Origin: Felis catus
Lineage: Eukaryota
Direction of reading: 5' to 3'
NCBI RefSeq assembly: GCF_018350175.1
Contig: NC_058368.1
Location: forward strand, 61,320,001 to 61,384,000
DNA length: 64,000 bases
A program made the position numbers and the translations under genes. Positions within the stretch are counted from its first letter, which is position 1. Each line of letters starts with the position of its first letter. Positions 1 to 64,000 of the stretch are shown here, in pieces. The notes beneath the pieces were generated by a model. That model saw only the letters and a list, made by a program, of their open reading frames with translations, did not search any database and was not told the DNA's origin.

Positions 1-1954
1 CAATGAATGTGAGATTAATGAAAATTGGTGTCCCTGGTAAAGTATGTTGACCATAAGTAATGTATGTTTTGTAATTTTTACATTTTTATTTGATGCAAAA
101 ACATCAATGCACTGCTGTTATCAGTGCCAATCACAAATATGTGTGTTTTCCTTTTTTATTTAGTGTCTTCATTTGTATATATAAATGCTTATCTAGAATA
201 TATTGAATGAGAGCATATTTTATAGATATGTATCAGTTATCAGGCAAAAGGTTAAAACTATATTGTTTTTAAAAAACATTCTAAGTTAAATTTATTTCTT
301 TTGGATCATTTTTTACTTTTGCATTTTTCATATTAAATGGGTCTTGATCCATTTTAATTTTTAAAAATTTTCAAAGTATCCCTGAAATAATTTAATGTAA
401 TACTCAGAAATTCCTTAAATCATTAATTGGCCAGAGAAAAACTTCACTCCTGCCAGACTTTCTTGAATCCAAAATAATAGTTCAGGGAATATCTTCTACC
501 AACCAACATATTGCTGAAGGGTGTCCACCTGCCAAACAGTGAAATGAAGTAACACATCTTGGCAAACTTTGAAAGGAGAAAAAGCTTCAAAAATTTGTAA
601 ATGTATTTTATTATTTGAAGATACTTGGCACCTGTCATTTTTGTGTTGTTTCCTTTTTTTGTAGAAAAGAAGTTCCTTCCATGTCTGACAGCTTTCTCAA
701 GGTCAGTGGAGTGATTCTTTTTTTTACAGTAGAATTTCACTTATTTTGATTTCTAAGAGGAAAAAAAAAATCAAGCCTCAGTGTGTATTCTCAGAGATTT
801 GTGCCAGGTCTATTATCCGGCCCCACTTCTCAGAGATCCTTAACTCTGCTGGCCCTGAACATGGTTTACCAATGACAATGGTGCCAGTGAACAGAACTGA
901 GGTAAAGGAAATTGATTAAGTCTTGCAATTAGTAGAATAGGCTCCAGCTAGCACTGCAATAGAGTATATATCGAGGTATTTGGACTGAGATCAAATCTTA
1001 ATATCAGGTCTTAATATCTTAAGACCTCTACGAAATGGCCTGGTCTGGAAGGTTATGCAAAAATTTCTAGGATGAGGACTAACTTATGGGCATTTGAATG
1101 TTTGAGGTAGTGAGGTGAGAGGAAATCATAATTCATGAGCTATTTTCAAACCAGAGAAGTATTAGAATATGCAAATAAATGTATATGAATGAGAAAGAGT
1201 TTCATGTGATGTGAAATTTTGAAATGTGATTTTACAGTTTGACCTTAATTCAAGTATGTTTATGTATGTGTATATTATATATATATATAATATTATGTTA
1301 TGTTATATTATATTATTTATGTAACACACACACACAAATATATATAAACAAAGCATGTCTTTATTGTAAAATAAGAATGTCACTAACCTATATTTGGGAT
1401 TTACATTTTTATTAATCCTTGGTTATAATGAAATTAGGTTAATAAGTGTTGTTCTATAGCTTCTGGAGTGACATGTTTGTAACAATGTAGGATCAGATGA
1501 GTAAACTGAGAATGATGAATATTCATTTTCAGGTGTTTTTCACTATTACATTAAAAAATATAATATTCCACCAAGTGGGTTATTACTGAAGTTCTTATGC
1601 TAAAAATTAAATACTTAATAATGACATCTATCTGGTACTTTTGACATATATGAGTATCTTCAGTAGCCTCAAGATACAATCTGAAATTATCAAAACATGA
1701 AAAAAAATTATAGGACTAAAATACAGAGACATAGATACAAGTAAAGAAGCAACCTAAAACTGAGGTTATTTGGTTTGACACCTCTCTTGTCTAGTCTGAT
1801 TGGTTTATATGTCATAATTATTTCTTATTGTTTCTTAAAAGATTATTACTGCAAATATCATAAAATGATAAATAACCCTAGAAGTTCCCAATAGTAGAAG
1901 CAGACATGTTAAACATGGAATTGTTTTAAAAGTCTTTGGTTAAAGACCTTCTAG

Positions 1955-2178
1955 ATACTGTGTGGAAACCAGCTCAGATCAGATCAGCAGACACAATTAT
2001 TGTCATTTTTTTTTTTTTTTTAAAACTACATGTTTGCCGATGTCAGGGTGTAGCTTGAAAGTGACGATGGTGGAACTATTTACACCACAGAAATTGGCAA
2101 ATGTTAAAATACCAGGCCTTTATTTTTTTCTTAATTTCTTTGAGTGTTGGCTATTAAATATTTTGCAGCATACTAGCA
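1955..2178 (+). mobile_element. MER63-like non-autonomous hAT DNA transposon relic
   Basis: Contains GTAGCTTGAAA..GATGGTGGAACTATTTACACCACAGAAATTGGCAAATG, matching the MER63 subterminal motif as I recall it; ends are degenerate. Confidence 0.6.
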
Positions 2179-4958
2179 GATCAGTGTAATAAATTAAAAA
2201 AAAATTAACATTATGTAGAATCAGTTAAATATGTGTTTTATTTGTTGCTACATATGGGGTAAGGATATAAAGTTGCTTTTAGTTAAATACTTAAAGATGT
2301 CTACTAAAAGAGAAAGCATGAAACTTACTAACTGGTACAGTGTCAATAATGAGATGCTTTGCAAGTACTGCTTAAAATTTCCTCATGGCAAGGTAAGTTA
2401 TATTTTAAGAAAACGAATGTAAATAAGTGTGAATTTAAGTTCCTTCATAAAAGTCTCTTTGGAGAAAACAAGTCATCAAACCTCGGTTTCATTTCCTTAA
2501 CTTAAAGGTTATTTAATGAAAGTGTAGTCTTGGTAAGTGTACATGTTTTTTATGAGACACTCTATCAGAATTATAGGTGAATAAAGTCTTTAATGATATA
2601 AACTGCATTGCTAAAAGGATAAAAAGTAGATTGAAAGTTAAGATGAGTCAGATTTGGAAAACAAGTTAAAATGAAACTCAACCTACATTATGCTTATTTC
2701 TCAATATTTTATCATTTATATTATTTAAAGGACCATGATTATTCTGTTTCAATTTAATGCTTCAAATGTGTCCCTTTAAAACTTTGCTATTTTTGTTATT
2801 AAAACAATCTTCTAATATTTAATTAGAGAAGCAGCATTTCTAATTATTTCTACTTAAATTTTATGTTTCAATCTAAACATGTTTTATGATTAAATTAAGC
2901 ATGTATCTTCAGTGATATGTAGGTCACATACAACTTGCCTCTTTTAAACTTAATGACCTAATACATTCTTTTATACTTTGTCCAGGAGTTTTGACTCCTT
3001 CTAAATAAATTTAAAAAAAAATTTTTCAACTACCATTTGTTTATATATACATGACTATTTCATATCTGTATTGAATTAACAAATCATTTCAAATGATTTA
3101 AATAAGCAATGTATACAGTAACATATATTGTTTTATTATTTTGCTTGTAATTTAGACAAACTTAAGATTCTACCCTACTAGGGGAAAAAAAAAAAAAAAA
3201 AGTAGACACCAGCCATAAAATCCATGGAATGGAGAACAGTCTTCATTGCCTGGGAAGAAGATTGGGATAACTCTGCTGAGTTAGAATAACGGGTAGTGAT
3301 GTTCTCCATTGAAAGTGGTGTATTTTAAAGTACAAAACATCAACAGATTTCTCACCTTGGGACTAGGACACTTCCCCAATAGCATGAACCCTTTAAAATT
3401 GCAAAATTTAAATAAGGTGGAAAATTAATATAAATCTTTTGGATAAAATCCTAGATTTCCTAGATCTTCAAAAAAGCTATTATTAAGTACCTCCTAAAAA
3501 TGAGTTGTCTTAGAGTTCAGAGGATAGAGTATTTGCCTAACAGCATTGTAGCAAAGATTAGAGAGCATGAATGGAAAGACAATAATTAAGAAGCAACAAT
3601 CATTAGCTGCTTTCTTGATTTGCTTAGAATTTGTGATCTAAAGGAACATTTTCTCATATATCCATTATTGTTGCTCTCTAAATGCTATATTAATAGCATA
3701 TTTATTTTAGATTCTGCTAGCTACAGTTGGACAAAGTTTTAATAAACTCAGATAAGAAAAGTGTAATGTTGAATTCCTCTGCAGCATTCCTGGCTAATTT
3801 CCCTCCACCTTTGCTTTCTTTTCCTGGCCTCAGAGTTCATTCCCTCCTAGCTCTGCCCTATAAATTAGAAGCACTTTTATCTGAAGCTGTCAACCCAGTC
3901 CTTCAAAGATTATTCTAAACTAGTCAGCCTTATCTATAGGGAGGGGCAGGGAGTGGCCTGGGGCACTAATGTTTTCAAAGGGCTCTCAGAGCATTGAGGC
4001 TGTAATGAGAGGGAGTCTTGTCAAATGTGCTCCAATTAAATGTTACAGACTTCCCCCAGGAACAGCTTCTTTCTTTTGGGAATTTAGTGCTGTTTGGTAA
4101 CTTGATTCCTGGGGCTAACACAGTATTTTTTTTTTTTTTTTTTCCCCTGACATGACAGAAGAGAGTAAATCCAAAGGAAGATATTCTTTCCTATCTTGTC
4201 AGGACTCAGAAATTCACTGCCAACACAAGTCAGTTTGTGCTCAGGCGGCTTTCTTAGTAAATGATTCTAAGCAAAGTGAAAGCTTACGCTTTGCTGTCAG
4301 CCTCAAGAGTTCCAGTCCTTACACTGACCTAGCCGACCTGTGTGACTCAAGAGACCCCTCAATGAGAGGGGCTGTGTTTACATTTATTCACAATTGACCA
4401 CTCTTCTCCTACTGGCTTTAAAATATTGAAGCATACATAGAAATTCACACACACACACACAAACTTGCTCCTAGAATACATTAGATTTCCGCACACTTAG
4501 TGAATTTCCACCAACGGTTGTAAATGATTTTAAAATATATTTTAAATACGTAACTCTACCTTTTCATTTGCTTAGAATTGCTAGTTGCAAGGAAGCCTAA
4601 TTTTGATCAAGTACTTCACCCTCTCCATTTCTTCAGGCAACTGGAGACTACTTAACTTATAAACAGCTAATTGTATTCATCTTAAGATACAACTGAAGTG
4701 AAATATAGCCTATTTTCTTAACTTTATGTAATGGCAGTAATAGAAGTTGCAAACCACATTTTATTCCTAATTATAGAATTTGACAGTATCCTTAGAAAAT
4801 CAAAAAATTAGAACAGTAAAATGTTCAGATAAGAAATATCAGAGTTCCAGTAATATGTCAGAGCGTTAAAAACATGCTTAAAATATCGTAATTCATAACG
4901 TAATATTTTTAAAATACATTTTAATCTAAAGGTAAAAAATACCTGAAATGTAATCCTG

Positions 4959-5196
4959 TTTTTATTTTTTATTTATTTTTTTAAATGTTTATTTATTTAC
5001 TTACAGAGAGAGAGACAGAACAAGAGAACGAGCAGGGAAAGGGCAGAGAGAGAGAGAGAGAGAGAGTGAGAGGATACAAAGCAGGCTCTGCACGGACAGC
5101 CCTGACTCAGGGTTTGAATCCAAGAACACTGTGAGGCCATGACCTGAGCAGAAATCAAGAGTTGAATGCTTAACCAACTGAGCCACCCAGGTGCCC
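4959..5196 (-). mobile_element. Can-SINE (tRNA-derived)
   Basis: Reverse-complement head (CTGAGCCACCCAGGTGCCC), (GA)n tract and T-rich tail. Confidence 0.95.
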
Positions 5197-5449
5197 TACA
5201 AGCTCAGTCTTTATTGGCTAATTTAAAGTGGAAGAGTAGGAATTAGGGCATGGGAAGGAAGGAAGCAGGGCCACTCAAGCAGCTATCTAGATTTTCTAAG
5301 GCTTTCTAAGGGGTACTTCAAGGGTGGAAGCAGCCTAATTTCTTATCTGGATATTTTGCTAGTAGCTGTATCACACAGCGGGCAGTATTTTTATTCAAGA
5401 TGGATGTCCTTGAAATGGATGCCTGGCAATCAAAAGCATGATGTCAGGC

Positions 5450-5905
5450 ACCTACACTGTGGACAGCTTTTCTCTCTGTTCCATATGGATTGACACTGGG
5501 CTGACATAGAAGGCTGAAATATTCAAGGTGATATCATTACTCATCTGTTTTTTACTCAATTGGAATGACTAGAACAGTCCAGGGCTGGTCAGACATCTCT
5601 TTCTCTTTTTCCCACATGGCCTCCCTATGTGGCTAGCTTGGGCTTTCACACAGCATGATGGTCTCACAATTTCTTACATGCTAACTCCAGAGCACAAAGT
5701 TGGACACTACCAAGCATTTTAAATGCTTGTTCATAAAAGTTCCAGAATGCTACTTCCTTTTAATTCTGTTGGTCCTAGTAGTCACAAGGTGACTCATTCA
5801 AAAGATGAAATAGACTTCATCTCTTGATTAGAGAACATTAAGGTAACATTGCAAAAGAGCACATGGAATGGGAGTTGTATCATTTTAGGACACATGGTCT
5901 GCCAA
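5450..5905 (-). mobile_element. Old MaLR LTR relic (MLT1H/I-like)
   Basis: Motifs CCACATGGCCTCC..GCTAGCTTGGGCTT..CACAGCATG and TTCTGTTGGTC..AGTCACAAG..AATAGACTTCATCTCTTGAT. Confidence 0.6.
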
Positions 5906-6077
5906 ACTCTTTAAGATTGATTTCTATGAAAGATGACAATTCATTCTAGCATAACCAAGAGTTAAATGTGATAAATATGCTAAAGAGAGAAATATGAGTC
6001 ACTGATAAAACCTGAATTGTTGAGGGAAAAGTCAGAGTACAAGATGGAGTTTCTCATTAAGATTTCTCTAAGTTCCA

Positions 6078-6303
6078 GGGGTGCCTGGGTGGCTCAGTTG
6101 GTTAAGCACCCAACTTCGGCTCAGGTTGTGATCTCTCAGTTCTTGAGTTTGAGCCCCATGTTGGGCTCTGTGCCGACAGCTGGGAGCCTGGAACTTGCTT
6201 CAAATTCTGTGTCTCCTGCTCTCTCTGACCCTCCCCTGCTTGTGCTCTGTCTCTCTCTTTCTCTTGCAAAAATAAATAAACATTTAAAAATTTTTTTAAA
6301 AAG
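6078..6303 (+). mobile_element. Can-SINE with 15-bp TSD
   Basis: GGGGTGCCTGGGTGGCTCAG head, CT tract, A tail; TSD GATTTCTCTAAGTTC at 6061-6075 and 6304-6318. Confidence 0.97.
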
Positions 6304-6629
6304 GATTTCTCTAAGTTCTATATCCATCTCTTCTTAGACTCATATTTATATTGTGGATTAAGGGGGTAAAATATAAGTAAAATTATTTTAATAGTACTGC
6401 TTCATTAAAAATCCTGTAAGACAAAAAAAAAAAAAAAATCCCATAAGGCATACCATCACAAGTAGTACTGCTTTGGTATTCTTGTGGAAAAAATATTAAT
6501 AACAAAGTGGCAGATAAGTATCTTTCCCCCTAGTGCAACTTCTACAATTCAACAATTCCTAATAGCACACCTCCCATTTAGGTAAAACCAAGACTCTAAC
6601 TGATAGCTGGCAGAAATGGATAATTTAGT

Positions 6630-7310
6630 GGACATGGTGAATGAAGGTAGAGGAATCGGCATCCACATCCACAATCTTTCCGCTGTGATATAGTTTCCTA
6701 TACTACATAGGTTAGTTTATATTTCCCAGAGTCTGGGAAATATCTAGAGATATTCAAGTGAGTCAGGTATAAATATAAACAATTCCATAAGGCAGAAAGA
6801 GGCAAGAACCATCTTGCTGTCCTTTTTTTCTTTTTTTTTTAATCCCCCTGCTCATTTGCAGGCATGAAGATATTAGGCATTTTTACAACAGCCTTCCAGT
6901 GTACAGTCACTGGCTTTGCCGATGTTGATAGTCTTTGCAGTGGCACAATGTTTATCTGATCTATGGCTTATACCTAGACATCATGTAATTGAAATCAAGA
7001 GTTCCAGTGCCGGGGATAGTTTCCTGATTCCTACCTTCCTGCATAGGGTTAGTCTAGAATCCACCCATCTAGTTCTTCTAATAATGTCGCTAATATCTAA
7101 TCCCTTGATAGTAAATTATTTGCTGCTTGAAACTGTTGAAATGTTTTTTCCTTCCTGTAGTCAAATTCTGCCTAAGATAGCCAGTATCATATGTGTTGAT
7201 GGGGAAAGGGAGTTCTCTTACCTGGTGACCCAGTACCATGCAAGAACAGCATGCATGGCACCCAGCAGGGTCAGCTGTCCTTGTGAAGTGAAGCAAAAAT
7301 AGTCAAGGAA
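6630..7310 (-). mobile_element. Possible highly decayed ERV-L-type pol (RNase H region) relic
   Basis: Minus-strand translation gives weak matches to ERV-L motifs (GWILD, HWKA, IFPDS for IFTDS). Confidence 0.3.
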
Positions 7311-7519
7311 AGCCACTGGGGTTTTGTAAGGTAGCTGACCAGATTTCCCCTTAAACACCTGTGAGATAACTGAGAGAGATTTTAACAGAAAAATTTAAGA
7401 GACTACAAAAGAGTACACAACTACCAGTTGTATAAAGTTCTGTCTTTCTTAAATAAGTGCTTTTGGATTAATTCTGAGAAGCAGATGGAAAGAGTTGGCA
7501 TTTAGGACTGGTTCAATAT

Positions 7520-8330
7520 TTTTTTAATAACTTTATTGAAATGTTGATGTATAATTTGTATATTAGAATATACACCTCAATAAATTTTCATGTAAGTATA
7601 ATACATTGAAACCATCACCTACATCCAAATAATGAATATATCCATCATCCATAGTGGTTTTCTCATGACCTTTGGAAACTCTCCCTCATGTCTTCCTTGT
7701 GTCTGTTCTCAGCCCTCTACTCCACCTCTAGCATCAACACCAGCAACAACTGATCTGCTGTCACTTTAGATTAGTTTGCAATTTTAGAACGTTTTATTTG
7801 TTTTTGAGAGAGAGAGAAAGAATGAGAGCGCATGAATGAGAAAGGGGCGGGGAAGGGGGGCGGCAGGAGAGGATCCAAAGCAGGTTCTGCAGTGACAGAA
7901 GAGAGCCTGATTTGGGGCTTGAACTCATGAACCGTGAGATCATGACAAGAGCCAAAGTCAGACACAATGGACTGAGCCACCCTGGTGCCCCTGCAATTTT
8001 TAGAATTTATATTCTTAGTATCATACAGTACCTACTTTTCTTTTCCTCTGCTTCTTCCACTTGGCATAATTAATTTGAAATTCATCCTTGTCGATTGTCT
8101 ATATTAATAGTTCAATTATTTTTATTGATGAGTAGTATTCTACTGTGTGGATGTACTACAGTATATTTATTCGTTCATTGGTTGAATTTGGGTTATTTCC
8201 AGTATGAGACTATTATAAATAAAGCTGCTGGGAATATTCATGTACATGTACTTATATGTATACCCTTTTATTTATCTTGTATAATTATCTAAAAGTGAAA
8301 TAGTTAGATAATATAATAGGTATTTGCGTT
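7520..8330 (-). mobile_element. Old L1M 3'-end relic, interrupted by a SINE
   Basis: Typical antisense L1M 3' text: AACTTTATTGA, AACTGATCTG, TTCATCCTTG, TATAAATAAAGCTGCT. Confidence 0.7.
7790..7991 (-). mobile_element. Can-SINE
   Basis: Antisense head ends GTGCCCC at 7991; TSD TGCAATTTT(T)AGAA on both sides. Confidence 0.93.
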
Positions 8331-8578
8331 CCTATTCACAGCTTGAGTTTTACCAAATTATATTCCCACTAAATATTTCACTTTTAAAAATATATAAAGT
8401 GAAATCTGACTAACACTGATCTGATCTAACATATTTTTCATTTATGTGCTCATACACATATTTGATACACATACAAATGTGTCTTTATAATTAATATAAA
8501 TAAAAATCTATATACATTTTACCAATATGGTATGCAGCTTATTATTTATGTTTTCATGTCAATAAAAATAAGATTATT

Positions 8579-8794
8579 GGGGCACCAGGGGGGCTCAGTC
8601 AGTTGAGCATCTGAATCTTGACTTCAGCTCAGGTCATGATCTCAAGATCATGAGGTGGAGTCCCCGTGTTGGGCTCAGTACTAGGCATGGAACCTGCTTG
8701 GGATTTTCTCTCTCTCTCTTTCTCTGTCTCTATCTCTCTGCCACCCCACTCCCCACTGCCCTTACCCCCACGCACGCACAAAGGGGAAAAAAAA
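8579..8794 (+). mobile_element. Can-SINE (older type)
   Basis: GGGGCACC..GGCTCAGTCAGTT head, CAGGTCATGATCTC, CT tract, A tail. Confidence 0.92.
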
Positions 8795-9457
8795 GAAATA
8801 TTTACTGTAATCTGTTTTCAGGCTGTATTTCATTATGTATTCTCATCACACACTACAAGATAAAGTTATTTTGTTTCCCATGGTTGACTTATCAATTGGA
8901 TTTCAGATATTTAATTCACAATTTTGGATGACTGTAAGCTATGGCTTAATATACAATGATGTATGAGACATAGGGATTATGATATCATCGTGTTCACCTT
9001 ATTAACAGAGCTGCTTAGGTCCCCACAATGGGAAATGGATTTAGTGATGGAAAATATTATACTTTACTGAGAGCAGAATGGAGAAATAAATGCATATAGG
9101 AGAAAGGCTAGGAAACAGTTTGTTAGTGCTATTTAAAATAAAAACTTTTTATTTATTATCATATAGTCACTGGCATTTCCTTTTCTTTGTGGAAACTTTT
9201 AATGATTTTAGATAAAAATGTAAACAATATATTACATTTGTTTTTGTAAGTTTTTCAAATCTCTGAATTTTTTCAAGTAATTTAATACCAACATTAGAAT
9301 ATTCTTATATTTTAATTTTAGTCCTTTTACTTATTGCCATCTGGTTTGATTTTTTTTTTAAATAAAAATAAGAAAGAGAGGAGCCAAAGATGGAAGGAAG
9401 GGAAAAATTAAAAAATAAAACTGGTAAGTGTTGCTTCTTATATCTAAAATAACCACA

Positions 9458-9572
9458 GGGGCACCTGGGTGGCTCAGTTGGTTAAGCAATTTGACTCTCA
9501 GACTTACTCTCAGGGTTGTGATATCAAGCCCATGTGGAGCCTACTTTAAAAAATAATGATAATAAAATAAAA
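9458..9572 (+). mobile_element. Short Can-SINE lacking the CT tract
   Basis: GGGGCACCTGGGTGGCTCAGTTGGTTAAG head followed directly by GGAGCCTACTT and an A-rich tail. Confidence 0.85.
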
Positions 9573-9979
9573 TTACTAAAGTGTCCATTATTCTTAGTGG
9601 AAAAAATATTTAATAAAATCCATAACAAAAGCAACAGTAGTCCAAAAATGCAATTATATTAGTTATTACATTTAACCCTGATTATAACAGAAAATATTCT
9701 ACCTTTCAACATGATTTCTCAACCAGGATTTGCCTACTCAATGAAAATCAATTGTGTAATAGTACATTTACCATATTGATTAGCTGTAGAGTTATGCTGA
9801 AAAAAAGAACATGCATTCTTAGAGTTACTGTGTTATGATCTTTTCATTAGACCAACTCCTGCAGAATGTGCCAGAAAGCAGAGCATCCTTGAGTAGTCTG
9901 TTATTTTGTATATAAGGCAGACAGTGACTTCAAGATCATTTTCCTCTCTTACAGAAATAAGAGGGTCTGTGGATTTAAT

Positions 9980-10135
9980 CCACATTTCTGAAGTTCAGAT
10001 CTCTCATTTTACAAGTGATAATAATGTCTCCATTTGTCTGTGTCGCAAAGATAATCAGAGAATCAAGTCAAATGAGATCATTGAAGTAAAAGTACTTGGT
10101 TAACTTTCAAACCACTATAAAAATATGTTATGATT
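9980..10135 (+). mobile_element. MIR relic
   Basis: CTCATTTTACAAGTGATAATAAT and AAATGAGATCATTGAAGTAAAAGTACTT resemble the MIR core and 3' end. Confidence 0.45.
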
Positions 10136-10904
10136 TAGGGACATTGTCAGGTTTTATGTATGATGTTCTGCTTTTGAAAAGGCTAGTGTAAGGTTACAAT
10201 TCAATTTTTAGAATTGAATTACACATACAGATAGAGATATGAGTGCCATTCTCAGTACATCTCTTATATTAGCCCTTTATTATAGTTGTCATTTTTATCT
10301 TGATGGTCAGTAATAAATGTAATTTTTTAAAGTAATACAATACTAAGTAACTTTGTTCTTACCAAGAATTAGCCTTTCAGCTAGCAGTGTATTTGCTATA
10401 ACTCTGATTTGGGGCTTTGGGTAGTGTTATCTAATCAGAAATATTCCAAATATAAGGTGGCTTTTTAAAAAGAGTATTGTATTTTATGACAAATGCACAG
10501 AAGAGGAAAATTAAAAGTTGAATTATCAGGAGATTTTTTGAGAAGAAGTCATGGTTGGAATAACTTAGACATTAAGAAAAATCAATGCTAGCTTTTACCT
10601 TTCCCTCAGGTTATCAAATTAAATAGGTTTTTACTTACATTTTAATAATCAGAGTTGTGTCAAGTACATAATATTAACAGATTGGGAAAAATGGTTGCAT
10701 TTTGTTCAGGCTTTTTGTTGCTGTTGTTCTTGTTCTTTTGAGAAGTCACATACCTAAAAATGTCTTAATTTTGTTTCGAACCTCATGGTAAAAGTAGATA
10801 TCCTGAAAATTCTACAATAAAATAACACATATGTTGATTAAATATGTTTTTAAAAATTGTCTAAAATGCATAGCTAAGAAGAAAATAACAAACCCCAGGG
10901 GTTA

Positions 10905-11030
10905 AATGAGAGAGGTAGAGTGAGAGAGAGAGAGAAAGAAAGAGAGAAATAGAAAGGGAAGATAAGAGAAGAGAGGAGACAAGAAGAAAAGAAAGAAGGG
11001 AGGAAGGAAGGAAGGACGGAAGGAAAGAAT
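10905..11030 (+). repeat. Purine-rich (GA/GGAA) low-complexity tract
   Basis: Directly visible. Confidence 0.9.
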
Positions 11031-11069
11031 ATTATAAAGGAAATTTAGTAATGTTGTTAAATATTAGGG

Positions 11070-12059
11070 TCACAAATGAAATCCCCATGAGTCACCAACA
11101 AAATGTAATTGGAAATGGCAACAAAAGCATAAGGGACCTAAGAATAAATCTAATAAAAGATGTGCATTACTTTATGTAAAAGTAAATTTTTATTGAATGA
11201 TTATAATAGAACTGAATAAAAGGAGAAATGTAGATTCATGGGTATAAAGATATAATGTAATAAAGCAATCAATAAATTCAATTATTTTTCCATTAAAAAT
11301 CCCAACTAATTCACGTTTGTGTGTGTGCATATTTGTATGTGAGAAACTAGATAAACATAATGTAAGTACATGGAAGAACAAAGAGCTAACAGCTGCTGTT
11401 TTCAATTAGGTTCTTCAGAAGAATTTATTCTAGAGTAGGTATGCTTGTGCAATTGATTTTATAAAGAACACATGCCAAGAAGAAACTAGTAAGAGACAAG
11501 GAGGGAGCCAAGCAAGACCATGATTCAGACCAAGTACCATAATAGATTTAGACTGGTTCCATACAAAAGCTCTAAAGTAAACTAGTTCAAAGTTGTTCTA
11601 TTATAATACAGTGGATGTTCTCTCATACTTCTGTACTAGTGCATTATTGGTTAGGGGCTAATTCTAGCTTTCTGTTTATGGACAAATCTGGGTTTAGTAG
11701 CACAAAGATATTAGGCCAAAAATTTATCTAAACTGAGGGATATATAAAATAGTTAAAAAGGAACCCCCACAATGTGTACACTATTTGTCAAAATAATTTT
11801 TAAGAACAAGATGGAAGGTATTTGTCTTGCCAGTCACCAAGAATTATAAAAATAGTGCAATTTATATGTTGTATTTGTGGAAAAAGAGAAAAATAGACCA
11901 GAGGACCAGAAACAAATCAGTGAATATTTGATAACTTGAGGGCTCCTGAGTGGCTCAGTCAGTGAGTGTCTGACTCTTGGTTTTGGCTCGGGTCATGATC
12001 CTGGGGTTGTGGGATTGAGCTCCACGTCAGGCCTTGTGCTGAGTGTGGGGGCTGCTTAA

Positions 12060-12111
<52 letters not shown>

Positions 12112-12800
12112 TTAAAATTAAAAAAATTAAAAATGAATATTTTATGACTTGAAATTATAAGAAAGATGTCTTTGCAAAATTAGGAGGAACAACAATGGAT
12201 TAAATGGTGTTGGGACAAATATCTGTCACATAAATAAAATACAGGTAGATTTCTCTTTCTTATTTATTTATCTATTAAATTATTATACCACAGGAATTTT
12301 AGAAGAAAACATAAAATAGGTTTTTAGTTAGGAAAATATTTCCTAAACAAGGCCTTGAAAGCAAAATCTCACAAAAATTCTAATAAATTAAACTACATTA
12401 ACGACTTTTTTTTGGTTTTCTGACTGTATGTAGATAAGTAAATAGTGGAAATACAAGGCAAAAATATAGGTGGAGAAGAGCTTTGCAATGTAACCAAAGA
12501 AGGACTAAATAGCTAATAATTAAAACATACTTAACCTCACTAGTAATCAAAGAGACAGCACCTTTTCTCCCCTCAAAAAAGGGAAAATAAAGGTAAACAA
12601 TCATGAAGTCATTATTTTTACTGACTATACCTAGAGTTGTTAGAGATATGAAAATAAAACAGATTTTCTTATATGTGTTGAAGAAAACTTGTTTGAACAT
12701 TTTGTAGACCATATGAAATAGTAAAGTTGAATATGAATATACAAAAAAAAAAGAGAGAGAGAGAGAAAACGAATGTACCCACGATATAGTCGTATCACTT
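11070..12800 (+). mobile_element. Old L1M ORF2 3'-region relic, interrupted
   Basis: CCTAAGAATAAATCTAATAAAAGATGTGC (LGINLTKDV-like), TTCATGGGTA, AAATGGTGTTGGGACAA (KWCWD) and ACCTCACTAGTAATCA occur in L1 order. Confidence 0.6.
11940..12133 (+). mobile_element. Can-SINE (older type) with expanded (CT)n
   Basis: Diverged head, (CT)n at 12062-12107; diverged TSD TGAATATTTGATAACTTGA / TGAATATTTTATGACTTGA. Confidence 0.93.
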
Positions 12801-12850
12801 CTAGAAGCATAGTACTTTTATAGAGTAGTACTTCTCTGGTATACTAATAT

Positions 12851-13289
12851 TGTTGAGGCCTCAACACAGCCTGTTCCAAAGATGTCACCTGAGGATGTTG
12901 GTCTTGTCAGGAGAAAGGACAGACAAAATAGAGTGGATGAGCAGCACAACTGGAAAGTTTATTAAAGTGAAAGTACACTCTTGAGACATGAGAGTGGGTT
13001 AGCTCAAGGGTTTGGGTTTTATTGACCATGTTAACAAGAGGGTGGAATATCATTACCCAAATGGGATTTCTTGGAAGCAGGGTTTCATGCTTTTTCTTCT
13101 TTCTTTGGTGGGGGGTTTCATCTCATGGCACCTACCATCTTGGGTCTGTCTGGTTTGATCAGGCTCCTTGTGCTTTTTTTGGAACACTGCCAGGACAGAC
13201 GTCTGACTTTCCAGATAACTGACCATGACTTCCTCTTTGCTGGCCTCCAGGCTCCCTATTAGAACCTAACTGAACTGCCTACTCTAACA
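12851..13289 (-). mobile_element. Solo LTR (ERV1-like, family unassigned)
   Basis: About 440 bp bounded by TGTT...AACA; minus-strand AATAAA at 12958-12963; more GC-rich than its flanks; no clear TSD. Confidence 0.6.
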
Positions 13290-13304
13290 GAACTTGTTAG
13301 AAAA

Positions 13305-13499
13305 CCTCCAAATATCATAGTTACTAGCTATATATGACTGTTTAAATTTACATTTATATAAACTAAAGTAAAAATTCAGTTATTCTGTCACACTAGCTAT
13401 ATTTTAAGTGTTCAGTGGCCACATATGGCTAGTGGCTACTGTTTTGGACAACACTGATATAGAAAATTTTATTATTACAGAAAAATCCATTAGCACTGC
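13305..13499 (-). mobile_element. MER3-like hAT-Charlie element
   Basis: AAAAATTCAGTT..GTCACACTAGC..AAGTGTTCAGTGGCCACATATGGCTAGTGGCTACTGTTTTGGACA; CTAGA-type target on the right. Confidence 0.8.
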
Positions 13500-14750
13500 C
13501 CTAGAGAAGCCCTCATATGTATGCACAATGATATTGAAAAGAAGTATTTATTGCAGAATTAGACAACAAATAATTGGAAGCAAATACCATCAAGAGGAAA
13601 ATTAATTATGTATATCTGTAAAATGAAATATATCAGTGAAAGTAAATTATATAGAACTACATGTATCTATGAATACATGGATAAATCACATGGATAAATC
13701 ACATAAAGTTAATAGGTGAAATAAATAAATATCATGTATCTGACAATTTGTTGAAATTCTCAGTCATTACTGTTTCAAATATTCTTTCTCTTTTTCTTCT
13801 GGTATTTTCATTACACATACATTGCTTGTTTTATAGTTGTCCCACAATCCTCGGGTACTCTGTTCTGGTTGTTGTTGTTGTTTTTCTTCTTTTCTTTTTA
13901 GTATTTGTTCCCTTTTTAGTTTTGGAAGTTTTTACTGAGATATCCTCAAGCTCAGAGATTCTTTCCTTAACTGTGTCCAGTCTATTGGTAAGCTCATCAA
14001 AGGCATTCTTCAATTCTGTTTAGTGGTTTTTATCTCTAGCATTTATTTTTGTCTTTTTCTTAGGGTTTCCACCTGTTTGCTTATGTTATCTGTCTGTTCT
14101 TGCATGCTGCCTACTTTATTCACTAGAGCCTTAGCATATTAGTCATAGTTGGTTTGAATTCCCAGTGTCATAATTCCAATGACTCTGCCATGTCTGGTTC
14201 TGATGCTTGCTCTTTGTCTTCAAAATGTGCCTCTTTTTGTGCACCATGTAATTTTTTTTTCTTGATAGCCAAACATGATGTAATAGGTAAAAGAAACTGC
14301 TGTAAATAGACCTTTAGTAATGTGGTGGGGAGATGTGGGAGCAGAAGCATGCTATAGTCCTATGATTAGGTCTCAGGCTTTTAGTGAGCCTGTGCCTCTG
14401 TACTGTGAACTTCACAAATGTTACTCTGGAGTTTTGTTTGATTGGTTGGTTTTGGATTTTGTTTTCTTTTTTCTTTTATTTCTTCCTTTCCTCCCTCCTT
14501 AGGTGGGATGGGATGGCTACAGTGAGTTGGAGTTTTTCCCCCCTCGCCCAGGTTAATTAGGCTCTGATAATACCTGAATAGGTTGGGCCTCCAGTTAATT
14601 AGTTTTTCCCGAGGATAGACCTTAAGAACATAGTGCTCTGGTATATTTGAAAATGGTTCTTTTATCCCTCCTCCCTGCTGAAAGCATGAGGGGATTTTTC
14701 TCAGATATTACTGTATGGGCCTGGTTAAACTCCTAGAGGTAAATCTAACA

Positions 14751-14978
14751 GGGGTGCCTGGGTGGCGCAGTCAGTTAAGTGTCCGACTTCAGCCAGGTCA
14801 CGATCTCACGGTCCGTGAGTTCGAGCCCCGCGTCAGGCTCTGGGCTGATGGCTCGGAGCCTGGAGCCTGTTTCCGATTCTGTGTCTCCCTCTCTCTCTGC
14901 CCCTCCCCCGTTCATGCTCTGTTTCTCTCTGTCCCAAAAATAAAATAAAAAACGTTGAAAAAAAAATTAAAAAAAAAA
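14751..14978 (+). mobile_element. Young felid Can-SINE (trimer unit A)
   Basis: Diagnostic GGCGCAGTC, CAGCCAGGTCACG and GGGCTGATGG variants; CpG-rich. Confidence 0.97.
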
Positions 14979-14989
14979 GAATTAGGGGA

Positions 14990-15198
14990 GGAGCGCCTAG
15001 GTGACTCAGTCGGTTATGTGACCGACTTCAGCTCAGGTCATGATCTCACAGTTTGTGAGTTCGAGCCCCTCATCGGGCTCTGCGCTGACAGCTCGGAGCC
15101 TGGAGCCTGCTTTGGATTCAGTGTCTCTATGTCTCCCTCTCTCTGTGCATGCTCTGTCTCTCTCTGTCTTTCAAAAATGAATAAACATAAAAAAAAAA
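14990..15198 (+). mobile_element. Can-SINE of a different, more diverged subfamily (trimer unit B)
   Basis: Head GGAGCGCCTAGGTGACTCAG; GCTCAGGTCATG and GCTGACAG variants; lacks the CCCCTCCCCC segment. Confidence 0.95.
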
Positions 15199-15422
15199 GG
15201 GGCGCCTGCGTGGCGCAGTCGGTTAAGCGTCCGACTTCAGCCAGGTCACGATCTCACGGTCCGTGAGTTCGAGCCCCGCGTCAGGCTCTGGGCTGATGGC
15301 TCAGAGCCTGGAGCCTGTTTCCGATTCTGTGTCTCCCTCTCTCTCTGCCCCTCCCCCGTTCATGCTCTGTCTCTCTCTTTCCCAAAAATAAATAAACGTT
15401 GAAAAAAAAATTTATAAAAAAA
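15199..15422 (+). mobile_element. Young felid Can-SINE (trimer unit C)
   Basis: Near-identical to unit A and to the copy at 60127. Confidence 0.97.
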
Positions 15423-15508
15423 AAACTCCTAGAGGTAAATCTAACAATATTGTGGGTAACTGTCCCCCCCCCCACTCCCAGCCATGACCGAATCCACCTG
15501 GAGTTCTT

Positions 15509-15536
15509 TTTTTATTATTGTTTATTTATTTATTTT

Positions 15537-15569
<33 letters not shown>

Positions 15570-15719
15570 GTAGAAAGTGAGGGAGAGAGGGAATCTCAAA
15601 TAGGCTCTAGGGTGTCAATGCAGAGACCAACCCGGGGCTCAATCTCACAAATGGTGGGATCATGACCTGAGCCTATATCAGAAGTCAGACACTTAATTAA
15701 CTGAGCCACCCAGGTGCTC
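15509..15719 (-). mobile_element. Can-SINE with 15-bp TSD
   Basis: TSD CCACCTGGAGTTCTT at 15494-15508 and 15720-15734. Confidence 0.95.
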
Positions 15720-16644
15720 CCACCTGGAGTTCTTAACTCAGCTTTGCTCACACTGGGTCTCCAGCAATTTGTCAATTACAGTTCAAGGTTTTCTCCTTGG
15801 TCTTGGTTCCCTAAATGGTCTCTGCTCATGAGTTTCTGTGCCCGTAAGTTGTTATTCTCTATATTCACCTGCCTCTTCCATCTTGGGAGGAGTGATTTGC
15901 CCTGTATCCTCCCCTCTCTTATGTATCCTAGAAGAGTTGTTTTTTCAGTCTGTTCAGCTTATACTTGTTAGGACTTCATGTTCCAAAGGTCTTCCAAAGT
16001 CCTTATATGAGGAACCCAACAACACGTGGGGGCATAATGTTAAGGTATTATATTTACATGACAGTTGAAATATGCAAAATAGTAGATATTGTTTATGGAT
16101 ATAATAATAATATTTTTAATTACATGTTTAAAGACATGCATGAAAACTGCAAATTTAGGAGAGTAACTCTGGTAAGGGTGAAAAATGTAAATAGAGTATA
16201 AAATTAGTTAGGGCCACACAAGTTTCTTCCTTAGATCATGTTTGATCAATCATGTAATCATGGAAAAGTCTCTTCCAGTGGTCAGAGAAAGCCTTCCAAT
16301 GTGTATAGAAAGATCATTTAATTTCTTACTGTTTCTAATTTGATTTTGGTGACATATAATCATTTTAAAAACAAAAATCTGAGTCAATCAGCCTTTTAAC
16401 TCTGAAATTGACAAGGCAATCTGCTAAAACAGAAGGGAGGTGAAGGATACAAAAGGGAAAACCACTTCTCAATTCATTTATTTACTATTTACTACTCATT
16501 CATTTACTTTTTACATACTAATATAAAATAGTATTTACTAGGTTCTATGCACTAGGAAAATGAAATTTTAAATTAAGGCCTTTATTTCCTGAAACAGCCC
16601 TATTAGTCAGTCATATCTTCATTTTGCCAATGAGAACATGGAGA

Positions 16645-16880
16645 AATAATAATCTACCATTTACTGAGTGTTTAATTTGTACTAGTCAGTGATATAATTG
16701 CTTAAACATGTTAATCTTCACAGCAATGATATAGGTAGAAACTAGAATCATTCAAATTTTATATGTGAAACTATGTGGCAGATATATATTAAGAAACTTG
16801 TCCAAGGTCATACAACTTAGAGATTTAGTATTCAATCCTAGACAGTCTGGCTTTAGTACTTGTTCTCTTAAACACAATGT
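16645..16880 (-). mobile_element. MIR
   Basis: AATAATAATCTACCATTTACTGAG..TAATCTTCACAGCAA..AACTTGTCCAAGGTCATACA..ATTCAATCCTAGACAGTCTGG. Confidence 0.8.
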
Positions 16881-17149
16881 TATAGCTGCTTCTAGAAGTG
16901 AGAACCAGGAATCAATCTTAGTATGCCTAGCTGCCAAGCCCCATTTTCTAAATATTGCACTATACTGTCAATAGTCTTTTTCCTATAATGGCAGATTAGG
17001 TTGTTTCTGACCTGTGCTTCCCCTTGAAAATCTGAGCAAAACACTTTTAAATATTTACTTAAATGTTTTGGGAAGGTGCCAAGGCAGTAAGGAATTGCAT
17101 TACAAGGCATTATTAAGGAAAGAAAAGAAGCCAGAAATTCCGGCCCTTA

Positions 17150-17930
17150 AATCTTGGGGTATATGCAGATTTAAAAATATGGTGCCTAAGAGAGCCTACA
17201 CAGAACTTTTAACAGACTCATTGGATGGAGGGAAAAATTGGAAGCCATTACTTTCAAGTGGGACACAAAAGATCTTAAGAATAATCCAAAGGGACAGTGA
17301 TTAACCATAAATGTTCCAACTTTGAATTACCTCAATACCTAATTAGATTGATGTTATCTGCTAGCTGCCTGACAGAAGCAAAAGTAAATCCTTTCTAAAC
17401 TAAGATCAGTACAAGAGAACATAGCATGTGGTGAAAGGTCTAATATAATTGTAATTCAAATCCCAGATAAATTATGGAAAAGATAATAGGGTAGAAGAAA
17501 TAGTTAAAATGTTAATGACTGATAATTTATTAAACTAAAGCCTTCAAAGTAGAGTCTAAAGATCTAAAGACCCCATCCAGGATAAATTCAAATAAAAGTA
17601 TACTTAGTTCCATTAAGTAAAAACTGGTGAAAGACAAAATGAAAATCTTAAAATCAACTGGAGGAGGTATAAAAACCCTATATTACCTTCAAAGAAACCA
17701 AAATAAGACTGGTAGTTAACTTTTAACAGAAACAAAGGAAGACAGAGATCAATGTCTGTGTATAAAATGTTGAAGGTTAGTAATTGCCAACCTAAAAGTC
17801 TATATCTAGTTAAAATATCCTTTGACAAATAAGCCTACTGAAGTCATTTTCAGACAAAAACTGAGATAATTTGTTACAAGCAGGCCTATGTAAAAGTAAA
17901 TAACAAAAGATGTTTAGGCATGAAAAGTAG
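17150..17930 (+). mobile_element. Old L1M/HAL1-type ORF1 relic
   Basis: AATTGCCAACCTAAAAGTCTATATCTAGTTAAAATATCCTTT and TTTTCAGACAAAAACTGAGATAATTTGTT resemble NCQPRILYPAKLSF..FSDKQKLREFV. Confidence 0.65.
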
Positions 17931-18199
17931 CCTTCTGTGCAAATGTTCCTGATTTGAAAAGTGTGGGACCTTAAGATCAGGACTGGAAACATCTTGGTAG
18001 ATGCCCTGGGAAACCTTGTATCCCCAATCTCCAAAGAACACTAAGCCTTTGTGGATTCAGTTTTTGAGTACAAGCTAAAATATAGACTCTTCCTACCCTA
18101 GAGTCCCACTCAGGTGTGGCCCTAAAAGACAGAAGAGAGGTGAGAAAAGAAAAGTTTCCAATGGGCAGAGATTTGGGTAGTATTGTCGTTATCCATGTT

Positions 18200-18335
18200 T
18201 TGTTGGTGTGTTAAAAGAGAAGTATCTCTAAGTAATATATATAAAGAGTCATTGGTTTGGATAGTTGGTGAGGTGGTTGGAAGGGAAATATTGGAAGATC
18301 AGAGAGAAAGTGGTCTGGGGAAGAGGCATGGGGTT
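18200..18335 (+). mobile_element. ERV-L pol relic (RNase H), left part
   Basis: TGGAAGATCAGAGAGAAAG..GTCTGGGGAAGAGGCATG corresponds to WKIGDKEVWGRGM. Confidence 0.65.
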
Positions 18336-19466
18336 GAAACTTTAAGATAATGCTTGAGTAGGAGCTAAGAAGGCAGAGTAGTAGGAGGACCATATACTGC
18401 CTAGTCTCTCAGACACAGCTAGATAAATATCAAATCATTCTGAATGCCCAAGAAATCGATCTGAGGACTAACAGAACAGAAAAGAAGCCACGTTGTGGAA
18501 GGTAGGAGGTGAGGAGACCTGATTTGGGGGGAGAAATGGATCATGGGTGCTGTGGAGGGGAGGGAGTCCTGGGCACAGAGAGAGGTGAAAGCACAGAGAG
18601 AGGAGCACACAGGGAATAGCACAAGGAAAATACTTCCCCAAAGCCATTGCCTGGGAAAACAAGTGGGGGTGATTTTTGTGAGTTTTTACAACCAGTGAGG
18701 CTCAAAGACTGGAATTTTAGAGGTCCAGGGTATGGCCATTGTGGAGCCCTGAGGACACTGCAGTGCTGCTGTGGAGAAGGAAAGCAGATAGCGCTGGACA
18801 CAAACAGCATTATCTGAGGATCCCATAGGACTGAAAAAGATGATTCCCCTTTCTTGGAGGGCACCTGGGAGAGGTGGAATTGCCCTTTTGGGGACAAAAG
18901 AGCCTACAGGTGCCATTTTCCCTTCCCTGCCCTTCAGCATAAATTAACTTTGGTAAGCAGCACAGCACCAACACTGGCAGCCTAAACTGCTTACACCAAG
19001 ACCCAACTCCCTGCATTTCACAGGTGTTGCTTTTCTCAAGCAAGTGTGCCTGAGAACCACAGTAGCAGACTTCTTTCCTAGAAGACCAGTATAAACCCCT
19101 TCCTTTTCCCCTCACACACCACATCTACTGACCATAGAGTTCTACAAAGCTGCAGCTCTAGTGGAAATAGAATCAGGTCTCTTTTAATAAGCAGACCAGA
19201 GCACATGTAGTTAAAACTTGCCACACTCTGGCCAAGGCCCAAACACTCCCCACTGCAGGCAAGGAAAAACTCTGCAGAGAACTGACCTGAGGGAAAGAGC
19301 AGCCAAAACACAGCAGTAGAGTGAATACAGCATACACCAGAAACACTTTCTGGAATGCCAGGCTTTGGGCATTGTATATTCTCTACTTCAAAAAGCCATT
19401 ACTCTCAGGAACAAGAAATATAACAGGGTTTCCTAAGACACAGAAGAAGATGGAGACCTAGACCTA

Positions 19467-20371
19467 ATGCCAAGAAGGAATTCATCCCAAAAGAAAGACC
19501 AAGACAAGGTCGTGGCCAGGGATCTAATTGAAACAGTTATAATTGATATGCCTGATTAAGAATTTAAAACAACAATTATAAGGATACTAGATGGGCTTGA
19601 GGAAAGCATAGAAGACACCAGGGGCTCCCTTACCACAGAGATCAAAGAACTAAAAACTAGGCAGGCCAAAATGAAAAATGTAATAACTGAGATTTGAAAC
19701 CAATAGGATGTAATGACACAGGATGGAGGAAGCAGAGGAATAAATAAGTAATATAGAAGATAAAATTATGAAAGAATAATGAACCTAAAAAGAAGGAAAG
19801 AAAAATATTGGATTGGGAATATATATCTAGGGAACCCAATAACTCCATTAAGTGTAAAAACATTCATATCATAGGAGTCTCCTCTTCCCCAGGAGAGGGA
19901 AAGAGGGCAGAAGGTTTATTTGAGGAAATTATTGCTGAAAACTTCACTAATCTGCGGAAAGAAACAGACATCCAAGTCCAGGAGGCACAGAGAACTTCCA
20001 CCAAAATCAATAAAAGCAGGCCAACACCAAGACATATCATAGAGTTAAATATATAATTTAAAATTTTCAAAATAGAGTTAAAGAAAAAATACTAGAAGCA
20101 GTATGACAAAATAAGTCCCTAACTTATAAGGGAAGACAAATAAAGTTAGCAGCAGATCTCTCCACAGAAACTTGGCAGGCAAGAAGGGAGTGGCATGATA
20201 TATTCAAAATGCTGAATGGGAAAAATATGCAGTCAAGAATACTCTATCCAGCAAGGCTATCATTTAGAATAGGAGAGAGAGAGTTTCCCAGACAAACAAA
20301 AACAGAAGGAGCTTGTGACCACTAAACCAGTCCTGCAAGAAATATTAAAGGGGATTCTTTCAGTGGGATAG
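19467..20371 (+). pseudogene. L1 ORF1p, disrupted
   Basis: Begins MPRRNSSQKKDQDKVVARDL; includes NIHIIGV..EGLFEEIIAENFTNLRKETDIQVQEAQR..PTPRHII (ORF 19808-20056). Confidence 0.9.
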
Positions 20372-20441
20372 AAACCAAAAGTGACAAGACTAGAAAGGAA
20401 CAGAGAAAATCTCCAGAAGCACTGACAAAACAAGTAATAAA

Positions 20442-23400
20442 ATGGCATTAAATTCATATCTTTCAATAATAACTCTGAATGTAAATGGACTAAATGCTCC
20501 AACCAAAGGACATAGGGTGTCAGAATGTATTAAAAACAAAAAAAAACAAAAAACAAGACCCATCTATATGTTTCCTACAAGGGACTCATTTTAGACCTAA
20601 AGACACCTGAAGATTGAAAGGGGATGGAGAAATACTTACCATTAAGTATATGCCAGAAGAAAACTAAGGTAGCAATACTTAAATCAGACAAACTAGATTT
20701 TAAACCAAAGACTATAACAAGAGTTGAAGAAGGGCACTACATCATAATTAAGGGGCCTATCCAACAAGAAGATCTAACAATTGTAAATACTTATGCCCCC
20801 AACTGGAAAACACCCAAATATATAAAACAATAACAAATATAAAGAGGAGCGCCTGGGTGGCTCAGTCAGTTAAGCGTCTGACTTTGGCTCAGGTCATGAT
20901 CTCACGGTTTGTGGGTTCAAGCCTCACATCAGGCTTTGTGCTGACAGCTCACAGCCTGGAGCCTGCTTTGGATTCTGTGTCTCCTGCTCTCTCTGCCCCT
21001 CCTCCACCCCACTTGTGCTGTCTCTGTCTCCCCCCTGCCAAAAAATATAAATAAACATTAAAAAAAGAACAAACATATGGGGACTTATTGCTAATAATGC
21101 AATAATAGGAGACTTTAGCATTACACTTACAACAATGGACAGATTAAGCAGAAAAGCAACAAGGAAGTAATGGCTTTGAATGACACACTGGACCAGATTG
21201 ACTTAACAGGTATATGCAGAACATTTTATCCTAGGGCAGCAGAATACACATTCTTGGCAAGTGCATATGGGACATTCTCCAGAATAGAGCACATACTCCT
21301 TCACAAATCAGCCCCCAACAAGTCCAAAAATATTGAGATTATACCATGCATATTTTCCAATCACAATGCTATGAAACTTGAAGTCATCCACAAGAAAAAA
21401 TTCGGAAAGCCCTCAAGTACATGAAGTCTAAAGCACAACCTCCTAAAGAATGGATTAGTCAACCAGGAAATGAGCAGAGAAAAAAAATACATGGAAACAA
21501 ATGAAAACACAATGGTCCAAAACCTTTGGGATGCAGTAGAAGCAGCAATCAGCAGGAATTATATAGCAGTTCAGGCTAATCTCACAAAGCAAGAAAAATC
21601 TCAAATATGTAACCTAACCTGACACGTAAAGGAGCTAGAAAAGGAACAGCAAATGAAGAAGCCTAAAGCCAGCAGAGCAGAAATAAATGATATAGAAACA
21701 ACAATAACAAAAATGGTGGAACAGATTAATGAAACTACAAGCTGGTTCTTCGAAAGAATAAAATTGATAACTCCCTAGCCAGACATGAAAGATAAAGGAC
21801 CCAAATAAATAAAATCACAAATGAGAGAGGAGAGATCACAACCAACACCATACAAATACAAACAATTGTAAAAGAATATTATGAAAAATTATATGTCAAC
21901 AAACTGGGCAATCTAGAAGAAATGTATAAATTCCTAGCAACATATAAACTACCAAAACTGAAACAGGAAGAAATAGAAAATTTGAACAGACCTATAACCA
22001 GCAAAGGAATTGGATCAGTAATCAAAAATCTCTCAACAAACCAAAGCCCAGGGCCAGATGGCTTCCCAGGAGAATGCTACCAAACATTTAAACAAGAGTT
22101 AATACCTATTTTTCTAAAACTGTTCCAAAAAATAGAAGTGGAGGGAAAACTTCCAAACTTATTGCATGAAGTTGGAATTACCTTGATTCTAAAACCAAAG
22201 ACCCCACTACAAAAGAGAACTACAGGCCAATATCCTGGATAAACATGGATACATTTTTTTTTTTTTTTACATTAAAGGAATCATTCACCACGATCAAGTG
22301 AGATTTATTTCTGGGTTGTAAGTGTGGTTCAATATTTGCAAATCAATCAACATGATATGCCACATTAATAAAAGAAAGGATAAGAACTGTATGACCCTTT
22401 CAATAGATGCAGGAAAAAACATTTGACAAAATACAGCATCCATTCTTGATAAAAACCTTCAAAAAGTAGGGATAGAGGGAACATACCTCAACATCATAAA
22501 GGCCATATACGAAAGACCCACAGCTAATACACACTCAATGGGGAAAACCTGAGAGCTTTTCCTCTATGGTCAGAAATAGGACAGGAGTGAATACTCTTAC
22601 CACTGTTAGGCTGGAAGTCCTAGCCTCAGCAATCAGACAACACAAAAATAAATAAATAAATAAAAGCATCCAATTGGCAAGGAAGAAGTTAAACTTTCAC
22701 TCTTCACAGATGACCTGATACTCTAGTAGAAAACCCAAAAGACACCACCAAAAAAATTGCTAGAACTGATACACAAATTCAGCAAGGTCACAGGATATAA
22801 AATCAATGTACAGAAATCTGTTGTATTTCTCTACACCAGTAATGAGTCAGCAGAAAGAGAAATCAAGGAATTGATCTCATTTATAATTGCACCAAAACCC
22901 ATAAGATACCTAGGAATAAATCTAACCAAAGAAGTAAAAGATTTATATTCTGAAAACCACAGAGCACTTAGGAAAGAAACTGAAGACGACACAAAGAAAT
23001 GGAAAGACATTCCATGCTCATGGATCGGAGAAACAAATATTGTTAAAATGTCTGTATACAACCCAAAGCAATCTACACGTTTAAAGCAACCCCTATCAAA
23101 ATACCTCTAGTGTTTTTCACAGAACTAGAACATACAATCCTAGAATTTGTATGGAACTACAAAAGACACTGAATAGCCAAAGCAATCTTGAAAAAGAAAA
23201 AGCCAGAAACATCACGATTCCATACTTCAAGTTATATTACAAAGCTGTAGTCATCAAGACAGTATGTTACTGGCAAAAAGCAAACACATACATCAATGGA
23301 ACAGAATAGAATACACAGAAATCAACCCACAAGTATATAGTCAAGTAATTTTTCACAAAGCAGGAAAGACTATCCAATGGAAAAAAGACAGTCTCTTCAA

Positions 23401-24421
23401 CAAGTGGTATTGGAAAAACTGGACAGCAACATGCAGAAGAATGAAACTGGACCACTTCCTTACGCTATACACAAAAATTCAAAATGGATGTAATACCTAA
23501 ACGTGCGACAGGAAACCATCAAAATCCTAGAGGAGAACACAGCCAGCAACCTATTTGGCATCAGCGAAAGCATCTTCTTACTAGGCATGTCTCGAAGCAA
23601 GGGAAACAAAAGCAAAAATGAACTTCTGAGACTTTATCAAGATAAAAACTTCTGCACAAGAAAGGAAGTAATCAACAAAACTAACAGGCAACTTATGGAA
23701 CGGGAGAAGATATTTGCAAATGGTATATCTGATAAAGTGTTAGTAACCAAAATCTATAAAGAACTTATCAAACTCAACATCCAAAAAACAAATAATCCAG
23801 TTAAAAAATGGGCAGAAGACATGAGTAGACATCTTTCCAAAGAAGACATACAGATGACTAACAGACACATGAGAAAATGCTCAACATCACTCATTATCAG
23901 GAAAATACAAATGAAAACTACAATGAGATATCACCTCACACCTGTCAGAATGGCTAAAATTAATAACAGAGCAAACAAGAGGTGTTGAGGATGATGTGGA
24001 GAAAGGGAACTCTCTTACACTGTTGGTGGAAATGCAAACTGATGCAGCCACTCTGGAAAACAATATGGAGCTTCTTCAAAAAGTTAAAAGTAGAACTACC
24101 CTGTGATACAGCAACTATACTCCAAAGGATATGAAAATACTGATTTGAAGGATACATGCACCCCGATGTTTATAGCTGCATTATCAACAATAGCCAAATT
24201 ATGGAGAAGATCCCAAATATCCATCAACGGATGAATGGATAAAGAAGATGTGGTATATATATACAATGCAATATTACTCAGCAATCAAAAAGAATGAAAT
24301 TTTTTCATTTGCTAGAATGCAATGGAGCTAGATGAGTGGATGGAGCTAGAGAGTATTAGCTAACTGAAATAAGTCAGAGAGAGACAAATATGATATGACT
24401 TCGCTCATATGTGGAATTTAA
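20442..24421 (+). pseudogene. L1 ORF2p (endonuclease, RT, C-terminal Cys-rich region), disrupted
   Basis: MALNSYLSIITLNVNGLNAP start; SPGPDGF; FTDD at 22703-22714; YLGINLTK; decayed CWRGCGE..HCWW near 23983-24029; SINE insertion and frameshifts. Confidence 0.93.
20846..21068 (+). mobile_element. Can-SINE inserted in the L1 endonuclease domain
   Basis: Head GGAGCGCCTGGGTGGCTCAG; diverged TSD AACAAA(T/C)ATA. Confidence 0.95.
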
Positions 24422-24690
24422 GAAACCAGACAAATGAACTTGTAGGTGTTAAAAAAAAAAAGAGGCAAACTATAAAACAGACTTTTCACTATGGAGAACA
24501 AATTGAGGCTTGCTGGAGTAGAGGTGGGTAGGGAATGAGTTCAATATGTGATGGATATTAAGAAGGACCCTTGTGATGTGTACTGGGTGTTGTATATAAG
24601 TGATGAATCACTAAATTCTATACCTGAAATGAAACTAAAGTGAACTAAAGTAAAGTAATATAGTAAAGTAAACCAAACTAAATTAAACTA

Positions 24691-24772
24691 AAATGCTGAA
24701 TTATATCCTTTAAAGGGGGAATTTTATTGTATGTGAATTTTAATTCAATAAAAATGGATTAGAAAAAAAAGA
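24691..24772 (+). mobile_element. Old L1M extreme 3' end
   Basis: GAATTTTATTGTATGTGAATTTTAATTCAATAAA followed by an A tail. Confidence 0.65.
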
Positions 24773-24774
24773 AA

Positions 24775-25800
24775 GACTATGCATGAGTGTGAGCATCTTT
24801 TCATCCCATATTAACACCCAACAGAGAGAATTCACTGTTGTGAATGACACAACTAGTTGTTGTTAGCAAGCTTCAGAATTGGTACAATGCATGCATGAGC
24901 CTGCCACTCAAATACTGCACCATATCTTAAGGAAATAAACTATCCGACTGATAGCAAGTTGATTCATGGAAGAACAATGATTCCTCTTGATAAGTTTTCA
25001 CTTTGCCTTTCCTTCAGAGCCTCACATAACAACCATAAGTAGGTTAGAGAGTGTTCGATTCACCCGAACAGGATACTTATATTAGAACAAGGGGCATACT
25101 TTTCAGCAAAGGAGGTGATACAACTGGCACATGATACTGGGATTCAGTGATCTTATTACATATAACAATAACAAGGAGACACTGACCTGGTAGTGATAGA
25201 ACAGCATGTGAGTGCCAACTCAGAGATAATGGCCTGCAGGTTATCCTGAGTGTGTGGGGAACCATACTGCCAGGATTCAGGAAGACCATTACATCAATGA
25301 TCACTTGGTGCTTTGTCCAAATAGGCAGAATATGTGGGCCCAAAAGTCAAAATACAGGAGTGTTTCTGCTTACCATTATTTACAGTGATCCACTTTGGAA
25401 ACTTGGGAATCATCCCCCAGAACTCCATGCTCTGTGCATATAGAGGTTCTGATTTCCATAGAGATATTACCTTTCCCAGGGAAAAGAAGCAAGGCACCAG
25501 GAAGCAAGGAAAGGAGTAATCCCCCTATCTAGAGGGGGTAGAGGAGCTATTACACGAGGCAGGCAGGAAAGGAGATTTGGGCACCAAGTGACGCACAATG
25601 GAGATTCGTGGTGCACTCTTGCTCTATTTTGATTGCACATTGCCATGTGCGGTAGTACTGGCTTGAGAAGTTCCTGGTGATTAGAGATTCAGATACCTCA
25701 AATCATTCTACCAGGTGACCCACCAAGACCAGTGGAGGTAATACCTGGGAATGATGGAAAATTTAGCTGGAATGATGGAAGTTTAGCTAGAATAAGAAGA
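24775..25800 (+). mobile_element. ERV-L internal relic (end of RNase H, integrase, dUTPase region), right part
   Basis: TCCCATATTAACACCCAACAGAGA (SHVNAHQR-like); GAACAAGGGGCATACTTTTCAGCAAAGGAGGTG..TGGCACATGAT..GGGATTCAGTGA (DQGTHFTAKEV..WAH..GIHW-like); 25500-25770 is homologous to 29730-30030. Confidence 0.75.
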
Positions 25801-25859
25801 CAGAAGTAATAAATATTAGTTGCCATTCTAAGACCAGCTGCCAAATAGCAATCATATCT

Positions 25860-26620
25860 CAAAAGCCTTTCATGTGTGAATTTCCATGAGAAAAGAGACC
25901 AAACCACCCTGAAAAAACTGTTTCCAGGTAAAGAAAATGTAATACAAGTATACCTGAGGAAGAAAGAGAGCGTATGTTCTGGTGTGTTGACTAGACCCAC
26001 CTGCATTCCTTTGCCTCCAAGGCACCCATTCCCTGACTGCCATGGGTGGTGGCTGCTGATGGCTTATCTTGAGTCTCTGATTGAGGTCTTCCTCAGCCAA
26101 AGGGAACTATCCTGATTAACATTATGTTCTTTTCCTAGTTGATGCAGGAAGGGAGACATTGGGCCTGTCTCAATTCAGACATCTAAGAAATACTATTTCA
26201 GAAAAAAATTAAAAAAATAAAAAAGGGGGCGCCTGCGTGGCTCAGTCGGTTGAGCGTCGGACTTCAGCTCAGGTCATGGTCTCGTGGTTTGTGAGTTCAA
26301 ACCCGCGTCAGGCTTTGTGCTGACAGCTCACAGCCTGAAGCCTGCTTCGGATTCTGTATCTCCCTCTCTCTCTGCGCCTCCCCTGCTCATGTTCTGTCTC
26401 TCTCTGTCTCTCAAAAATAAATAAGTGTTGAAAAATAATAAAAAAAAGAAAGAAAAGAAATACTATTTTAGGTTACTTTGAAACTGCCTCATAGTTGAGA
26501 TTTCCCCCGTTTCCCAATCATGTTTGTCTTGCTTCCTTACAGATGTTGTACCCAGGAGTGTGTCTGTTTGCATGTCTCAGAATTTCACAGCCTGTGTCCC
26601 AGAGAATCTGACCTCTGACA
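25860..26620 (+). mobile_element. Probable ERV-L 3' LTR (LTR16/33-like), interrupted by a SINE
   Basis: Follows the internal relic and ends TGTGTCCCAGAGAATCTGACCTCTGACA, similar to class III LTR termini. Confidence 0.45.
26225..26454 (+). mobile_element. Felid Can-SINE
   Basis: Full head, body and tail; TSD AAGAAATACTATTT at 26185-26198 and 26455-26468. Confidence 0.96.
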
Positions 26621-27149
26621 TTGTGAGCAATGTAGTCACATAGCTTAATCCATAGTGGAAGCTCAGAGCTAAGAAAATAACTAGTACCAAGTAAACAGGT
26701 GATAGGCAATCTGGAGAAATACGAATATATTTGAGGCAGAATAATGGAGAAGGTAGAAACGTCACCATTTGAAATTTAAGTGGGAATGTGGGAGAGATGG
26801 TCAGTCACCTATGATTTTTGGGTGTTTGGGAGTTACTTCATAAACAACGTGAACTGGAAAGAGAAGAGAGTTAAGAGACAGAATGTAATATTTGGTTTGG
26901 GATATAATTTTAGTTGCCTAGAGACCTCTCAGAAGAGTCAGTGGTATGTAGATGTGGACTCAAGTCATGAAATTAGAAGGGACTATTTCAGGGATTTTTA
27001 CTGCAAAAACAGAAGGCAATGGTCCAAATGAGAGACTTTCAGAGATGACCAGGGGAATGGGACCAAAAGATAGTCCATTGAACTGAGGCAGAGGAGGAGA
27101 TAAAAATAATCAGTCCTTTTTTGATGAAAAGTCATATTTCTGTTTGCAA

Positions 27150-27364
27150 TTTTTTAAATGTTTATTTATTTTTGAGAGAGACAGAGACAGAGTGTGAGGT
27201 GGGGAGGGGCAGAGAGAGAGGGAGACACAGAATCTGAAGCAGGCTCCAAGCTCTGAGCTGTCAGCACAGAGCCTGATGCGACATGGGGCTTGAACTCATG
27301 AACTGGGAGATCATGACCTGAGCTGAAGTCAGATGCTTAACTGACTGAGCCACCCAGGTGCCCC
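27150..27364 (-). mobile_element. Felid Can-SINE
   Basis: Full antisense copy; TSD T(G/A)CAATTTTT. Confidence 0.96.
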
Positions 27365-27728
27365 TACAATTTTTCTTTATGACTTAAAACACAAAAAGAT
27401 TTTCATCATGTTTGTTATTTTGCCTAGTAGCTAGAGTACTAAATGAAAATGCTTTATCAAAATAACTTCACAGTGAATATTTATCCCATATTTTCTCATA
27501 TACCTAAAATACATGTTTTTATGAACTCAATATATCCTAATATAAAGTTAACTAGATAATATTCAAAACAATTCAAGTAAAAGGATAAGTCACTGGAACA
27601 TTTTTTTTTCCCTGAATATTCTTGAATCTTCTTCCTGTTAAACAAGGATCGAGGTATTATATTTTCTTAGGACTAAAGGACATTTGGAGAATCTGAGATT
27701 TGTATTGTAACTCTTAATTGTTTCTAAA

Positions 27729-27914
27729 TGTTTTAACTAGTTTCAATAATGTCCCCTGAAAATTCATGTCCACCTGGAACCTAGGAACGTGGCCTTCTTT
27801 GAAAATAGGGTCTTTACAGATGTAATCACGTTCAGCTGAAGTTGTACTGGATTAGGATGAGCCCTAAATCCAGTATGACCAGTGCCCTCTCAGGAAGAGG
27901 GGGTTTAAGACACA

Positions 27915-27969
<55 letters not shown>

Positions 27970-28227
27970 GATGTCCATGTGAAGATAGAGGAATACATTG
28001 GTATGATATAGCTTCAATCTAAGAAACATGAAGAAATGCCAGCAACCACCAGAAGCTAGGAAGAATCAACAAAGGATTCTTGCTTAAAGTCGTCTGGGGG
28101 GACATGGCCCTGACAACAACTTGATTTCAGATTTCTAGCCTCCTGGACTGTGAGGAATACATTTGCTCTTGTTTTAAGTCACCGAGTTTGTGGTGATTTT
28201 TTACCACAGCCCTAGGAAACAAATATA
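27729..28227 (+). mobile_element. MaLR solo LTR (MLT1B/C-like)
   Basis: AAATAGGGTCTTTACAGATGTAAT, CCACCAGAAGCTAGGAAGA, TTGATTTCAGATTTCTAGCCTCC, GTTTTAAG..AGTTTGTGG..CAGCCCTAGGAAAC. Confidence 0.9.
27917..27965 (+). repeat. (CA)n microsatellite
   Basis: About 24 uninterrupted units. Confidence 0.98.
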
Positions 28228-28696
28228 GTCTTTATACAAAGGGGAATTTGAAAATGCCCATGTGTTTGTTTTTCCTGATACACTTTTGCATTTCTCTGCC
28301 CTCAACTGCTTCTGGGTTTAAAATGAGAAATAGAATTGTTTGGAGAGTTGTTTTTTGGTTTTTGTTATTATTTTTTTTTAAATATAGCCTATTACCTAGA
28401 CTTATTTTTTTCCTTCAAAGTCGCTAAAGCCATTATCTGTACAACTGACCCCGATAGTCATACTCTGTGATATGTCAGGTTGTCATTCACTTTCCCTTGC
28501 CTCTTAACTATCCCTTTAATTATTAATAATTAAATAATCCCTTTAATTCCATTATGTAAATGTGATAGCATTATTATATATGTGTGTTTCCTACTGTAGG
28601 AAACATTTAAGCTTTAGAATGAATCATTTAAGGAATAGAATAATTAAAAAAATTTTAAGATAGCTATTTTCCCCTTCTGCCTTCTTGGTGTATCTT

Positions 28697-28720
28697 TCCC
28701 TCCCTCCCTTCCTCCCTCCT

Positions 28721-28770
<50 letters not shown>
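28697..28770 (+). repeat. Polypyrimidine (CCCT)n/(CT)n tract
   Basis: Directly visible. Confidence 0.92.
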
Positions 28771-28771
<1 letters not shown>

Positions 28772-29679
28772 GACCTGATGAAAGCAGGTAGAGAATTCCA
28801 TGTTCATTACATCTTTTTCATAGTTCATGTACTTATAGCAAGACAGTAAGTGGTCATAACCAAGATGTGCAAAATGTGATTTTTTTTTTAAATTAGCTTA
28901 CCTAATTATATGACCATCATCATGGCCTATTATTAACCTCCTATGGCCAATTTTTCTGAAGTTGTAAGATTCTTGATTGGCCAAGTAAAGTTTTTTCTTC
29001 TGTTTTTAATAGTTTGTAATAAATAGTTTGTAATAAATAGTGTGTATCATCACTAGTGTTTCACTCCCAATTGTTCTTACCTTACATTTCTTTCCCTGGG
29101 AGATGGTGTGGTTGCTGAACAAAGCTTATATACATTTAAATCGATCCATCAATCAGCCAGTCAGTCCATTCCTGGCAGCCAGTCAGGGGGCAGAGTTGCA
29201 TCACCTCAGGCCACCCCACCTAGAGAGGCTCTCCTCTGAGGGTGCCAGAGGACAGTCAGCACAGATCCCTGAGGCAGCCTAGCTTTTCTCCAGTCCTACA
29301 CTTGGCCACATTCTTCAAACAAAACTGGAATGTTAATGGCCCAGTAGGTTGCCTAATTACCTTTTCCACCTTTATTTTCATTATGATTTGCAGATTAGGC
29401 TGGCATTGCAAGGTTGAAGCTTCTTGAGAAGCTTGTAGGCTACCAGTTCACCACTCCAGTTAAGTAGGACACAGCTCCCTTTTTTACATTTTCTCTGAAA
29501 TCTATATCAATATTTCCACCACTTCCTTCCCTTGATTTTAATCCACAAGCAGAGATCCAAGATACACACATAAACTCTTGTCTTATCCACTCCTCTGTTC
29601 TATCATCAGTTCTACTTCCTTCTGGAAAGGATAGCTCTGACAACAGGGATATCTTCTTTACTCAGCCTGATTCAGCCAC

Positions 29680-30089
29680 TACAAATTATGGCTGCCACCA
29701 GGGTCCTTTGGATTCCTTGTGTCTGCAACCAGCAGGTAAGAAAAGAAGTCATCATAATGGCTGTGCTATTTGACACTGACCAGCAGGCTGAGGTAGGGCT
29801 ACTTTTCCATGATGGAGGTCTGAGGAATATCTGTGGAGCTCAGGTGATCCTCTTGTACACCTCCTGACTACCCTTTGCCCTGTTGTAACTGTGAATGGAC
29901 ATGTGCAGTAACCCTGGACTGAGAAGGGTATGACTAACCTTCTGGATTGAAGGCTTGTATCATGCTACCAAATAAGCTACAGAGACCCGTTTTGGTTGTA
30001 GATGAGCCTGAGGGAAATTTAGAATCTATGGTGAAGTGTGAGAGGATGAATGTTGTTTGTGGCCCTGAGATTGCCTAAGTGGTGGGGGC
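29680..30089 (+). mobile_element. ERV-L 3' internal relic with dUTPase-like region and polypurine tract
   Basis: YKLWLPPGSFGFLV..QQVRKEVIIMAVLFDTDQQAEVGLLFHDGG..GDPL..LL..PCPVVTVNGHVQ (frameshifted); ends GTGGTGGGGGC just before the TG of the LTR. Confidence 0.8.
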
Positions 30090-30815
30090 TGTAGTTCATC
30101 CCACTAATCTTCAGCTTCGGAATTTTCCTTCAGAAATAAAATCCTGTGGGAGTCATGCAAGAGTTGCTACTTAGACTTGTGTGAAGTAGATTTGTGCACA
30201 CAAAGGATTCTGAGAATTGCTTCATTTGATAAATGAACAAAGGCCCCAGCTGCTGTACTCTGAAATCCAACTGCCATGCCTCCTTGTACAGCTCCCAGGC
30301 AGTGACACAGTAGAAGGGATATTGAGGCAGGCCCATTCCTGGGAAACTGGGAATCCTTTGAGACTCTGCTCAAAGCTCAAGGATTCCCTGGAGACTTTGC
30401 TGAACCTGCCTTAGACTGCAAAGTAGTCCATGATGCATCCACCCGATCTTCTCTTCCTCTCTCCTTCACTTGTGGTCAGAATTAAATCACAAATCATGAA
30501 TCTCTCAGCCCCTTTCAACTTCATCCCCTTTCCTTTTCACACACATATTTCCTCTTTTGTTATTATTTTTTAATCTTTATTTATTTTTGAGAGACAGAGC
30601 GTGAACAAGGGAGGGACAGAGAGAGGGAGAGGGAGACACAGACACAGAGCAGGCTCCAGGCCCTCGGCTGTCATGGGGCTTGAACCCACCAACAGTGAGA
30701 TCATGACCTGAGCTGAAGCTGGATGCTTAAATGACTGAGCCACCCAAGTGCCCCCAGATATCTCCTCTTTTAAAGTCAATGTGTTTCATCCTGTCTTAGC
30801 ATCTGATGCCCCTTG
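30090..30815 (+). mobile_element. LTR16-like class III LTR, interrupted by a SINE
   Basis: Starts TGTAGTTCATCCCACTAA immediately after the purine tract; ends near TCCTGTCTTAGCATCTG. Confidence 0.7.
30559..30755 (-). mobile_element. Can-SINE with internal deletion
   Basis: TSD ATAT(T/C)TCCTCTTTT. Confidence 0.94.
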
Positions 30816-30949
30816 GAAAATAGGCAGTCAACCAATCTGGTATTCCCAGGATCTGATTTCTGGGTTACTGTTCTTGAACCTTATCCTCTCTGGCCTTATT
30901 TAGGATTGGATTTCTCCATGTTTCTTATCCTGGGTCTTGTGCATTCTTT

Positions 30950-31166
30950 TTAAAAATTTTGCTTTTTAATGTTTATTTATTTTTGAGAGAGAGACAGAGC
31001 ATGAGTAGGGGAGGAGCAGAGAGAGAGGGAGACACAGAATCCAAAGTAGGCTCCAGGCTCTGAGCTGTCAGCACAAAGACCAACGCGGGGCTCGAACTCA
31101 CAAACTGTGAGATCATGACCTGAGCTGAAAATGGATGCTTAACCAACTGAGCCACCCAGGCACCCC
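30950..31166 (-). mobile_element. Felid Can-SINE
   Basis: TSD CTTGTGCATTCTTT at 30936-30949 and 31166-31179. Confidence 0.96.
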
Positions 31167-32588
31167 TTGTGCATTCTTTAGAACAATTTCTATTGGTATG
31201 AGTTTAGAGACCAAGAATTTCCTCAGAGATTTAAACATTACTTTTTGGGATTTCTTTGACAGTTGGTCTCCGTAAATATTTAGTAGGTTTGCAAAATACT
31301 TGTTTTTGATCATACTTCCAGATATATCTGTGAAATGGCTATTTTCAAAAAAAAAATTTCTCATAGGATGATAGTTTAAAAAATTTTATTATCAAGTGTG
31401 TTACTAGAAAAAAATAAAATTTAAAAAATATATTGGATGTTGAAGCAATATCAGAATATTATGACAGTTTCTAAACATTACTTCCAATCTGTAAGCAGAT
31501 AATAATTCAGGAATCTACACAAGTCTGTGAACCATGTTTACAAAAACAATCCTTTAGATCAATTTCATGGGATAAGAGCTACTCAGGGAAGTATTCTAGC
31601 ATGGGTTTTTGATCTATAGAATTCCTGTTTCTTCAGCTTTATCCATGTTTTTATGCTGATATAAAGTTAAAGTTTTCTGAATTGAGATATTTGAAATTAT
31701 ACCTCTGTAAAGGGAGACAACTAGCTGAGAATGCCTCACTGGAGCATTAATACAGTGTGTGTGAGAGACAGAGGGGTATGGGTAAAGAGGGAAAGCAGGA
31801 GGGAAACCAAGATGATCAGACTTGGTATTTTCTCACTTCCCTCTCTATATGCTGGTACTTCCATTACTGGGTTAGAAAATTTGTTTTATTTTACATTATA
31901 TAGAATGTCAGATTACCAAATTTACATTTTTTATTGTAGTCTGGGAAACAGGCTTTCTAAGAAAAACCATGCTTCCTCTATTTTCTGTCTTCAAATATCC
32001 TTTACATATAGTGACATGTAAAATGCCCCAATAAATACTTAATGTATTATAATATATATAGTTAATGATTTAGTTAGTTACTGCCAAGCTCCCTACTGCT
32101 ATAGCATTAGTAAATAGGAAACAAACACCAGGCCATAGTGTAATCAGTAGTTTCTCAACAACTTAACAAGTGTTGACAATTCCTTAGCTAAGAATGATGA
32201 GGTCCTCACTACTCTCTGCCCTATCTCCTCCATTTAGTCTGACCAAAGGACTTTAATGTCCCCCTCTGTCTTAGTCTATTGAGGCTGCTATTACAAAAAT
32301 ACCATAGACTAATTGGCTTATAAATAACAAATTTGTTTCTTATAATAAACTAAAGTCTGGGAAGTCTAAGATCAAGGTGCTGGCACATTTGGTGTCTGGT
32401 GAGATCCTACTTCCTGGCTCCTAGACAGTCATCTTTTGGCTGCAACCTCACCTGACAGAAACAGGCAAAGGAGTTCTCTGTGGCCTCTTTTATAAGGGCA
32501 CTAATCTCATTCATGAGGGCTCCACCCTCTCCAAGGCACATCAATTAATATCATTGCATTGGGAGTTAGGTTTCAAGATAGGAGTCTT

Positions 32589-32880
32589 TTCTTTTTTTTT
32601 AAGTAGTTTCTTTTCTTTTCTTTTCTTTTCTTTTCTTTTCTTTTCTTTTCTTTTCTTTTCTTTTCTTTTCTTTTCTTTTCTTTTCTTTTCTTTTCTTTTC
32701 TTTTCTTTCTTAGATGGAGAGCAAGCAGGGAAGGGGTGGAGAGAGAGACAAAGAATCCTAAGCACACTTCCTGCTGTCACTGCAGAGCCCAATGGGGGCT
32801 CAAACTCACAAACTGTGATATTGTGACCTGAGCTGAAATGAAGAGTTGGACACTTACCCAACTGAGCCACCCAGGCACCC
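32589..32880 (-). mobile_element. Can-SINE with expanded (GAAAA)n tail
   Basis: TSD AAGATA(G/T)GAGTCTT. Confidence 0.95.
32607..32705 (+). repeat. (TTTTC)n pentanucleotide microsatellite
   Basis: About 20 perfect units. Confidence 0.98.
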
Positions 32881-34113
32881 TAAGATATGAGTCTTGAGGA
32901 ACACAACCATTCATTAACTTGATTAAACTTAAGTCAGATCTTTTCCTGATACTAGATCCATGACCTCTCTTTTCTTAGAGAATTTACTTTAGAAAACTTG
33001 TAATTATAAATGTTTTATATGCCCCATTGAGACACAAATCTTTTTGGAAACTTCTTGACAATTTTCTGAAACCCAGTAATGTCTTTCTCAGGGATTGGGA
33101 GCCAATCCTTTGGAATGTAATCATCAAGAAATATAGTGCCCCTGTCTCCCATTTTCTGTGGTAGGATAGGGGCCTAACTTCAGTGGGTGCCTTGTTTCAT
33201 GTTATAAAACTACCTCCTGTCATCAAGATACAGCTTTTTTTTCTTTGAGTAATGCCAATTGAAAACACAGATGGTCTATGATTTCCCCACCTCAGCTCTT
33301 AAAACTCTCCAACTCTTTATTTTGGCAGAGTTGAGCTTAGACAGAATTCTGGTCTCAATGTCTCATTGCAAAAGCCTTGAATAATGTCTCCCTTGCCTGT
33401 TTAACTTTATACAGTGTGATTTTGTTTTGACAAATTCATTCCATTGTATGTTAATTACAATATCACTTCTTCCTGGTCCCAAATTCTTTATCAGTCAGAA
33501 GACTTTCCTCTGTAATGAATAGTGAAATCACAGTGGCCCAAACAGTGGGGAAGTATATTCTCACTTATCATAAAGTCTAGAAGAGGAGTGGAATTCAGGC
33601 TGATCCAGCAGTTTAATGATATAATCAAGGTACACAGGTGTTTCTGAGTCTCAATATGCTTTCCACATGTTGGATCAGTGCTGAAGTTCTTTAATCTCCT
33701 GGTTGCAGGATGGTTGCCAATCACAAATGAAACTAAATGCTTCCATTTTTAAGAATAGAAGGAGAGAGGGAGAGAGAGAGATGTATTGATGTCCTCATAT
33801 CTGACTTGGAAGTTGGGAACAATTATCATCAAGACTTCCAGCAAGTTTCTGATTATACTTTTGCTTACATTTGGCCAAATTTCAATCATATTCATGAACC
33901 AAACACTGACAGCCACATTAACACTACATGAAGAGGATGGGGTAAAATCGTTGCTAGCTTTCAATGATAATGTCCATTACAATATAATATCTCTAGGGCT
34001 TTTGGATTTTAAACCATAGTTTAATTCTGTTTTTAAATTTAAGTAAATTGAAGTATAAAATTGTAATTTCCTTTAAAACCAAAAAGTTTACAGTTTTAAA
34101 ATACCAGCAATTT

Positions 34114-34322
34114 GGGGGCACCTAGGTGGCTCAGTCGGTTAAGCATCCGATGTCAGCTCAGGTCATCTCACCCTTTGTGAGCTCAAGCCCCGAGTCTGGC
34201 TCTGTGCTGACAGCTCAGAGCCTGGAGCCTGCTTCAGATTCTGTGTCTCCCTCTTTCTCTGCCCTTCCCCCACTTGTGCTCTCTCTCTCTCAAAAATAAA
34301 TAAACGTTAAAAAATTTTTTTA
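34114..34322 (+). mobile_element. Felid Can-SINE
   Basis: TSD AAATACCAGCAATTT / AAATACCAACCATTT. Confidence 0.96.
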
Positions 34323-35477
34323 AATACCAACCATTTTATCTGATGTTCACACACTTCATTCTGAAACACAATTGTCTGAATAATAATAATAATACTTGCT
34401 AACATTTTGAGACTTGTCTTTAGTTGGATTTCTTCACTTTTATCATTTTACTGGAAACATTGATTTCATGTTATATTTTTCTGTACTTTTAACATAATTG
34501 AATAACTGCACAATAAGTTTTTTCTTTGTATAATGTGAATGCTTCTCACCATTCTTCTTCAAGCATGAAATTAATTGAGGTGATTGTAATCATCATAGTT
34601 TTTAATGTCATTGCAAGAAGAGTAAGATGGATATTTAACATTGAATTCACTGTTGTAAGTCAATAAGTATGGAGAGCAAAAAAAAATTGAGAACACATAA
34701 AGTCTTAACAGTACATTTGCAATCACATCCTACTGAAAATATGTGTATTCAAATTAGGTTATTAAAGTTAGAGTAAAACTTAGTTTGTATTGTGAATAAT
34801 TCCTTGTTATCTTAACGCAAATGGCATGCAATAGGCTTGATCATTATTTTGCATGTTATATTTGTTTCTCGTTGTCATTGGATAATTGCAAATCTCTGAC
34901 TTGAGCCTCAGAGAAAATATACTTTCACCATTAGTAGCTGTGTAACTTCTATAACATCAAGTCATGATGTTTCCAAAGAAGCAATATCAGAATGATTCAT
35001 GTGAATACATAGGTTATATCATATGTGTTAAAATGCCAAGATACTGCTCTCTTATTCTTTTAAAGTTGGAAGAAAATTCTTTTTCAGTTTCCTAAATATA
35101 ACATTACTGAATACAGACTTGCCATTCTCCAAATCTGTTCTCTTAAAATTTCTCAACCAGTTATCTCAGCAATTTTTCAACCTTTTAGAAACATTTGAGT
35201 TGTTATAGGCATTAGTGATCTCTGAGAAGTTACCAGTAACTCTTAATTCACTTGCCACTTTGTGGGTTAGATTCCAGTGACTATAAAAGAAATCTATAGT
35301 TTAAATAGGTGAAAGATAATGTAGGTGGTGCCCATTCAATCTTATCAAATTACAACTACTATAATTTAGTACATGCTACTGGCAAACATGTAAAAAAAAT
35401 ATTCAAGGCATATTAAAATATGTTCTTAAATATATTTGTTATTTAGAAGGTATTTTAATTAGCTTTCCTAGTTTGAT

Positions 35478-36045
35478 AACCTTTATTGTGACATAATTCA
35501 TATATATAATGAAGTACAAGCATTTTTTAATGTATATATTTCAAAGAATTCTGATAAATTTAAAGATTACAGTTGAAATACGAAGTGAAAATTTCTACCA
35601 TTCACAAATGTTCTCACATTGCTCTTTATAGCCACTCGCCCTGGATATTTGACTCCTGACATCAATTAATTAACTTTATGCCACTAATGACTGATTTGCA
35701 TCTTCTAGATTTCCATATAAATAAAATCATTCAGCATGTACTCTTTTGTGTCTAACTTCCTTTGTTAAGTATAATTATTTTGACATTCATTCATGTTGTG
35801 GCATGTGTCAATATCCAATCATTTTTCTACTGAAGAGTATCCCATTTAATGGATATGCTGTGCTTATGCATTCCTCTGCTGATGGACTTTAGAGTCATTT
35901 TCAGATTTTTGCTATTATAAATGAAGCTGTTATGAGCATAGGTATGCAAGTCTTTTTGTGGCTAGGTATTTTAACATAGCCTAGATAATTACCTAGAAGT
36001 GGAATCAATTTATAAGACAGTACAAGACAGTTTTCAAAGTGGTGG
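35478..36045 (-). mobile_element. Old L1M 3'-end relic
   Basis: AACCTTTATTGTGACATAATTCA..GTACTCTTTTGTGTCT..ATTCATTCATGTTGT..GCTATTATAAATGAAGCTG. Confidence 0.75.
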
Positions 36046-36480
36046 TTCCCAGCTTTTCATTTTTATCTTTGCATGTGTATCTATATGAAAACTTCCCTCT
36101 CTCGCTCTCTGTCATCTATCTCTCTATCATCTATCTATGAAAATTCTACCTAGTAAGGTTCACAGTTGGTAAAAATATAGAATATACAAATAAATATTTT
36201 AAAAAATTTTTTAACAAATAAACGTTTTTGTACAAATATTTATACATAAATATTATACTTTACAGACTAATTAATAATCACTTTTTTCCTACAACTTATG
36301 AATGTTTCTCTATTCCTCTGTAATAAAGCGTTTTGTAAGATTATCCTTATGAATTTTAATGGATTAACATGAATTTATGTTGAATTTTAATGGGTTAACA
36401 TAATTTGTATAATCAATAGCTTTTTACACTGATTTTTTTTTTATTATAAGAATGCCACAGTATTTTTTACACTCAGTCTT

Positions 36481-36703
36481 TTTTTTTTTAATTTTTTTTT
36501 TAACATTTATTTATTTTTGAGACAGAGAGAGACAGAGCATGAATGGGGGAGGGGCAGAGAGAGAAGGAGACACAGAATCGGAAACAGGCTCCAGGCTCTG
36601 AGCCATCAGCCTAGAGCCTGACGCGAGGCTCGAACTCAAAGACCGCGAGATCGTGACCTGGCTGAAGTCGGATGCTTAACCGACTGCGCCACCCAGGCGC
36701 CCC
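36481..36703 (-). mobile_element. Young felid Can-SINE
   Basis: CpG-rich young variant; TSD ACTCAGTCTT at 36471-36480 and 36705-36714. Confidence 0.97.
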
Positions 36704-37378
36704 AACTCAGTCTTGATTTGCATTTCTAACTAGTTCCTCCAAATTAATGGTTAAATGTAACATTATAAATCAGATCAAATCAATAGTTCTTGAATGTTTT
36801 ACACAGATGCCAGTTGGTTCTGCAGAAGCTGCAGACTCCATTGCATTTGCACAAGTGGTTGACGCAATAGTGCATGAAATTACTATCTAACCCACCCACT
36901 TTACTACAATTTGAAAAAAATATATATTTTTAAACCAAATAAAATATTTGTTTTATTTGACATTTACTTAGCTCAATAAGAACCTAGAATTTTTAGAAAA
37001 GATTTTAATGTGTTTTTATGACTATTTTTTCCTTCACTCTTTATTTTCTATATAAGTTATTTATCTTTAACCATTTCAATTAAAGTTAATCTCATAAAAA
37101 TAAGATTTTCTCCCACATATGTCTTGAATATTTTTATCTAATTTAACTTTTTCCTTTAATTTTGTTTTTTTCTTTATCTATGGAAGTTTAAACGTCTTAA
37201 TTTACTAATTTTATAAATAGTAATATCAATTAATTTTCACATTTAAATATTTATATTTTTGCATTTATTCATGTAGAATATTTAATAAACAAATTGTTCC
37301 ATCATCTCTATCCACATAATCCATCTATATTACCTTTTAACAGAATACAACATTGATAATTAAAAATTACATAGTTTT

Positions 37379-37604
37379 GGGGCGCCTGGGTGGCTCAGTA
37401 GGTTAAGCGTCCGACTTCGGCTCAGGTCATGATCTCGCGGTCCGTGCGTTCAAGCCCCGCGTCAGGCTCTGTGCTGACCATGCTGACCGCTCAGAGCCTG
37501 GAGCCTGTTTCAGATTCTTTGTCTCCCTCTCTCTCTGACCTTCCCCCGTTCATGCTCTGTCTCTCTCTGTCTCAAAAATAAATAAACATTAAAAAAATAT
37601 ATAA
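37379..37604 (+). mobile_element. Felid Can-SINE
   Basis: TSD AAAAATTACATAGTTT at 37362-37377 and 37605-37620; internal TGCTGACC duplication. Confidence 0.97.
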
Positions 37605-38271
37605 AAAAATTACATAGTTTATGTGCAATATTTTAGCATACTCTATTAAGCCATTTATTTTTATTTCAGAACCATATTGCCTACAAGGTGTTTTTATTTT
37701 TAATACTTGTTTGTATTCTTACTTTTGGAAGTACATGCTTTTTAGCCATATGAATTATTATCATATTTATTTTTTAGTGTATGTTAATCCATGTTTTTTA
37801 TGAATGAAAGATTTCATTAATCAAGGAAATGTGAAAAACAGTTTCAAGTGCATTTAAGTGCATTTATATTTATACACTATTTAATAAAGGAGTTTTAGGG
37901 AAAGAATTTCAGATTAGTTTTAAAACTGGTTAAACAACAGAGCAATAAGTGATGACTTTTGAAGTTTTCTTTTGCACTGGACAGAAATCATTTGCATCTA
38001 CAACAGGTAAACCTTTTCCTGTTAACCTCTGCTCTTACCGAGCTGTAAGATAGTTCAGTACATAGAATAGCATTTAAAGGTGCAAGACCAGTTTAACACT
38101 GAACGGAATAACAGTAATTGCTTTAATTTACTCCCAGGTTCTGCTAATTATTCTCATAGTCTAACCCTGTGCGACCACAAGTAATCTCCAGAAATTATTC
38201 ATGATCACAAAGGGCTGTCCTCATTAGGTTGGCCTATTTATTTCCATAAGTACAGCAAAACTATTCATCAC

Positions 38272-38612
38272 TGTTATTAAAAGATAAACTGAGGCATATT
38301 AAAAACTTTAGAGTTTGAGCCAAAGTTTAAGCACATCAGTCAGTGCTAAGCCAGAAGTGGCAGGGAACACTCCCCTCACAGGAGCTGGGGGAAAAACTTT
38401 TATAGAGAAGATGCTGAAGCAAAGCAAGGGAATTACTTAATGGGGCATAGCTTAAGTGAGGCCTCATATGTGAAATCCTCATTAGCTGTTTGTGATTTGT
38501 TGTCATCAGGTTTCTATTTCTTAACCTTGAGGCACTACAGGCTTAGGTTTGGTTTGTTTAGGTAGACTACTAATACCTTAAAGCCACCTCAGTCCAATGG
38601 GCTCCCTGTTTA
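38272..38612 (-). mobile_element. ERV1-like solo LTR; last bases continue at 41254-41261 beyond the L1
   Basis: TGTTATTAA left end; removing the L1 and one TSD copy restores a TTAACA right end, giving an element of about 350 bp. Confidence 0.6.
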
Positions 38613-41235
38613 TTTTTATTTTTTTAACATAATTTTTGTCAAATTGGCTAACAGTGTGTACAGTGTGCTCTTGGTTTTGGGGGTAGATTCCCATTGCTTA
38701 CATACAACACTCAATGCTCATCCCAACAAGTGCCCTCCTCAATGCCCATCACCCATTTTCCCCTCTCCTCCACCCACCCGCCATCAACCCTCAGTTTTGT
38801 TTATTTATTTAGAATATTTTGTATTTAAGAGTCTCTTATGGCTTGCCTCCCTCCCTCTCTGTGACTGTTTTTTCCCCTTTCCTTCCCCCATGGTCTTCTT
38901 TCTGTTAAGTTTCTCAAGTTCCACAGAAGAGTGAAAACATATGATATCTGTCTTTCTCTGACTGACTTATTTCACTCAGCATAAGACCTTCCAGTTCCAT
39001 CCAATTTGCTGCAAATGGCAGGATTTCATTCTTTCTTATTGCCAAGTAGTATTCCATTGTATATTAAACCGCATCTTCTTTATCCATTCATCAATTGATG
39101 GACATTTAGGCTCTTTCCATAATTTGGCTATTGTTGAAAGTGCTGCTATAAACATTGGGGTACATTGTGCCCCTATGACTTAGCATTCCTGTATCCTTTG
39201 GATAAATTCCTAGTAGTGCTATTGCTGGGTCAAAGGGTAGTTCTATTTTTAACTTTTTGAGGAACCTCCACAGTGTTTTCCAGAGTGGCTGCACCAGTTT
39301 GCATTCCCACCAACAGTGCAAGAGAGTTCCCATTTCTCCACATCCTCGCCAGCATCTGTTGTTTCCTGAGTTGTTAATTTTACCCACTCTGACCAGTGTG
39401 AGGTGGTATCTCAGTATGGTTTGGTGTGTATTTCCCTGATGATGAATGACGTTCAACATCTTTTCATGTGCCTGTTGGCCATCTGGATGTCTTCTTTGGA
39501 AAAGTGTCTATTCATGCCTTCTGCCCATTTTTTCACTGGATTATTAGTTCTTCGGGTGTTGAGTGTGGTTAAGTTGTCTACAGATTTTGGATACTAACCC
39601 TTTATCTGATATGTCATTTGCAAATATCTTCTCCCATTCCATCTGTTGCCTTTTACTTTTGTTGATTGTTTCCTTTGCAATGCAGAAGCTTTTTATCTTG
39701 ATGAGGTCCTAATAGTTCATTTTTGCTTTTAATTCCCTGGGGTTTGGAGATACATCAAACAAGAAATTGCTGCATCTGAGGCCAAAGAGGTTGTTCCCTG
39801 CTTTCTCCTCTAGGTTTTTGATGGTTTTCTGTCTCACATTTAGGTCTTTCATCCATTTTGAGTTTACTTTTTGTGTATGATGTAAGAAAGTGGTCTAGTT
39901 TCATTCTTCTGCATGTTGCTGTCCAGTTCTCCCAGCACCATTTGCTAAAGAGACTGTCTTTTTTCCACTGGATACTCTTCCCTGCTTTGTCAAAGATTAG
40001 TTGGCCCTACATTTGTGGGTCCAATTCTGGGTTCTCTATTTTATTCCATTGGTCTATGTGTCTGTTTTTGTGCCAGTACCATACTGTCTTGATGATTACA
40101 GCTTTGTAGTAGAGGCTAAAGTCTGGGATTGTGATGCCTTCTGCTTTGGTCTTCTTCAAAATTACTTTGGCTATTTGGCGCCTTTTGTGGTTCCATACAA
40201 ATTGTAGCTTTGAGAAGAATGCTGGTGCAATTTTGATAGGGATTGCATTGAATGTGTAGATAGCTTTGGGTAGTATTGATATTTTAACAATATTTATTCT
40301 TCCAGTCCTTGAGCGTGGAATGTTTTTCCATTTCTTTATATCCTCTTCAATTGCCTTCTAAACTTTCTATAATTTTCAGCATACAGATCTTTTACATTTT
40401 GGTTAGGTATTCCTAGGTATTTTAGGCTCTTGGTGCAATTGTAAATGGGATCAGTTTCTCGATTTCTCTTTCTGTTGCTTCATTATTGGTGTATACAAAT
40501 GCAACTGATTTCTGTACATTGATTTTGTACCCTGCGACTTTGCTGAATCCATCAGTCAGTTCTACAAGCCTTTTGGTGGAGTCTTTCAGGTTTTCCATGT
40601 AGAGCATCATGTCGTCTGTGAAAAGTGAAAGTTTGACTTCTTCGTTGCCAATTTTGATGCATTTTATTTCATTTTGTCATCTGTTTGTGATTCTAGGACT
40701 TCCAACACTGTGTTAAACAACAGTGGTAAGAGTGGACATCCTTGTCATGTTCCTGATCTCAGGGGAAAAGCTCTCAGTTTTTCCCCATTGAGGATGATAT
40801 TAGCTGTGGGCTTTTCTTATATGGCTTTTATGATGATTAGGTATGTTCCTTCTATCCTGATTTTCTTGAGGGTTTTTATTAAGAAAGGATGCTGAACTTT
40901 GTCAAATGTTTTTTTCTGCATCTATTGGCAGGATCATATGGCTCTTATTCTTTCTTTTATTAATGTGATGTATCACATTGATTGATTTTCGAATATTGAA
41001 CCAGCCCTGCAGCCCAGGAATGAATCCCACTTGATCATGGTGATTAATTCTTTTTATATGCTGTTGAATTCGATTTGCTAGTATCTTGCTGAGAATTTTT
41101 GTATCTATGTTCATCAGGGATATTGGCCTGTAGTTCTCCTTTTTTGTGGGGTCTCTCTGGTTTGGCAATCAAGGTAATGCTGGCTTTGTAGCATGAGTCC
41201 TGAAGGTTGCCTTCTGTTTCTATTTTTTGGAATAG
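38613..41235 (-). mobile_element. 5'-truncated felid/carnivore LINE-1 (ORF2 RT to 3' UTR), disrupted
   Basis: [36 protein letters not shown] at 40611-40622; [26 protein letters not shown]; perfect TSD CAATGGGCTCCCTGTTTA at 38595-38612 and 41236-41253. Confidence 0.97.
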
Positions 41236-43446
41236 CAATGGGCTCCCTGTTTAAATTAACACCATATATAAGCTTTTGGGGATATATGTTATTTAGCAAA
41301 CTAAGTATTTCTGTTTGTCAATGTTCACATGGAATTTTAGATTGGGTTTTTAAAAGTTTAAGTGATTACTACCTCTATGCTGACACTAGAAAAGTAAGCC
41401 CAAGACATCAGATTTTAGTTCTTAAATTCCTCTGTTACTGACTGAGGTTTGAGAAATCTGCTGAAGCATCTGGCTAGTCAGTCACTTTACCAGTGAGACT
41501 GCATCCCTAGATGCCAGATCCTTAGCCAGTTTTCTCGAGAGGGCTTTGTATAGAGCATTGATTCCACATATAAAGTCAATTTGTGTTCCTTAATAGTGTC
41601 CTTGTCAGAACTTGTTAAATGAGAGTTATTTGCAAATATGACACTTCAGGTAGAAAAAAAAAGGATTTACTCTAGAAGCTAGGAAAAGACATGAATGACT
41701 TCAGCAGACTATGAAGTATATACTTCTCCAGAAACATAGTTTATTAGCTATCTCAGGTGAGTCACTTTGGCGACTTGGAGAAAATGTACAAAACTGTTAA
41801 AGTAGAATTTTCAAAAAGGGTAAAATGATGACTGTAATGAAAATACATGAACGCAGTTAAAAATTGTGTTAGTATTCTTAAAATCCTTGCTTTGTTCCTT
41901 CAACCTCTTTGAATCTCCTCAATCTAGTGTTTCTTCTTCATCAGGAATTTCAACTACTCCCCTTAGGAAGAGGGAAAAAATCTCTACTTCCTTTCTCTTG
42001 CTAAAGTGACTTTCAGATATTGATCAGGTGAGAAAGGGCATCCTACCATCTCTGTTTCTAGACTGAAGGGGAATATGGGCTGCTCTCACCCAATGTTTAT
42101 TCTGTAATGCCAATTAAGTCTCCCATGCTACACATAGAGCTTTATTGATTTCCACCATAGTTATTTAAAAAAGCAATGTATATTGCAAAAGTGAGGGCTA
42201 ATTTTATTTTTTTACTTTTTATTTAATTTATTTTCTGAGGATAATTTTTTCTTAGCTCTATGCACATGCACACACACACACACACACACACAAGCATATC
42301 CCTCCTGTTATAAAGAATTTTGACCCTGTTTCTCAAAACATAATAGTACTAGTATTACTTTGTTTAGACACATTTGACTACTTCTGCAACCTGGCTTCTA
42401 TTAAATATGTCACCATTTTTATAGTGAATTATTCTGTCTTACTCATACACTGTAGGTGATACCAGCTCTAGCTAAGTTTTTTTTCTGATACCTCAAACTG
42501 GTCCCTGGGCAATCACCGTTAAGCCAATTTAAAGGAAAATAACATTTCTGCAGTAATAGGAGCGTTATAAAATGTCTCAATTCTCCTTAAGTTTACAGTT
42601 AGTATGTTGAACATTCTGTATGATAAGGAGAAAAATCTCACAGGAATTTGTGGATAGAAATAACAAGACATGTGAAAATTCTCTGCCAAATAGTCCATGT
42701 CCTGCATCATTTTTCAACAAATTATCCTTTGAGGTTTCATTTTAGGTTGCCTTCTTGCCATTAGTTTCATTCTTTATTCTCAAAGAAAAAAAAATGGAGA
42801 GACAGAGTTTTCTCTGAGGATTCATGTACCCTTAGCATATCTCCTGAACATAAGAGCAGAAAAAAATAATAATAAGTCAAGGATTTCAGTTGAATAAGAA
42901 TGATTTATCTACTGAGTGCTGAAGGACATGAATACATTATGGATATCTTTTTGCATTTGACTTTTATTTCTTTCTTAGCAAGTAGATGGTTTCAGAGAAT
43001 ACTTAAAAACAATTCTGAAATAATATGATGAGCCATTTATTTCTCTCAATGACATAGACTTTTACATTAATTATACTGAGCTATACATGGAATTTCAGAC
43101 AACTGTATCATTTAAAATTTATCCTAATAGTGTAATTACTTTTAAATTTTCAAAGTTCAGTGTACGACTCTTTAAACTTTCATGGGTTAATGTACTTCAA
43201 TATTTATGACTGATATTTTTTTCCTATTGAATTGATATTAACTATAATTATGAAGCAAATGTAGGCAGAGATTCAGCAATTAATTTTTTGAAGATGAACC
43301 TTCTTTATAAAACTACATGCAATTAACTAAAAGAATTTAAATCTGAGATACAACTTTTAAATTGGTTTTATGCTTGTAAAATTTTACATTGCTTTTCTTA
43401 TTTACTTGTATAAGTAGCTTTGTTTATGCTATGTTCAGTTTTCTGT

Positions 43447-43651
43447 ATTTTATTTTATTTTTTTAAGTTTATTTATTTAAGAGAGAGAGAGTGTGGTAGG
43501 GGTAGAGAGAGAGGGAGAGAGAGAATACCAAGCAGGTTCCATGCTGTCAGTGCAGAGCCCAATGTGGGGCTTGAACTCACAAACCGTGAGATCATGACCT
43601 GAGCCGAAATCGATTCAGACGCTTAACTGACTGAGCCACCCAGTCGCCTCC
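43447..43651 (-). mobile_element. Can-SINE
   Basis: Antisense head, GA tract, T-rich tail. Confidence 0.94.
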
Positions 43652-43879
43652 ATGAAATTTTTCATAATGCTCATCCTCTTCATTTTTCCTCCTATATCTC
43701 TCCAATTCTAATACATCATGTATTGCACTGAATTTTTAAATATCTTACTTGCTTCTCACATCAGATTGATAGAATGAGGTTATTACAAGCAAAAGTCATT
43801 TTTCTTAATTTACCTATGTTATTATAGTGGCTAATCTTGTCTGGAGGCAGTAAATATTCAATACATTAATGTAATGGAT

Positions 43880-44785
43880 AGTTGGCTATGCTTGCAACCC
43901 TCTAAAATCTACATTTCTAGGCACAAGTAGTAGCTGGGTTTGTTAGCTATCCTAGTTGGAGAATCACAGGTCAGCTCCTAGGATTCTGGAGCAAATCCAA
44001 CTTTCTGTAGAAAACTTTTCTCCTTTTGAGAAAAATAATAAAATAAAATAAAATGAAATAAAACAAAATAAAATAAAATGAAATAAAACAAAATAAAATA
44101 AATAAATAAAATAAAATAAAATAAAATAAAAATAGATTGTGTGACTTGCTACATGGCCTTGGTAGGGATTAAGACCCTAAGCCTCCCCAGTCAAATTGTG
44201 ACCTGAATTGTCAATCATAAAGTAGGGATTCACAGCTTGTGCACTGCGTTCCTCCATAATTTAGAAATACAATATGCAAGATTTGGCTCATACATATCCT
44301 AGATTCTTGCATAAGTGAATATGTGGCTTAGAATCCCAAGACATGCACTTTAACTATTAGGCTCCATCTGCTTTCATCCATATCTACTGTCTCACTGAAA
44401 GTATATATGTATATTTGGCTGAATTTTCAGATGGTTATTTGCAATATCTTTTCACCAACCAGATGTACATTGCTGAAGCATTGCACTCTCCTCATAGGAG
44501 CTCCATCCAAAGAAAATAGGAAGGAAAATCTTCCTAGTAGCAAAAGGTCAAGGACCACATTTGGTTGTCCATGTGCCTCAGTGAGGATGTAGCCAAAGGA
44601 CTAAGTTGATTCTGATTCATGACCAGTTTGGTAGGATGGAACCAAGGAGTTTAGTAAGATAATCACAAAGAAGAAAATTCGAAGATTATTTAAAGGGAGG
44701 TTGGTAAAGAGAAATATAGATGGACTTTATTAATGGCATGAAGTGTGAAGATAGTTGGATCTAACGTGAGTGCTCACTGTAGGCA
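43880..44785 (+). mobile_element. ERV-L pol relic (RT connection plus RNase H)
   Basis: GESQ..LLGFWSK..ENFSPFEK, TCYMALV, EGKSS and VKI..SNVSAH match ERV-L LGFWSK..NYSPFEK..LACYWALV..EGKSSQWAEL..VSHVNAH. Confidence 0.75.
44033..44134 (+). repeat. (AAAAT)n pentanucleotide repeat
   Basis: About 20 units with AAATG/AAAAC variants; interrupts the ERV-L relic. Confidence 0.95.
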
Positions 44786-44979
44786 TGTAGATAATTTGTT
44801 AGTGCCTCCCAACTGTAGCTACTGTTCAAGCTGTGATCTCTTTAGTTGAATAAATTAACAGAGAAAAACATTTAATATTGACTGCTGATGTGGGGATTTG
44901 GAAAATACTCTCCCACCCTTAATTTTTTTTCCTACATATCAGTTAGCAAGGTCCACCAGAAATAGGTACTTTCCAATTG

Positions 44980-45190
44980 CCAGAACAGCCGTCCACCTCC
45001 ACCATCTTAAGTCAACGCTCTATCCATACTCTAAGTATCTTCTATGAAGTATTACTCACGAACCTTAATTGTTTCCACAGTGTAGAGAACATCATGTTAG
45101 TCTACTACTTTGCTGGCATGCTGATTAGACCTGGTGAATTAGATGGAGAGTGTTTCCTAGTTGTCTTTATAAGACCCATGCATGGAGGAA
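44980..45190 (+). mobile_element. ERV-L RT palm fragment, heavily decayed
   Basis: QPSTSTILSQRSIH..ENIMLVYYFAGMLIRPGE resembles QQYTFTVLPQGYIN..QNITLVHYIDDIMLIGPSE. Confidence 0.55.
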
Positions 45191-46209
45191 AACCACACTA
45201 CTGATGCAAAGAAAAACAGACTTCATGCTCCTTCTTTCAAACAGAGAAGTCTATGCAGGAAACTGGTTGCAAAGTTACTGGAGGAGCTAAGTCAACAAAA
45301 GAGTAAGAGGAGAACTGGGATTATAAACTGGGAGGAGGGAAAAAGTTTCTATCCTTAATTCCTACAGAAACCCAGGATTCTGTCTAGGCAGAAGTGGTGG
45401 GTTTATCCTGGACCCCAGTGGCCAGTGCAGAGTCAGCACATTTTCAGTGGTTCTAGGCTTGTATGGGAGCTGCACCTTTTAGGCAGATCAAGAATTAGAT
45501 GAAAATCATTTTCCATTATGGAGTAGGTGTTGACTCATATATGCTAGCATTTTAACATTAGCTTTTCTGAGTTCTGGGTTTCTCCCTCCTGTTTCTCTGG
45601 ATTCCCTGCTTCCTGCTGTCCTACAGAATGTTCTAATAATTTTGTAATGGATCTGCTCTTCCCTTTCCCTCTGATTAAAACACCTAGACTACTTTCTGTT
45701 TTTCTGCCCAAAACCTGGATGAAACATTAATAATTGAATTATTGAGTCAATAATGACATGTAACTTTAGTGGGAACTTACTAATTACTGATCACAAGTTC
45801 TGCTGTTTCATTGCTTTGCAAATAGTCTAATATGCCATGAAAATAAACATTTGGTTTAACTCCTCTTCAGAGGTCCCACCTAGCTCAGCAGGATATCCAT
45901 GTCTCAAAATGAATTCTTAACAATTTATTGTAGTAATTGTATGAAAAATTTAGGTTGTACTTGTTTGGCAATATAAATATCCTGATTCTAATGGGATAAT
46001 ATCATTCCCCCCAAATGAAAACAAACAAGCAAACAAACTTTGCTTTAAAAAGTAACTTGAGTTTATGATATGTGTTTTGCAGTGATATTAATTTCTTGGT
46101 TTCACAGACATGACTCTTAATGGAGACTTATGGCCAGATTTTAGGTGTAGGTAATACTGATTCAGAAGTATTCACCTTGTTCAGTTTTTTTCCCTATAAC
46201 TTTATCATT

Positions 46210-46419
46210 AAATTTTTTAAAAGTGTTTATTTTTTTGAGAGAGAGAGAGACAGAGTGTGAGTGGGGGAGGGGCAGAGAGAGGGAGACACAGAATCTGAAG
46301 CAGGCTTCAGGCTCTGAGCTGTCAGCCCAGAGCCCAATGCAGGGCTCAAACTCATGAACCATGAGATCATGACCTGGCCAAAGTCAGACGCCTAACCAAC
46401 TGAGCCACCCAGGCATCCC
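46210..46419 (-). mobile_element. Felid Can-SINE
   Basis: TSD TATAA(C/T)TTTATCATT at 46195-46209 and 46421-46435. Confidence 0.96.
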
Positions 46420-46452
46420 GTATAATTTTATCATTTAAAACTGAGCAGGGTT

Positions 46453-46670
46453 GGGGCGCCTGGGTGGCTCAGTCGGTTAAGCGGCCGACTTTGGCTCAGG
46501 TCATGATCTCGTGGTCCGTGGGTTCGAGCCCTGCGTCGGGCTCTGTGCTGACAGCTCAGAGCCTGGAACCCATTTCAGATTCTGTGTCTCCCTCTCTCTG
46601 ACCCTCCCCCATTCATGCTCTGTCTCTCTCTGTCTCAAAAATAAACAAACATTAAAAAAAATTTAAAAAA
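46453..46670 (+). mobile_element. Felid Can-SINE
   Basis: TSD AAAACTGAGCAGGGT at 46437-46451 and 46671-46685. Confidence 0.97.
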
Positions 46671-46919
46671 AAAACTGAGCAGGGTAAAATGGTTATTTAA
46701 AATAGAACTTCAGTAGCCCAAAATTGGAATTACAATATTCAAATTAGGCAAACATACAGTTTTCCTTCTGTGAGTGTAAGGGTCATATAGGTAGTATATA
46801 TCTTTAATAAGACAGGGAGAAGAAAGTAAAAACTGCTACTCTAAGCACAGCTGTGTATTTTAATTTATGTAAAAAAAAACTACAAAGGAGTAAATGATCT
46901 ATTACCCTTCATATGTGCT

Positions 46920-46922
<3 letters not shown>

Positions 46923-46969
<47 letters not shown>
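46923..46969 (+). repeat. (TA)n microsatellite
   Basis: About 23 units. Confidence 0.98.
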
Positions 46970-46971
<2 letters not shown>

Positions 46972-47339
46972 TCACTAATTTTATTATACAGTCCTATCTT
47001 TGAGATTCTAATATGTGACAGGAAAACAAGATAGAAATATATTCTAGAAGAGCATTTGTTATTGATTTGGAATCATTCACTTGAAAATGTTAAAATGTCA
47101 AGTTTTTAAGTTTTTAATTATATTTCATTTTCATTTGATTTCATAAGCATACAAACCAGGTCAGGGCAAAATTAATGTGTGCTTTAGACTTCCTTTTTGC
47201 ATAGGAGGAAACGATATTTGAATTCAGACTTCTGTTTAGTATAATTGCTTCCCTATGTCTGTACATGTCTTACCAAGCCTTTTCATAGAAATAGAAAGTT
47301 CTGCTTCGGTGGGGTGACAGAGACTGCTGGATAATAATT

Positions 47340-47625
47340 AAATAGATTTGCTTTTCTTCCTAGCTACAATGCTGGCTATGGCACCCAGCCTCCCTTGCAG
47401 ATAAGTGTGCCCATGACAGGGGGGTAACGGGGTGTGGGTGGAAGTGATATGCACCCCTTCTAGTCTGAGTTTAGGGCTCAGATCTCCCAATACTTTCCCT
47501 CCAGCAGAGCCCTTAGGTAAAGGTATCTGTGTCTCTGAATACCTCCTCCAAACAGCTACAGCCACATTGCCAAGCCATTGAGAGGTTTTGCTTTATTTAT
47601 ATTTGCTAAAGTCACTCTAAACAAT
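47340..47625 (+). mobile_element. Old MaLR LTR relic (MLT1I/J-like)
   Basis: CCCAGCCTCCCTTGCAGATAAGTGTGCCCATGAC..TGTGGGTGGAAGTGATATG..AAGCCATTGAGA. Confidence 0.5.
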
Positions 47626-47659
47626 GCTAGGGATCAGACAACTTGTATTTAACCCAGTT

Positions 47660-47772
47660 AATATATAGATATAATATATATACACATATATGTCTGTGTA
47701 TACATACGTATATATACACATATATATACATACACACACACACACACGTGTGTATATACATATATATATATA
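47660..47772 (+). repeat. Mixed (TA)/(CA)/(TG) low-complexity repeat
   Basis: Directly visible. Confidence 0.9.
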
Positions 47773-48401
47773 GTCAAAAAGTGCTGTAAATGCTTTTACT
47801 GTGTGTTGGGTAAGTTTTATTTAAGGCAGAATTTTAAAGTTTACTATTCTTAATTTAAAATTTTGCAAGTAATTCGAGGACCTATTATACAAAGTGATCT
47901 GTAATTACTCTGGGTCATATACTTACATCATGAACCTTCAAAGGTGGTAAGCCAAATGCAGCTGGTTACTCAGCCTGGCTATCCAGGTAGCATCTTGCAT
48001 CTCACAATTTTCCTCTCCTGAACTGATTTCCCCCTATTTAGTAATGCTCAAGAAATTTAAAAAAGCAACCAACCAACAAACAAAAAAAACCTTGTGTTTT
48101 CATTCAGCCTATGACCCAGTTAAATCTTGATTATAATGTTAAAAAATGTAAATATTCTTTTTTATTGAGGAAATAACTCCTCCAAAAGGTCTTTACGGAA
48201 TCATTATGCATAAAAGCACTCACTATATTTAAAAAAATTCTATATTTTACATTGTGTGATTTTCTTCATGAATCTTAAAATTTATTGTAATTTTAGCCCC
48301 AATGCACTTCATAATATTGACAGGCCTTTAAACAACACTACAAAAGTTATTATGTTTTAAAGAATTTTCAAAGAGATCATGTTTTAAAAATTGATGTTTT
48401 C

Positions 48402-49446
48402 CAATAAACAAAACTAAAAGGCAACATACTGAATGGGAGAAGATATTTGCAAATGACACATCCAATGAAGGGTTAGTACCCAAAATATATAAAGAACTGG
48501 TACAAGTCAACACCAAAAACCCCCAAACAATCTAATTATAAATGGGCAGAAGACCAACAGAAGACATGAACAGAGATTTCTCCAAAGAAGGCATACAGAT
48601 AGCCAACAGACACATCAAACACTCATCATTGGAGGAATGCAAACTAAAACTACAATGAGATGTTACATAAGAAACAACAGGTGTTGGTGAGGATACGGAC
48701 AAAAAGGAAACTTCTTGCACTGTTGGCTGCAGTCACTCTAGAAAAGAGTATGGAGGTTCCTCAAAAAGTTGAAAATAGAACTATCACTCTGTGATCCATT
48801 AATTGGACTATGGGGTATTTATCTCCAAAATACAAAAACACTAATTCAAAGAGATACCTGCATCCTTATGTTTATTGCAACATTATCTACCATAGTGAAA
48901 CAGTGGAAGTGAGGTAGCGTATCTCATGTGTATATATATATACACATGAGATACGCTACCTCACTTCCACTGTATATGATTATGTATATGATATACATAT
49001 ATATATGTGATATACGTATATATATATATACACATATATATATTCAGCCATACAAAAAGAATGAAATCTTGCCATTTGTGACAACATGGACAGATCCAGA
49101 TAGTATCATGCTAAGTGATACAAGCCAGTCAGAAAAAGACAAATACCATGTGATTTCACTCATATGTGGAATTTAAAAAACAAAGCAAGTGTAAAAAGGA
49201 AAAAAGAGAGAAAGAGAAAGGAAGAAAAAAAACTAGACACAAACCAAGAAACAGACTCTTAACTTTAGAGAACAAACTGATGGTTACCAGAGGGGAGGTG
49301 GATGGGGAGATGGGTGAAATAGGTGATGGGGATTAAAGAGTGCACTTATCAGGATGAGCACAGAATAGTGTATAGAAGTGTTGAATCACTATATTGTACA
49401 CTTGAAACTAATATAACACTGTACGTTAACTACACTGGAATTGAAA
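48402..49446 (+). mobile_element. Carnivore LINE-1 3' fragment with internal deletions
   Basis: EWEKIFAN-type coding text, KKNEILPFVTTWTD..IMLS..SQSEKDKYHVISLICGI*, and a carnivore 3' UTR. Confidence 0.93.
48900..48973. repeat. Perfect 74-bp palindrome
   Basis: ACAGTGGAAGTGAGGTAGCGTATCTCATGTG-(TA)6-CACATGAGATACGCTACCTCACTTCCACTGT; no mismatches. Confidence 0.98.
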
Positions 49447-51983
49447 GTCAGGTGCTTTACTGAAACAGAATGTACAAAAATACTGAAAACATTTTTTTTT
49501 TTTTAATGATAGGTGGCTATCCACATACATTTTGATTTTTCTGGGTAGGAAGAGAAGGATACAAATAATGTATTTGATGTAATCTTGTAGATTTTCAGGG
49601 CAAAACAGCCCATTTGACCTTATATACTGAAGATTGATACTTATTTGTTGTAAGATCTTAGAGTTAACTGAGTTTTATTTTATTGAGTATAATATGTTTT
49701 TTATTTAATTTAATATTTTGCTTTTACATAAGAAACATTTAAGCAGGAGATAGTACTCCTGAGAAATAAAAACTGACAGGGCTTCAAATACAAGGAACAG
49801 ACCACCACTGGGAGAGTTTTTCATAGCGGCCATGCAGCACTTATCGATTCGCTTTTATGGTCAGAACTTTCAAGGTTTATTTTGAACAGATACTGAAGGA
49901 CTCAATATTAAATAAAGTACTCAGAAATCAGTTTCTTGTGATATGTTAAAAGAATGTTGACTTTCAATAATACTTAGCATTTTAGTTTATGTCAGAATGT
50001 TAAAAAGGCAATGTTAAATCAAAATTCAAAAGAATCTGGTTAAATTTGAGATGAGATTCCCAGCAGGTGAAACAATATTTTCTAAGAGAAATCACTGTAT
50101 GGAATACAAAAGAGATATTGCATGTAAGGTTACATGGACAAAAGACTGCCAGAGCAATCATTTTGACCACACAATTTGATTCAGTTAGACAAAATAATTG
50201 TGCTAATAGTTGATGGTTTGTTTAAGGGAATTCAGTAATTTTGTCTTATGTTTTACTAGCACAATCATATTTTCTTAAACCTGTTATTGAATCATCAAAG
50301 TTATAGCTGGATACAAAAGAGAACCATGAGAGAAGGAAAAATCATATATAAGAGTTTGAGACAAAAATGATTGATTGATTGATTTACTTAGAAAAAAAAT
50401 GGAATATTTTTTCAAAAAAATATGAGAGCCCGCCACACAGGTGTGATCTCATCAAAAACTGGGTCAAATTATATTACCCACAAATATGGGTGGATCTTCT
50501 GAGCATGCTTAAACCTACAAAATCTCTGTAGATCTAAGAATATTGCTCATTTTTAAAGCAAAGGCATAAACAGGAAATCAATATAAATCAATATAAAGAA
50601 GTACAGATTGTGTAAGCAATTGCAGCTGAAAGTTACCATTCTCAATTTCAAATGCAGTCTCAGTTTCAGAAACTATTTAGGAAGAGAAAGTTCCATATGT
50701 CTTTTTTTTTTTTTTTTTTTTTTGTAATGAGAAATATGTTCAAGTAAAGATAAAGTAGAAGGTACTCTGTACTTTTTATAAAGACATAGGGAGCACAATT
50801 TGCCAAACTTTTTTTTTTTTCAAAAAGTCAATTAAGAAAGACATTTTAAAAATTATATCAGGGAAGTAGTTACATAGCAAGATTATGATGTAATGAAGTT
50901 TCTCATTTCTCCTTGTGAAGGATATTAATGTGGAATATATTAATCATTTTTAAACAATGAAAAGCCCTAGTTAGATTGGTAAAGTTTTTATATGTAATTT
51001 ATAGAGACAGTTGACAACAACATACATGTGTTTTTTGTTGTGGTCTAACTGTAGCATTTAGTGTATTCCGAGAAGCCTTGTCAACAATAAAAATGTTTGG
51101 GAGAATGAACCAAAGAATCAATCATGCTGTATTTAAAATGCCATTCTGGAAAATCTACTCATAACCCTTTACAGTAATTCTGATACAATCTATAAATAAT
51201 GCAATATAATTTCATTAAACAAAAAAGAAGTGGACTCTTTCTATGGAATGACTATTACTTAAGAGTATCTGATAGCAAAGCCCTCAAGGGTTACCAGGAA
51301 GCCTTCTGGCTTTTATTGTGTTTCTGTCCAGACAGAATTACTGTTAGTACTTTCTGACACTTTGCTTTTTTTTCTGCCATATTTTTTTAGAGTTGGTTTA
51401 AATATGTCTGAATTTAAGTAGTGAAACCAAATCTTAAGGGAATTATTTCCTCTGATAATTCTCAAACTAACACAACTAGTATATTGGGTTGTACAAGGAA
51501 ATTAGAAAATATTTTTTCCTTGAATATCTACAAGTCAGAATGGTAAATTGTTGGCTTAAAATTTTTGGGCAACAAAGAAACTTAATTTTTCATTCTTTAA
51601 AAACTTTTCATTATGGAAAAATTTAAAGATATTAAGAAGTGGAGGGAATAATATCATGACTGTGATCCATCCAGATCTCAGCTTCAGTAAATGTCAATTT
51701 TATTACATTTAGTACATTCCAACCGATTATTAGTTTGTATCAAATACAAACTTAAGATATTATCATACTACTAACATAAAATTCCTGTATATTATCATGT
51801 CTGGTCAGTGTTCACATTTACGTTTTACTTTGTTAGATTTGGAATTCAGATAAGGTCCATTACATTGCATTAGATTAAGTCTGAGGTCTCTTAATATGAG
51901 TTACTTCTCTTTCTATGTTTTTGTTCCTTGCTACATTTGGTTGACTTGGTTGAGGAAATAGTCTCGGTGTTGCTGCATTTTTA

Positions 51984-52201
51984 TTTTTATTGTTTTAAGT
52001 TTTTTATTTATTATTTACTTTTGACAAAGAGAGAGTGGAAGTAAGGAAGGGGCAGGGTGAGAGGGAGAATCTCAAGTAGTCTCTGTCTGTGCTGTCAGCA
52101 CAGAGCCCAGCATGGGTCTTAAACTCACTAAACTGTGAGATCATGACCTGAGGTGAACTCAAGAGTCTGACACTTAACCAACTGAGCCACCCAGATGACC
52201 C
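51984..52201 (-). mobile_element. Can-SINE
   Basis: TSD GTG(T/A)TGCTGCATTTTTA. Confidence 0.94.
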
Positions 52202-52229
52202 AGTGATGCTGCATTTTTATATATCTTCT

Positions 52230-55200
52230 AAGGAGATAATATCTCCCTGTCCATATACTCACCACAAAAAGAATAACTGTCATTGATGGAAAGGAGTATC
52301 TTCTTGATATAGCTCAGTGGAAAGAAAGCCCCTGATACAGTATCCTTCCTGCAGGAAGAGCAACCAGTCACCTGATAGCAGAAAATGACATTGGACCCGT
52401 TCCTTGAATAAGCAATCATCTGCCTTCACTGAAATACAGATATACCTTCCTACTTTAAGGTGTATTTATTTATTTTGTGAGGGAAAGAGAACATGTGTAT
52501 GATCAGGGAAGGGGCCGAGAGAGAGAGAAACAGAGAAACTCAAGCAGGCTCCATGCTGTCCATACAGAGCCTGACACAGGGCTCAATCTCACAAACTGAG
52601 ATCATGACGTGAGCTGAAATCAAGAGTAAGACACTTAACCGATGGAGCCATGCAGGTGCCCCCTTATTAATTTCAATGATTGAGTTAATGCCACCATCTG
52701 GATATTTAGGGAATACCTTATCCAGAGTTATGATACCCAACTCAACATTGCTCTGAAGAAATGTTTCACAACAAAAGATACACAGCAGTGTGTTCATGCC
52801 TATAGACTGTAATAATAGTATGGCAGAATTTTCTGAAAGACTGAAGTGCTGCATACTGGAAAGGTATTTCTAATATTTTACGGCACAACAAAAATGCTTG
52901 GATTCAAGGATCAAGTGGTGGAATTGAGTGTTGCGTCCCCCACTATTAGACTATAATTCCTCTGTATAGCCAAGTTATTATATTGAATTCTCTCAATTAT
53001 CTCATGCAATTTCCATTTTACTGAGTTGACCCTGATTGATACACTTAAAATGTATTTTTCAGTCTTTTTCAGAAAGACACATAATTTTGTAACCTTAACT
53101 GCATCTCGCAAAGCTCAAAGACCAAGCATCATAAGGTCCAGCTAAAATTTTGATGTAGCTCTGACATTTTTATTTTCTCTCATTTTTACTTTCTCTTTAT
53201 TGTGTTAGAAGGAAATTCAGTTCCAGTGGAGCTCAAGAAGTGATCTCAGTTCTGGCAGGTTTGCCTATCATAAATTGCAGTAGATCAGACTTAGCAAGAA
53301 AATGTTTATATGGCTGAGCTCATGTTTAGCCTCCACACAGCTAGTGTCATGGCAACTTTGTACATGGGTATATTGTGCATACACCAAGCTAAAATGACTG
53401 ATATCCATAGATCATAAAACATTGTCCATCTGATTCTTAAGAACTGACCCTGCTGTGTGTATTCTTTGGTAGACATTCAAATAGACACAAGTATCTTCAC
53501 ACCCTCTGTATGTAACTTTTGAAAAGTCCATCCACGTACCTCTTTTCTGGACCTTTAAGTAAACAATTTGCCAATCCTAGTCTTTCCAAGATTCTAATCA
53601 ACTGGTCAAACTTTTGAACACTGCTCTTGCATCACTGGGATTGGGTGATATTTTCAGTTAAAACAGGAAAATCGGTTGAAGGACTCAGAGTTCTGCCTAA
53701 AGGAGGTATTTCCTTTCACTACTGCATACCAGGAAGACTCTCAATATAAATGTTAATGCTGCACCAAAGGTTTCCATTCATGCATGCATATCAATGAACA
53801 CAATCTATAACCATTTTTTTTCTTTCTAAATCCACTGGTGTTGCGAAACTGTCCATGGGTCTATTGCTGTAGAATGAGGTAAGGTGGATATGTAGCAAGA
53901 CCACGTGCACTTGGAACCTGAGCCATATGCATCTGGAATTCATTTTTATCAAAAAGACCTATTCAATCCTGATCATGTATATACATTTTCAATTGAGGCT
54001 GGGTTACACTTCTAACTTGAATGATTTTATAATATTCAAATAATTATCAGTTTATTTGATTCTATGACAGATACTCATTTTTTACTATTTGAATAATGAG
54101 ACAGGACCTATTTCTCAAAACTAGAGGAAAAGAGCATGACCTTCTCCCAAACTCCGGAAGTTGATTTAGTGATTCCCTTATTAAGGCCATATAGTAGCTC
54201 TACACAATATTCTATATGTCAAGGATACATAGATTATATTTGGATCTGTTTGGTATGAGGCAAAAATAGAATAGTTTTCATAGCAGCTTGAAATTGCTGC
54301 AAAGCCTACCCTTGGTCTAAGCCCTACTCAAAATGGAACCTTATGGTTACCTTATTAGTAAGCCTCAGAAACACACTCATATGTGACTTTTAATGCCTCT
54401 AAAATTGAAAAAGCCCCATTAAGAACTATTCCTATTTTTTTTGGTCATAATCAGTGTAAGAAATAACAAACTCCCTTTTATTTTGGAGGGTCAAGATCTC
54501 TGGACAGAGATTTCCCTGACGTTGTGGATTCATGATCCATATTATTAATGGGTTTCTCTCTCATTTTCTGAGATACATACCATTGGTAAGGAACATTCAT
54601 CTTATAGACTTGCTGTTTTTTTTTTTTTTCAGTGCAATTAGCATGACATTATGAATTTAATCGGCCCCTGTGATTGTCCATGGGCTATAACTAAGGTCTT
54701 GGTAACCTTGATCAGTAGTACTGAAAGTAACCCATGGTGTAGGGCTGATTTGAAAACTATTTGTTATTGGGCCAGGAGATAAACACATTAATAGAAGTAA
54801 GCTTTTATTTACATTTTTAGAGACTGACATAAATCCACAGATTAAACATCAAATAGCACAGGGCAGATCATGGGCAAAAATAGGACAGTCAGCATAGTCC
54901 TGAGGCAAAACCATGAAATTGTACTGTCATCCCAACCAGATGATAGCAAACAATTTATGGTAATACATGTAAATTGGTATAAAGGAGAGGAAGCATTTGC
55001 CAGATCAATAGCTATAAACCAAGTGCTGGTTAAAATTTGTTCCAGGTGAGATAACATATCTGGAAAAGCATTTGCAAGTGTATCAGCCATCTGATTAAGT
55101 TTGTAATCCATAATTTATTGCTAACCTTCATCTACAGTAAAAGGGGTGTGATGGGTATCTTCCAAGTCTTTAATTGTGGCACTAATTTCTGCAGTTCCTT

Positions 55201-56560
55201 AAGATATAAACTATTCATTTGGTTCATTATCCTGATAAGAGTAATTTATAGTACTATTCATAATATAATAGCTAGGGTGAGCATTTTAATATATTGTGCA
55301 CCCCTGGACACTTTTCTAAGTGAAACAGGTGCAGTGATCACATCTGGACAGTAGGTGTAAATTGAGTATGGACAGAATGTATGGTAAATGAAAGTGTTTC
55401 TCAATCCCTAAACCCAGGATCCAATGTTGGGATTTTGGACTATGCCTATTATGATTATGGAAAAGAAAATATGAGGCATACCTACCAAAATTGAGACCCT
55501 GATACAGTATAGATTATGCTTATTCTAGTTATACCCTTAATATCTGATAAAGCAATTACAGCATGGGGCTGCAAGCCCACTATCCTACTGTGAGGTGGCC
55601 CAGTGTCAAAATTTCCTTTTGTCTTCTCACTGCCATAGTAGAGTGTTGATTTAGGTCCTCAGGAAATTGCATTATACTGAAGTTAATGTCTGTATATCCT
55701 CAAAAGTCTTGAATAATTCCTATTTTTTAGTATTCTGTCACCTTTATAAATGGTCTCAGTTCCTTTTGAGGTACCCTTGGAAGCATAATTACAACTTGTA
55801 TTTCTCAATACAACAGTTTGTATTTCCATAAGAAAATCTAGCCTCTCACTGAATCAAGGCATCACAGAACTTTGAATAGTCTAGACATTCCTTTAGTTTA
55901 TTACTTTTCACTGTGACAATACAAATATATCTTCTCTCATCCGAAATATTTTTCTATAATATATTTCAAGTAATAATTAGGATATTAATCTCGTATTTTA
56001 CTGCTAGTAATCTGTCATTAATTGCCCACTGCAAAGATGATGTCAAACAAAATATTTTGGTTACTACTTAATTGTTTCTGCCTATTATAGTATTTATGTT
56101 TGCTTTATAGTATTTATGTTTGCTTAATAATCTCTGATTATTAAGTACTAATATTTGTGTCCATTGCTCCTGATGTAATTATACTCGTGGAAATCATTTC
56201 ACTCATTTCACTGATGCCATTTCTTGTCATCATTTATGGTCTACAAAGCAGCTACAACAGAGTTTATGAGGATGATGTTACAGCCCTCATTAGTGCATCT
56301 TAAGTTTTAGTGAAGTGGATATATTCATGACCTGCCTGAGTATATATCAAGCAGGGGGTTTGTCAGTGGCACATGATGAATATACTCTAGCACTCCTATG
56401 TCTTAAACCTTTGGGATTTTTTCAGGACATTTTTAGTATCTCAACCAAATTGAATCTAAGCCAACACAATTGAATATCAAGTTTCAGTCAGTGTTTCAAA
56501 CTTTTGAGTCACTTCTAACTATGCAGGCTAGCTTTTAAATCCAAAATCATTAAGTATATC
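52230..56560 (-). mobile_element. ERV-L internal relic spanning gag to integrase, heavily decayed
   Basis: ORF 54842-55111(-) DYKLNQ..AFPDMLSHLEQI..TWFIAIDLANA is ERV-L RT; RNase H RGTWMDFS..VKILVS near 53480-53560; gag-like FTK..EG near 56280-56320. Confidence 0.8.
52454..52663 (-). mobile_element. Can-SINE inside the ERV-L relic
   Basis: Antisense head ends GGTGCCCCC. Confidence 0.93.
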
Positions 56561-56654
56561 CAAATTAAAAAATTAAACCTATTTCAGTGTTATATTACAT
56601 TATTCTAGGACTAACATTTTTAGAATCCATTCATGAAGTATTCTTGAGGCCATG

Positions 56655-56830
56655 TCTTCCTGTATTTGTCTGTCTCTCCATCATGGGAGGAGTGGTTTGC
56701 CCTCTGTCCTTCCCTCTATCAAGAGTCCAAGAAGAGTTGTTGATTTTTCAGTATGTTCAGCTTTTTACTTGTTAGGACAGAGTGGTGACTTCCAAGATCC
56801 TTACATGTGGAACAGGAAACTGAAAGTCTC
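56655..56830 (-). mobile_element. Old L1M (L1MC/MD-like) 5'-terminal fragment
   Basis: Aligns by eye with 15858-16018 (TGGGAGGAGTG.TTTGCCCT, AGAAGAGTTGTT, TGTTCAGCTT.TACTTGTTAGGAC). Confidence 0.7.
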
Positions 56831-56929
56831 CAGTATTTCTTAAATAAATACCACTCAATTTAGCAAACGTTGTCATCTTATACCTTAGAAAAAACTTTGG
56901 CCTCTGACATCTCTATTTACTGTTATCTA

Positions 56930-58250
56930 TTTCCTTACCCTTTTAGTAAGCTTCATGTAAGTGGAATCTGTCATTTACCTTCAAATATCTTGCTTGTCAA
57001 TTATTTCTCATTATATTGCAGTCTGATTTCTATCGTAATGATTTTGCTGAAACTGATGTTGACATAATTACCAAAAAACTTAAAAATTCTAGCCCAATAG
57101 ATAAATTTCATCCCTCTATTTTTATTGTCTATGTTGATATTGTGGATACACTACAATTTTCTTTATTTTCTGGTCACTCTTCTGATTTTCCTGTTTTTTA
57201 GCCTTTAAGACCCTTCTCACTCTGAGCATCATTTCTAGGTAATGGCCATATGCATTTATTCACTTACATTCTGAGAGTTGATTTTACTCATATCTTTATC
57301 CGTAATCAATATTTTTGTCTTTCCTAAAGCCATAAATTAAACTGCCCACTGAAGAGATATACGTGAGCAGCTCCTGATAGACTCCACCTTAATAATTCCC
57401 AGACTGATCTTATCCTGTCCACAACAGATCTTTTTTTACTTTCTCATGCTTCCTCAGTTACACAAGCTGGAGACATAAGCCTCACCCTTCACAACTCCTA
57501 TCATTACACAGACAGCCCATCAATTATCAAATTCCATTGACTCTATCTGAGAATTATTTGTTAGGTGCGTTCATTTTCCTACATACCACATGCCACTTCT
57601 TCATGTGCATCACCATTACCATTTTTCACTCGGATTCTCACAGCCATTCCAGATTCTTCCTACTACTGCTTTTCTTTTGTCCCATAATATATATACTCCT
57701 TAGTGAAGACATAAAAATGGTTCTAAAATGCAAATATCTCCATTACACTTGTCTGCCTAATAGTATTTAAGAGCTTCCATTACCCTGAGGAAAAAGTCCA
57801 AACATTTTAGTGTGCCGTTCCTTTATGAACTTATCCATGTTTATCCTTCTAGTCTTTTATAGGCCACTATTACTTCGTGTTAAATTTATAGTGACTTCCT
57901 TACTCCCCTCAAAATTTGTCATTCTTTAACTTCCCTTCTGGTGCCTACATTTGCTATTCTCTCTGCCTGTAACTCTCTTTCATTCTTTTATTTCTAGCAG
58001 AAATTCCTCTCATCCTCAAGAGCCACTGCGATACCAGTACACACATTATGTTGGCTTTTCCTCCTCTGTTTACCCTTATTCCCAAGAATATACCTAGTAT
58101 AGCATGTTTTACGTGGTGGTGTTATTGCAGTTTGCCTGTTTGTAACTCTAATATTCTGTAAACTTTTTGAGAGCAGGGAATATCATGTATCATTCTAATC
58201 ACAATGACTCACTTAGAGCTAAACCCATACTAAGCATGAGTTAAATGACT
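56930..58250 (+). mobile_element. LINE-2 3' relic
   Basis: TTCTAAAATGCAAAT, CTTCCATTACCCTGAGGAAAAAGTCCAAA, TGCTATTCTCTCTGCCTG and CTGTAAACTTTTTGAGAGCAGGGA occur in L2 order. Confidence 0.75.
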
Positions 58251-60126
58251 TTTATAAAGACAAGTTGAAGATAAGAAGGAAGTTCTCCAACAAAATATTA
58301 TCTCTAAAGAATATTTAAGTGGTTTTGTAATATCCACTGTGTATGGAGCTGAACAGAAAATATTTAGCTAGTAAACCAAAGTAAGAGTCAATATTGATCA
58401 AACTAGAACTTTAAGCTTACTACATATTTTGGCATATTTTTCTTGCCAAAGATGACTTCAACTTTTGCAAACTACACTATAGCACTTTGACTATAATCAC
58501 CAAGAAACTGCACCTATAAATATATTTTTTGGATTGTGTGTGTCATCACCAGTATAAAAATTAGTATATTTTTAGGTCAACTAGAGATTTCTACAAATTT
58601 AAACTGTATAATGATATTTTATATTGCATTTTCAATTAATAAAATATCATAATGGATTAAACATAAAATATGGATTTTTATATAAAATATACAATGAATG
58701 TTATATCTATTTTTAGATTGGGAAAATAAAATATTAAAGCAAATCAAATAATATTTGGTCTGAGAGAATCATTGATACCTTTTCTATTATTAATCAAGCA
58801 AAATAGATAACTTTAACAAAAATAAACAGTATACATTGAAAATATTTTCACGATGAGGCAAACATAAGTGTCAACATACACTTAGGTATTTCTCTAGAAA
58901 CTCCAACTTAACATTCTAAAGTTAAGTTTTGCCTCTCTTTAACTTCCTTCCCCAAGCTGATTTTTCTTTCTATTATTTCATCTGCGATTTATACAAAGCA
59001 GAAACCTGACTTTCACAGATGATTACTATTTTACCTTTACACTGACAACGTCATAAATAGCAAGACATTTTGATTCCATTTTCTGAATCTCTCCTTAGTG
59101 AATTCACAACATGAAATATTCTTCGACATTACTCTATTACTGCCAACAAAGTGTGCTTGACTTGCACGTATTTTAAAATAAGTGTGGTAGGCCTGTCTGA
59201 GGACTTTGACTTCACAGTTTACTTGTGACTCTCTAAACATTTATAAATGGAACATATAGAATATGTTCTTTTATATGGGGCTCCTGTATTATGTTCATGG
59301 GATTCATCCATTAGGTATGTGTAGTACATTTTAGTTTATTTTCATACTATATGGTATACATTAAAAGAATTGCATTCAATGAACATGACACATTTTATTT
59401 AGCATTCTGCTATTGTTGAACATTGGGTTTTTTTTTGTTTACCTGCTTTATTCCCCCCTAGATATTGATTCTAACAATAACGCTATTATGAACACACCAG
59501 TGTATATAGTATATATATTTTGGTGGATAATGTACACATTTTGGAGTGAGTATAAATAGGAAATAGAATTCTGGGTCACAGAGTATGGTTTTGGTATGTT
59601 ATACGCATTATATAACTTTCCCCCTAAATCTTTGTCCATCACCATAGTTTGTTTTCCCAGAATGCCATATAATTGCAATCATAATATATATTCCTTCAGA
59701 CTGCCATCTTTCTTTTAGCAGTATACATTTAAGATTCATCCATGTTTTTCAAGATCGGCAACTTATGTCTTTTTATCACTGTATAATATTCCATAGTATG
59801 AATCTGCCATCTATTGAAAAGCATTGTAGTTGTTTCAGGTTTTTTGGTGATTATAAATAAAACCATTAGAAACATTCACATGTAAGTTTTTGTATGGGAA
59901 TAAATTTTCAAATTATTTGCGTAAATAGGAGCGCGATTGCTGAATTCTAAGACTATAGTTAGCTTTTAAGAAGCTACTAAATTTTCTCCCAAAGAGGCTC
60001 TACCATTTTGCATTCCCACCAGCAATGATTAAGAGTTCCTGTTGCTCCATATCCAGACCAGCAATTGGTATTTTTAGGTATTTGGATTTTGGCCATTCTA
60101 ATCGGTGTATAGAAATATTGTTAGAG

Positions 60127-60348
60127 GGGCGCCTGGGTGGCGCAGTTGGTTAAGCGTCCGACTTCAGCCAGGTCACCGTCTCGCGGTCCGTGAGTTCGAG
60201 CCCCGCGTCAGGCTCTGGGCTGATGGCTCAGAGCCTGGAGCCTGTTTCCGATTCTGTGTCTCCCTCTCTCTCTGCCCCTCCCCCGTTCATGCTCTGTCTC
60301 TCTCTGTCCCAAAAATAAATAAACGTTGAAAAAAAAATTAAAAAAAAA
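60127..60348 (+). mobile_element. Young felid Can-SINE with perfect 16-bp TSD
   Basis: TSD AGAAATATTGTTAGAG at 60111-60126 and 60349-60364; CpGs intact. Confidence 0.98.
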
Positions 60349-60414
60349 AGAAATATTGTTAGAGATACAATTTTTAATATTTTCTTCTATACAGTAAATT
60401 TGATGAATTCATTT

Positions 60415-60728
60415 ATTATTTTTTTAAGTTTTTATTTAAATTCCAGTTAGTTAACATACAGTGTAATATTAATTTCAGGGGTACAATTTAGTTATTCAAT
60501 ACTTCCATACAACACCTGGTGTTTATCACAAGTGCCCTCCTTAATGCCCATCACCCATTTAACCCATCCCCCACTCACTTCCTCTCTGGTAACCATCAGT
60601 TTGTTCTCTACAGTCAAAACTATGTTTCTTGGTTTGTCTCCCTCTCTCTTTTTATTCCCATATGATCGTTTTTGTTTGTTTGTTTGTTTCTTAAATTCCA
60701 CATATAGAGTGAAATCATATGGCATTTC
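60415..60728 (-). mobile_element. Short carnivore L1 3' end
   Basis: Antisense of the 3' UTR also seen at 49170-49445 (GAGAACAAACTGATGGTTACCAGAG). Confidence 0.9.
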
Positions 60729-61391
60729 ATGTTCTTACATTTATTGCAATTAGTAGCAATTTTTTCTCTTATTGATGAAAAATACTCCTATTTTTTTTAA
60801 TTTACTACAAATTGTCCCTCTACTCTCCAGTTGATAGACATTAGAGTTGCGTCTAGTTTGGCACTATTATGAATAAAGCTTCTATAAACACCATTTGTTG
60901 AAGTGTCATTTTTCCTTGAATTTTATCTTGTCAGCTATATGGCACATTAATTGACCATGTATGTATACATATTCCTGTATTGTCTATTTTCTTCCATTGT
61001 GTGTATTTATTCTGACAGTACAATACTCTCTTGGTTGCTTTAACTATATGATAAGACTTATATGAAATAGGATTAGTCCTTCAATATTTCTGTATGCCTC
61101 CAGTTGTTTTGGCTATTTAGGTCCTTTGCTTTCTCATATAAATTTTTGAGCCAACTTTTCAGTGTCTCCAAAAAATGCTTCCTGGGCTTGGATTGATTGG
61201 CATTATATTGAGTCTATAGGTCAGTTTGAAGAGGGTAAACATCTAACTATATTGAATGTTCTGATCTCTGCATATATTTAGGTCTTATTTAATTTTTTCA
61301 ATAATTCTATGCATTGTAATTTTTGTCCTGTAAATCTTACAAATATTTTGTTTGATTCCCCTCAACATTTCATATTTTTATGCTATGGTAA

Positions 61392-61394
<3 letters not shown>

Positions 61395-61434
<40 letters not shown>
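61395..61434 (+). repeat. (TG)n microsatellite
   Basis: About 20 units. Confidence 0.98.
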
Positions 61435-61436
<2 letters not shown>

Positions 61437-62831
61437 TTATTTATTTACTGCTTATTTCTTCCTAGTTCATAAAAAGACAGCTGACTTTGCTTTTTGACCT
61501 TATGCTCTGCTACTTTAATAAATGCACTCCTTAGTTCTAGCAGAATTTTGATAAATTCTTTAGGATCTTCTGTGTAGACTATTATGTCATGTCTTAGATA
61601 GGATTCTTATCTAATACATTTTTATCTTCCTTATCAATCTGCATAGATCGTGTTGTTTCTTGCCTTATTGCATTGGCAATAAGGTTAATAAGGTTAATAA
61701 ACACACAATGTTTAATAAACACAATCAGTTCAGACATCGTTAAATTTTCCTGATTCTAGGTAAAGCATCCTGTCTTTCATTATTAAATATGATGTTATTA
61801 CCTGGAAGATATTTTTAAATGCCTGTTACTAGTTTGAGGCAGTTTCCTTCTATTTCTGGTTTATTGAGACAATGTTAAATATTATATATAAAAACAAATG
61901 TGTAGATAATGTGTGATTTTCAAGGATGTTATTTTCTGGCTTAGACAGTTTGCAGGCCAACTGCAGGCTTAGAAAGTTTGCAGTCTTTCTGGCAGGCAGT
62001 GGAGTAGGCACACTACTGAACTAGATCATCTTAATTCAGAGATTAGAATGATCCAGCCCTGAGCTTCAGTCACTGTATAGTCTGCTAACATTCTTTGAAA
62101 GGTATAATCCTGAATGCTTGGAGCATTCACTAGGGCCTTCTCAAGGTTAGCACACTTGCAGTCCATTCTTACTGTTAGTTCTTTCATCTTGGGGAGAAAA
62201 AAAAGTTCAGCTTCTCTTCTTCTCAACTCTGGGGATTGCCAAATGACCCTAGGAGAAAGATGCCTTAATCACCTCTTTTGGTTTCTCTTCTTTCTTGGAT
62301 TTTTTTACCTTATAAATTCTGAATACATTATTAGCTCTGTGATGCTTTCAAATAAATGAAAATAATTTGTCCCGGTTTTATAGTTAATACTAGCAGGAAA
62401 GTTGATTTGAAAAGCCTAGTTTGTAACTGCTAGAAAGGAAACTGAAAAGACTTGGAAAACAAAATAAAATGAAATAAAGATATCTCTGTGATTAATGCGG
62501 GAATTATTTACATTTTATTTTACTACTTCCACTAGCATATTCTAATGACAATATTCTAACCACATTAGCCATCTGTAAAATACAACTTTAATTATTAGCT
62601 TTTAATTTGGGGGGAACAATTGAAACATGATATACTTACACACCAAATGTTTGCTACTGGTTTTGCATTGAAATGTATAATATTATATAAGAAAAGATGT
62701 GCATTAGAGGGAAGTAAGTAAGTAAAAAAATGAGAAATGTGATTTTAGGTCATTTTGATCCTACTGAAAAGGTGATAAATGTTAAGAAAATCAACAAATA
62801 ACATATCGACAATTTCCTTTGGCCTATCACA

Positions 62832-63295
62832 TATATTTCTTGTCTGTGATGCTGTAATAAATTACCACAAACTTGTTGGCTTCAAACAAAGGAAATTTAG
62901 AACTGAGAGGCTAGAAGTCCAAAATCAGTTTCACTGGGCTAATTTCAGGTGCCAGTAGGGCTGGCCTCCCTCTAGAGGCTCTCAGGGAGGGTCCTTCTCT
63001 TGCTTCTTCCAGTTTACAGGGGCTGCCTTCAATCCTTTACTTGCAGCCACATCATTCTAATCTCATCCTCAGTGTCAAGCTACCTTCTGTATGGGGAAAT
63101 CATCTCCCTTTGGGTCCCTCTTACGAAGATACATGTGCATTTAGGGATCACACAGATAATCCAAGACTCTCTTCCCATCTCAAGATCTTCATCTTAATCA
63201 TATCTGCAATGTTCTGGTAAACTATATAACATTCACAGACTCCAGGGATTAGGGCATGAATGTATGTTTTTGGTGCCATCATTCAGCATACCACA
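62832..63295 (-). mobile_element. MaLR solo LTR (MLT1D-like)
   Basis: GCTGTAATAAATTACCACAAACTT..AGAAGTCCAAAATCAGTTTCACTGGGCTAA..CTTAATCATATCTGCAA..ATTCAGCATACCACA. Confidence 0.88.
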
Positions 63296-63377
63296 TTTTA
63301 TAGTCTCTCAGATCTGCCAAAATCAGTAAGAGAGATTTACAATAATGGTATTTTACACATTGATTATATGCCACTCT

Positions 63378-63520
63378 TTTACTTTTATTTTTTATTCCAT
63401 TTTATTTAAGTCGGCTTCACGCCCCACAAGGAGCCCAATGCAGGTCTTGAACTCAAGACCTTGAGATCGAGGCCTGAGCTAAGAGTTGGACCCTTAACCG
63501 AAAGAGTAACTGGGCACCCC
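63378..63520 (-). mobile_element. Short, old Can-SINE
   Basis: GGAGCCCAATGCAGG.CTTGAACTCA..CTTAACCGA..GGCACCCC; no GA tract. Confidence 0.85.
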
Positions 63521-64000
63521 TACACTGCCCTTTTAATAATGTGCCATGACATTGATTTGTTTCATTCTTTTTAGGCTGAAAATTATTAAAGTAGAAATGG
63601 AAAAATCACATACATTGACAATTTATAATCAGAATTTATATTAATAAATGAAAGCATATCATATGACTGCAATGAGAAACATTAAAGATGTTTCATAGGA
63701 AATATTTAATATAGACCTGTGATTGTAAATAATTTCCATTTAAAATTAATCTCCTAGACTTATCTGGAGCACTAGATTTTCATTATCTCTCTTGTCAAGC
63801 ATTGTGTTATCTGAAACTTAAAAAGTAGCAGAAGCCTTTTAGTTCAAAACTTGAATTCCAAATTACTCTAATATTTTGCATTTGATTTTAGAGTCATTTA
63901 TATCATCCTCTAATCATTTTATTTTATTGTTTTTATGAAGTTGTGGCATATTTCAAATACCATGGAAAATTACAGAACTTCATGTGTTGCTTAAAACATT

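Follow-up and report, generated by a model that had tools for sequence, protein, structure and literature searches.

How did three Can-SINEs of unequal age come to lie inside a single TSD? In the window, by which we mean the whole 64-kb stretch of DNA analysed here, units A, B and C stand head to tail on the same strand between the two copies of one exact 24-nt direct repeat (Table 1). A sequence-only reading of this DNA had described three same-strand SINEs flanked by one perfect repeat, and both the positions and the letters are confirmed; the 24-mer occurs just twice in the window. Neither a protein gene nor a tRNA gene lies at the locus, as none of the 11 open reading frames of at least 120 aa and none of the three ARAGORN calls overlaps it.

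Table 1. Coordinates of the SINE units, the spacer and the direct repeats at the locus (positions in the window).
Feature	Coordinates	Strand	Remarks
Outer 24-nt TSD, left copy	14727..14750	+	exact repeat, two copies in window
Unit A, full-length young Can-SINE, subtype IIB (SINEC_Fc1-like)	14751..14978	+	subtype diagnostics as given in PMC4084570
11-nt non-SINE spacer	14979..14989	+	without partner in window
Unit B, older Can-SINE, subtype IIA (SINEC_Fc2-like)	14990..15198	+	private non-CpG changes
Candidate 12-nt TSD of C (AT+A10), left copy	15187..15198	+	built from B's tail
Unit C, full-length young Can-SINE, subtype IIB	15199..15422	+	tail A9-TTT-AT-An
Candidate 12-nt TSD of C, right copy	15414..15425	+	last three As are part of the outer repeat
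Outer 24-nt TSD, right copy	15423..15446	+	exact repeat

A chance origin of the outer repeat was ruled out: in 1931 control stretches of 700 nt (2000 were drawn and 69 skipped because they fell at the locus), the end of the left flank was matched over no more than 8 nt. The nick site, GTT/AAAC, departs by one base from the TT/AAAA consensus; the sequence-only reading had likewise compared TT/AAAC with the L1 endonuclease target. With the exact 24-nt TSD and the terminal A-run, the nick site makes up the hallmarks of an L1-mobilised insertion, all of which are present. Among 19 other SINE heads examined in the window, 14 have a repeat of 9–18 nt starting no more than 3 nt from the head, so that 24 nt is the longest; this length is covered by the TSD range of 4–25 bp quoted in PMC3783187 and exceeds the usual 7–20 bp quoted in PMC12458276. 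Unit A starts flush with the outer TSD, as expected for Pol III initiation. Its tail is separated from the right TSD by 444 nt, made up of the spacer, B and C, and the 3′ TSD is thus displaced by non-tail sequence, as in SINE 3′ transduction.

The three units belong to two subtypes. Identity between A and C reaches 96.2% over 185 nt, and a repeat comparison gives 205 shared nt at 95% identity, while B is about 80% identical to either. The diagnostic states are those of the feliform CanSINE subtypes IIA (SINEC_Fc2) and IIB (SINEC_Fc1) as described in PMC4084570: A and C carry the IIB states (the A-box G, and no T near position 51 of that alignment) and B carries the IIA states. These subtypes also mark the DNA as felid. 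B also has private changes at 6 of 80 non-CpG columns, against 0 of 79 in A and 0 of 79 in C (together 0 of 158; Fisher p = 0.0013), the columns scored being those with agreement among at least 11 of the 13 other copies. This makes B the oldest of the three units. The view that A and C are young and near-identical and that B is a more diverged member of a different subfamily is therefore upheld, and tandem duplication of one unit is rejected, since B is of another subtype. Two of the six private changes of B are each found in one other copy as well and may be source variants, perhaps inherited. Three of the six are G-to-A changes within the first 15 nt of B (14990–15004), a cluster that could reflect deaminase editing of first-strand cDNA; two changes recur in other copies, which makes this a weak case.

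Between A and C no age difference was detectable (5 of 130 versus 2 of 130 differences, p = 0.45), and C is hence not shown to be later than A. The outer TSD bears on the relative age of the insertion as a whole. A perfect 24-nt pair would be expected with a probability of 0.02–0.14 at 4–8% divergence and of 0.48–0.62 at 1–1.5%, and the outer insertion is more likely to be nearer A's age than B's. The two copies of the outer TSD show no decay, and B is thus unlikely to have made this TSD in its own time. An order in which B came first and A was added in front of it is rejected, because A lacks a TSD of its own and a TSD as old as B would hardly have stayed perfect.

The spacer between A and B has a single exact copy in the window, and five matches at up to two mismatches compare with 3.6 expected, which is chance level; the earlier statement that it has no partner copy stands. 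A local template was also sought, with a best local match of 8 of 15 nt, and a locally templated spacer is rejected on both counts. Joined to the As in front of it, the spacer resembles a SINE TSD in both length and form, those in the window being 9–18 nt long. Most likely, to judge from its form, the spacer would be B's left TSD from another locus. The joined spacer-B unit has one copy within the 64-kb window. Metagenome contigs, scanned for exact copies of the spacer-B junction and of the left flank with its TSD, yielded no match to either, a result that carries no information for mammalian DNA. A search of sequencing runs listed 24, the best sharing 0.73 of 113 words and most sharing 0.42–0.55, which says nothing about species, alleles or a donor.

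These features lead us to favour, tentatively and short of calling it probable, a reading in which A, the spacer and B would have moved as one read-through RNA, C being added here later; this and the other likelihoods that we attach to competing readings are judgements rather than computed values. At a donor locus, a young IIB copy would have inserted into the left-hand TSD copy of an old IIA element, so that the order became A-tail-spacer-B. Since A has only a TT remnant of a terminator, Pol III would then have read through the spacer and B, ORF2p would have primed on B's A-run close to the RNA's 3′ end, and a dimer of about 450 nt would have inserted with the 24-nt TSD. Such an insertion would amount to SINE-driven 3′ transduction, with a flank tag and an older SINE as cargo. 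A separate IIB copy, C, would later have entered B's A-tail and duplicated AT+A10, a step that is shown in part. The sequence-only reading had all three units travel in one read-through RNA. That argument holds for A-spacer-B, given that B is older, that the piece 5′ of it is an orphan, that its A box is changed and that the outer TSD is undecayed; it does not extend to C, which abuts B's A-run and has a candidate TSD of its own.

The promoter boxes and tails bear on this division of roles. B boxes are intact in A, B and C. Against an A-box consensus, which served as the scoring pattern, C passes and B fails by a G-to-A change at 15004, which fits the role of a passenger for B. A's own A box also fails, by a G-to-A change at the CpG at 14773, and this counts against the read-through of A-spacer-B, although the CpG change may postdate the insertion. 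The tail of A comprises two AATAAA motifs, a rudimentary TT terminator and a terminal A10, and that of B stops at its first A-run, without a T-run module. Young dog Can copies often have mere TT or TTT remnants, and priming is efficient only where no more than about 40 nt separate the A-tail from the terminator (both PMC9599045). Since priming needs an A-tail near the RNA end, B's distal tail would be favoured over A's.

Termination is less simple than had been supposed. The earlier claim that no run of four Ts occurs here is correct, T4 being absent between the outer repeats and first found downstream at 15507; it had missed, however, five partial Pol III terminators, namely three TGTTT (14868, 14920 and 15316) and two TCTTT (15167, in B, and 15376). 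In B2 constructs, TCTTT stopped 50% and TGTTT 20% of transcripts (PMC8466645). A naive product of these B2-derived, context-dependent values lets 0.32 of transcripts get to B's tail and 0.13 to the end of C. Some of the partial motifs may postdate the insertion.

Another point against joint transport of A, the spacer and B lies in the A-runs. T+A10+G is found at 14968–14979 and again at 15188–15199, so that T+A10 flanks spacer plus B (14968–14978 and 15188–15198), and B possibly entered A's tail separately. We therefore weighed an assembly at the present site, in which A came first with the 24-nt TSD, the spacer and B went into A's tail or were joined by template switching in the course of a single insertion, and C arrived last. 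In one variant, spacer and B would derive from a separate RNA starting upstream of B (a 5′-truncated read-through or a Pol II transcript) and would have been joined through A-run microhomology. Tripartite chimeras have indeed been ascribed to double template switching or to a later insertion into the 3′ end of the earlier one (PMC4476161), and felid CanSINE loci are often struck repeatedly (PMC4084570). Still, an old, promoter-changed B would have to move alone with a 5′ extension and to strike the tail of a young SINE, which accounts for about 2% of insertions for Alu (PMC3783187), while template switching is mostly reported for U6 and U6atac (PMC4476161). All three terminal A-runs at the locus are T+A10, yet young copies here most often end in A10 (three others have 10, 11 and 10), so that equal run lengths tell us little and both hidden TSDs, T+A10 as well as AT+A10, are weak. 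On balance we regard piecemeal assembly at this site as rather unlikely. The sequence-only reading had argued against stepwise tail insertion; its arguments from an older element within a younger one and from the orphan spacer are retained, while it had overlooked the hidden AT+A10 and T+A10 repeats.

Extra sequence within a TSD is seen a second time in the window. At 26185–26471 a IIA SINE (head 26226, plus strand) and, 5′ of its head, an A-rich stub of 24 nt lie together inside a 17-nt repeat that contains a single mismatch. The stub resembles a bare SINE tail, and the element is either a complete copy that nested in an insertion consisting of a tail only or a 5′-truncated read-through product. 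Extra pieces inside one TSD are accordingly not unique even in this window, and the A-rich sequence at 26226 also speaks in favour of piecemeal assembly at our locus.

C adjoins B's A-run directly and has AT+A10, a candidate TSD of low complexity, on both sides, and under almost every retrotransposition model it went into B's tail, whether here or at the donor. Among the four IIB copies, only C has TTT-AT ahead of its last A-run, the other three having TT, and this fits a duplicated AT; the IIA copy at 37379 also has AT before its last A-run. Where Alu has inserted into Alu, same-strand entry into a SINE tail is the most frequent class, with 20 of 961 insertions, a rate twice the uniform expectation yet in line with nick-site content (PMC3783187).

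Had C already been in B's tail at the donor, A-spacer-B-C could have been copied from one RNA of about 670 nt, as originally proposed. A single TSD encloses the three units, T4 is absent inside, A and C are similar in age and share one CpG-site A that is absent from two other IIB copies, and the hidden TSD of C is equally consistent with an origin at the donor. This RNA, however, would have to pass all five partial terminator motifs (by the same rough estimate 0.13, whereas the dimer scores 0.32) and skip two internal A-tails, one old copy would need to have received two insertions around it before the jump, and no sequence feature demands that C travelled with A and B. We consider transport of the whole trimer unlikely. 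It would differ from a read-through dimer only in where C inserted, and the sequence reads the same either way.

An origin at the DNA level would look no different. Ectopic repair or gene conversion, with a SINE-spacer-B-SINE cluster elsewhere as its source, could have expanded a single IIB copy here, or the assembly could have mis-joined two loci through near-identical IIB copies, and the 205 nt at 95% identity between A and C suffice for strand invasion or mis-joining. A ready-made cluster elsewhere would be required, though, and A and C differ both in their tails and in their private changes. Insertional gene conversions are, besides, rarer than retrotransposition. We hold such an origin to be very unlikely. 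Of all the readings, the most likely is a SINE dimer mobilised as one, into which a further copy nested later.

Other elements of the window illustrate further arrangements. About 50 nt past the right TSD of the trimer, an old minus-strand Can-SINE with a 14-nt TSD (15494–15734) forms an inverted pair with it, through a 71-nt arm that is 77% complementary to B. At 46238–46690 two SINEs stand head to head (heads 46419 on the minus and 46453 on the plus strand, 33 nt apart), each with its own 15-nt TSD, the upstream TSD copies lying side by side between the heads. The IIA-type SINE at 37379–37620 has an internal 9-nt duplication of its body, 11 retained CpGs and a 16-nt TSD, and appears as a young IIA variant. 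Finally, decayed plus-strand fragments at 20846–24000 (frames 21796–22242, 22730–23110 and 23494–23988), which we take to be L1 ORF2, adjoin a SINE at 20846.

Known precedents exist for SINE 3′ transduction, for compound SINEs and for nested insertions into tails, and the locus can be set beside each of them. As in Alu 3′ transduction, one TSD holds a Pol III SINE and, behind it, foreign sequence and an A-tail; here, by contrast, the SINE is a tRNA-derived T+ element, which has as its cargo an 11-nt tag and an older SINE. In its workings the locus resembles SINE 3′ transduction plus a nested insertion, and, a source locus being a defining feature of the former, it is a candidate member. Dog Can_b2, which alternates between T+ and T− forms, is similar in that TT or TTT terminators permit read-through and a flank or TSD can supply a new terminator; in those canid data, short tail modules are gained and no whole downstream SINE is described in the sections available (PMC9599045). 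The dimeric and trimeric SINE families (Alu, B4, Men, Tu II/III and Urop; PMC13023118) share the head-to-tail monomers, the A-rich linker and the need for a working promoter in the left unit only. These families are amplified, whereas ours is one locus, known from a single copy in the window. Tripartite L1-mediated chimeras and SINE-tail insertions likewise place several pieces within one TSD and carry the same ambiguity between one event and nesting (PMC4476161; PMC3783187); the chimeras as presented in PMC4476161 differ in that no snRNA or L1 part is found here and all units are full-length SINEs. Multi-insertion loci in the portions of PMC4084570 at hand have a separate TSD for each insertion, unlike the one TSD around three units here.

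Whether Pol III SINEs carry 3′ flanks at all is disputed. In T2T-CHM13, 386 Alu 3′ transduction events have been annotated, and AluSx-WaluSat is a further example from the same source (10.1101/2021.07.12.451456, as excerpted). A survey of 118,489 AluY confirmed no transduction, according to the parts available, which counts against a read-through of A-spacer-B, though it excluded cargo with another Alu (10.1101/2024.04.29.591526). SINE cargo, the class seen here, is the one left out by the AluY survey, going by the same parts of 10.1101/2024.04.29.591526. Our literature search, thin on subscription papers, found no published case of Can-SINE co-mobilisation, and the accessible portions of PMC11240701, PMC12941198, PMC12458276, PMC13756887 and PMC13103737 report no SINE transduction.

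At present the locus is a curious, small, single-locus example of known retrotransposon behaviour. It is a long shot, highly improbable in our judgement, that a felid source locus makes compound RNAs of Can-SINEs, either A-spacer-B or the whole trimer, and that several spacer-tagged siblings stem from it; that would be an incipient dimeric or trimeric family with a traceable parent, and a verifiable case of SINE-driven 3′ transduction. If a donor were identified, it would mean that terminator-less copies can remobilise old, promoter-damaged neighbours, and the case would provide a tag for tracing SINE source elements and exemplify a first step toward dimeric SINE families. A copy of an old subfamily could then occupy a young insertion site, which would affect SINE-based phylogenies.
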